Counted from the first letter of the stretch, positions 1-64,000 are shown. The stretch is 64,000 bases of DNA from Peribolospora baueri (GCA_029717555.1 JAMDHS010000041.1:124001-188000); one strand, 5' to 3'. Numbers and translations: made by a program. The notes: generated by a model from the letters alone, not told the origin.

Positions 1-1
1 C

Positions 2-1168
2 TTGGCTGATAGCGAGGGGCGTTCAGACATATCTCGCATCGCCACTTCCGTGGCAAGGTCACGTTTCCGCACCAAGGACGACTTTGTGCGTCAGGCGGTC
101 GCTTGCGTCACCAACAACTACATGGCATCCCTGGGTCCCAGAATCGTCGTCCTTTTGTTGTCGTGCGTCCTCAATCAGACGGAGTGGATGAGGTCGACAT
201 CGATGCAGCTCGTCAAGGTCGTCTTCCACAATGTGGACATGCGCACGCCGGAGTATGCCGACCTGGGCACAGAGCTGCTCATGCCTCTCCTCCGACTCCT
301 TTCTACGAACCTGGCAGCTCAAGCTCTGGACGTCCTGGACGAACCACTCGTCGTGTCCGGCGGGCCCACGCCAGCACAGATCCTACGCATGAGTGTGTCC
401 GGTCGGCTTTCGAAGACTAGAGAGCTTCTCGCCAGCGGCTCCGTGTTCGGAGAGCCAGACGACAGTGGCTGGTGCACTCCCGACCCATCAGCTCAAATGG
501 CGGTCACTCGGCTTAACGTTCAGGCTGTCTTCAAGGTCTGTGAGGCCACCTTAGATATCGCCCCAATGTCATCCAACGTGGACTTCGTTATGGATGATTA
601 CTACGGCGACGAGCCGTTCACGGCAATCGGTGCACACGTCGCGCCTGACGCGGCCGAGACGTCCAGTCTCGGAGATATGGTCTCTCAGCTTCATGACCTG
701 TCTTCCTTCTTCGGGGACGACGCGGTGCCGACCCCCAATTCCATGCGCTACCCTCACACCGAGCTTAGCGCTATGTATCCCCACGCGAACACTTCCCACG
801 CGCAGATAGCTGCCATCCTCTCACGATCAGTCGCGCCCTCAATCGCCTCTGATGACGTTTCTTCCATCGGCCCCTCCTTGGCCTCCATTCCGGAGGAGCG
901 GGATCGGGACCGAGACGTCTTCTTCGAAGCACCATCGACCCCAGTGGACGCTATGACCACTGCTCACTCCTCCGTCATCTCGCCTCAGTCGTCAGAGGGT
1001 AGCAGTGAGGAGGCCGGTGCTTTTAATTTGGAGCCCGTGCGCACGCCACCGCGCAAGTTCCGTCTTACAATGCCACGTAAGGTTCCTCGACCACCGATGC
1101 CGACCACTCCGAGCCGGCATGCTACTTCCCCTTCGTATGACAGCCAAAGGAACCGCGGTGGCGGCTGA
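2..1168 (+). CDS. TAO3: Cell morphogenesis protein TAO3/PAG1/MOR2 (Furry family), C-terminal part; 5' end lies outside the window
   Basis: Open frame from the window edge to TGA 1168. The segment 'LLLSCVLNQTEWMRSTSMQLVKVVF...ELLMPLLRLLSTNLAAQALDVLDE...VFGEPDDSGW' resembles the MOR2-PAG1 C-terminal domain. Confidence 0.8.
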   Translation: MADSEGRSDISRIATSVARSRFRTKDDFVRQAVACVTNNYMASLGPRIVVLLLSCVLNQTEWMRSTSMQLVKVVFHNVDMRTPEYADLGTELLMPLLRLLSTNLAAQALDVLDEPLVVSGGPTPAQILRMSVSGRLSKTRELLASGSVFGEPDDSGWCTPDPSAQMAVTRLNVQAVFKVCEATLDIAPMSSNVDFVMDDYYGDEPFTAIGAHVAPDAAETSSLGDMVSQLHDLSSFFGDDAVPTPNSMRYPHTELSAMYPHANTSHAQIAAILSRSVAPSIASDDVSSIGPSLASIPEERDRDRDVFFEAPSTPVDAMTTAHSSVISPQSSEGSSEEAGAFNLEPVRTPPRKFRLTMPRKVPRPPMPTTPSRHATSPSYDSQRNRGGG

Positions 1169-1556
1169 GTTTCCATGAACAATATTTGTGAACACTTTAG
1201 TGGACTGTATTCGTGTCCGTTCTTGTCCCACCGCCGTTCCCTTGTGCTCTTCCCGGAGTCATTCGTGCGCCAAGTCGCAATGTATTTTACAGCAGATCTA
1301 GTTATACAAATGATTTGAAATGAGTTCTGCTAAGGTCGCCACGGACATCGAGGACCGCCTGGCGGCTGAACCAAGTCCGCGTGTATGACCATGCATAGTA
1401 CATACATACATAGGCGGCGTGAATGCTGTTCTACAACAGTCCGACCTTGAGAAGCTCGACATGTGACAACCTGCTCACTGGTTTGCATTGAACTACATTT
1501 CGGAGGAATTCGTCCAACGGTTGCTGGGACGAAGGGGCTGCCCGGGGAAGTTTCGA

Positions 1557-4500
1557 CTAGCAGCGCTCGAAGACTGGGAGCGGAAAAGTTGCGGAAGATC
1601 AGCAGAAAGTCGACATTTTAGGTACGGGCGGAACTCCTTGCTCACCTCTGTAAAGGCTTTGGAGATCCGTGACCTGAACGACGTCCTCCGCCTCCAGCAA
1701 CCGTTTTGGGGCGACGAAGTACTTCCTCAGCCCAGACAAGAACGTATGCTGGAGATGCCACTTCTCGGAAGCCTCGATCTGCTTCTCCCGAGCGCGGTCG
1801 GCTTCCAAGGTCTCTCCGTCTGCGTCATTCTCTGTCACCTCGCCGGACGAACCGGATGGAACCGCAGGAACGTAGAACCAAGCGAGCTCGCGGAGGAACG
1901 TTTCGAAGCAGGCCCTCTCGTCACTCCAATCCACCTGCGGCCCTAGCCGCATGAGAAAGTCGGGTAGCCGGTCGAGGTTTGGAGTGTAGCCTTTGAGGAG
2001 CATGGGGAGTGATTCCAGCTCCCCAGATTCGGAGATGCACATCGAAAAGTACTCGTTCATCATCTCCCGGTTAGCGAGAAGGATTGAGCAAATCGTCTGA
2101 AAGCATGTCAAGGGCAGAACACGAGCGTCAGTCTAGACGGACGCTACTTGGAGCTCGTTCACGAACGTCTGGCTCACATCTGTCGCCTCCTCTTTACTCA
2201 TGTCCGCCTTTTCCTCAACATCAGCTTCTGCCGCGATGGCGAGAGCGACGAGCTCGCGGATTGAAGGCGGTGGATCGAGCTTGAGCCGGCGGAAGGCGCC
2301 GAACTGCCGAAGGGCCATCTGATAAGCGTACTCTTCACTGCGGCCGGACACGAGAAGCAAAGGCATGAGTTCACGGACGTTGCTTGGGTGAACGTGGGCT
2401 TGTGCATGACGGGTTGACTGACCAAATGATGAAATGATTGATGAGATAGAGCTTTGTGGCGTGTTGGATCAGTGATAACGAGAGATCAAGGTCGACGATA
2501 CCGACGAAGGTCATATTTTGCAGGACGTCGGTCAACGCTGTACCAAGGAGACACAATGTCACACTGAGGATGAGGTGGAACGCTCATAACCAGAGACAGT
2601 GCGAGGCTGAGCTTTGAACGCCGGTACTGACCTGAGTGTTTCTGCTTCATGACTTCCTTCCTCATCGCTTTCACGCTTTCTAACAGAGTCTCGCTTTCCG
2701 GAACCTTGCCTCCTTCCGCCTCGCCCTGGGCCGATGGTTGTCGCGAAAGAGATGTTTCGGACTGGGAAGCTCCCCAATTCGGCACCATGGCGTGAAGCGT
2801 CCTGTCATTTTGGTTCACTCGAACCACGTGCTGGGGGTATCCTTTTCGCGATGACATTGGCAAACCTGCTAGAAAAAGAGATCACGTTCGACAGTACGAC
2901 TGGCGGCGTCAGATAGAGAAACAGGCAGCGCTAAACCGCAACCGACCAACCACCCACCGCCCTGTGCGGAGCTCTTTTCCGAGCGATCGCCAGTCTCCGG
3001 AATAGATGCCGCGCCAGGGAGGAGAGTTTGCTGGGAGCACAACGGAAAAACAAAGGATGGAGGCAAGAAAGTCAGTCCGCTGACACAAGATTTGTTGCAC
3101 CATTGACGCCGCCGCACAAAGGGCACGATCACTCACCGTAAACGCAAACGTTCGCGAAGTATTCGCCCCGACGAGCGCGTCCTGGAGGGCCTTGCAAACA
3201 GCTTCTATTACGTCGTCCTCGTCGAGGAAGTGCACCTCTCGCTTCGTCGGATGGACGTTGACGTCAACCTTGTGAGGATCGATGAGCAGGCTGAGGTACA
3301 TGAACGGGTGTCCCCCTTTGGGCAAGAGATTGGAATAGAGCGCCTCGAGAGAGCGTTTCAGAGATGATGACTCCACGAGTCGATCTGTAGGAATGAACAA
3401 GGTCAACTCGTTGGAAAACATCGATGACTTCAGTCAAAAACTCCCGGGAGTGTGGACGCAATAAGCTCGCGCACTTACGATTAATAAAAAGCAGCATGGT
3501 GGTCTTCTTCGCGCTCCAGTTGGCATTCGTAAACCATCCTTCGCCTTCGAATCCCAACTGGACGTTCTTTCCGGTCTCTAATCGGACAAGCTCCCGAGCG
3601 ATGGCAGAACCGTAGAGGAGGCGGATGTTCGACAGGACGGTGGCGTTGGAAGATGGCGTGGATACGTCAGCCGCGTTGGATGTCGCCTATGTGTGAAGAA
3701 GAAAAACGTTAAGATGCACAATCGGTAAAAGCTGGCCAACCGGACACCAGGACGCTTCTGTCCATGCAATTGTTCGACTGACCTTTTTGCACACAAAGCT
3801 CACGCCAGCGTTATGAACCGCATAACGGGTGACCACGTCCAATACCCTGCCGTATTCCTCTGTTGCCGATTTCAGTGCCCGACGACGAGTGGGCACGTTG
3901 TAAAACAGATCCTCGGCCGTGATAGTCGTTCCATCATTACCGGCGGTCGGTTTCGCCGATGCCGCGGCGCCCGGTTTCGACGGCAAGAGGACGCCATCCG
4001 AGTAAGAAGCTCTGTGCAAAGGAAATCAATTGTTAGAACGGACGAATCAGTACACAGACGTCGGGAGCGCGCCCAAAACTCCTAGAGCGCTCACTTCCAC
4101 GCGCAGCTATCTTCCCTGGTCTTGGTAACAACACTCAAATGGGCGACGTGACTAATGCTCGCCAACGCCTCTCCGCGAAAACCGTACGTGGCGATCTTGC
4201 TGAGGTCTGAAAAGGAGGAGAGCTTCGAGGTGGTGAAGCGCTCGCAAAGGATGGGGAGGTCGGAGACCTGCAATTGCAAGAAGATGAAAGCAAATGCCTC
4301 ATCTGAACACCCCACGCTTCGCGAAATCCATGGAGCAATGCACACCTGGCTTACCCTAATACCGCAGCCGTTGTCCTGAATCTGAAGGAGCTTCAAGCCG
4401 CCCTCCTTGAGGGTGACCTTGATCTGCGTGGCGCCAGCGTCAAGCGAGTTCTCAATGAGCTCTTTCAGCGCGTTCGCCGGTCGATGAATGATCTGGATGC

Positions 4501-4684
4501 CAAGGAGCCGGTATTACGTTGGGTCAGATCAGCTTGCTCCACCAGCCTGGGCGAAAGGGGATTCAGCAACGAGCAGGCGCACCTCGCCGGCAGCGATTCT
4601 ATTGACGACCGCCTCATCAAGCTTGCGAATTGGCCTGGGAACATGCCTATCCCCCGGGTCGGCCATCTGCGCATCGTCTGCCAT
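1557..4684 (-). CDS. MLH1: DNA mismatch repair protein MutL homolog MLH1, multi-exon
   Basis: ATG 4684 leads into '[16 protein letters not shown]'. Motifs include '[18 protein letters not shown]', 'IQDNGCGI', '[16 protein letters not shown]' and '[12 protein letters not shown]'. The last mini-exon 1573-1557 completes the invariant C-terminus LYRVFERC*. Confidence 0.97.
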
Positions 4685-4851
4685 GGTCGGCGGCGATGTC
4701 GATGTCGAAGCGAGGGTGATGGGAAGGAAGGAGCGTTTCATTTACGCGGCGTGGAAGCTGAACGTCGATCGGCTGCGGCATGTTTGAATGCTGTCCTGCC
4801 CCAGTCGAGGTGTCGAGAAGAACGTCCATAACAATACAACGCACGGCGACG

Positions 4852-7172
4852 ATGGGCAAGGCACGTCTTGTCACAGACAGTCTACTCGTACTGCTTCCCG
4901 CCGTACATGTTCTCCTCACCCCGTATACCAAGGTAGAGGAGAGCTTCAACGTCCAAGCCGTCCACGACATCCTCACATTCGGCATCGGAAGCGAGGGTCT
5001 GCAGAAGGTGACGAGGAGACAGCGCCGCTGGTACCGGCGCCGTAACGGACGTAAAATGTGCTGACCCAGGACCCTCGTTCGTTTCAAAGTATGATCATAA
5101 CGAGTTTCCGGGGGCGGTTCCTCGATCATTCATAGGAGCGCTTGCCCTCAGCGCTTTTTCCCTTCCGGTCGTCTTCGTCGCGGACAAGGCTCAGTTGTTG
5201 AGGGACAAATTCGATGTACAGGTGGTCGGTGAGGAGTGGTGACGCCATCTCTCCCCATCTCGTTTTGGGATCAACAACAGCCCTTCAGCAATTAGCTGAC
5301 GCCCTGTTCTGTCTTTTCAAATAGCTCGGCTCGTTCTCGCCCTCGTGAACTCGCTAGCACTGCGAAAATTCAAGCATGTCATAGGAAGCACTTTCGGCTC
5401 GGCAGTGGAGAGCGCATTCGCGGTCGTCGTCGCCAGTCAATTTCACTTAGTATTTTGGATGGGCAGGACATTGCCAAATATGTTGGCGCTAGGGCCTGGT
5501 GAGCGTTGGTGCATAATCTGGGAATTGATGGCGGAAGGGATGGCCACGTACCGGGCAGAGTCCACCTTTTTCACAAGCCACTCATCCGCTCCCTCGCTTT
5601 CTTCCTCCCCTCCAGTTTTACTCGCACTGAAACTATACCACGCCCCTCAACCGCCCTCCCCTCCTTTCTCACCCTGTGCCGCACGCTCCCCGCTCTTGCG
5701 CTCGTTTACCATCCTTACCTATGTTGGCGTCATTCTAAGATCCGAGCTCGCCCTTCTCCTTGCGCCCTTGCTCGCACAGGCAATTTTGCTCGGGCGAGTC
5801 GACTTGAAACGGGTCATATTGCGGGGTATCAGGGACGCGTTGATTGCTGTCGGTACGTCGTCGTCATCCGCAAGCCCATGGGATGACTTTGGATGACTAC
5901 GAAACAATGCTGAGGTTGTTCGTACTTTCCTTGGAATCCTTTCTAGCTTTGACGGTACTCATCGATACCTACTTCTGGGGACGGCCATGGGACTTACCAC
6001 TATGGCCTGAGCTGGATGGATTATTCTTCAATGTCGTGGAAGGCAAGAGTGCAGAATGGGGTGTGAGTGGGACATGGCCGTTTCATGGAAGCGCAGACGG
6101 ATTCCTGTTAATATTTTTCATTTAACCTATCTGTCACTGTCATTTTTGCGTAGATATCACCCTTTCATGATTACGTGACTTCCTTGGTTCCGCGACTGCT
6201 CACCTTCACCCTTCCCCTGCTGCTAATCGGGCTAATGATGGACAGACGCGTACGATCTTTCCTGGCACCGTACGCTGCTTTCATCGGCCTATTGAGTTGC
6301 CTCGGTCACAAGGAGTGGCGCTTCGTTGTTTACGCCGTTCCTGCGTTTGACGTCGGAGCGGCAGTAGGAATTGTGTGGAGGTGGGTTCACGTCAAAGGGT
6401 TTTCAAGCTCGTCCTTTATTTATTTGTCCCTCCATTGACATACACCTGATCCATGACAGCCTCCGTCGATGGAGGAGATCGATTATCAACCGTCTTATGG
6501 CGACGTTTGCTCTCGGCAGCATCGCGGCCACGATCGCCCTATCACTATTCACTGCCTACGTCTCTTACTACAACTACCCAGGCGGCCTCGCCATGCGTCG
6601 TCTACACCAGCTCGTCAGCCCGTCCACGGAAGGTGAGTACCAAAGGTGAGCCTTCGATACGATCGTTCTCACGACATCGTCGTCCGATCGTCCAATGCTC
6701 GGTAGCAGTCCGGCTGCACGTCGATACTCTCGCGGCAATGACCGGCGTCACCCGGTTCTCCGAGCTCAATTCCGCCTCAAAGGTGTGGGTCACCCGCGGC
6801 CTTTCCTTGCCAGACCAACCTCGCGAACGTTCGTCCTCGGAGAGTCCTCTCCCGTCACCGCGGGAATGGCGATATTCGAAAGCTGAGAACCTGACCGAAC
6901 CGGCCGACTTCGAGCCGTTCACCCACCTTCTGACCGCTACGCCCGACTTCCATCGAGAGCGATTCGACGTGCTCGAGGCTGTTCAAGCGTTCTCGGGCTT
7001 ACGGCGGGTCGCGTTGGAGGACGTGGAGGAGGCTTGGCTCGGCCTGGTGAGCTCGGACGGGCGGAAGCGTTGGTGGCGAGAAGGGGAGATGCGGTGGGAG
7101 GCATTGCTCCCCGTCGTGCCGAGGTGGGAGGATCAGGTATGGATCATGGAAAGGAAAGCGGACGCCCAGTGA
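4852..7172 (+). CDS. ALG12: Dol-P-Man alpha-1,6-mannosyltransferase ALG12 (GT22), multi-exon
   Basis: Motifs '[16 protein letters not shown]', '[16 protein letters not shown]', '[16 protein letters not shown]', '[14 protein letters not shown]', 'HKEWRFVVY', 'NYPGG', '[10 protein letters not shown]' and 'YSKAENL'. Confidence 0.93.
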
Positions 7173-7434
7173 GCCCTTGTAGGTCGGAGCTACGGAGGGA
7201 GGAGAGAGGACGGTCGACGGTAACGGGCGGACCTCGCGTGCGAGAGTGTGTTACTTAGAACCATCCAGCGCACCCGTGAAGGGCGTCGACGGCCGGGGAA
7301 ATCGATGAGCGCCTCCGGGCAGCTGCTTGCATCATTCAGATTCTCACCCGTGCAGTGTCACCGAGCTCCTTAGGTCCGGGACTTCTCTCGGAACGATGGT
7401 CGACGGCTTTCAAGGAGACGGAAGAGAGGGTTCA

Positions 7435-7935
7435 ACACGAGTCTTCAACTTGGAGGGCGGATAAAGCAGCAATAAGAAACGGGTCTTCAACAGGTAGGGA
7501 GAATAAAGCAGCGAGAAGTGGAAAGGCGGGGACGGAGAATAAGTGGAGGCAGATTAGCGAGGTGAAAAACAAGGAGGTTAAAGCAGTAAGAAAAACCGAG
7601 TCTTCAACGGGAAGGAGGGATAAAGCAGCAACAAGAAACGGTCTTCAAGCGGTAGGGAGGATACAGCAGCGAGAGGAAAAGGGTCTTCAACAAGAAAGAA
7701 ACGGGTCTTCAACAGGGAGGCAGAATAAAGCAGCGAGAAGAAAGGACCTTCAACAAGGAAGAAAAGGGACTTCAACAGGGAGGCAGGATAAAACGGCAAT
7801 AAGAAACGGTATTCAACAATGTCCTAAATGTGGAAAAATGGAAAGACATGGACGGAGAATAAGTGGAAGGGGAGTAGCGAGGTGAAAAACAAGGAGATTA
7901 AAGCAGTAAGAAAAGACGAGTTAAAGCAGCGAGAA
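7435..7935. repeat. Degenerate purine-rich minisatellite (~42-bp unit with ~21-bp half units) plus a ~64-bp direct repeat
   Basis: A GTCTTCAAC-like core recurs at ~7441, 7483, 7600, 7641, 7683, 7705, 7745, 7768 and 7809, most copies followed by ...ATAAAGCAGC...AGAAAC. 'GACGGAGAATAAGTGGA...GAGGTGAAAAACAAGGAG.TTAAAGCAGTAAGAAAA' occurs at ~7531-7594 and ~7851-7914. Confidence 0.85.
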
Positions 7936-8161
7936 GCGCGCTTCGCTAGCCGTGTTCCATCGTATGTGTATACATAGTGTACCGCTGACGTCCTTCTACA
8001 GCAACGAGCGAAGGTGCCTCTTCCAAGCGATTGCACTATACCGTACACTTCACAACTAAGGTGTCTAAAACATCTTCTGAGTTCCAATCCGGTCCAGCTC
8101 ATCCCCATCGGATTTAACCTGGTCATTCGTCTTGTCGCATCGTACCGATTCTTAAGGCAAT

Positions 8162-10670
<2,509 letters not shown>

Positions 10671-10833
10671 GGCGGGATGCAGACGTCGAGCGTGAGCGTG
10701 CTTGGCGTGGAGAGACGAGGTGGTGATGGTGGTCAAGGGAGATCTTTTCTATTCCACCCCGGCCCGACTCTTATCTCGGCGTGATGGTGTGCTCGCCGTC
10801 CCCGACCGAACATCCGATCGGCCTTTTGCTCGA

Positions 10834-10884
10834 CCACGTCACGTGCTCTTACACTGCATCGGCGCTTGACCCTTGGCACGTGAC
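10834..10884. promoter_or_regulatory. Two inverted GTCACGTG (Cbf1/E-box-type) motifs and an overlapping CCACGTCA (UPRE-like) motif in a divergent promoter
   Basis: GTCACGTG at 10838-10845, CACGTGAC at 10877-10884 and CCACGTCA at 10834-10841, lying between the sulfur-metabolism enzyme and SSP120. Confidence 0.45.
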
Positions 10885-11070
10885 ATTTGGCCGCAGTGGC
10901 CGGTGTGCCCGAACGCCAGAGCCGCCGGCGGCTACCTCCAACGCTCCGCCACGACCGACGTCAACCTCCAGAGCCCGGCGCCCGTAATCTTTGCTCACCC
11001 ACTCCAGAGTCCAACCTCCCCGGCCGATTTATATATTCTACCCCTAACTCTGTGCTGGCACAACATCAAA

Positions 11071-12754
11071 ATGTCGACGGCCCGTTCCGCCCTCTTTTTC
11101 CCTCTTCTCTTCGCCCTTCTCGCCGGCCGCTCCGCCCTCGCTCATGGCGGCCACGGCGACGACTCTAACTCTGCCGACGGCGACAGCTATGTCCAGAAGC
11201 ACATGGCCTCCGAGCACCACATCGGCGCATTCGACCTCGCTAGCTTTTTCCATCTCCACGATCTCGACCGCAATGGCGTTTTGGACGTGAGTCTTCGTCC
11301 TTTGCCCTGTGCTCTTGTCAACGAGCCAGCGTGACCAGGCGGAGCCTGCTGTTATGCAGCATCTCGTCCCGTCGCTCATGTTTGCAACGCACCCTCGTGT
11401 TCTTTCGTCCCCGTTTCTTGCACCCTCCTACAGCGATCCGAGATCGAAGCCATCTATGGCGTCCACCACTCCACCTCGATCAAGCACAGCGAGTCGTACG
11501 AGGTGCACGACGCAAAGGCGGACCGCATCGTTGCAGAGGTACTCAAGCGACTTGACAAGAACGGCGACGGCATGATCACCAAATCAGAGTTTGTCAACGG
11601 CGGCGCTTCTGGGTTGCCCAAGTTTGATGATCTCGGTGGCCTCGGACATCACTATGGTAAGTGAAAGCGGTGTGGACCACTTTACCTTCCCGTGTCCAGT
11701 CGGTCTGACGACCGGAGGTCTTTCCTCGGACATTTTTCAGACGAAGAGTCCGAGTATTTCGTTCATCACGAAGAGATCTATCATAACACTCCTGAGACGC
11801 AAGGGGACGATGCGTACACCCACCCTGAGGACCTCGACCACTTCGCTCACCACGCTGCGATTGAGCACGAGGAGGAGAATCGGGAACGACATGCACAGGG
11901 AATGCCCTCGTTGGAGGAAGAGGAGCGTAGCCATGGAAAGGCGATGGGCGGAAACGGCATGACGGTCGAACAGGCCCTCAAAGCCCAGCGAATCGGCGAG
12001 CACGAGTACGTGGACAATGCGCACGAGCAGTATACCTTCAAGAGCCCGGACACGAACGAGAAAGTGCAGGAAGGACATGACGTGGAGCAATCGAACCTCG
12101 CCAACTCGCAGCATCCCGACCCGGTTGGCAGTCAGAAGGTTGGCAGCGCCGATGCTGCCGGAACTCCCGGGTACGAGACGGCGGAGCAGATGGCCAAGCG
12201 GCTGGCTAAGGCCAAGTTCGAGGCCACTAAGAAGGCTCCGTACGGAAGCGATGGCTGGGCTGCACCGCGAAAGGTGGAAGACCGATTGAGGTGCGCTTTT
12301 GTGGAAAGGGATTGTCTCCACTTCGCTCGTACCTAAATCATTCTCCTGACCGCTCCGGTTCTTCTCATTGATTTTCTGTTTCACTTTATAGGAAAAACGT
12401 ACCGTACAAGGTAAGCTTCTTGAATTCGTTCGAGGACTAGCTGAGCTTAGCCGTGCCGGCTAGCTTGGTGGTTCCACTCCGATGCGCCATGCAGCGAGGA
12501 GCTTTTCGACTGATCCCGCTGGCTTCCGACCTCCTGTCCCTCCTTCTCTTCCCTGCCTTTTGTGCCATCTCCTCTATTTCGCAAATGGAGAAAATGCAGT
12601 ACAAGATCAAAAAGGTGAGTATCGGCAGAGGACTCGGTTAATAGTAGTTTGCTCGTCGTTGCCTCATATCGAAAGCGATCGTATTCATATTGACGATCTT
12701 GAATTTCGCACTTCTTCTTCTGGGCTCTCACAGTCGTACTTTGGCGAATTCTGA
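11071..12754 (+). CDS. SSP120: Secretory-pathway EF-hand protein, Ssp120-like
   Basis: Signal peptide, then 'HMASEHHIGAFDLASFFHLHDLDRNGVLD', a second EF hand 'DKNGDGMITKSEF' and 'DEESEYFVHHEEIYH...HPEDLDHFAHH'. Terminal micro-exons 12392-12410, 12600-12614 and 12734-12754 give RKNVPYKYKIKKSYFGEF*. Confidence 0.85.
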
Positions 12755-13623
12755 TCGTCCTATGTCCACACGCGTTCTCTTCCAACTTCTTGGGTCGGCC
12801 ATGGGCCTTGTCGGTCGCGTACCTCTTGTTCTCTCCGCTCCATCTAAGGTTGCTGCCTGTTCCGAGGTCACTTCATCGCACCTTCTGCTCGCTATTCCTA
12901 TCATGCTCTCGCGCTTTCCTCCCTTCACCTCCCTTCTTCCCGTTCCCATTCTCCTGGAGGATCGGACGATCGTGTCCCACATGGGCGGACATGGTTCGTC
13001 GCATACCCCACCCACCCACTCACTCATCACGGTCCTTTCATCTCTCTTATCGTCTTCTCCATTTTCGTCTCGAGAGGGGACGTGCCCCATCCTGCTCGTT
13101 GACCGTTGTCATTCCTTCGTTCATTTCCATGTATCTATCTATCTTTCACCGTCGCAGCAACGATTTTTACCTACGGTCGAATCGATCGTCCCCAGCGAGT
13201 CAAACTTAGCGTCTCGTGTCTCTCCCCTTCGGCTCTGAGGTGGTGTGCCACTTGGGCGTAGTGTGTGACGACGTGTCGGCGGAAGGAAATCAAAGTGCAC
13301 CACCAACTAACTATGCCCTCTGCCCTCTGCCCTGCAGGAAGAACGGGAAGGTGATACGCCCACGTCTCGTCCATCCGTCGAGCATGGTCGGTATCCGATG
13401 TGGACGCTCCGACCGACGTTCGACGAGCGGCGGACGGCGCCCCCTTCCCAGCGCCGCCGCCGACGTCCACAACACGCTCCCTCGCCTTCGTTTTCCTTGA
13501 AAGGATTTTGATCTCCACTTCGTCTCGGTCATTTCACTACTTTATAATGGTACAACCAGATCATGCGGACGTGGTCTCGTGAATTTAGCGCGGAGGGCTG
13601 GCCAGGGAAGACGTGCCGTCCGA

Positions 13624-14867
13624 CTATGGGTATCGACTCGCTCTGCCGCCGTCGCTCGTCCTAGAGTTGGCCCTGGTCCTCGCCTCCTCGGAGAGAACCG
13701 AACGGGACGTTCTGGTTGCGGTCGGGGAATTCGATGCATCGGCGTTGCGAGGCGCGGGCACAGGCGGGGGGGACGAAGAACCGGAAGCGGGAGAGCCTAA
13801 CCTGCGTTGGTCTCCCTCCTTTTTCATTGCGGCAAGCTTTGCCTCCAAAGCGGCAATCTTCGCATTCGTCCTGCGTTCGTGCCATTGTCAGGCGCGATGC
13901 AAGAGACGAATGACACATTGGGACGGGGTTTGGAAAGAAACGAGCACGTGTGTGTCAGCGGGTTTTTGGAGCTCGAAGCAGCGAGTCATGGGCCATCGTG
14001 CGTGCAGGAAAGATATGTTGGAATCGACGTGGTTAGTGCCAAGCGGGCTTACCCTTTCGGGACCGATGCGTTCTTGATGAGGCTGAGGGTAGTAGGGCGA
14101 TGCGCGTCCTGGTTCGGTCGTCGATGAGGGCCTACACCGCCTGATGAGCCGACTCCTTGCACGCCATCCGGATGTTGAACCTGCTCCAGGGGAAGTGAAA
14201 TCGGAGACGAGGAACGTCTCTCAATACGCAAGCGAATGTGGATGGGATGACAGGAGACAGCCCCTGCGTCCAGCGACGCCCCCCGACGCACCTGGTTCGC
14301 GTACGTGACGGACAGCTTCCTGCCCCGTAGAAGCTTGTCGTGTGTCTCAACCATGGCTTTTAGGGCTTCCTGGGCGGCAAGCGGGCCGAAGGAAGACGTT
14401 GGCGGGCGCGTCGGAGGTGACGAGACCGTGCGCACAAGAAACGAGGTGAGCGGCTCGTCATCGCCCGGGAGACAAGTAACGCAGAGTGCAGCCGCAAAGA
14501 AGGGAGCAACCCACCTCTTTCGTGTTGTATTCCACAAAGGCGTACCCGCGCGGTTTGCCCTTCATCGGCCCAGCCTTGTGAAAGAGGTAGTCGAGCCGAG
14601 TGACCTTGCCATATTTCGTGTACGTCTGGATGAGCGTGTATCTGACGAGGCGAAACGGCCGCAAGAAAGACAGAGCTCTCTTTGATCAGTCCATCTGTAC
14701 CACCCGTCGTGCATCCGGTGACATGGCACCGAGCCGCAACCTGAGGAACAAGCCCGGTGAGAAGACGTCCACGCTCACTCGTCGACGGAGGGGTGCAAGT
14801 TGCCGACGTACAGGCACCGATCTGATCGGGGTTGTTTGGCGCTGGCCGCCGAAGCAGAGGACGCCAT
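13624..14867 (-). CDS. Single-RRM RNA-binding protein, RBM18-like
   Basis: 'LYVGNLHPSVDE|YTLIQTYTKYGKVTRLDYLFHKAGPMKGKPRGYAFVEY' (RNP2/RNP1) and a C-terminal 'KIAALEAKL' helix typical of the RBM18 family. Confidence 0.82.
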
Positions 14868-15295
14868 CCTTGGGTCGCTACGATGCTCTGCCGCCGCTGC
14901 GGTATAATGACGAACAGGCGTTCGTCCTTGTTGTGGTCCGGGTTTAAGCAAGGTCAGCATGGGTGCATGAGTGCGCTATTTATATTGTGGATCGTGATCA
15001 GACATGTTGTCCGTCTACGTCCGCCTATGTCCTGGCCTCGGTCAGCAAAGTCTGCTGCGGCTGGACCCGACTGACCGGTAATTTCACAGGAGGAAAGGGC
15101 TCCAGAAGAATATCGGCGAACAACTGGCCTGCTCTCCCCATGTTCTCGACCCCCTTGGCCCGCTCGCTCTCCTTTATGGTCGTTTGCAATTGTGGCCTCT
15201 TGTTGGCCGTACGGGCAGCCATCATGCCCCAGGAGACGGGGACAACAGTGAACATGTCTCGGGCAGATGTGTGAGTTTGTACAAAGCCGAGGAAG

Positions 15296-15700
15296 ATGCT
15301 GAATGAAGCCAGGTGGACGCGCCAAGTTTGCATGTTGTGCTTTGTGCTCGCACTCTGGGCTGGCAGAACCAGTAGTTCAATCACTCCTGAGCTGCACAGA
15401 CCGGGCCATTCCAAGCCCTTGTCAGCGATCCTCTCCACATTGCCCACTTCTTCGCCCGTCCCGACCCCGATGACGACAACAAACAAAGCGGCCAGCTTTT
15501 CAGGCCACCGTGAGGATGCGAGCACGGTAACATCAACAGTGACGCCTGTTGGGGGAACGCTTCCACCTCAGACCCATCAGCCACAGTCGCCGCCGCCAGA
15601 TTACCGGGATGACGACTGGGGGTGGTGGTTCTTCTGGTTCGCCTCCCTGCTCCTTATCATCCCGCTCGCCTGGTGGGTGTGGTGGGTGTGGTGGATATAG
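15296..15700 (+). CDS. Putative small single-pass membrane protein (signal peptide, S/T/P-rich stalk, Trp-rich C-terminal helix)
   Basis: 134-aa ATG-initiated ORF with N-terminal 'MLCFVLALWAG', an S/T-rich middle and C-terminal 'DDDWGWWFFWFASLLLIIPLAWWVWWVWWI*'. No recognisable family. Confidence 0.55.
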   Translation: MLNEARWTRQVCMLCFVLALWAGRTSSSITPELHRPGHSKPLSAILSTLPTSSPVPTPMTTTNKAASFSGHREDASTVTSTVTPVGGTLPPQTHQPQSPPPDYRDDDWGWWFFWFASLLLIIPLAWWVWWVWWI

Positions 15701-16031
15701 CGTGTGTATGGACCGATGCTAAAAAGTGGGAAAGGGTGAGGGCAAGACGTATTGTGGCTGACCCATAGGGACGATCGTCGTTTTCATGGCCACGTTGTCC
15801 TCAAGCATCGTTTGTCCATCTGACATTCTGCAGTCATGGATGATGATGGGCTCGCGCGGGCTTGCGACATGTTCACCGTATCCGAGACTCCGGACGGAAT
15901 GTAAGCTCCGGAGTTCCATTCCCCCCACCTGTCGATCCGTCCGTTCCTCTCGATTTGTCTTTCACGTCTTCATTGCAAACTATGACACCAGCGAGTGAGT
16001 TCGTATATCGTATTGTCCTTGGTACCGTCAC

Positions 16032-19000
16032 CTAGAAGCCTCCCATGCGCTTCTTCCCCCTTTTTTTCGCCGTGCCAGCGCCGCTACCGCCTCCGTGCCC
16101 CGGTCGACCACCAAACCTCCCCGCCACGGGCTGCGTGCTTGGAACTGGAAGACCAGATTGGGAATGCTGGGATTGCGACTGCGACTGCGATTGCGAGTGA
16201 GAAGAGAACGAAGGCAAATCCTCCACCGCTTGCGAGTGGGCCTGCCAAAAGGGGAAAGGCGATGGTTGAGATGGTTGGGAATGCGTAGAGAGCGTGGGGA
16301 CCTGACGGCGGCCTAGGGCACCTGCTTGCGAGCTTGGACGGTGCGGCGTCGCCGTCATCGACGCCCGAGAACTTAGGCTCTCACTCAGAGTCGCCGTGCT
16401 GAATGGACCGCTCTCCCCTGCCTCACTCTCCATCGCCTCATACGGGTCGACATAGACAAAGTCTCTCGGGTCCGTCCCCAAACGCCAGTCGCTTAAAAGC
16501 AGCTTCGCAGCGGGCGTGGCGACCTTGTCTTCGAATCGAACGCCTGCGGCGCCGTCTTCTCCTTCTTCCTCCTCGTCTTGCCTCTCCTCCGCCTCATCGA
16601 TCGCTGAAGGTTTTAAACCCCCCAAAGCGGCACGGCGCGCACGTTGCTTACGAGCGTCGATGGGTTTAAAATAGGAGAAGCCGATAGGGGGTAGCAGCGC
16701 CCCCGTTTCCGGGTCGATCGTCCGCCATTCCGGGAAGACGGCCGGGTCAGAGCCTAGAGGTTGACATTGTGAAGCCGCCTTGTCCGCTTTCACCTTGATC
16801 GTCTGGCTCGCATGACCTTCTTGCCGAGAACGATCCGTATCCACGTCCATGACGTCCGAGTCTTGGGTCCTCATTTCAGCGGCCGGGCCGCGAAATTCGT
16901 TGGGACTCAGCACGCGGGAAGAAAGGACCAGGTCGAGAACGACTTGACTGGCCGCTCTCTGCTGTACCCGACTCCTCTGGGGATCATGGACACGTTCGCT
17001 CTGGACACGATACCGGTCCTGCAAAGCGCGCGTTGCGTGCGCGATGGCCTCTCCGCTATGCGCATGTGGTAGGTCGGCGAACGTCTGTCTGACGTGTTGC
17101 TCAAGGGAGAACTCCCACCCGGCGTCCCGTGCCAGCCAGTCAGATGACGTTATAAGTCTGTTGGCTTGCCGAAGCACGTCGTCGCTAGCCTGGAGAGCAT
17201 GTGGGGACAGGAAGGAGAGCCGAGTTCCTCGCAGACGATCGGTTGCGAGCTCGGCCGCGTCGTAGCTGCATTCGTGAGAAAGACAAGTTTCATTCAGCAC
17301 CGCCATGTCTTCGAGGAAAGCTCCGCGGCTCAAAGCTCGTCTCGACGAATATTACTCACATCGTGATCATCGAATCCGGCAGCGTTTCCCGTTCTGCCAA
17401 CACGGCTCGCAGGGTCTCCAGCTGGGTCGAATCGTCCGTTGGTCTGTCGGTTTGAGGGTCACAGCAAATCTCTGCAAATGAAGGTTCGCGATATGATTGA
17501 AGTAAGCACGGACGACGACGACGACGACGACGACGGCACCAGTTCGCCCACATTCGGTCGAGAATTGTTGCTCACCTCGATACACGGTCGCGAGGTCCAT
17601 CAGCGTCCGATCTCTACCAGCATAAGGTACAGGGTCCTCTTCTTCTTCGTCCCTTTCATCCTCGGCTTCGAGATTCTCAACCGCCCTGGTACGCTGCACA
17701 GTCATCGTCTCCGACGCGTCTGGGAACGACGCTTCGGACTTCTCTTTACGAGATGGTCCAGGAGCGAACTCACGGTAGAAGAGAGCTCCTCGATCTGAGA
17801 GCTCGAAGAGGGCGACGCCATCAAGCCTCCTTTGCTCGATGGCATCGGCATCCCCTGCGGCTATGTCATTCCACTCTCGGTCAAGTACCGTCGCAGGGCA
17901 TGAGACCAGACCGGCGCGGCTCATGCCTGTCGGAAGAGTGTGGATAACCTGGAAAGGCGGAGCATCCGAATGTGCTCTTCCTTCGGATACTGAGCAGACG
18001 TGTGCCGTCAGGAGTGGGCTGTGGCGGGAGCTTAAGAGAACAGCCGTGGCTAAAGCACATAAAAAAGAGCAGACGGATACGCCCTCGATGAATGAGCTTC
18101 AGCATAAGGAGAACAAACAAAGTCCTAACTTACGCTGTCCAGGGATCTTCAGCGCATCCAGCGTAAGTGTCCTATCCCGACGCCTGTGATGTTTCCAAGC
18201 CGTAACCGGTCGTCCAGGGCGACGCTCATCGAACCAGAGAACTTCGTCGGTTGTAGAGGCGCAGAAGAGCTGCGTTTGGTCGAGTTGGGTCGCAGTGAGA
18301 AGAGACGTGAAAGAATGGGAAGAATGGAAAGCCGAGTAGAGGAGACTGCGTGCCGAGGACTAAAAAATGGGAATGCAGCAAAACCCGCTGTTCCTGTCAG
18401 AATCCGTGTATTTTCCTGTGCCCACCAAACGATGCAAAGTGAACGAAGGCTCACACGCATGTCGACCCTCTCCACGCCCTTGTCTCCAGCGACAAAAATT
18501 GAGTTCGAGTCCGAACCCCAAGCAGCCCGCCAAAACAAGCTGTCCTTCTGTGTGTCTAGGAGCAAAGACGTGCCTTTCGCGGCACAAGTGGAGGACCGCA
18601 CAGGGTACTGGCCTTTGTTTCTATGAGCCAGGTATGGCGGCAAGTGGATTGTAGGTGGCATGGACATGCGAGGTCAGCAATCATGCATACGTACGCACTC
18701 CTGCGTCGTTCTGGCGAGTCCGAGCAACGCTGCAGACACACATTTCGATGTTCCACGTAAATACCTCCCCAGCTATGTTGACGAGGGCGCCGGTGCCTCT
18801 ATCGAAAGGGCTGGCGATGACGTCGGCATGACGCTTCCCGCCTGTTTGTGCCTTCTCCAGCACGAACAACGGGCGAGCATCGAGAAGAGGGGGATGGTCC
18901 TTGGAGGTGCGCCAACGACCTGAGGGCTTCTCCACTGAGAAGAGAGATGTGGAAGACAGAGTACGGACGATGATCCATGGTCCGCGATGGGTGACCCGGG

Positions 19001-20071
19001 AGTGGTAGGCCAGTTCGGCCGGCTGGGCGCAGGCGACAATTTGCTGAATAGGCGTTGAAAAGGTGGCTGTGGGCTTGACATTTGGGAGGAAGACTCGCCT
19101 TCCGGGCTCGCGGGTCAAAATCGGGGAGATATCTTGCAAGCATATACCAAGCACAAATCAGCGAGGTGGAACGCGAGCGGACGGGCAGGTCGCCGTCGTC
19201 TGGATGGCTCAGGAAACTCACTCAGTTCGCAGTCCCACTTCCCGCCAGGTCGGACGATCAAATCAGGAGGGTGTCGACCTTCCACCGCCCTCACGAGAGT
19301 GAGACGGTTCCCTGGGAAGAGATCCGGCGTGGACAGGTCGTCCAAGGCGTGGCGATCGGCCACGATGGCGTCCTGTAGCAGGCTGGGCGGGATGGAAACG
19401 GACGGGTGGAATGTGCGCAAGTAACGAAGCTATGCGCATTCGAAAGAGGGACGGAGATGAAAAGATGAGTTGATTCCGCTTGGCCTTGTTAGCCAATCTC
19501 CAGCCGTTATCACTCACTCCTCGGTCCGCCGCATCGAGCGACGACACTGCCTGGGAATCGCGTTCTCTCTTTCGGAAAGAAGGAGCGAGCTTGACACGGC
19601 GCGACACAGGATTAAGGCCCACATCTGCGTTCCAAACAGGCATACACAATAGATCAATCCTGAGGATAGGCCTCGACAGCACACCGCTAAAAGCGAAAAG
19701 GAGGCTCACCGTTCCTTCGCCCGGCAGAAAACTCCCACAGCAGCCTTGCCCTACCCAGGCTTTCGCCGCCGCCTCCTCCTCTTTCTGTTCTCTCACCATC
19801 CCCTTCCCCCTCGCCAGCCTCCACCTGCCTCAAAGAAGCCGCGGCCAGGTATCCAAAGTCGAGCAAAGTAGACGTATTGTGAAAGCCGACGGCGGTATCG
19901 ACGACTTCCTTCCGTGTGCGGCCCGAAGCGCGAGCGGTCGTGACACGGTCAACCGTGCGCTAACCCTATCCGAGCGTGATTGCCACGTGATGTCTCCGCT
20001 GCAGTCAGGGTCCAATACTACGCCGTGGGGCGGGGTAAACGTAATTCACCTGTACGACCCCGCTCTGGCAT
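16032..20071 (-). CDS. RRN6: RNA polymerase I core factor subunit RRN6/TAF1C-like, multi-exon; start codon uncertain
   Basis: N-terminal 'LDFGYLAAASL...WEF' and 'LRYLRTFHPSV'; beta-propeller segments 'FSTPIQQI' and 'GGKRHADVIASPF..GALVNIAGEVFTW'; 'LFELSDRGAL'; 'AKLLLSDWRLGTDPRDFVYVDPY'; family-typical end 'STQPVAGRFGGR...KKRMGGF*'. Confidence 0.78.
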
Positions 20072-20106
20072 CGTCTCGCCCCTTCATCCTCTCTTTGCGT
20101 CTCGAA

Positions 20107-21412
20107 ATGAGCGACCATGTCGTCGCGCAAGTCCAGGAGACAGGTCGAGGCTTGGAAACGACCGTCAGGAAGCATAATGGCTCTACGGCTACCCCCGCAA
20201 AAAAACGCAAGCGAACCCGCGTTTCTCAGGCGTGCGTACCTTGCAGGCGCAGGAACGTCCGATGCGATGGAAGACCACCCGCGTGCGGCCAGTGCGTAGA
20301 TCCGGAGGAAGTCTGCACTTGGCCAGAAATTGACAGGCGAAGGAAGGTCAAGAAGGCGAAGGTGGTCTCCGGGACGGATGCGGAGCAGGCGCCTACCAGC
20401 AGCAGAGAAGAAAGCGAGATGGAGGAGGACAGACAGGGGGCGACGACGGCGGCTTCGTTTACTGGAAGAAGTCCTTCCCCTGTGCCCAGTTTCAGTAACA
20501 CGTCGTTTCCATCGCATCTCTTCAACCTCAGCATGCCGTCGTTCACCGCGCACGGGCCTCAAGGCGAGCACGACGCAGTGCGGGGTCGTATTGGGGACGT
20601 TCCGGTCAGTTTCAAAGCTTTCCCGGGCTCTCTGACCTACATATTGTACTTACGTTAGCTTTCATTACTTTAGGCCTCTTCACTTTCCTTGCCTACGGGC
20701 GGCAACTCGTCAATGGCGCCCATGTCGGCCCTACGCGACCTGTCCTGGCTGACCAGCCCACCGCACTTCTGTTCGGCGCAGGCGCAAGCAGACTCCAATA
20801 CCCCATTCTCCGGCGACGGGTTTGCCCCAGGATCCAGTGCTATGCACATAAATGATTCAGGGTCCTCCTCTCTCCACGGCAATGTATCCTCATTCAATCA
20901 GCTCCTTTTACCCCACGACTTTACTCAAACCGATCCCAGCACCCACCTCACTTCCGGCTTGCACGACCTACTCCTCCAGCCGGATGCCCTGGATGCCCTC
21001 GCCGGACAGGTTGCATTTTTGGGGCATTCTAGCCCTTCCGGAACTGAGGGGAGCGCGGCTAGTGCCTCCAGGACTGGAAGGATGAACGCAGACGGTGAAG
21101 ATGCGTGGCTTGGTAGGGTTGCGGACGAGGACGACGGAGCAGGCGGAACGGAGGATCTCGAGGTGGCGGAGACAGCCCAATCAAGTAGGTCTCGACTAGT
21201 GAAGGTGAGTCATTAGAGGACGAATTGACGTTCATTCTTTTGCTCATCCAACAACATTGATGTCGGTACCTTGTCCATTCGACGCTGCATAGGTGTACTA
21301 TTTCCGTTATTTCGACCAAAGGTCACGAACACGCAGACGCCATCGCAAAGCACTACGGCGTGCGGGCGAAGGCGTACAAGTGCCAGGTCAAGGAAGCGCA
21401 GCAGGTCTTTGA
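20107..21412 (+). pseudogene. Truncated Zn(II)2Cys6 transcription factor (DNA-binding domain only; no regulatory/MHR domain)
   Basis: 'KRTRVSQACVPCRRRNVRCDGRPPACGQCVDPEEVCTW'. Exons 20107-20604, 20674-21204 and 21293-21412 (382 aa). After 'RLVKVYYFRYF' the frame runs into SDR sequence in the wrong frame and stops at TGA 21410-21412. Confidence 0.75.
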
Positions 21413-22473
21413 CACCATCAAGGCAGTTCTTGCCGACTTTGGTGGCCGGCTGGACATCTTCGTCGCCAATGCAGGCATTCCTAGCACGGCGGGTCTGCTT
21501 GAGGACTCCCTGGAAGCGTACAGAGAGGTACGGCGCTAAAGATCAGCGGGAAGAAGGACCAACAGGTCACTTACTCAGCGAGCCGAGCTCCCGGCTTGTC
21601 TTCTTGCTATCTCTCTCTCTATTTAGGTCGTGGCCACCAATCTTGATGGCGTCGTGTACTGCGCCAATGTCGTCGGAGAAATATTCAAAAAGCAGGGCAA
21701 GGGCAGCTTTATCATTGTGAGCAGCGCCGATCTTTCTCTCCTCTCGCTTGCCTTACCGCGTCTTTCTAACATTGCCATGTTCAACACACAGACGTCTTCC
21801 ATGTCTGCCCATATCGTGAACGTCTCGTAAGCAGCACCACGTCTTGAGGAGTACCAAGGTGAAGTGGCACTGACTGGACTAAGTATCCCTGCTCTACGTC
21901 AACGAAAGGCAACAGCAAGCCGTTTACAAATCGACCAAGGCGGCCGTGTCTCACCTTGCCAAGTCCCTCGCCGTCGAATGGGCCGACTTTGCTCGTGTCA
22001 ATGCGTGAGTGGGGCCCTGTCTCGGTACGTGCTTGCCACACGTCGTGCTGATTCGAGTGCTGTTTTCCGTACCTACGCCAGCATCTCTCCCGGGTGCATC
22101 GATACCCCCATTTCGAAGAGCGTGCCGGCACACGTCAAGGAAGAGTGGTTCCGCCGCATTCCTCTCGGTAGAGACGCGGACCCTCGCGAGCTCAAGGGTG
22201 CCTACTTGTACTTGGCCGGCGATGCGAGCACTTATACCACCGGTGCTGGTAAGTAGAACCGCAACAAGCTAACACGGTGTTGAATTATTTCTGGATGGGT
22301 GGGGGGAAGACGAGAGAGGACTGAAAACGTTTCCATCCGATGCCGCCTCCTGTCTCAACCCGATCTCAGATCTCATCGTCGACGGTGAGACGTGCTTGCC
22401 TTTTTCCCCTTGGACTAGTTCAGAATTGATCGATGGTCATCTTACTTGCACAGGAGGCTACTGCGTGCCGTGA
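21312..22473 (+). pseudogene. 5'-truncated short-chain dehydrogenase/reductase (sorbose/L-xylulose reductase-mannitol dehydrogenase type)
   Basis: 'AIAKHYGVRAKAYKCQV...GRLDIFVANAGI...TNLDGVVYCA...TSSMSAHIVN...[31 protein letters not shown]...DLIVDGGYCVP*'. There is no upstream TGxxxGIG motif or ATG in this frame before an in-frame stop. Confidence 0.8.
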
Positions 22474-22639
22474 AGGTAAATATGCTCAACTTTCCATCGG
22501 CGGTCTCTTGCACTGGTCATGATTGGACTGGACTGGCAATGGAACCTTGGAACATGATCGCTTTGCTCGGCTGTCTATGGGAGACAATCCACACGCTATT
22601 GAAGGAAAATTTGCGTCCAATGGTCACCGAGAAGAGAAA

Positions 22640-23673
22640 CTAGACTTTACCCTGATTATGTAAACATACGTCTTCCCTTCTCCGTTTCGAAGCTGCCACA
22701 AAGGACGCATCTTCGACCGTCTTGATCCTTCGCGTGGTAGGGAGCATATGTCGCAAGATGTATTCACCGTCTGACGAATGAAAGCATCGCATATCAGAGC
22801 CGCACACGCCAAGCTTGTCCATCCTATTCCTCGGATCCTTACTCGGCAAGTCATTGTTTTCCGCCCTCCATATGGCATCTTGCAAATCCTTGCCCACCCC
22901 GGTCTCGACGTGCCGCTTGATGAGCCTCTGCCTCGCGAGCTTCTTGTCCACGTCCAGGAACCATCGCTCGTCCATCCTCGACCCCGCACGGGACCAGGGC
23001 TCGACGTCAAGAAGGACGTAGAGTCCTTCGATGAGGACGATACGATGTGTGGGTCGGACGTGGACTGACGACGGGATGGGATCCTTTTTGGCGTGATCGA
23101 AAGAAGGTGCCGATAAAATGTGGAGTTCCGGGCTTGGGGTTTCCGGAAGGGGGGCACGGAGGAGGGTGACGAACTCGACGAAGGCCTGTCCAGACCAGAA
23201 GAGGGCCGCGCAAAAGGGTCATGCCATGGCTTCGTTTCGCTGATGGACCATGATTGGGGAAGGGAGAGAGAGAGAGGAGAGCTCACGTCGGCATCAAAGG
23301 TCCAATGGGCACCTCTTCGCGCGTAAGCTTGCTCCACGTCGTCAGACTTGTCGAGCTCCACCCTGCTCAGATGCCATCCGTCCATACCAACCACGATTGC
23401 CTCCTCCGCCTGGCCGAGCAAGCCATGCAGTCGAGCCAAGACCGCATTGGCCAGCACGGACTTGCCCGAGCCTGGGACGCCCGCCACGCCTACAAGCAGG
23501 CGAGCATTGCGAGGGGTGCTAGAGAGCCGGGGTTACGGGGCACGAAAGGCTAGTCTGAGGTTTGCAAGTCATGCGAGTGACATCCATTTGGGTGATATTG
23601 GGAGATGGACGCATGCCTACCTCTTCAACCTGGAGATGAGGTGGGCAGCAAGCTCGTTTGCAATGCTGTCCAT
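22640..23673 (-). CDS. YFH7: P-loop small-molecule kinase, YFH7/YggC/FrcK-like (PRK/uridine kinase/PanK superfamily), 4 exons
   Basis: Walker A 'GVPGSGKS', 'MDGWHLSR', 'ARRGAHWTFD', 'PSFDHAKKDP', 'IVLIEGLYVLLD' and 'RAENNDLPNG'. The frame is intact across the introns. Confidence 0.88.
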
Positions 23674-24118
23674 GATCGGCCGGGTCATGTTGCGATCAGC
23701 TAGCTTGCTGCTGGTCGTCTGGGACTTGCTCGTTCGGCGAACGAGCGGCCAATGTCGAATAGCAGGATCTAAAGAAGGAAGAGGTCAGTGATAGACAAGC
23801 CCCACAGTTAGGATTGGAAAAACATCCTTGCTTCACGAGGTCATTCCGTGGAGGGTGGTGCGTGATCGGTTGAACGACCTCATGACCTGTCTCGGATGAA
23901 CGCCGGCCTTAACTGGCCGAGCGGAAGGAACGCAAGCGACAAGAGGTATGGAAGAATGGAAAGCACACACACCGACTTCGAGCCAGAGACTACTTACATG
24001 TTCCATCGGAGACGACGACTGCGTCCCCTCTCGTCCCAGTCCTCGCCTAGATATTGACATCATCGCCACTTCGCTCGTCTATACTCTGTGGACTCCATCT
24101 CACAACCAAATCATCAAC

Positions 24119-26369
24119 ATGGACAAGGCGCAGACTCCAAGGGCCGGGCCCGACTTCAATGTTCTCATCGTAGGAGCGGGAGGAATCAACTTTGGTAAGA
24201 CCTGAGCCAAGGTCCACTAGCACACGTTTCTTGGGCAAAAGTTCATAGCTCAGGTTCAACACCGCCCACCGGCGCTTCTTCCCTCAGGCTGTGACGAAGG
24301 TCCCTGGAACCACTCCATTCGCCTAGAGCACAAGTTGGGCCCTCGCCTGAAGGTAGTCGGTCTCATCGACCCATTCATAGGTCGCTCCATGGAAGTCCTG
24401 CGCAAGAAGCGGGACAGCTTCGTCCTTCCTGCTTACGAAGGCACCGTCCCATACAAAGATGTGGATGAGGCGAAGAAAGATTTGGGAGAACCAGGAGGGA
24501 GCAGGTGGCCGAGGTGAGCACGTGGAGTGTTGGAGGAGGCACCACCCCTCGCAGCTGGAGCATCTCACGGTAGCACGCGGCGAAGTAGAACAAGTCGAAG
24601 AGATGGAGGCGAGGCGGTGCCGGCGCCAGCAAAATCATCGCCGCCCGGAGAGCGAAGCGCGCATCCGGACAACCTTCCAGAGCGTGTTTAGTCTATCTAT
24701 TTCCGTCTGACGTGGCTCTCTCCTCGCTCGTCCTCGGAGCAGAGCTATTATTCTCGGTGCCCCACCTGCCTTCCGCGGTTCCCTCGCCGCTCCACGCAAC
24801 CTCGAGGCCACTCTGACGACAGCTTTCCCTGGCGTTCCTCTATTCGTTGAAAAACCGGTTTCGACAGACACTGCTGAGAATGCGTACAAAGTCGCGGGCA
24901 TGTTGGAAGAACGGGGGACTCTTGTCGGGGTTGGATATGTGATGCGATATTTGAAAGGTATGTGGTACACAAGGACATCGGCTCATTCAGTCAATCTCGG
25001 CTCATTGTCGGCAGCCGTCTTCCTATTCTCGGCCTTTCCTGTTGGCAGCCGTCCAAGAGATGAAGTAAACGTCAGCTGGCCTGTAGCTCCTCTTATCGAA
25101 CCGAACTGAGTATCTTTTCTGCTGTCTTCGCTTCAGGAACATCCTTGCACAGAACAACCTCAAGGTGATGGCGACGAACGCTCGGTACGCCATGGCATAG
25201 TACGTACGGAATTGCTTAAGCTACTTTCGGCAACCTTGGCTTCATGACTCATTCTCTGCCCTGATCACCGAAGCCCGAAGGCGAACAAATGGGAATGGTG
25301 GGACAAGACGAGGTCTTGCGGACGTGAGCACATCATTTGAAGCGGCCCTGAGGTCTTTCTGTCCGCTTCAGTGCTGAAGTCCGCTTTTACATGACAACAG
25401 CTATCGTTGAGCAAGCTACCCACTTTGTGGACCTCTGTCGCTACCTGGCCGGAGAGGTCGACACCACCTCCGTGTTAGCTCACTCGCTCGAGCACGATGA
25501 ATCTGCGGGCAAGCTGAGCAAGATGTCAAGGGACTTTGACGAGAACGACATCGCGCCCGACAACCGTATTCCCAGGATCACCAGTGCCATTTGGAAGTAT
25601 GAAAGCGGCGCAGTTGGGAGTTTGACGCATGCCGTGGCTCTTCAAGGTAAGAGCGGTAAAATAAAGCAAAAAGCGCTTATACTGTCGATCCGCTACGTAC
25701 CAGTTTCTTCATTTCGTCATTTCGTATTGTCTCTTCCATTCGGGTTTTGATTTGACAGGCACACGGTACATGACAGAGCTGGAAGTATACGCTGACGGTT
25801 GGTTGCTCAAGCTGGTGGATCCGTACAATGATCCGACGCTGCACATATGGTGAGGACGTTCGTTGCGGGTTCGTCCATCCTACCCGACACTGATGAGTTC
25901 GACTTGCCTTTTTCTAGGGGTCCGGAGGACGATACCGTCAGTGAGTACCTCGTGTTTACCTGCGACCTCTTATAAAGGCAACGTGTCTCTGAGATGCTGT
26001 TTCGTTTGACACGCAGAAATATCGAAATTCTTGGACGATGATCCGTTCTACACAGGTGAGCCTCCTCCGACCCTCTCTGGACAGGGAAGCACTGAAATCT
26101 AACCATTTCAGCTTCGCCTGTTAGAAATCTCTCGCTTCATCGACCAAGTGGAAGGTGTTCCTCCTGAGGAGTCGCCTATCTTGAGCAGCTACTTAGATGC
26201 AGTGAAGACGTACGAGCTGGTAAGCCTTCCATATTCTTGTCCGGCTTGTGACTGTGACAGTGTTGTCCAAACTGCATTCCTCAACAATGCTGCGTCGTCT
26301 TGCCTCTATGATCGTTGGGCTCGATAGACCTGGGCCATCCGCCTCGCTTCAGAGCGGGGTCACAAGTAG
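24119..26369 (+). CDS. Gfo/Idh/MocA-type NAD(P) oxidoreductase with fungal ox_reductase_C-like C-terminus; many small exons
   Basis: 'FNVLIVGAGGINFGCDEGPWNHSIRLEHKLGPRLKVVGLIDP', 'FVEKPVS', 'VGYVMRYLK', 'WWDKTRSCGPIVEQATHFVDL' and 'DAVKTYELTWAIRLASE'. Confidence 0.88.
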
Positions 26370-27031
26370 ACGAGTAGTTGTTTTGGAGACGCCGCGCCAT
26401 TGCCATGCCATGTTCTGTATCTCTCCTTCCTGCGCGTAACGCGAATCGGCAGTCTTCGGACCCGTGATCGGTCGCCGCGATAGGACACCGGCGCACACGT
26501 TGGGGTTGATGATTCACCCTCGGAAAAGCAAAAGGCTCGCTCGGCGGCCAACGTGTTACGGTTCAACCTGGAGATTCCCAAGATAGACGAGCAGTCCGTG
26601 CATTGCAACGGAATCGACAAGTGTGCAGACCGGTCCTCGGGCGCCACATTTCTCTCCACCTTGCAAGTCGGTCCGGCATCGCAGGCAGGCACATGCCGCC
26701 AGTGAGAGAAGAAGAGGGATTTGGTTCCGCGGTGTTGGAACAGCCTTACGGTGCCCGTTGCGGGGCTCCTCATCCTTGGGCGTGCCTGACGAGTGGGATA
26801 CGGATCACGACGTCGTCGGCTTGCTTGCTTGTCGCAGGACGGGAAGGCGAGAGGACATGAAAGGGGACCATGCAGCTGCTCTGACAGTGCTGTCTTCCCG
26901 CAGGATATCTCTTTCGTTCTTCCGGGTGTCGTCGTATTGATGCCCGCTATATAGAGCCCCCCAATCGTATCTTGTCCGGATATCGTTCTTCCTTTCCCAG
27001 CTCTTGTTCCCCTCGCTCAGCTCCCTCGGTC

Positions 27032-29362
27032 ATGAAGGACGATTACGCCACACCGGCTTATACCAGGCTCAAGAACAACACTAACCCGCACTGGTGGCGA
27101 GACCCTGGACTTAGAAAGCTCAACTTTTACGTCGCCGTCTTGCTCTTGACGCAATGCGCTTTTGGGTATGATGGCGCGCTCGTCAACGGTCTTCAGACCA
27201 TCCCGGCTTGGCAGTCGGCCATGAATGTGAGCAGCAACTGGCAGAAAGTTTCTCATCGTGGATGACTGGTGACTGACTGGTCCATGACCCTTCGGCTACA
27301 GTATCCAAAGGGCATCATCCTCTGTGGGATTGGCGCCGCTTATTCCATGGGCGCCTTGACCTCCGGCGCAATCTCTTCGTTAGTGCTTCTCTCGGTCACC
27401 GTCACCCCACTCGGGTTGTCTTTGGTTGTGAGGCTTGGGGACCTCAATGTGCGTTCCGCTGCTGCATGTGTTGACAGATTCCTCTGACAATGGCTTCATA
27501 CAGGCACATTGCCGACCGCTCGGGAAGAAAGTGGGCATAAGCGAGAAGCCAGTATTGGGAGAGCTCATTTGAGATGAAAAGACTTGCGTGACCTCTTCTT
27601 TGTCATCTCAATCCTGACTGTGCAAAACACAGGTACAGTGTAGTGATTGGCGCGGTCATCGTCGTCGCCGGGTCGATTGTGACCGCCGCCGCTCCCAATC
27701 GAAACGTTTTCATTGTCGGTCGACTCATCGTAGGCATTGGTTCCATCGCCGGTGCAACAGCTGCGCCGACATTGATCACCGAGATTGCGCATCCTCGCCA
27801 ACGAGCCCCTGTCACCTCATGTATCATACTTGTTATGTAAGTTGCCTTCCCTCAGGTGTCTGAGAGCCGCCGTGTCGACGCTGATACTCCAATCGCCTTA
27901 TTTTGGGGCCATCTACCCATCTATGTTTCAGGGCGGGCCCGTCCTTGTGCAACTCATCTTCATTTGGTTTGTGGTGCGTCCACGTTCAATCTCCGACGGG
28001 AACTGGTGGTCTTTCTCTTGTCTCATATCTTATCTTTTGATCTATAGCCTGAGAGCCCTTGATGGTACGTCAAGAAAGGCCGCGTCGACGACGCCAGGGC
28101 GGTGCTGGCAAGATACCACGCCAACGGCGACATTAATGACGAGCTCGTGAACTGGGAGGTCGAGGAAATCGTTAATGGTGAGAAAAGTGCCCATCATGCC
28201 GACTGGTCACTACATACATACTCATTTGGTCTCTCCGCTCTTCATGGACCCGTTAGCCCTTATGGAAGAAGAGCGAAGGGCAGAAGGCTGGAGCGCCTTC
28301 TTCAAGACGCCCGGCAACCGGCGCCGCTTCTGGATCGTCGTGGCCGTGGCCGTGTTTGCCCGGTGGAATGGAGTAGGACTCGTGTCTTACTATCTGGCCC
28401 CCATCCTGACATCTGTCGGCATCACCAACCCGCCGTCGCAGGGGGCAACCAACGGCGGTCTCCAAATCTGGAACCTCATCTGTGCTGTCGGCGGCAGCAT
28501 GGCTGTTGACAAACTTGGAAGGCGAGCGCTGTGGCTCAGCTCGACGGTGGCAATGCTGATTTGCTATGTTGTGCGTAAAACCTGAGGTGAACGCTTGCTT
28601 AAGGGATTCCTCAGGTGACTGACTCGCTCGTCTGGAACCCCTTTTATCTAACAGATTATCACCGCATGCTCGGCTGACTATGCTAACCACGGTAACACGG
28701 CTTCGGGTGGCACCGTCGTCGCATTAGTTTTCATCTACTACGGAGTGCGTTGATGTTTGCTTATATGTGCCAATGTGCGGCATATCTCTGACCTGTCTCC
28801 TTCCCTTTCGATAGTCCTACTATGTGGCGTATACCCCTCTCCTGGTCGCTTATCCTGCGGAGCTGCTACCCTACGGTCTACGCGCAAAGGGCATGTCCAT
28901 CATGAGGACCTTCGTGTTCTTGGCCCTCGTCTTCAACCAGCTGGTACGCGGTTAATCAAGCCGAACCTTTTCAAACGGACTACTCACCCTTTCCAACTTC
29001 TTGTGACAGGTCAACCCGATCGCTCTTGACTCTATCGGGTGGAAGTACTACACGGTCTATATTGCAGCCCTCGTCTTCATCTTTGTCATCATTTGGTCCT
29101 TCTTCCCCGAAACCCGCGGACGTAGCCTTGAAGAGGTGAGCTTTGAGCCGCAACCTCCCTCAACCGTCTTCATGTCTCTGTCGTTCGCACGCTTGTCCAG
29201 GTCGCGGAGATTTTCGACGGCAAGGACATTCGTCCCCAGATGGAGCACGTTGGGCATCAAGACTACAACGGTGTTGGTGTGGCTGCTAGCAAGGACACGG
29301 AAGCGAGGTCGGACGAGGGAGACAAGCCGCTTGCGGAGCATGCCCACCGCGAGTTTGCGTGA
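27032..29362 (+). pseudogene. MFS sugar porter (lactose permease LAC12/cellodextrin CDT-like), apparently disabled
   Basis: 'GYDGALVNGLQ', 'DRSGRK', 'EIAHPRQR', 'PESPWW', 'DKLGRR', 'YPAELLPYGLRAKG' and 'PETRGRSLEE'. A 1-nt frameshift near 27818 gives in-frame TAA 27838-27840. The splice acceptor is missing and there is an apparent internal deletion between YFGAI and PSMFQG (~27914). Confidence 0.72.
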
Positions 29363-30047
29363 CCGGCGTTCGAGTCGTCTCCCATATCGCTAAATAAGGG
29401 TCCAGGCGTGCTTGGCTGGCCTTTGGAGCCTGACACTGTGTCTCCCGGCGTTGAGATTCGCTATTTGGATATCCTTGAGTTTACTAATGTGTTGTGACTT
29501 CAGGAGTTGCACTGGTGTCGAGGAGTGCTTATTAAACATGCAAATGTCCGCACCGGTAGCAGGGATGCGACGTGCTGTCGAACCACCAAGAGCGTAAAGG
29601 TCCGCTTAAAGATATACTTTTCGACACGCTGTCACAATACCCGAGGCATCCTTAGCGACGACCGATACGTGTCTATGCGGCTGCCGCGACATCGTTGACC
29701 TGAATGTCGTGCAGCTGATGTTGTTTCATTTACCTTCAGCGAGTGCAAAGCGAAACCAAGTCCTTGATCACTCCTTGTAAGTCGGCGTCGCGGTGTCCCG
29801 CTAAAAATACATTATCTAAAGGGTGTCGTGTATCCCGATCGAAACAAGCGAGAAAAGGATAAAGGAATCCGAAAAGGTGGCAGACGAAGGCTTCCGTCTG
29901 GGATAACACTAATCTGTAGAGGAGAGAGAGGTAGCGCGTGCACGGCCCTTTGCCAGCCGTTCATATGCACTGCGCCGTACCCGTGTCCTTGCCGACGATA
30001 GGTACGGGGCGTTTTTCCATCTCCCTCTTATCCCTCTTCGTGGATCG

Positions 30048-32243
30048 CTAGCCGTCGTCCTCGCTAAAACGCCAAGAATCCCAAGTATCCGTCTCCTCCC
30101 CTCCCTCCTGATTTGCGCCTCTTCCCTCCTCCAACTCTGCCTCGGCGAGCAATCTCTCCTCCTCCAGTGAAGCGCGGCCATCATCTCTCCTCCCGACATT
30201 CGCACGTGTGTTGAAAGGCAGATCGCCAGCGCCCGTCGAGGACCCTTTGCGAGCTCGTATCGCTTCGACGCGCTTCATAGTCGAGCGATAGACAAAGATG
30301 CCCGTGAATATGGAGACGATCACGCCTAAGACGATGTAGACGCCTAAAATGCGCGGAAAATGACAGAGTGGAGAAGGAAAAGTACATCAGATATCAATTC
30401 TAGAACCTCCGCCGCCGCCTCTCGATGAACGGCGATCAACATCGCGGTCAGAGTAAACAGGGGAGATTCGCCGGGCTATCATGACGCCCGCTCAGATGCT
30501 TACCATTGAGAATCTTATCTGTGAGATGCATCTTGTTTCTCCTCTCATCGTCCAGCAGCTCGTACATCCGCGAGCCGATGAAGACGTGTAGTAGGAGCTT
30601 CGGAGTGATGAGACTGGATAGGAGAGGCCAAAAGGGCGGGAGGAGTGAAGCAGAACAGACGATCAGTTTGTCCCGGTGAGCGACCCGTTCCGACCTGAAA
30701 GCCAATGATAAGAGGGTTGATGGATGCAGGCGCCTCTGCTCACAGCGTCGCAAACAGGAATTGAGCTAACGAGACGCTCTCGACGGACTGTACCAAGTGC
30801 AAATAGCAAGCTTTAAAGTGAGTTGGCGAGTTCGTACCGCCAAGCCTTCCTTAAATTTGCGCGACCCACCGCAAAGAACAGATTAGAGTCTACCAGCCGA
30901 TCAAAGCGTCAAGAAAGATGGCGGTCAGCTAGACGTCCCGGGGGGTGTGACGCTGTCCGCTCGACGGCGGAAAGTCAAAGCTTACAAGTGAAGGGAAAAG
31001 GACAGAGACGGATGAGGATGACGAGGCGAGTACCCTCCTGGCGAACAGCCTCGGCCAGTGCCTCGAACCTCTCGTCCGACTTGAGTAGCGGGGCAAAGCG
31101 ATTGATTGCTAGCCGCAGAACGAGGAAGGAGGACAAGGAGCCGATGAGGCACTGCATGCGGCACCGAAGGAAAGGGGAATGTACGAGCAAACGTAAGCGA
31201 GAACCCATTCTTCCGTCCGACATCTCTACCTGGCGACTCCAGTCCGGACGCACTCACCCCGGCAGCGGCCACAAACCAACCGGGCATGCCGTAGGCGATG
31301 CCTGCCATGGTTACTATTGTGCCATATCCGATGACGGGAGGGAACGCTGTCACCGTCATGGCGGAGATGAGCAGAAGCCAACCGAGTGGGAAGTTACGGA
31401 TGCCACGCGCCAGTATAGCGATCCCTGGAAAGAGAGAAAGGAACAGGGGAAGAGGGAGAGAGAATACGAACAGTCAGTTCGGCGTGCGGCCCTCGTACTA
31501 ATACTTCCGGGATCACGGAGGAATGGGCACTCGCAGTCGAGGATCCGCTTGGGCGAAAGGATAATGATTGTTATCAGACTGGCCACATGTATGAGCACGA
31601 TGGCCCATAGGATCACCTGCGAAGCCGCGGTGGGGCAAGAGATGCAAGTGTGCACACGAAAACAGTCAGCAAAACTGTGAGAAAGACGAGCTCGCCGTCG
31701 GAACAAATCTTGGCCTGGTGCACAAGCAAACAAAAGGTATGCACCGTTACCGACCTTGGCGCGCATCCCCATCTGCTCGTACCTCCTCGTCGCTACCCGC
31801 AAGGCCTCCCTCGCCCTCCCGCTCCACAGCTCCCACAGCGTAGCCGTCTCCATCTCTTCCACTTCCCACACAAGTCTCGCCGCCACGTCGTCTTCCTCTT
31901 CTGCCCCTGCGCCACTGCCACTGCCCTCATAGGCGGGGGAGTGGTTATCGAGAGTAGCCGAGATCGTGTCATCTCGCATCAAACCATGTGGACTCGACCC
32001 TCCCCTATCTCCTCCGGTGGAGGATGTGCTCTGAAGGGAGGACCCGGGCGCTGGAGGGGAAGGCGAGTCGCGATACCTTCGACCTAGAGCCGGTGCAGTC
32101 TCCGATGCCTTTGCGAAATGAGGAGGGGAGAGGGTACGCAGCAGCGTGCCTCCCTCCTCGTCCTCCTCGTCCGAAGGGGAGGGCGGTAGGGGAAAGGTGG
32201 AAGGCGTACGCTCCTGTTGTCGCCGTCCGCGCGGGGCAGTCAT
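30048..32243 (-). CDS. TVP38: Golgi membrane protein TVP38 (SNARE-associated/DedA-VTT domain), multi-exon
   Basis: 'TAFPPVIGYGTIVTMAGIAYG..GW', 'FEALAEAVRQEGTRLVILIRLCPFPF', 'SNLFFA' and 'TPKLLLHVFIGSRM'. Confidence 0.88.
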
Positions 32244-32671
32244 CCTTTCCCTGCCTAGCCGTTCTTACTTCGTGCTTTGCTTGCTCCCTGAACGCCTTGG
32301 ACGCCCTCTTTCTGTCTCGTCGTGTTCCTGGCTTGACCTCGTTCAGGCGCAGCCATTCGTCCTTCGGGCTGTCGCCCGGCCCTCCGACGCACGAGATCTC
32401 TACTGCGGCACCTATTTCGGTCGAGCGTGAACGTGGCCTCCGTCAATATCCGATCGAAGAGAGCCGAGTGCAATGTTATATTCCAACGATCATGATATTT
32501 CCTTCCACTGAATCACAGCAGCTGACTGAACATCCTATTACGATCATCAAGTAACTGGCCAGCGTGACAGGGTCTCCGTCACCGTCACCTTGGCGACGAC
32601 GCGGCACGACCTGAGAGCCGATGTGGCCAGAGCATCGCCCTTGGGCGACGCAAGACAAACGTCATAGTCGT

Positions 32672-33715
32672 TTAAGCAAGAGTCTTGTTGAAGAAGGAGA
32701 TAAGAGCGCTGATGGAGCCCTCGTAAGCGTCCTTGATCTGAGGCTTGCTCAAGTCCGGACGGCAAGCGAAGCCGTGCACGGCGCCCTCGTACGTCTTGCT
32801 GAGGTCGGAGTAGAGGCCCTTCTCCTTGGCGGCCTTGAGGAAGGCGTCCTTCTTCTCCCCCGAAAATGCATCGTCCTCCTCAGCCATGTTGAAGAGGACG
32901 GGAGTGGAGAGCTTGTCCGCCTCGGCGGGCTCGAGGAGGGAAGGGTGGTTGAAGGCGATCGCATCGGCGAGACCGGCGTTGGAGGCGAGGAAGGTGATCT
33001 TGCCTCCGTAGCAGTAGCCCGTGGCACCCACCTTACCCTCCTTCTTGAGCTCCTTGAGCACAGGCTCCGTGAGGCCCCAGGCGACGTCGGGGCTGTGGCC
33101 CTTGCCGAACCCTGCGGAGCGTGGAGAGGACATGCAGTGAGTCATTGTTCCGTCTATCGCAGATCAACAAGTGAATCGTACGAAGAGAAAGGAGACATGG
33201 GATTGAGGACGCACAAGCCATGAGGTTCTTCATGTTTTCCGTCTTCTCCTCGTCAGTGACAGTGTCGGACGTGTGGCTCTTGTGCTTCATGGCCGACTCG
33301 GGAAGAGGGTCGCCTGGAAAGTCATGGGTGAATGGCAAGATGAGGGCGGACTCAAAAAACATGGCAAAGCTCGTTTTGCCTACACGCGAGGTCGGACGCA
33401 CCCTTAAAGTAGTCAACAACGACGACCTTCCTCCCGGTCTCCTTGGCGATGCGGTCGGCCATGATCTTCGCGTTGATAGCGAGACCGAAGACGTCGGGGA
33501 GGTAAGCGACGGCGCCAGCCTTCTTGGCGTCAATCGCGGGCTCGGCCACGTAGCAGTCCGTGCCGGCGATCTTGACGATCTTACCCTCGGGCGTGCCGGG
33601 GATGACAGCGTGTTCGGTGCACTGCGGAAGACGAAGAGGCGGGAGGATAAGCCCTTGCTTTCCACCCCGGCCGACGCTGGTCGATGAGGCTGCTCACCTT
33701 GTCACAGAAAGACAT
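32672..33715 (-). CDS. Dienelactone hydrolase family alpha/beta hydrolase (AIM2-like)
   Basis: 'MSFCDKC...GTPEGKIVKIAGTDCYVA', 'LPDVFG', 'DYFKGDP', nucleophile 'GYCYGG', 'AEEDDAF' and 'YEGAVHGFACR'. Confidence 0.92.
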
Positions 33716-34356
33716 GATAGGTAGGTAGATAGTAGCGATGACAGACGGTGGGAGATGGAGGATGGAGGATGAGGAAGAAAGTGTGAGCGAGGAGGTACCA
33801 ATCCGTTTTGCGGCTGCCGACGTCGGCTCTTATTTTTGTATCCTCTCCGTCCTCGCCGGCCGTCGTCTTTACTTGCCGGTCAGTACGTCAGTCCGGCGGT
33901 TCGGCCTCGGCATTATCGGCCGAGTGCTTCTAGCATAGCCGCCTGACTGCGGGCAATTAGTCCTGACTGCGGCAATCATAGTTGGCGCAAGCAGGGTGAG
34001 AACATTAACTATGAACTGCTTCCACGAGAGTGCTGCGGCCAAGCGAACAAGGAACAAGTACAAGCAGAACGGGGAGAACGAAGAATGAACGAGCAGAGGT
34101 ATATACGAGCGTAAGGGTAGATAGGTAGATAGATGGATAGGTAGAAGGGCTGGCTGGTAAAAGAACCGGCTCAAAGAGCTGTGGATACGACCTACGGTCA
34201 CCAGCACCGACAACGACAGCGTGCACTGGCCGCGATAAGGAAGAAGAGGAAGATCGACTAGTACGAGACAATTGCGTCGATGATTTGAGGTGACAAATAG
34301 GATCGACCTGGGAATACGAGCCTGCCGACTCTGGGATTCCGAGTCTGTCTTCGGGG

Positions 34357-37300
34357 TCACCGCCGGGGAGCAGGCGCTGTACACAGAGGACCAGGTCAGC
34401 ACGACCATCAATAGAAGCCCAACACCGAAGTCAACACCGAAGTGCGCACTCTTCCGGTAGCGCGCTTTTGACTCACCGAAGTTGACGGAGACGGGCGCGA
34501 GGAAGTCCCGCCTTCCTCGCACCGGAGAGATGTCTATCCGGGCTGCGGCCAAAGGAGGCGGCGCGTCGTCTGTGGACAAGTGTAATGGAAGGGGATGGAC
34601 GTGATTTTGACCAGACTCATAAGAAGGGGATATCTTCGAGCAGAGCGGCCGACAGAAGAGAAAGCGCTAACTCACCGTTCGCCATAGATATGGGCGGGGG
34701 AGCGAGTGTTGCCGCCGACTGTACGGTGACACCAAGCCGAAGACGCCATTAGCAAAGCTGCGAACAGAAGGCCCACCGGCGCCGGCGACGTCTGAACTCA
34801 CCCCAAGGTGCTTGGCTTTGATGGCGAACAGATCCGAAATCTCTTGCTCGAGCGCCTTCTTCGCCTCGCGAATTTGGGCGACATCGTCGAACATGTTCAC
34901 CACCTCTTGGCTTAGCACCTTCTTCAGGTCCTCTGCATGGTGATTCACATTCGCGTTGAGCATCTCCCGAGCCGCTGAATGGACTGCATGGAGCATTCGC
35001 TCGTTGTGCTGGCCATGGTCGACGATGAACTCTGTTAAATGGGAGAACAGGCCAACGGTCGAACGAACGCACGAGCCTCTCAGCTCATGTCTTTCGGAGA
35101 ACGGTAGTGGCTCGCTCCAGTCGCCAATGACACTTACGATCGATCATCTGCTTCATCACGGTGTCTTGCTCCGACCTGCTCTTCGCCTGGTCCTCCCGCT
35201 GCTGATTGATCGCCTGGACCAGCATCTCGATGGCTGGGCGAGGAACACAGGGAAAGAAGCTGAATGAGTACCAGTGCCATTGTCCACCCAGACAGATGGG
35301 GCATGCTCACCCGTCTTGGGATCGAGATCCCTGTCCTCGGCTGCCTTCCTGGCCTCCTCCTCTGCCCTGGCGCTTTCCAGCCTGCCGAACAGCATCTCCA
35401 TAAGCGAGAACCTCCCGTGCTCCTCAGCCTCCCTTCTCCTCCTCTCCCGATCCGCCTCGTACGCTTCTCGGTCCGCCTTTTCCTTCTCAGCCCTGAGCCT
35501 CGCCTCCTCCCTTTCCCTCGCATCCAACTCCTTCCTCTCGATCAGGTGCTTGAGAATCTCTTCCACGGCCAGACCGAGGGCGCCCACACTTGGCGCATCG
35601 CCCGTGATGCTCGGGGCCGAGCCGCCGCCACTGGCAGCTTCCACCTTGGACTCTTTCGGGGCTTCGTCCTTTTTCTCCTCCGATTGCTCCTTGGTCGCCT
35701 CCGCCGCTGTCCCAGCAGCATCTTCGACGACGCTCTCGGCCTTGTCCTTTGCATCGCCTCCCTCTGCCGCATCTGTCGCGCCTTTGGCCTCTTCCTTGGC
35801 CTCCTCCTTGGGCCCCTCCTTGGCCTCCTCCTTGGCTTCCTCCTTGGCCTCCTCCTTGGCCTCCTCCTCGGCCTCCTCCTTGGCCCCTTCCTTAGCTGCA
35901 CTAGTCTCTGCAGCAGCAGCAGCTTCCGCCAGTTCCTTCCTGGCGTACCAAGTCCACTTTCGCCGGAGGCCGTCTCTCTCCTCCTTCTCCGCGTTGGGTG
36001 CCCATACCTTAGCGCGGGAGGTGTGCCGACGAGACCCAAACCTGCGTTCCCAGGGTCGGTGAGCCATGTCATCGATCATCGCCGCTTCCATCGCTTCCGG
36101 TGGCGGACCGTCGAGCGGCGGGCCAACCGGAGGTGGGGCGACAGCTGGAGGGAGTAGAAAAGAAGAAAGGTCACAAATCAAGGCGTCAGCTCAAGGAGCT
36201 CTTAGCAACCACAACTTATAGCCCCCTGGAGATACGCACGACCTTCACCCGCGGCAACGTCTGGCGGAGGACCAAGAGGTGGCGGGGCGGACGGGACGTG
36301 ACTTATCGACCGAGACCCGAGAGGCGAGGACCCAGACTCGATCCTCTCGATCACGGTGCCAGGAGGAGGACTCAATGGTGGACCCACGACGCTTCGCGGA
36401 CCTACGGACATTGGGCCCATTGGGCCCATCGGACCCATCGGACCCATCGGACCTATCGGACCCATCGGCGGAGGCCCCATTCCCACGCCAGGAGGAGGGC
36501 CCATTGGTGCACCCATCCCAGGTCCCATTGGCCCCATACTCATCCCCATACCAGGAGGTCCCATCCCCTGTACTCCGCCCATCTCAGGGGGCGGGCCCAT
36601 GGGAGGTGGGGCAGAGGGCATCCTCATACTGCCATGCGGGCCTCCCGCAACACTCGGTGGGTAGTACGTCGACGAGACGTCTGGAGGCGGCGAGCGGGGC
36701 GGAGGGGCTGCAGGTTGTCCCATCCCGGGCTCCGGCATCCGCATTCTGCCGGATCCGGACTCCCCTCCTTCGACGGCAGCACCACCCCCATCCGTCGGGA
36801 TCCCTCCCGATCCGGGCGGCCTTCCCCTACTTCCATTAGAACTGGTCTGGTTGGCGAACGCTTCGAGCATCTCTTTCCTTTCTCGTTCTCGATCCGCCTG
36901 GTCTCGCTCCAGCCACTTGTTGAGCTCCACGAGGTAGCGCGCAATGTCCGCCTGCTGACGGCTGTGGTGCTCGCGCGCCGCCTCGTGCTCTTTGAGCAAC
37001 GTCATGAGTTCAGCCACCCCAACTCCACCCTCTGCGCCTGCTGCAGCTGACCCGAGTCCTCCGCCGCGACTATGATGAGACGTGCCTTCCGACACTGAAG
37101 GCCCGCGGGTATCGCGGACTGTCCTCTCAGAATCCGGAGAAGACAGCCTCGTAGCAGCACGCGGGGAACCAGTATCCCCGGCAGTCCAGAATTGGGAAGG
37201 CACGGACTCGGAAACGGAGGCTCCATCTGCATCGACGAGTGTCCGAGGGCGGTGCGAAGAGGCTACGCTGCGACTCGTAGTGGGCCGGATTGATGCCGCA

Positions 37301-40300
37301 TCGTGGGTCGTCCAAGGCTGAGCTTCGCGTTCAGAAATCGACGGCGCGCTGCCATCCGCGGCCGTGTGAGGACGCAGAAAGGAAGATCTGGGTGGAGATC
37401 GCACAGAGGTGGTGTCGCGCGTCGTCCAATCCTGAGGCGGGATGCCTTCGCTCATCGGGGCCGGCGCGGAACCTTCCGTGACCGTGCGAGGGCGCGGGAA
37501 CGACGGAGACGTGGCACCAGGACGAGGGGTTGCTGCATCACGAGTCGTCCAGGACTGGGAAGGGGGGCGATCGAACATTGGAGGCGCGCCATTATCAGCG
37601 TCGGTGTGAGGTTGAGGAAACGGCATCGCGCTGGCCGGAGTACGTGGGGAGCCAAGGCCACCGCGTGTTCGGGAGCGAAAGGTCACGCGAGAGGTGGCCC
37701 TAGAGGCGGAGCGAGGGGGACCATGGACGTCCGTCAATTCACGCCGGTCCTGCGTGGAGGCAAGCTCTGAGGATTTGACGCTGTTCGGAGGCGGCGAAGG
37801 CGCAGAGAGAGAAGTCAACGTGGGCGGAGGCGGGGACGGCAAATCGCCGCTCGCCCAGGAGCGCGGTGTGATTCGAGATGAGCTGACTGCCGAGGGAGAG
37901 GGTCCGATGTTGTGGTCTTCAACCGATTCATGCGCCCCATAGATGGTGGGAAGCTCTCTTATCGCGTCCCCATCCTCGCTCAATGGCGGCGAATCCGGCC
38001 TCTCCGACAACGACGAAGCAGAGACATCCTCGATTCTTCGAAGCAGAAGCTGGAGCAAGTTCTCGATGCGCGATAGCTCCGAGGATGTGGTACTTAAGCG
38101 ACTGGCTCCGCTGGGCATGCGCCTGAGAGTGCCAGACTTGCTGCGTTGAGACCCGGAACGGGTGACGTCGCGCTCCAGGATCGTCGAGACGCGGTTCTGA
38201 CCCTCGAATACAAAGCCGACGAGGTTAAGCAGGCGATCGAGCTTGTCCTTCATCGATTCGAGGTCCTCTTGGGCAACTGAGCTCATAGTTGACGAATGCC
38301 GGTCGCTGACGCTCCGCACGTCCGCTGAGGAGGAGAGGGTCGCGACCACTCCGCGAAGGCCTTCCTGCACCTCTCGCACTTGTGTCTGGAGCTGCTGTTC
38401 GCGGGCGACGCGCTGCGTCTGCTGATCCTCGAGGTAAAGCAGAAGTCGCTGGACATCTTCGCTGACGATCGTACTAGGCAGGGAAAGATGGCTGGAGGGC
38501 TGTTCGTGTCCACGATCCGGACGGGCCACATGCGATGGCTCGAGATGATCTGTCCGGCCTCTCTGTGATCGGTAGGACACAACGGACGCTCGCTGCGAAG
38601 CCGACTCCTCTGGGCCAATCTCGGTGGGTGGAGCGTCGTGACGGACGAGCGTGCTGGGCACGGAGACCTGGCTGGGGGGCCGTTCGAAAACACGGTCATC
38701 GTCACCAATGAGCCCTTGAACGAGATCTCGAGTTCCTCTCCGCGGTCCATATGAGCGGATGGACGCCGGTTGCGAGGCCGATTCTGAGGGGCGAATGTCG
38801 TCTTTGAACTCATAGTTCATCACGCTATTCCTGGCGCTTTCGAGTACGTCGCTGAGAGATATAGGTAAGAGAGGCGGACAGAGAAAATTCCATAAGCCAC
38901 ACGCGACCCTTGCTGGGGCAGTCACACGACGCTCAGATGGCCGATGGGACCAGTCCGGTCCGTAGAATCAGAGGTGCGGGGAAAACTCACGAAATGGCCC
39001 CCATCCATGCAACGCGGTCTCTGGCGCTCATCGAGCCAAGCCTCTCTACACCGTCGTCGAAGATGAGCTGATAAGGGAAGAGGCGGAGCAGGCCAGCCTT
39101 GCGAGCCGCAATCGCGCCGAGGTCGTGGAGGGACGAAGAGTGGTAAGGGGAGGGTACTGCGTGCACTTCTCGGCAGGCACGGAGATCAAGGACGACGTTT
39201 TCGCGTCCGCCGCGAGGAGGGATCCAGGAGAGAGCGAGGGCCGTGGGAAGGAGAATGGCGTGCGCTTCGTGCCATCGGGGCTCGTCTTGTTCGCGATGGT
39301 TGAAATAGGACACGACGCCGGCGCGGAGGGGCTATAAACAAGCGCCGATAGAGAAGAGAAAGAAGCGGAGGCAAGTTAGTCAGCTTGCCAATAACCGGCG
39401 GGAACACCGTGTGATGGGAGCGACGCTCACAGTACTGTCCTCCCCGATAAGATCCACCGCACCCTGTGACGTGCGCGAAAGCGATCCCTCCCCCTTCGAG
39501 AACATGCTATTGTTCGTTCCGCTCCTGCTTCTCTCCGATCTCCGCGACTTCGGGCTTCCATTGGAGGTAGTCCACTCGCTGCGGTGGCCGCCACCCGTTT
39601 CGTACTCAGCTCCGCCGGTACTGGAAGCGCGCTCCGAATCCATGAATGGAGAAGCTTCATGAGGCAGGGGTGGTAAAGGAGCATCCTCGCGTCGGAAAGA
39701 GGACGACGAGAGCGTCACCGCCTCCCTCGCCCCCGTCGGACCTCGACCGCGCAATGTCGCGTCACCCTCAGCCATAACCCTGTACTGGCCATCGTCGTGA
39801 GTCCGGGAAGGTGCCGTGTCCAATCTTCCCATAGCAGAGTAGGTCGGGCCGGACGTGTGAGAAGGCGGAGGGCTAAAATCGCCGCGCCAAGGTGAGGGGA
39901 CGTCGCTTTCCGAGAAACCTTTCCTCATCCTCGACGAAGCGAGCCGTGACCGCGTTTTGGGAGACAAAGGCTTGTCTCGCGCAATCTCCTCACCGCCACC
40001 ACCGCCATGAGGGTCAGGACCGGAGGAGAGAGCGGCACCGACAAGAAGAGCAGAGCCCGGGCCGTCGGCCACCGTTACGTTAAAGGGATCGGGGAGATTT
40101 TCCTTTTCTCGAAGGGGTCTGCGCGTTCGTGCTGGTGAAAGCGTTACCGTTCCTCCTGCGCCTATCGTTGGCGTCGTTGTGGTCGTCGTCGCAATCTTCT
40201 TCACTTGAGCGGGCGTCGCGTCGCCGCCAGGCAAACTAGTAGGCGCGGTGCTCGTAGCCCCCCCCCACTCGTCTTTGTTGCCGCTGCTGCTCCTCGAGCT

Positions 40301-42507
40301 GGCGGTGGTGAAAACGTCACTGGAGCTCCTCTCGCTGTCGGCGGTTGGGCTTTTTGAGTCGATCAGACCATCTTCCGATGTCGCAGCGAGCTCTTCGGGA
40401 CGAGAAGTAGCGGCGAGGACGACGGATCTGGGCCTCTCCCTCTCGCGGTTACGGATGCGGGATAGGACGCCGCGGGTACGTGGAGAAAGGATGGCGTCTT
40501 CCATCTCTTCGCGGGAGGAGGAAAAGCTTTTGGATCGCCTTCGGCCTTTGCGCCAGCCCGAAGTACCGACCGCGCTCGTGGAAGTCGGATCGGGCGTGCT
40601 TGCAGATGTGGCCAAGCTGGCGTTACCTTCGAACATCTGGATCAGCGCCTTGGTCTTTCCTTTGGTCGGCGTCGAGGTGCTGCCAAATCTCCGCCGGTTG
40701 GCCCCAGCATCAACGTCAGACGTGGCGCGCCGTCGGAAGTCGCCACGCACGCCGGCAGCGGCGCGAGGGAGGGGCAATTGAGGCGAGCTGTTGGTAGCCA
40801 TGTGCATGCTCTGTTCCGTAGCCGGCGGTCTGCCCGTTTCGCTGGTTCTGCTGCTGCTACTGCACGCCTCGGCGTTGGGCGAGCCGAGCAGGCCGAGTCG
40901 TTCGATTAAGGGTCGATCACTGTCTTCGAGGGCGACTGCTTCCATCAACTGGTCAAGCACCTCTTCGCTCCTCGTGCTTACAGAAGGCTTCAGCGCCTTG
41001 TCGTTGCTGCCACTTCCAGAGACGACGCTGGTAGCCGGAGTGTAGGTGGAGTCATGAGTGCTGTGGCTGCGGGGCACACCGTCGGCGAAAAGACGAGCCT
41101 CACGGCGCGAGTAAGGAGCTCGGATAAGGACGCTACCCCATAAGCTCGTGCGCGCCGCGGACGAGACGGCGGATGAGCCCGGCGAAAAAATGCTCCTGTC
41201 GCTGAGGGACCGATTGGGCAGGTCGAAAAGGGGGGGGGCACGAGTGAAGGCTGTGTGGAAGGACGACGGCGGGCTGGTGGAGACTGGTCGATCTTCCATG
41301 ACGAACAAAGGGAAAAGGCACAACCGTGGTGTGAGCGCGAATGACCCGAGCGGGAAGAAGGAAGCGGCAGTCGATCGAGGCGATATTCATACTCCGCCTC
41401 GCGTGGCGAGACGACGACGACCGGCCAACTCTCGAACCTTCGGTCCTGGTACTCACCATGATCGTCGGCTTTTACCGTTTCTTCATGCGCGCTCTCCGGT
41501 TCGCCTTCATGCGCGAGACCCAAGGCAAGGCCCACCGTCGTGCTCCAGTATCCCTCTCCAGCGTCCGTGCGCGGGGTCACTTCTGTGCCCAGCGCAACCT
41601 CTGTCTCTTCTGCGCCGCCACCATTACTGGGCGCCTCCTCGGCGACAGCCAGGCCACGTTCCGTCAACGTTTCGTTATCGACTTGTTGACCTGCGGCCCT
41701 CTCCGCCTCTTCCTTCTCCTTCGACCGTGTAATCTGCCTCCACAACATCCTTCCCTCCCCCTTGCTCACCAGCAGCGCGTTCTTCAGAGGCGGGGAGAAT
41801 GAGCCAGAAGGTGTGGGCGTGCTGCTGTCGCTCGCCGTCCTTCTTCTACCTCCCCCGCTGAGCGCTCCCAGACTGCCTCGTCTGTCGTCTTGGAGACGGT
41901 TCCGCCTCGACGGCGTGTCTCTTCGGTCCTCGAGCGAGCTGGAACGCCGAAAGTCGGATAATAGGGAGGTGTTCGCGCTCCAGATGGTCGGCAGTCGCTG
42001 CTGACCTTCTCCAATCCGAGGACGAGAGCAACGAAACGGAGGCGCAAAATTGCGGAAGGAGGAAAAGGACGAGAGAGGAGCAATTTGTGCGTCGGAAAGG
42101 GACAGCGAGTCGGAGGAGAAGCGTGGGATGGAAGCGGAGGAGGCGGAGGGAGAGCAAGGCTGCGAACGGGAGCGGCGTGCAGTGGAAAGGAGAGCCGGTG
42201 GTGGGAGAAGGGCGGGGTCGAGGAGAGAGACGTCGAGCTGGGTTGGGAAGAAGTCGGAAGCGTTAGGAGGGAGGTCGGAGGTGGAGGATGTGCGAGTCCT
42301 TCGTCGCGAGAAGGAGAAGATGCTTGGTAGTCGGAAGCCCCTTTCGGTACCAGTCTTGGTACGCTCGTCCAAGTCCCTTCTGCGGACCATCCACCTGGAA
42401 AGCGCCGTCCGGCCAAGGGAAGCGTCCGCCTCGCTGGCCGCACGTCTTCGAAGGGAGAAACGTCGGCTTGGCGGCGGCGATTCGCTCTCCCCCGAGATGC
42501 TGGCCAT
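34357..42507 (-). CDS. Very large (>2000 aa), mostly low-complexity protein with a central PH-like domain and C-terminal coiled coil; function unknown
   Basis: ORFs 40990-42882, 39380-41323, 38987-39313, 36202-38925, 35156-36181 and 34667-34996 appear to join via GT-AG introns (some junctions checked, not all). PH-like 'WHEAHAILLPTALALSW...LDLRACREV...YQLIFDDGVERLGSMSARDRVAWMGAI'. Likely ATG 42507, likely stop 34357 (…NFAPAPRR*). Confidence 0.65.
35784..35891 (-). repeat. Coding 12-bp tandem repeat x9 encoding (EEAK)n
   Basis: TTGGCCTCCTCC units on the + strand; translation KEGAKEEAEEEAKEEAKEEAKEEAKEGPKEEAKEEAK. Confidence 0.9.
36409..36465 (-). repeat. Coding 9-bp tandem repeat x6 encoding (GPM)n
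   Basis: CATCGGACC/CATTGGGCC units; translation MGPIGPMGPMGPMGPMGPM. Confidence 0.9.
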
Positions 42508-43228
42508 TCGGCGAGAAATGTGTCGTGAATGCTTGTCGATCAGCGCGGCTCCGCCGGGCCGGGGGTGGGCTTGCTGCTCCAAGGGGGGTGGCGCCACGGG
42601 GAAGGGAAATGGCAGAGGGAATGTGTAAATGTGTACTAGATGAACAGGAGTGCTCGTGGTATCAGGTTCAACGAGGCACGGTAGAGAGGGAATCCGATAT
42701 GTCTCGTGAACTGGCGGGTCTGGCGACCGCGATGGCGACGGTGGCTTTGTTTCCTCTCCCCTCACAGCACGCCGACACGCGTCGAGGGTGATGTGGTCAC
42801 GTGATGCAGCGAGTTCTCGAGGGCGCCAACTACTCGGCCAGTCAGCCCGGCTCGGGACGAGGGAGGACGGACCTGGAGGCACGGCGTCGTTGAGGGGCGT
42901 CGGCGTGACCGATGCGGCGACGACTCTACGACCGACTGCCTGCTGATAACGTTCTACGTATGGCGTCCGTATCCGTCGCCCCAGCTCGTCCAGAGCTCGT
43001 ACCCATAGCTTCTTCGGTAGTCCGCAGCAGATAGATTACGTTACCCTGGGCACCCAGCTCATCGCCGCAGTTTAGGGTCTACATATATAAGCCCCCCCGT
43101 CCCCGCAGACGGGGCGAACGTGCAATCGGACTTTGTAGCCCACCAGCCAATGTTCAGGGTAGCGCGCACGCGAAGAACGTCTTCCAATCTTGCCGTTCGT
43201 CTCTCTTTCACTTTTTACCACCCACCCC

Positions 43229-44604
43229 ATGTCCAACCTCGTGCTACCCCGTCGCGGCGGTAGGAGCAGGGCTCGTTCGGACGCCGGAGCCGGTACCGGT
43301 GTCGGTGCCGGCACCAGCGCGGGATCGCAGTCAGTGCCGGTCCATTCGTCATCGGCGTTGACGCCAGCGCCGGCGGCAAGACGGGGATCAGCCGAGTTGG
43401 ACGCACCGGAGGACTCGGAGTCAACGCTGATCACCGCCATGCAGGCCGTCCAGCTGGCGCAGCTCGATCGTGCCGCCGCGTCGGCACTCTCCTCGATCGG
43501 CGCCGCTGCCGTGAGTCCGGCGGCATTGAGTCGGTACCAGCACCGACGACATACGCTTGTCGGACAGGGCAGGGCATTCAGCGAGCACCAGAGGCGGCCT
43601 TGGATTTCCAACGCCAAGCCGGGAAAGGTGCGGGGCGACAAGAGGCGGCCGATCGAGGTGTGCGACAAGGCCGAGTTGGAGGACCTCTTGGCCCACAACG
43701 AGGGTCTTCTGAAGAACGGGTGAGCAGAGATGAGAGAAGCTCGGTGGCGGGCGTGGGAATTCATAGTTGCTCCTCGTCGTCCGCAATCTGACTCTATGCT
43801 ACGCGGGCATTCCCAGGTCGGCCATTGCTAGTCTCCCGGACGGTGGTGCCAAGCTGCGAGACTCGACGAGTGCGATTCAGGCACGCCTCTCCGAGCTGTC
43901 CAGGATGGAGGGCATAGAGAACGGCCTGGAGGGGACGCACATCTACCCAGCTGAATCGCCCGATCCGGCGGCCATCTCTCCTACGTCGGCGGTCAACTCG
44001 ATCTTCTCCGTCACCTCGGTGACCCGTGCGGTCCAGTCATCGCCGCCGAGGCGGGACGATGAGGAGATGGACGAGGACGGCGCAGACGGCGCGGCGGTGG
44101 AGATGCAGATCAACGGATCATGGCCGGGGATCGGGGGCGATAGATTGAATGACCAAGCGAACGGGGAGGATCACATGGTGATCATGGACTGGCGGAAACG
44201 ACTTATGGCCGCTGAACCTGTGAGTATCTAGATAGGAAGGACCCCTGCTGGCTCGTGCTCATCATTCCGATCCAATCTCGTCATCCCAGGCCTACGACCA
44301 AATCCATTCGCGCACCCTCCCGCTCTCCCTCCGCGAATCGCTAGAGCTGTCGGGCGCGCATTGGCGACAGACAGAGGCGCATCGGGAGCGGGTGCTGCAC
44401 GCGCGGATGAGGCATGCGGAGAGGGCGAGGAGGGTGGCGGCGGGAGAGATGGGGGAGGAGGAGGAGGATGGGGAGGTGGAGTACGATGACGTGGAGGATG
44501 GGGAAGGCAGCGAGAAGGACGTGGCGGAGACACCGTATAGCGGGGATGGGGCGGGCATCGACTGGAGTACGGGCAGCGGCGGCGGCGGCGTGTTCGGCTC
44601 TTGA
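43229..44604 (+). CDS. Gdown1/POLR2M (GRINL1A)-like protein, 3 exons, 402 aa
   Basis: Exons 43229-43719, 43817-44219 and 44290-44604 (1209 nt, GT-AG, in frame). Spliced motif 'ELEDLLAHNEGLLKNGSAIASLPDGGAKLRDSTSAIQARLSE' and C-terminal 'HSRTLPLSLRESLEL', followed by a helix and an acidic tail. TATA-like TATATAAG at ~43084. Confidence 0.72.
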
Positions 44605-45102
44605 CGTTGGCGGACAGACGCCAACGCCAGGTGTCGGTCGTTTTCGTGGGTCGAAATGTCGACGAGATCTATCTGGTCTCGATCGTCGTCGCTTTTTTGG
44701 GGGGCCCTTGCTCGTACTGTCTTGCCTTTCTTACCCGCACTCTCAACTGGGCGATCCCGCCCCATCTACCATCTACATGACACCCATCTTTCCCGTCCAC
44801 TCTCTATTACCCGCCCGGCGCTCTCATCCTGTCCGTCTCTCTCTCCCTCGCATGTATTTGTACCGCATGTATCACTGCGCGCTCGGTTCGCTTTCGTTCT
44901 CCCGTCTCCGCGCCGCCGTTTACCGTCGAATGTCAAGGGCGTACGTACGCTGCATGGGCCTTCTCCCGAGTCACTCACTCCCTCATCGATGGACGGATGG
45001 ATTCATTGAAGGACTCGGTAAACGTAGCGGTGCGCTCGAAAGAAGAGACGCGTGTCCTCGCCTCGCCTCGACTCCGCTCTACTCGACCGGAGATGCTGCA
45101 TA

Positions 45103-45759
45103 TCAGGCCATCTGCTTTCGGATCTCCGCGACCGTGGTGCCCTTGTAGCTGTGTGAGGAACGCGAGCGAGCGAGCAAACAAATAAACAAATATACAAACG
45201 AGCAACCCACGCTCACTGAGACCGCCTTTTTCTACTCCTCTTCCTCTCTCGCACACTCACCCAATGTTACCAGTGCCAGCGTCATAAAAATCAATATAAG
45301 CCCTATCGTTCTCCACGCCAAGCTTGTCCTTAAGGAACCGGGAAAAAGCGGCGCTCTTGGTCCGGTTCGAGTCTTGGTCGAGGCCGAGGGACATGCACAT
45401 CACTTGGGCCGCTGGGTCGAAGGTGCCGGCGAAGGTGAGCGAGGGGACGTGTTGGCTGGCGGGAGAGCGTGAAGTGGGGGGTAAATAAAAGGGTAAGCAG
45501 AATAATAATGAATAAATAAATATATAAATATATAAATAAAAAGACCTACTAGGAAACGCTGATCGTCTTTTCAGGCTTGCCGAGCGTCTCGGCGGCGACC
45601 TTGAAGCGCGAAGGGAGAGAAGGCGGTCTGGGGGGTCAGCCGTCGTGCGGCACGGAGACGGCCGCACCGCCCACCCGCGTGACGCACCTTGGAGAACTCG
45701 AGGGCAAAGGCCTTCTCGTCGGGCACTTGGACGTTGGTGACCAGCTTGACGTACGGCAT
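45103..45759 (-). CDS. Macrophage migration inhibitory factor (MIF)/tautomerase family protein, 4 exons
   Basis: 'MPYVKLVTNV' (Pro-1 after Met removal), 'VAAETLGKPEKTISVSY', 'LTFAGTFDPA' and 'LGVENDRAYIDFYD...NIGYKGTT'. Confidence 0.9.
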
Positions 45760-46518
45760 GTTTTCGTGTCACTTCACTTCACTCACTTGTCTGGTCTGGT
45801 CTGGGTGGACTTGGTGGAGGAGGATGTGGAGAGGAAGGGGGGGTTCACGGTTTTGTATAATGCCCGCTTGTGTGTCTGCCCCGCAGCCGGCGGCCGGCGG
45901 ATGATCGGGTCCCTGCTCGGAAGTCGGCGGACTTGGTGACCATCTAGCCGAGCGTGTCTTCTACGTGCTCCCTTCTTCCCCTCCCTCCCCTCACTTTCTT
46001 TCTCATGCACCCGCCGTGCTCATCGCACACGCCATACCATGGGCGCCCATGTGCTTGTGCTTGGGCCTGCCGCCCCTGCCACCTCCACCTCGTCCGACCG
46101 ACTTCTCCGGACGCGGATGCGGTGGACATACGTACGTCTTAGTCGGTCCTCTTCGGCTTCTCGGGCCCTCGGATCGCGGAGACGCACGGGAGGCCGTGGT
46201 GAGCGACGCGGCTAGCGAGCGAGTGCCTCTTGTCCTGTCTTTCTGCCCAAGGAACGGAGAGGGGCGTCTGAGGGGGAAGAAGAGCGGCGACGGCGTGAGA
46301 GAGATGAATTGGAGAGTGTACACATATATATCTGCATGGAAGAGGCGTCGAACCATGCACCGGTCGTCGTCTGTCGACTGACTGTCTACAGAGGTGGTGT
46401 AAGAACTTGGACGGGCCTGGTGTAGGCTCTACCCCACACACTCTCTCTCTGTGTCTCCCCCCTCCCGCCCATCCATCCCATCGGCCGGCCGGCGTGGGTG
46501 TTCATTGGCTTGCCTCGC

Positions 46519-48040
46519 CTTGGCTTGGCTTGGCTTGGCTTGGCTTGGCTGTCCGGCGGGGGAGTCGCGCGCGCGTGCGCGGTAGGGTGGGGTGGTGTTC
46601 TCCTGGCTGGGGACGATAGCGCACGGAGCCATACGACGAGAACGGAGCTGGGGCGGTAAGGTAAGGAAAGAGCATGTATACGCGAGATATACAACCACAC
46701 AACACTACCTGACTGGCCCTACGTCACCGGCCTGCCTTCCCGGCTAGGGCTCGGTGACTGGCCTTGATGGACGGCGATGGATGGTCTCCGCCGGCCTGGC
46801 CGTGCGTTCGCTTGTCCGCCCGTGCGCTCGTTCGTGCACTGGCTCGCTTGTGTGTCGATGCTGTCTGCAGTATGCAGTGTGCTGTGCGCTCTCTATGGCG
46901 TATGCCCTACCCTGCGTTCCGTGCGCAGCGCTTTTCCGATTTGATTCGACTCGACTCGTCTCGACTCGATTCGATTCGATTCGATTCGATTGCGCGTGCG
47001 CATGAGCATGAGCATGAGCATCAGCGCCTCTCTCTCCCGTCCGTCGACCCCGGATTCTGTTTCCTCTTGCGATCCCTGCCCCGTGCGCTGAACGATCAAG
47101 CGAGCCGGCTCTCGTCCGCGCTCCTCCGTGCGTATCGGCGACGGCCCGCCTGCCCCGGTCGTCGTCGTCGGCGTCGCTCGCTCGCCTGGCCGCCGCCATC
47201 CGCTTCCTTGCCATTCAGGTCCCGACGGTCGGCGGCCACGCTCACTTCCTCCTTCTCTCCTCTCCTCTCCACGACGACCTCTTTCAGCTTCATCTTTTCC
47301 TTCCCACCTCCAACATCCCCGTCTCCTTCCCCGCTCCCAACACTTCTTTCTCCGTGGCGCCTAGCGTAGTCAGCCCGTGTCTGACCACCCCCCACCTCCG
47401 CCTCCGCCTCCGCGTCTCCTCTCCCTCGCACAACCCCCGACGCCGGCTCCCCCGCAAATTCCAGCAACGAACGTCGGCGATCCGCGTCATCCGCTCCAGT
47501 GGTACCACCGCTATCACGCCGTCGTCGCCGTCGCCGTCGTCTTCCTTCTTCCCAGTCCACTCCACTTCCCCCACGCCCGTCCTACGTTATATTATAATCA
47601 CCACCCACGCGCATCTCCTCTCACTCGCTCCCCCTTCTCTGCACACCTCTGCACCGCCCCACCTTCCTTCTCTCCCACCTGCCATCTTGCTCTCTCTCTC
47701 CCTCCCAGCGTCCCTTCTTTCTACTTGACTTGACCCGCGCTCTTCTCCTGCCCTCTTCGCTCCCACCACCGACCGCATCCACACGCTCTGCCTCTGCATC
47801 CCACCCAACTCTCTACGTGGCCGAACCCGCTGCCATCCACTCCCACCACTCTCGCATCCATGCCTACCGCCGCCGTCATGCCCGAAACGACCACCGCCGC
47901 CGACGCGCCCTCCCCCAAGCAAGCCCTCGCCGACGCCGCCCTCGCGCGGGCGTCGAGGAAGGAGAGGCGGTCGAGCTTGCAGCGTATCGGCACGGGCAAG
48001 ATGAGCGTCAGGTAAGCCACTCTCTATCCATCCATCCGTC

Positions 48041-48072
<32 letters not shown>
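46519..48072. repeat. Cluster of microsatellites upstream of IML2
   Basis: (CTTGG)6 at 46519-46548, (TCGAY)n at ~46936-46990, (GCATGA)3-4 at 47000-47021 and (CTTT)8 at 48041-48072. Confidence 0.9.
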
Positions 48073-48077
<5 letters not shown>

Positions 48078-51000
48078 TTTCTTCCTTCTGTCCATCCCTC
48101 CGTCCGATGGTTCCTCGCGCCCGATGAGATCAATATCTGTCGTGTCGGCATCTGAAGTGAATCAGGGCGTCGTGATGCCGCGAACTGCGCCGGCGATAGC
48201 CGCGGCCGTCTCGGTGCATCAGGGCGAGACGAGGCGGGGACTGTAGTATATAGTATATATCTTCTCGGACGGGCACTGTCCACCTGGCAAGCTTGCTTGC
48301 GATCGACGCCGCCCTCCGCTTCCATCTCCTCCCTTTCCTTCGAGTCCCGCTCTCTTCTCTCTTCTCTCTTCTCCCTCTTTTCTTCCTTCTACTCCCCCCT
48401 CTTCCCTTCGTCTTCTCCCTCTCCAAATGGCCTCCGAACCCCGCTTTCTCACCTCGGACCCCTACTCCTCCTCTCGTCGGCCCCCCTCCCGCTCCTCTTC
48501 CATCTCCTCCCTCCTCAGGAAACGCAACTCGCACGCCTCCTTCAACGACGACGCCGCATCCACCTACCGCGACGATGGCACCGCCGCCTCCATCCGCTCG
48601 TCCACCGTTTCCAAAGGAAGCAAGCTCTCCTCTCTCTTCTCCCGCTCTAATAGCGCACATCTCGATACCAATGGCAAAGCCAACGGCACCACCCCCCGAG
48701 ACGACGCCCTAGACGCCGACCTTTCCACCCTGCCCATCCGCCCGCGCACCCCCTCGACGAGCTCCAGAAACGCCACCTCCAAGACCATCGGTAAGATCTT
48801 CCGCCGCTCCTCTCGATCCACCGCTCCCTCCCGCGTTTCCGACATCGACGCCGCCGACGACGCCGCGCCCCCGCCGTCGCTCCCCGTCAGCGCCAACGGA
48901 CACGCCCCCAACGCCGACGACGCGCAGCCGGCCAAGGCGGAGGATGTCCCGGCCCCGGCCACCACCGCCGTCGAGCAAGGCAAGCTCGACGTGCCGCTCT
49001 CAGCGTCTCCCACCGATATCCGTGACCAGGACGCTGCTGCCCCCGACTCGCCCGTAAGGGAAGGCCTCGGCTTTGCCGAGAACGGCGAGTCGGACAGCAG
49101 CAGCGAAGATGAATTCTTCGAGGCCTACGAAGCCGACCTGGCCGCCATCGCCGAGGACGAGGAGGACGACGATGTCGCGTCCCCTTCCACGGCCGCCGCC
49201 GCTGCTCGGTCCGCTCCCGCAGCCAACATCACCGACCACGCCGGACGAGCGTCGCCTGAGCCGTCCAACGAAACCGACCTGGAGGGCATCCGCGCCCGCA
49301 ACCCAGAGCTGGCCAAAGCGCTTGAGGGCATCCCCACGGAGGATCTGTTCAAGGCGGTGAGCGAAAAGGCCAAGGAGCAGACGGGCAAGGCGTTCCGATT
49401 GACGTTCCAGGACGTCGTTCAATCCGAGGACGAGATGAACGCCGACCTGGGCGAGGCCAAGAAGGCCATGGACCTCTTCCTCAACTCGAGGATGCTCGAG
49501 GCCGAGTCCATCTGCATCCGTCACGCCAGCTCGCAGCTGTACTACTCTGTCGGTTACGCCCTGATTCAGTTCATCAAGTCGCTCATGACCTTTGAGCCCG
49601 CCGACCTACACCAGGCCATCGATCACGCCAAGGACAGCTTGCACATCTCGTCGCTCCTCCGCAAGCACGTCGGCTCCATCTCCTCCGTCACCCGCTTCGT
49701 CCGTGGCACCGGCCCCAGCCCGTCCGCCATGGCCGGCATGACCCGCGTCCAGCGCCACGCCGAGCTCATCTACGGCGAGAGTCTGCTTCTCAAAGCGGTC
49801 GTAGGAATCGCCTACTCGGGTGACTTTTTCGCCTTTGTCAAAGAGGCTCTCAACATGCGTAACGCTTACGGAATTTATAGGAGCTTGGCCAAGTACGTCG
49901 AGTGGGCAGACGCTCAGGCCGTCAAGCGTGGAGATCCGAGGGATTTGAGCTTGGATGAGGACTTCCGCAGCGGCGTTTACCTCGGTAACGGCCTCATTAG
50001 CATGATCCTCGGTCTCTTGCCCGGAAAGGTCCTCAAGGTCATGGAGGTCAGTCGACGTTCCGTTCCGGTCGCGGTGGTCCCATACTCAGCTTAAACTGAC
50101 ACTTTTCCTTTCCTTTCCTTTCGTTTCTAGGTCTTCGGCTACACCGGCGACAAAGTATACGCGCTCAACACGCTCGCCAAGGCCGCCGACTGGTCGCATG
50201 ATCCGGATGAGAGGGAGCCAGGGGTCGAACCGGAGAACGAGGGCGTTAGGAGGCAGATTGTGAGTTTTGGAAGGGGCCCGTCAAGCTCGTCGGCTCCGTC
50301 GCTGACATGCGTGCTTCATCTTTTCGCCCGTGCCAGTGCGACCTGGCCATCCTGTTGTACCATCTCCTCTTCTGGACCTACCTGCCCCTTTCCAACCCAT
50401 CCGTCGACATTGACTTTGCCGACAAGGTCCTCCACTACAACCTCCGCAGGTACCCTAAAGGCATCTTTTTCCTCTACTTTTCCGGACGCCTTTACTCTAG
50501 CCAGTGTCTCGCCGAGAAAGCCATCAATCAGTTCCAGACTGCCTTGGGCGCTCAGAAGGAGTATTTGCAGTTGCAGTGAGTAGATCGGCCCGGCCTGGGC
50601 AGCGAACGATCGTCATCACTGACTGTCCTGTCCCCTCGATCGCCCTGATCGTCGCTTCCCAGGCACATCTGTCAATGGGACATTGTACTCTGTCGCCTCG
50701 GCTTGTGCGACTTTAAAGAGGCTTACAAAGGTCTTACTATCCTCCGTGCCGAGTCGAACTGGTCCAAGGCCGTCTAGTGAGCGCCTTTCCTTCCTCTGCC
50801 TGTCTCCGCGCCTGCCTTATCTTGGCGTCGCGCCTCGCCGTCTCCACCCACTGAAGCGTGGCGCTTTCTACGCCCGTTTTTCCGTCGTCATGCAGCACGT
50901 ACGGCATGGCCTGTTCGCTCTACGAGATGGGCGAGGACCCGAAGAAGGCGGCCGAGCTGTTCGCCTCGGTGCAAGACGCGATGCGGCGCATTGGTGGCAA

Positions 51001-52120
51001 GTCCATCCCCGCCGAGGTGAGCTCTCCGTCCCGCTCTCCGTTCGATTCGACTCGACGCTGAGTTTACCCTACCCGTACCGCTCGACGTCTCGCAGAAATA
51101 CGTCGCCCGCAAGGCAAGAAAATTCCAGAAGCAGGGAAGGCTCATCATCCCCGGCATCGAGTTCTCCTACCTCTACCACTGCCTCAGCATGGCACCCCGA
51201 TGGTCGCTCGCCGAGAACACGCTCGTGCGCATCAGCGATGCGTTGGCAGAGTTGCATGCGGTGGAAGATCCGGAGACGTATGGCAAGGATGCGGACGAGT
51301 ATTGGGACGGTGAGCTCGCGTCCGACGCCACACGCTCCACCGGCTCGCGGTCGTGTTGACCATTTTTGCTGGCTTCCGTTCGTTCTCCGACCGACCGTGG
51401 GACAGATTTCGCCCTCTGCCACTTCATGCGCGCCGTCACGTTGAAGTACATCGCTTATCCCGAGCCGCATGCCAAGGTCAACCCTCCGGAGAGCCCGTGA
51501 GTGCCCATCTATGACTCTTGGTGTCTCTTCTCTTCTCTTCTCTTCTCATCTCATCTCGTCTCGTCTTGTCTCGTCTCATCTCATCTCGTCTCGTCCATTC
51601 CAGCATCCCTATCGAAGAAGCGACAGAACAGGCGCTCCTGTCGCTGGAGAACGTGATGAAGAACGGCGGAAAGATCAAGCACGATCATTGGCTCGTTTAC
51701 TTTGGTGAGCGTCTGCGACCTTCTCCTTGCGGTCGTCGGCGCGAAGCTGCGCTGAGGTAGCGCGCTGTTGACTGATTCGATCCGTCCCTCGCAGCACACT
51801 ACGAGCTCGGAAGGTTGTACGCGGCGATGGGCGAAGACGAAAAGGCGGCGGAGCAGTTCGAGCTCGTGCTCAGCCAGAAGCCGCTCGAGGACAGAGGCCG
51901 AAAGGGCAAGTACAGCCTGCAGAACATGTGTCTGCTTCGGAGCAACGGTGCCCTCGATTCGGTGAGTGACCGGGCCCAAATGATCGGCTCTGTTGAATCA
52001 CCTCGCCGAGTATTGTCATGCATCATCGTCTCACCCGTCGTTTCGGTTCTATCCCCCGGCTTCGTATGCGCGCAGCTCAAGACGAAAGAAGGGCAAGGAA
52101 ACGGACGACCGGCTCATTGA
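47860..52120 (+). CDS. IML2: IML2/TTC39 family TPR protein, multi-exon, with a probable alternative first exon (ATG 47860 or ATG 48427)
   Basis: 'AMDLFLNSRMLEAE', 'HAELIYGESLLLKA', 'DEDFRSGVYLGNGLISMILGLLPGKVLKVMEVFGYTGD', 'RYPKGIFFLYF', 'ESNWSKA', 'GKSIPAEKYVARKARK' and 'HYELGRLY'. Confidence 0.9.
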
Positions 52121-53071
52121 ACTAAGTCTTGAGGAGATCTCTTGCCGACGCGTTTCTCGTCCTCGCCGGTCGATCCGTGGTGACACTTAGAACGCTTCGC
52201 CTTCTCTACTTTGCTTACACTACCTCTTTTCGCCTTGTCGACTGATCTCCTCTCTGTGCTTGTGCCCAACCAACTATCCGCGCCGTCTTCTCCTTCGACG
52301 GCGTGCACTTATCTCACTCTTCTTGTCCTATCTCTCGCTCTCTTATTCCACTTTTTTGTCTTCTCAATCACCCCGGATCGTCTGTCTGTATTGCCCTTTT
52401 CCTTGCCCTTCTTCTCAAGCCAGATCGTCCCTTTTCCTTTCCTTTCTCGACTCGTCCCATGTCCCAGTGCGACCTATCCTGTCCTACCGCCCTCGTCGTC
52501 CTTGGGCCACTCCCTCTCTTCTATGCTACGCTCCTCCCGTTCCGTTTCTTGACTTTTTTCTTCTTCGTTTCGTTTCGCGAGGCGGAGGACGCGTCTCGGT
52601 ACATTGCACATGTGATGTATGTCTTTTTCGAGGTCTGACCGACTTGTTGTGGATGAAATACCATTTCCGTGGGATGCTGGAAATGAATTGAGTGGATGTG
52701 TCTTTCCTTGTCCGACTTGTCCTTGTCGTCGTCCATCCTTCGGTCCTCTCTTCCGTCCTCGTCCCGCCCTCGCTTGCCACAAGGACGCGCGCGCGCGGAC
52801 GACGGGAGTGTTCGACGCTCGTAACAAATCAGTGTCGCGTGATTGAGCACGTGCTCAATCGAACTCGCAAGGGCCCGGGGGTGCGTCCTGACATCGTGGT
52901 TAACCCCTCGCCGTTCCTTCTCCAGCACAGACTCTATCCAGCCGACCTCGCCGCCGCCCACGTCTCAACGCAGGCTTCTCTTCTGTCGCTCCCTCCCCAC
53001 GGCGCCCGCGCAACGAGATCCACACCACTACACCCCACCCTGCCCTTTTTTTTTGTCCATTACCAAAAAGC

Positions 53072-54199
53072 ATGGCCACACCCACGGCAAACGGCCACGT
53101 CAACGTCGCCTCTCAAGGCCACTCCCACTCCCACTCCAACCACTCCACCATCGCCGTCCTCGGTCCGTCCAGCAATACCGTCCTGCCCGCGACGAGCGCG
53201 GCGGATAAGGCGGTTAGGTATCGTGGGGTGAGTCGACGGTCGGGTGGGAATGAATGCGAGCGTTTGGCTTGCTTGTTGGGGGATAAGTGGGAGTGGAAAG
53301 TGCTCTAGATTGGCTTGGACTGTCTGGATGGATGGACGGGGGCGGCTACGTGGATAACCTCAGTAGCTCCCGTCGGCTCACGTTTCTGAGCTTGATCGAT
53401 GGCCTTGGCAACCGGCAGTCCTGACTCGCCCTCTCTCTCTACTTTTTATCGCTTTGATTCACTTTTTTTTGTGCTCTCTTCTGCATGCACATAGGCCGTG
53501 GTAGAGGACTTGCAGCTGCCCCCGGCCGTGTGCCTGCCGACAGACGCGTCGGTCTCCGCCGCCCTAGAACGTGAGCGAGCGGCACTTCTTCTCGCTCCCT
53601 GACGTCTCTCCGGCTTTAGAGATGCTGACGAACGATTCGATCCCTTGCACGATGGACGATGGACGATGGGTGATGGACAATGGAACGTCCTTCCAGTCGC
53701 GTATGACCACGACTTCACCCAGCTACCACTCCTCTCCCCTAAGAGTCGCAAGCTGGTCGGCTACGCTGACATGCCAGCGCTCAAGGCACGCCTGGATGAA
53801 GGTACGCTCGACCTCGCCGATCAGGTGGGCAAGGCCATGATAAGGTTCAAGAGAGGCGGCGATAGGGAGTTTGTCGTCATCGAGCCCGGGACGGGCTTGG
53901 CTGAATTGGAAGGTGGGTATAGAGACAGGGCGAAAGGGACGACGTCTTCCCTTTGTTCCTTATCAAAACCCTCATCACTGACCGTACCCCGATTCCGGCC
54001 CGACCCGAACAAAATCGTTCTTTTAGATTTCCTCGTCCGACACCCCTTCGCCCTGATAACTTCCCCAACCTCCTCTCCCGACGGCACCCGATTCGTCCTG
54101 GCCGTCGCCACGCGCGATGACTTGGCCAAGTTTGTGGAGCGTCGATTCGGTACGAGTTCGACGGCGATGGCCGCGGCCGCGCCGGCGAACGGTATTTGA
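53072..54199 (+). CDS. Stand-alone CBS-domain-pair (Bateman module) protein, 4 exons
   Basis: 'YRGAVVEDLQLPPAVCLPTDASVSAALE.AYDHDFTQLPLL...KLVGY...VIEPGTGLAELEDFL...FALIT...FVLAVATRDDLAKFVERR'. Confidence 0.82.
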
Positions 54200-55282
54200 G
54201 CGGGAACGGGGAACAGGAACGGGAAAGGTGGTGGCGGCTGCAAACTCGGGTGGAGGTTTGGGAGTGGGCAAAAGAAAAGCGAGAAAGATGTGATGTGGTT
54301 TTTTATATCGCATCCCGCTTCGGTCCGAGTACGGACGCGACTATTCAATGCGACGCGCTTTTTCTCGGATGTGCGCGAGGCACACTGCTGGAAGAAGAGC
54401 GATGGTCGGATTATGGAGAGCCAGAGGGAAAGGAGAGGAGAATGGCAAGGCAGACCCGATAAGGAATCGGTCGATAGGTCTACACGTCTTCAGGCGGGCT
54501 TCCCGGTAGCCACCAAAGTTACTTGGGGGTTCGTCGTAAGCCTTGGATCTTGGGCCGAGGCACACTGCTGCGTCTCCGTCATCAGGGACCATTGGCCTCA
54601 TTGGCAGGCAACACACTAACTCTGAGCGGCCAAAGTGCTCCGGCCCGGACGCCCATGACGCCGAGTCCAAGATGAGCGAGGTTGCACCCAGGGGCCCAAG
54701 TCGGCCCTACTGGACATGTTAGCCTGGAGACGCAGCCGTAGACGGACGGAGAGAATGGGTAAGAATGAAGATGACAGTGGTGCTGGCTCGTGATTGGTCG
54801 TTTGCCCGCAGGGGGGGACGTAAGACGGATGGTAGCAGTTCCTTCCCCATTACCATGAGACCTCTGTTATTGTCTTTGTTTTCTTCTGCCTCTTGCGTTC
54901 AGGTCGACGTCGAGATTGGGTCGGTAGGACTCTCGCAGTGACTGTCAATGGCACCCCATCTGCGAGACATAGAAGCTGCTCGTGATCAGCGATTCAAAAA
55001 GCTCTATTATTTCATTTACATTCGTCTCCGAACACTCTATTGGTCGACTGCGGCCAGCTCGGTGTCACTCGCTGCCACAGCCACCGGATGCCGACTGACA
55101 ACGACTCGTCGCTCCCGCTCGGTCGTCCGTTCTTCACTCTCCAGTCCGGAGACGATACCTCGTCTTTCTTGACGACGTACGCACGCAGGACGACAATCGC
55201 CATCTTTCCCTTCGTTACAGCAGCCTGCCGCTACGGCGGCGAAGGCGGCAACGACGACGACGAAGCTTAGGAGGCGTAAAGC

Positions 55283-58200
55283 ATGTCCCACCCGCCCCCT
55301 TTGCCTCCCAAGGATGCAGTGACAGGAGGGTCAGTATCAGCAAAAGAAACAAGCGAGGAAGGGGGGATTGAAGGATCACACGATGCGGGAGATGAGCGAA
55401 CGAGAGCGCCCGCCATCGGCGTGAGCGCCGGCAGCCGCACTCCCACCTCCCTCGACGTGCCTCCTTCCATCGAGATCCCCCAGGCGTCCTTATCCCCCTT
55501 GTCCATCTTTCCCTTGCCCACCCTGTCACCTGGCGAACCGCGCACCGACCTGCGGTACCTAGCGGATATGTCTCAGTATCGTTCCAGTGCTTCGACGACC
55601 CGTCCCACCCCTTTCCCTCCCTCTCAGACGCAGGCTATGGCGGCGGGTAGGTCCCCAATGCCACCGCCGCCCCCACCCGGTGCTCCTTTACCTCTCCCTC
55701 TCCCTCCACGGCCTCCGATGGCGGAGCTTCAGGGAAGCATGGCCGCAATGGCGGTCCAGTCGCCGAGCGATGGCCTCGCTAGCGACGCGCTGTCGCCTTC
55801 CGCCGACCACCTCCAAGCCGGTGCGGCAACCGTATCAGTGGCCGACGCAGCGCCGTCGGACAACAAGGGATCGTCGCCGCCACCACCTGCATATGGATCC
55901 CACGCCTTCCCCGAAAATCCACCTCCCTTTCAACCGGGGCGCTTCCCCCGCTGGCGAGGATGGCTTGAGAAGCGCGCTCTGGATCGAAGGTTGGGAGCCG
56001 AGCAGGACGCACAGGAGGGCTCCGGGCCGAAGCGAAAGCTCAGCTGGGGTCCCACTGTTGAACGCGGCATCAGCTTTAAGGGTCCCTCTCATCAAGGCCG
56101 TCCGGGGGGCTCTTCTTGCGATCAAGCACGACCGCGCTCCCCACTTCACGTCACCTCCTTCGGCAGCCGGTTCATCCCTCAGCTCTCCTCGGCCCCTCTC
56201 TGCGCCGTGCCTCTCAGCGTGCCGCGCGGACATGGCACGGGGAGCAGCTATGAGGCGCTGCATGGCGGGAGAGAGAGGAAGGTGCTCGTCGTGGGCACCG
56301 TGGAAGGGCTTTGGGCGGTCGAGTTTCGAGACGAGACGAGAGGGAGTGAGGAGATGATGATGGGTCGGGAAAGAAATCAGGAAAAGGGGTGGAACGGGCC
56401 TGTGCGATGCGTTCAGGTGGGTAACAGCGGCCTACGGGGCTATCCTTCTGTTTTAGCGCCTGCGCGGGCGAAGCAGTCTTTCTTACTCCCACCTTATCTC
56501 TTCTCGACCGCACTTGCCCAGGTCTGGTCTGGCCAAGGCGTCCATCAGCTCTCCGTGCTCCATTCTGCTGCACCGCCGAAGCCGGCGACCGCTTCACACC
56601 CTTTCGCCCTGGGAGAACCAGCCCCGTCGTCTCCCTCGCCAGCTTCCTCTATCCTGATCGCCCTTACCGTCCCTGTGCCTTCCGCCTCCCGCCTCACGAG
56701 TACCCTCAGCTCCTTCTCCTCCTCTCTTGCTGCTCAATTTTCCGAGGTATTCAAGCCCAAAGAGGAACGAGGGGGGGAGGCGCACGCTGGGTCTGGCAAT
56801 GCCGGTCATGGAGATTGGGGTAAAAACGGACCCTCCACGCCTCAGCGGACGAGTCAGGCGGCCATCCAGGCTTCCGGTGGAGGCACAGTTAGGATGTGGA
56901 ACTTGGAGGCGATTAGGAGGGTAGTAGCATACGCTCTCGATGAAGAGGTGAGCGGGAACAACGTAACAGCACTTGAAATCCGTCACGACCTTGCTTCCTC
57001 CACTTATGGCCCTTCGCTTCTCCCAGTCTCCTCGCCCCTTGGACCTCTCGGCCCGCTCGGAGGCGCAAGCCGCGTCAGACGACCGCAAGGGCAAATCGCT
57101 CGCTTCGGCCTTCCGCAAAGCTTGGTCGCAGATCGGCGAAGGTCCGTACGGTCGTATGGACCGCGACGACAAGGCCGCAAAGGTTGCCGCCGCTCGCTCT
57201 CAAAGCCCCAAGGGAGGTGCGTCAGCTCGAGCGGAGAGGGCCAAGGCCTCGGAGTTTTTTGTGGAACCCTTGCCTCCAGGAGCAGGGGCCGCACAGAGCA
57301 AGCTCGCACAGCGCGCCCTCGAAGGTCACGCGACGGAGGGTGATGATGACTGGCTCATCTGGGGTGGTACCGGGGGCACCGCTGCGTCTTCGCCGGTTTC
57401 GCCGGTAATGATGCCCCAAGATCGCAAGCGCATCTCCCTCGACGGCCTCACGCCGCCGCTTACCCCTCCGTTGCTCAGTCCAGGTGTACCGGGAAGGAAA
57501 AGGGTTAGTGGCTTCTTAGGCTCTTCCTCCCCTGAGCCGGAACCGAATCCGAGGGAGAGGGCGTACGCGAGAGCCCTGCGCCTTGCGCTCTCCAGTGTCC
57601 CCATCAGCAGTTCCGGCTCCAACCAGGGTAGCAGCTCGAGCTTGGAGTACGGTCCACACCTCGTCCAAGTCTCCACGCGATCCACACACCGTTCCACCAA
57701 TCCCATGGTCGATCCTCTCGCGCGCCAATCCGAACTCGAAGCCGCAGGCTTCGCTAGCCGTCCCACCCCGACCGTGGACTCTGGACCGGGGCAGAAAGGC
57801 AAGGGCAAGGAGGATTTCGGCACTTCGGATGGAGAAGTCGCACCACAGGGCGTGAAGTGGGGAAAGCCTGTGCTCTTTTTCTCGGTACATCAGGAAAAGG
57901 GAGCGTGGTATCTTGCTCTGGCGACCAGCAAGACGGTGCTGCTATACGAAGCTGTCGAGCCGAAAGGCGAGGACAAAAGGGCATGGAGCTTTGTCAAGGT
58001 GGGCGAGCGGTTCCTTTTCGTCACTGGCTCGGTTGGCTGTCCCTTCGTGTTCAGATGACGCTTACCGTGTGTCGCCGGTTTGATCTTTTACGTTTCAGGA
58101 GCTCTATGCGCCTTTCCCTCCACGAACGATCTCCTTCCTCACAACGCAGACCACCGACCTAGGTCGCTCAGCTTCCACCGCCGGGCCACGAGGAGCCCAG

Positions 58201-59637
58201 GCCGCGTCCTCGCGACACAGTCGCACTGCGTCGACACCGGCCATGACCAACATTGGCTCAAGCTCGGCTTTGTACGGCCCCGGGGCTCTCCGACCTGGAG
58301 GGAGCATGCCACGGCGAGAAGACTTGAGCATCCTCGTCACCTTTGGCAAGAGCGCTGTTCTCATCCGTCTCGCTGACTCGCAGGTGCGAGAGGTGGATCT
58401 GGCATCTACGAGCAGGCCTGGTAGCGTCATTTCATTCGATGGTGACGCCGGCTCGTCCGTCGCGTCTGGGTCGAGGACCAGAAGGCTCAGTGGCGGCGCG
58501 GCGAGCGTCGCTTCGAGTCACGCTGTTAATAAGGAGCACTGGCTTGCCGCTGAGATCGTGGAGGCCAAGCTTCGACCGGCGCCGCGGCGTCGCACTGGCG
58601 TGCAGCTCAGGGACGAAGTATTGCCACCAACTGGTCGGCGTGACCAGGTCAGTCAACCGTCGGGGGCGAGGTCTGGACAACAGGAGGTGGATCCTCGTTT
58701 TCCACCTGGCGAGGCTCCACGTCGTGATGATGGTCATGCTTTTGATGGGCAGGCGGGTGACGGTGGTGGTGCGGAAGATGGCTCAGACGGATGGACGTCC
58801 TCCGATGATGACAACGACGATGACGATGATGAAAACGGCGACGCAGCACGCGGATTTGATTCTTTCGCGGGCGGACGACGGTCACACCGATCCAGCCTGG
58901 GTGGGAAAGACAAGAGCATCAAGATGAGCGTATGTCTCCTTACCAAGGGCCACCAGACCCAGGTGTTTCCTCTCCCTCTCGCGCCGGACATTTCCGAGAG
59001 CCGGCCGCTCAAGGTCGTTCGCTGGCAAGAGCCACCGACGAGATTGACTGCGTTCGCACGAATCGTGGACGTGCAGAGGCGCAGCGGGGCTGCGGCGTCG
59101 CGTGAGGCCGGTGGCGTAGGTGGAGGAGGTGGAACCGGGACTGGCTCGACGTCGGAAAATCATCAGGAGCGAAAGCAACGAGCGAGGACGTCGGGCAGTC
59201 ACACGTCTTCATCCTCCTTGGCAGCTACGTTAACGGTGCTCCTAACTGTGGTCGCCTTCCTCCCCTCCCGTGTGGAGTTGCGTCGCACGATGATCAACGT
59301 AGAGGCACAGCTCCCTCCTCGACTCGCCTTTTCTCCCGGCTCCGGCACCTCTGCCGCTCTCAAGGAATTGCTCTCGTCTTCCGCACCCGTCGCTCCGGGC
59401 CTGCTAGCCCAGCCTGAGCTCTCGCTGAATGTGGAGACCGAGTTTGAGACGGGTATGCTCGTCACTGACGCAGAGCCGGAAAGCATGGCACCGAATTTGG
59501 GACGAGCAGTGGCTATGGGCATGGGCCCGTCGTGGGAGCGCAGCTCGCCAAATTCGAGTCTGAGGACGGGCGCCTGGGCTTGGGAGATGAAAGGCTGGGA
59601 GGACTGGAGGGTGTTGTGGATCGACGCGCAGAGTTGA
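55283..59637 (+). CDS. Large protein with a Pro-rich N-terminus and a fragmented CNH-like beta-propeller interrupted by long low-complexity insertions
   Basis: ORFs 55283-, 56973- and 58243-59637 appear linked by introns. Strand-like motifs 'VLVVGTVEGLWAVE', 'VWSGQGVHQLSVL', 'TVRMWNLEAIRR', 'YLALATSKTVLLYE', 'WSFVKELYAPFPPRTISF' and 'LLTKGHQTQVFPLPL...VVRWQEPP'. Confidence 0.55.
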
Positions 59638-60074
59638 TGGGGTGGTCCGACGTTGGCCGGTGATATGAGCTCTCCATGAGAGCTGTTCGTTTTCCTCCTT
59701 GACATTATGTTCGCTTTTGGGACTTTCGTCTTTCTTGCTTTCATTATCTCCTCTTTCTTTTCTTTTCCTTTTTTGTCGACGGACTTACTTTCGCGCATGA
59801 GTTTTCCTTCTAGTCTCGCCCCATCCCACCTTTCCTTGAGCTTGCAAGCGTCCTGACACTTTTTTCGCATGTCCTCTTCCTTCATCATCGCTGTTGTGAC
59901 ATCTCTTTTGGATTATACCGTACCAACCCATCGCCTTCACTCGCACGGACCACGAGCTCGCCGCAGCTTGGGCCGGACGGAGCCCCACAATGAATTGACC
60001 ACTCGAATTGAATTAAGCGAACAGCAACCACTACCTCGACCGCGAGACCATTCCACCCGTTCACCCTGCTCGCA

Positions 60075-61929
60075 ATGCCCTCCCCGCCCGCCCTGCCTCG
60101 CGTAGGCGCCCACCTCCTTCTCTCCTTCCCAGCGCCTCAGGTGCTCCTCATCAAGCTGAACCGGCCCCAAGCCCTGAACGCCATGACGGACGCGTTGCAG
60201 GACGATATCAGGCGGACAATCGTTTGGGCTGAGCAGGAGCCGGAAGTCCGCGTTATGGTCCTCACCGGAGAGGGAAAGGCTTTGTGGGTTGCCACGGACG
60301 ACCTTGTCCTCGAGTGGCATTTGAAGCTGCCCGATTGTCTCTTTTGGTGTCAAGCTGGTGCGGACACGCTGACGGGAAGTTTCACTTTCCTTTCGTACGT
60401 ACCTCTTGTTTGCTGTGTCAGCTGCGCTGGGCAAGATCTCAAAGAGTAAGCTGAGTTCTCAGTATTACCACCAGGGTGTCGCGAGCACGAGCACGCGCCG
60501 GCCATTAGACGGAGGCTTGGCCAACCTCGTGCGTGCTCTGACTCACCAACTCCTTGTCGTCTGATCACCACTCGTCTTCTAGTTGGCTAGGCAGGTACAC
60601 ATCCAACCCAACTGCCTCTGCACAGATTGCTCGATCGTCCGATTCGATCAAGAAGGGCGGCTTTGGGAGTGTGAGTGCGAGGAGGATGAGCAAGCCCATG
60701 ATCGCTGCCGTTGATGGTATCGCTATGGGAGGCGGGATGGAAATGGTGGTGAGTGATGCGAAAACTAATGAAACAGCATCTGTCGGTGTTGATCATTGTC
60801 TCTCTGCTTGACGCTTCCTTTCAACCCTTTTCAGGTCAATTGCGACCTTGTCATTGCCTCGTCCAGGTCTCGATTTGCTTTGCCTGAGGTGAGCAGATTC
60901 CTTCCCTTTCTTGTGGTACTGTGACACAGCGCTGGATGCCCATAGACTACTCGTCAATGCTAAGGCGCCATGGCAAGGAGACAAAGAACGACAGGCCCAA
61001 AGTCAACGTATACGTCATCAGCGGCGGAGAGCTCATAGAAGTTTGTACCACGCTCGACTACTTCAAAGCGATGAAGCAGACCACAGAGTTCTATGTCTGA
61101 CCCTTAGGCGAAGGTCGCGTGAAACTTTGTGCTCTGCTTCACGACTCTGAAGTAGACAAATTTGCTGCTACCTACGTCCACGGACTCTCGGTAGCTCCAT
61201 TGCTGATTACGTAGACGATGACCTTGGGGGCCTGTCGTTCTCTGCCTCCTTACCTGATACTGTGTGTAACGTCTTGCTCACTCGTTCTTACTATGCCTCA
61301 TAGGTCTGCCGCGGCGTCATAGCGGCACAAGGGGCCATCCCTCGCCTTTCCCTGATCGCCGGACATCAGCGCGCAGCAGAACTGCTCTTGACTGGACGAG
61401 CGGTGAGCGCACAAGAGGCGCACGACAGGTTTCGGTTTGTGAACCAGGTCGTCTCCGTCGCCACCGGCGAGCGGGATGGTCATGAAAAGGTCGTCCGAGA
61501 AGCCTTGCGGTGGGCGGAGATGATCGGGAAGAACAGTCCTGATGCTGTTCAAACAACGGTGAGTAAGGGGGTGACAAACAGTCAACTTGATCGTACCTAT
61601 TACCTTGCCTTATTTTTGCCGTCGAATATGTCCGTTTGTTTCCCCACGTTGCAGAAAACTGCGCTTCTTCTCTCCCTCGAGGAGAATGTCCATGATGCGA
61701 CGATGGAGTGTTTGGAGTCGGAGGCCGCCCAGAAGCTATACGGAGGCGAAAACATGATGGAGGGGCTTAGGGCGTTCAAAGAGGTTGGTGCTTTCTCTTT
61801 ACGCTGTCTTTTAGACGTCTCCTCCGAGGCACGCTTCGGAGTTGCGCTTACGGACTTCCTTCGTCTGTTGCATGGTGTGTCGAGCAGAAGCGCGAGCCAC
61901 GCTGGACAAAACCATTCTCCAAGCTCTAG
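60075..61929 (+). CDS. Enoyl-CoA hydratase/isomerase (crotonase family) with PTS1 (-SKL); likely peroxisomal
   Basis: 'LNRPQALNA', 'LTGEGKAFCAGQDLKE', 'KPMIAAVDGIAMGGGMEM', 'FALPEV' and 'ELLLTGR'. The last exon gives KREPRWTKPFSKL* (TAG 61927-61929). Confidence 0.9.
60972..61254. other. Long imperfect inverted repeat (fold-back hairpin) inside intron 60889-61303
   Basis: AGAACGACAGGCCC pairs perfectly with GGGCCTGTCGTTCT. CTACTTCAAAGCGATGAAGCAGACCACAGAGTT pairs imperfectly with AACTTTGTGCTCTGCTTCACGACTCTGAAGTAG. Apex GACCCTTAGGCGAAGGTC at 61099-61116. Confidence 0.85.
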
Positions 61930-62380
61930 ACACGCCCTCGTGAATGCTATCAGAACACTCTGCCCGTTTGAATTTCAAATTTATCCAGTTTAAAGTCTAC
62001 TTAGAGCGCTTCAGACGCGAGCATGTTGTGAGGGGTTGAAAACCGAGAAAGTCTTGTCAGCTCGTCGCACCATTCTCTCGAGTGAGTCCCCGAGCGACCT
62101 CGTTTCGGCCGAGGCCCCTTGCAATGGTGAAGAGTTCGGTTTGATCACAGGTCATTGTAACGTTGCGAAGAAGCAGAAAGGGCGGGGAAAAGATTCATCA
62201 TTGGTTGCTGTCGCTTCCTAGCGTCCGTTTTGCTTTTCACGGTGATGCGTCTTTTAATGACGCTGACTGCGGCGAGGCACCAACCATGAACGTGCGACGT
62301 GAATCTTTCCGATCAAACGTCCACCATTTCTTCTTCTCCCACCATCAGCCGCCACTGCTCTCAGCAAGCCCCTGAGCGAC

Positions 62381-64000
62381 ATGGAGGTGGGCGCAGCAAG
62401 ACGAATATCCTCATCATTTCAAATTGCAGCGCGCAGAGCGTCGCCCCGAAGAGCTCTCGGCCGACCACCGTCCTGTCATTCCCGTTCCACCTTCCTACCC
62501 TTGCCGCCTTCATATGCCGCCCCACTCTCCACGTCTCGCTCTCGGCCAAGATCCTCTCAATCAGAGACGCGGTTGAAATGGTATCCCATTCCTCTTGGCT
62601 TGGGTATGGCCTTGTTGGTGATCACCCACGCGCGACACAAATGGAACAAGGAAAAAATAGTTGACGAGCGCGGAGAGGTCATCCGGCCAACCGGGCCGTG
62701 GTCCGTGAGTGCTGTGCTGCGCTTAGTTCATAGCTTCATATCATGTGGCAAATGATCTAAAGATTTCCTTCTCTACCCTCCGACGATTCTCCCTCTTGCG
62801 ATCAGGTTTATGTCATCGGCGCCCTTCCCCTCAACACCCTCTCCCGTGTCTGGGGATACCTGAACTCACTCACCCTCCCTATCTGGTTCAGGCCCTTTGG
62901 TTTCAAGCTTTACTCATGGGTCTTTGGCGTCAATTTGGATGAAATTGAGAACGATGATTTGACGAGCTACGATAGTTTGGGCACCTTCTTTTATCGCCGA
63001 CTCAAGCCTGGCGCGAGGCCGATCGACAAGGAAGCTGCACTGGTGAGTCGGCGACTTCCGGAGGCTTCAGCGGTCGTCTTGATCTGTCTCGTTAATTTTT
63101 CTTTCCGAACTCCCTCCAGGTGTCGCCTGCGGACGGAACGGTGCTTCACTTTGGAAGTATAGAAGGAAGAAGGATTGAGCAGGTAAAGGGTGTGGCCTAT
63201 TCCTTGGACGCATTCCTGGGCCTCGGATCCTCGCCGCCCGCCGAGAGAGGGGGCGGTGCCCGCATAGTGCAGTTCGACAACCGCGACCACGAACTCGTGG
63301 ATGATGAGCGTTTCGCTTCCGTCAATGGCATCGAATACTCGCTCGATCAGCTATTGGGCGACGAGCGGCGACTGGGTCAGCAGGACTCGCTCGCCAAGGG
63401 TTGGGCCAAGCTCAGTAGTTGGAGATGGTGGAGGAGTTGGATGTGGCGCGACGCGGGACAAAAGTTGGAGGACGCGGCGACGACAGACGCGGACACGCTC
63501 GCCGTCACACGGCCTGAGAAGCTCGGCCCACCGGAGAGGGCGGCCGAAGAGGTGGATGCCAGCGTGGAGAGCCCAGACTCGGCGGAGAAGCTGGGCAGGT
63601 ACGCCAGCGTGGCGTACGAGATGGGCACCGCCGCTTTGCCGCCTGTTTTACAGCCTCGCAGCCCCGGCAAGGAGGCGGTTCAGCCAGGGCACAAGCTGTT
63701 CTACACCGTCATCTATCTCGCGCCGGGTGATTACCATCGATTCCATAGCCCCACGAACTGGGTCGTGGAGCGAAGACGGCACTTTCCAGGGGATCTCTAC
63801 TCGGTCTCGCCCTGGATGGCTTCTCGACTCTCCAATTTGTTTGTCCTGAACGAGCGAGTTGCGCTGATCGGGAGGTGGAGATACGGCTTTTTCAGCATGA
63901 TCCCCGTCGGCGCTACCAACGTCGGTAGCATCAAGATCCACTTCGACAAGGTGGGTCGTCTTTCTTCCTCCAAGCTGGTGTTGTTGACGGTCGTCTGTAT
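62381..64000 (+). CDS. PSD1: Mitochondrial phosphatidylserine decarboxylase proenzyme PSD1; 3' end lies outside the window
   Basis: Arg/Ser-rich presequence and TM, then '[11 protein letters not shown]', '[13 protein letters not shown]', '[12 protein letters not shown]', 'EQVKG', '[14 protein letters not shown]', 'LFVLNERV' and 'VGATNVGSI'. Confidence 0.95.

Follow-up and report, generated by a model that had tools for sequence, protein, structure and literature searches.

The gene described here lies on the forward strand of a 64,000-nucleotide stretch of DNA from Peribolospora baueri, which we call the window, and consists of three exons separated by two short introns whose splice junctions are predicted (Table 1). 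An initial annotation of this DNA had proposed a 3-exon, 402-aa gene, and we found the same structure: joining the exons across two introns with GTGAG...CAG ends of fungal type leaves one uninterrupted frame of 402 codons. The exons are three successive open frames in three different phases of the + strand, and a CTGAC sequence is located in intron 1, about 30 nt 5' of the acceptor. Since intron 1 splits codon 164 (two bases before the intron and one after it), the residues NEGLLKNG are joined to SAIASLPDGG only in the spliced product. The earlier claim that the key motif appears only after splicing is thus borne out, with codon 164 divided by the intron and LPDGG just past the junction. Coding potential was scored with a codon table derived from eight window frames with strong matches in Pfam. 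Read in their own frames, exons 1, 2 and 3 are all positive, at +0.09, +0.18 and +0.06 bits per codon and with GC3 values of 0.76, 0.75 and 0.82, respectively, and the joined frame scores +0.11, versus -0.47 and -0.34 for the shifted frames. Of the six intron frames, five are negative, including all three of intron 1. These coding statistics favour the exon-intron model given here. Two antisense open frames, of 251 and 157 codons, run over the gene; they score -0.02 and +0.13, the latter level with the sense exons, and probably mirror the G+C-rich coding sequence on the opposite strand. A value of +0.08 was obtained for one antisense frame at the locus, and a slightly positive antisense score of this kind is the usual mirror effect.

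Table 1 Positions of the gene, its parts and other features of the window
Feature	Position	Strand	Description
Whole gene	43229-44604	+	Three exons, two introns, 402 codons, TGA stop
Start ATG	43229	+	Read from the sequence
TATATAA, TATA-like element	43084-43090	+	139 nt 5' of the ATG; sequence reading, putative role
Exon 1	43229-43719	+	Residues 1-163 and two bases of codon 164; ends in phase 2
Intron 1	43720-43816	+	97 nt, GTGAGC...CCCAG, phase 2; predicted junctions
Exon 2	43817-44219	+	Third base of codon 164, then residues 165-298
Intron 2	44220-44289	+	70 nt, GTGAGT...CCCAG, phase 0; predicted junctions
Exon 3	44290-44604	+	Residues 299-402 and TGA
GCOM2-matching stretch	43824-43928	+	Residues 167-201; Pfam PF15328
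LPDGG	43833-43847	+	Residues 170-174, exon 2
Acidic linker	43908-44171	+	Residues 195-282; 18 D/E versus 4 K/R; predicted disorder
HMVIMDWRKRLMAAEP	44172-44219	+	Residues 283-298; short hydrophobic/basic helix
HSRTLPLSLRESLEL	44305-44349	+	Residues 304-318, start of exon 3; leucine-rich, leads into the long helix
Long predicted helix	44323-44439	+	Residues 310-348 (39 residues); pLDDT 83-97, AlphaFold2
Acidic glycine-rich tail	44440-44601	+	Residues 349-402; 18 D/E and 1 K/R in 54 residues
Antisense open frame	43072-43827	-	251 codons
Antisense open frame	44292-44765	-	157 codons
Open frame, head to head with the gene	40990-43035	-	681 codons
MIF-family protein, convergent with the gene	45260-45778	-	Pfam
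Iml2/TTC39	48247-50091	+	Pfam
Open frame with a CDC45 match	35159-36190	-	344 codons
Dienelactone hydrolase	32675-33163	-	Pfam
Zn2Cys6 transcription factor	19474-20655	+	Pfam
Rrn6-like gene pieces	16035-19157	-	Pfam
Mlh1, two pieces	1602-3433	-	Pfam
MOR2/PAG1 C-terminus	2-1165	+	Pfam

The encoded protein is predicted to be disordered apart from three short blocks, as judged from AlphaFold2 models computed without an alignment, on single sequences, with exon 2 and exon 3 folded separately. Residues 1-140, encoded by exon 1, are rich in G, S, A and P and basic, and exon 1 ends in a stretch, DKAELEDLLAHNEGLLKN, whose amphipathic pattern was recognised by reading the sequence. Just beyond the splice junction follows LPDGG, the single site of the LPDxG type in the six-frame translation of the whole window, and straight after it a helix is predicted at residues 173-194 (pLDDT 65-74). 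Most of residues ~202-284 have pLDDT values below 50. Within HMVIMDWRKRLMAAEP a helix is predicted at residues 289-295, with a pLDDT of about 55, and in exon 3 the leucines of LPLSL (308-312) continue into the 39-residue helix, beyond which the exon is disordered (pLDDT 49-70 in the tail). The combination of a helix, an acidic tail and a disordered linker that had been noted earlier is therefore recovered, as the helix at 310-348, the 18 D/E versus 1 K/R of the tail and the pLDDT below 50 of the linker. Long charged helices accompanied by acidic tails are frequent among disordered nuclear proteins.

A resemblance to a known family emerges from exon 2. We scanned 24736 Pfam models at E values up to 10, using contiguous exon pieces as queries instead of the whole 402 aa, and exon 2 produced a single match, to PF15328 (GCOM2; E 0.023, 15.4 bits); its first 40 aa matched the same model with E 0.0026 (18.4 bits) and the first 60 with E 0.0052 (17.5 bits). 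The alignment of exon 2 joins its residues 3-37 to profile positions 15-49 of 214, within the region 15-50 matched overall, at the start of the model. Since it begins at profile position 15 with residue 3 of this exon, no more than 14 positions are left that the last residues of exon 1 could fill. All PF15328 scores of these contiguous pieces fall 9-12 bits short of the curated (gathering) cut-off of 27 bits, so the match at the motif region is suggestive and not significant by the Pfam standard. No Pfam match at E up to 10 was obtained with exon 1 or with its last 30 and 45 residues, with the 23 residues that end exon 2, or with exon 3 or its first 44 residues. Among 103 other long frames of the window, none matched GCOM2 at E up to 0.03, which indicates that the model is not attracted by the composition of this genome. 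The same 103 frames gave about eight sub-threshold Pfam matches with E values of 0.0003-0.03. Several of these are clearly spurious, among them part of PEX6 within Mlh1 and a CDC45 match to an acidic frame, and a match of the strength of the GCOM2 match is therefore not rare.

The ESM Atlas, in which scores below 0.9 serve as a lead only, points to the same family. For exon 2, whose recognition value of 2218 is below the 2300 mark, rank 1 is an unnamed euglenozoan cluster (0.85), followed at ranks 2 and 3 by GCOM2 clusters (0.82), one from chordates (95% of members with PF15328) and one from arthropods (58%). GCOM2 also accounts for six of the ten best family-bearing matches of this exon. Exon 3 gave no usable Atlas match. 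As GCOM2 was returned by Pfam and GCOM2 clusters by the Atlas, the resemblance is a real one. At the level of sequence, then, the protein does resemble GCOM2/Gdown1, yet weakly and below the accepted threshold. The initial annotation had presented the gene as a candidate fungal homologue of Gdown1/POLR2M, and this claim stands in part: GCOM2 is the sole Pfam family matched and occupies Atlas ranks 2-3, but the scores remain below 27 bits and no orthologue was found. It had also allowed that the best match might prove to be an unrelated family, and the only named Pfam family matched is GCOM2.

Broader searches concerned relatives of the protein. With phmmer, neither exon 1, exon 2, exon 3 nor a 40-aa motif piece matched a Gdown1 chain in a search of 177635 distinct sequences of solved structures (E up to 10), and entry 6DRD suggests that this set includes a Gdown1 chain. 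Matches of exon 3 to nucleolin (E 0.067) and to parvovirus coat proteins were attributed to its acidic, glycine-rich composition. Word-indexed protein searches, which cover longer proteins only, recovered no relative of exon 2 or exon 1, and with the first 60 aa of exon 2 they returned nothing at E up to 10. A phmmer search of 1.84 billion representatives with exon 2 returned one match (P0001), an 879-aa repeat protein aligned in six stretches of its own repeats, which we rejected as spurious. Metagenome scans gave 598 pattern matches for exon 2 and 397 for exon 3, with none confirmed. Across the protein and metagenome searches, no fungal or other orthologue linking the protein to the animal family was found. 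Libraries of this size demand about 40 bits for a match and the protein is disordered outside its three blocks, so these blank searches say little on whether an orthologue exists.

Gdown1, which is also known as POLR2M and GRINL1A, is a 13th subunit of RNA polymerase II (Pol II) in animals, present in sub-stoichiometric amounts and characterised by tight, salt-resistant binding to the polymerase and by competition with TFIIF and TTF2. The human POLR2M sequence would fit the alignment proposed earlier, with its putative 17 of 51 identities, and the residue numbers of the first preprint cited below, an agreement to which we give no evidential weight. Three Pol II-binding regions of human Gdown1 are described in that preprint (10.64898/2025.12.10.693371): (i) an RPB10-binding region (19-73) with three helices, LPDKG and the interface residues R30 and L44; (ii) an external-binding region (224-255) with one helix between unstructured segments; and (iii) a protrusion-binding region (290-344), in which L303/L304 lie at the base of the protrusion, right before a 40-residue helix (305-344). 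A second preprint, likewise of December 2025, reports these three interfaces between Gdown1 and Pol II as well (10.64898/2025.12.10.692585). LPDKG is reported to be functionally critical in Gdown1 (PMC4007455; PMC8887472) and, in the former, invariant from insects to primates except for LPDRG in Xenopus (PMC4007455).

The fungal protein shares several of these characteristics. Its LPDxG-helix module matches the start of the GCOM2 profile, with the amphipathic stretch before it read from the sequence, and both proteins are largely disordered. The elements follow the order described for Gdown1, namely the module, an acidic linker, a short helix, leucines with a helix of about 40 residues, and an acidic C-terminus. 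The last helix spans 39 residues in the fungal protein and 40 in the human one, each with leucines directly before it, and the overall sizes are 402 aa and 368 aa, the latter taken from the construct numbering 197-368 in PMC4007455. The HMVIMDWRKRLMAAEP helix is a possible counterpart of the external-binding helix in Gdown1. The C-terminal leucines and long helix would resemble the protrusion-binding region as a likeness of predicted architecture.

There are differences as well. The PF15328 score, determined for contiguous pieces, lies under the family cut-off, and no pairwise phmmer match between the exon pieces and the solved-structure chains was detectable. In the LPDxG signature claimed earlier, LPDGG is present and four of the five positions agree, but a G occupies the place of the basic residue of LPD[KR]G, which is K or R in animals (PMC4007455). 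About 140 residues precede the module in the fungal protein, whereas the human region given in the preprint is preceded by about 18, and the short helix is separated from the leucine stretch by about 14 residues, compared with about 35 between the human external- and protrusion-binding regions. A second conserved block had been proposed as well; the stretch HSRTLPLSLRESLEL does sit in exon 3, but it is without Pfam, solved-structure or Atlas support. Finally, the host is a fungus, whereas the cited papers place Gdown1 in metazoans, calling it "metazoan-restricted" (PMC8887472) or "metazoan-specific" (10.64898/2025.12.10.693371; 10.64898/2025.12.10.692585) and describing it as missing from yeast and worms (PMC3852498) or from yeast (PMC7704258). 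Our search of the full-text literature found no paper on a fungal Gdown1 homologue.

Given these likenesses and differences, we tentatively regard the gene product as a mostly disordered, divergent fungal relative of Gdown1 (POLR2M), which is the best explanation that we can offer. The analysis establishes the exon-intron model and the motifs, a prediction of helices and disorder, and a weak match of the first module to GCOM2; the homology, every Pol II contact and the function considered below are inferred. The Gdown1 interpretation as a whole is plausible and unproven, as no scanned piece reaches 27 bits.

It is quite possible, though somewhat less likely, that the resemblance arose by chance, and that the gene encodes a fast-evolving, lineage-restricted disordered protein of other function, for example a nuclear scaffold or an RNA-binding adaptor, in which an amphipathic helix, a turn and a second helix happen to fit the start of GCOM2. 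The deficit of 9-12 bits relative to the Pfam cut-off and the frequency of similar sub-threshold Pfam matches in the window are consistent with such an origin, as are the blank result among solved structures, the want of support for exons 1 and 3 and the failure of the protein and metagenome searches to find relatives. Moreover, very many genes were screened for the initial annotation, and in a screen of that size chance alone should produce some equally strong matches. On the other hand, two different methods, Pfam and the Atlas, converge on GCOM2 out of thousands of families, the match falls exactly on the motif that is described as critical in Gdown1 (PMC4007455; PMC8887472), and the order of elements mirrors the published Gdown1 layout. 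If the match is a chance one, the gene would be an ordinary lineage-specific disordered protein.

A related question is whether the likeness extends beyond the LPDxG motif. Highly conserved LPDKG is reported in both Gdown1 and TTF2 (PMC4007455), and both preprints predict that residues 410-458 of TTF2 bind RPB10 where the module of Gdown1 does (10.64898/2025.12.10.693371; 10.64898/2025.12.10.692585). An Rpb10-binding LPDxG module could therefore have come, by descent or by convergence, to lie in an otherwise unrelated protein with no orthology to Gdown1 and no action on TFIIF or the protrusion. The confinement of the statistical support to the module region agrees with this possibility, which we nevertheless consider unlikely: the C-terminal leucines, long helix and acidic tail have a parallel in the region of Gdown1 that binds the protrusion, there is no ATPase or other domain, and GCOM2 is the sole named family matched. 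With TTF2/lodestar itself, a Pol II termination factor of the SNF2 type, the fungal protein has in common an LPDxG-type motif; it is far shorter, and the Pfam scan of its exons (E up to 10) showed no SNF2, helicase, ATPase or other domain apart from the GCOM2 match. It is very improbable that there is no gene here, or one spliced otherwise, and that the motif junction is an artefact of joining frames in G+C-rich DNA, since the absence of the protein from protein collections (word-indexed searches, longer proteins) and the long antisense frames over the locus, one with a slightly positive coding score, are outweighed by the single uninterrupted 402-codon frame obtained through two short GTGAG...CAG introns, by exons that are all coding-positive in their own frames with GC3 of 0.75-0.82 next to mostly negative introns, and by a TATA-like element 139 nt upstream and a Pfam match in the same frame.

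If the protein is a divergent relative of Gdown1, we propose a model in which its separate elements engage different surfaces of Pol II. The helix-LPDGG-helix module (residues ~142-194) would dock on Rpb10 and Rpb3, while the short helix at 283-298 and the leucine stretch with its 39-residue helix (304-348) would lie on the external and protrusion domains of Rpb2, and the acidic linker and tail would remain free. Once bound, the protein could rival TFIIF and TFIIB for access to the protrusion, and such competition would keep assembled or assembling Pol II inactive. Alternatively, the protein may accompany Pol II during its assembly. The small subunit of TFIIF and the core of TFIIB, with which Gdown1 competes, have protrusion-binding segments. 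The C-terminal helix of the fungal protein, if bound to the protrusion, would share with them this surface of Rpb2 (10.64898/2025.12.10.692585), which is a likeness of proposed function; no Pfam match to either family was found.

It is possible, though we hold it to be less likely than not, that Gdown1 is older than animals, and that a basidiomycete-type fungus keeps a compact form of it with all three Pol II-binding elements, namely the Rpb10 module and the external and protrusion helices. In this scenario, a brake of the Pol II(G) type or a role in Pol II assembly would date to the fungal-animal ancestor or earlier and would have been lost in model yeasts. Were the relationship to hold, the implications would be several: (i) a fungal homologue would shift the origin of Gdown1 back to the opisthokont ancestor and would give a new member of a known family an unexpected phylogenetic position; (ii) it would reveal which contacts with Pol II, out of the three, are ancient; and (iii) it would offer a genetically tractable fungus for asking whether the main task of Gdown1 is to control transcription or to help in assembling and importing Pol II.

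As judged by Pfam, no Pol II subunit is encoded by the 103 other long frames that were scanned. The matches mark the window as fungal, with a Zn2Cys6 cluster, Rrn6, Mlh1, Iml2 and MOR2/PAG1, and the neighbouring genes so identified (Table 1) are ordinary fungal ones. The 681-codon frame that lies head to head with the gene is S/P/R-rich and has no Pfam match; its G+C content is flat across codon positions (0.63, 0.61, 0.62) and its coding score near zero, and it may be a disordered protein or a mere open frame of G+C-rich DNA. The 344-codon frame further away matches CDC45 with E 0.00034 and 19.5 bits, relative to a cut-off of 34, over profile positions 84-211, a match that is probably compositional and due to an acidic stretch. 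Elsewhere in the window are the pieces of a gene like Rrn6, which is part of the core factor of RNA polymerase I; the beta-propeller piece and the K-rich C-terminal piece are matched by Pfam with E values of 1.4e-09 and 5.8e-11, respectively.
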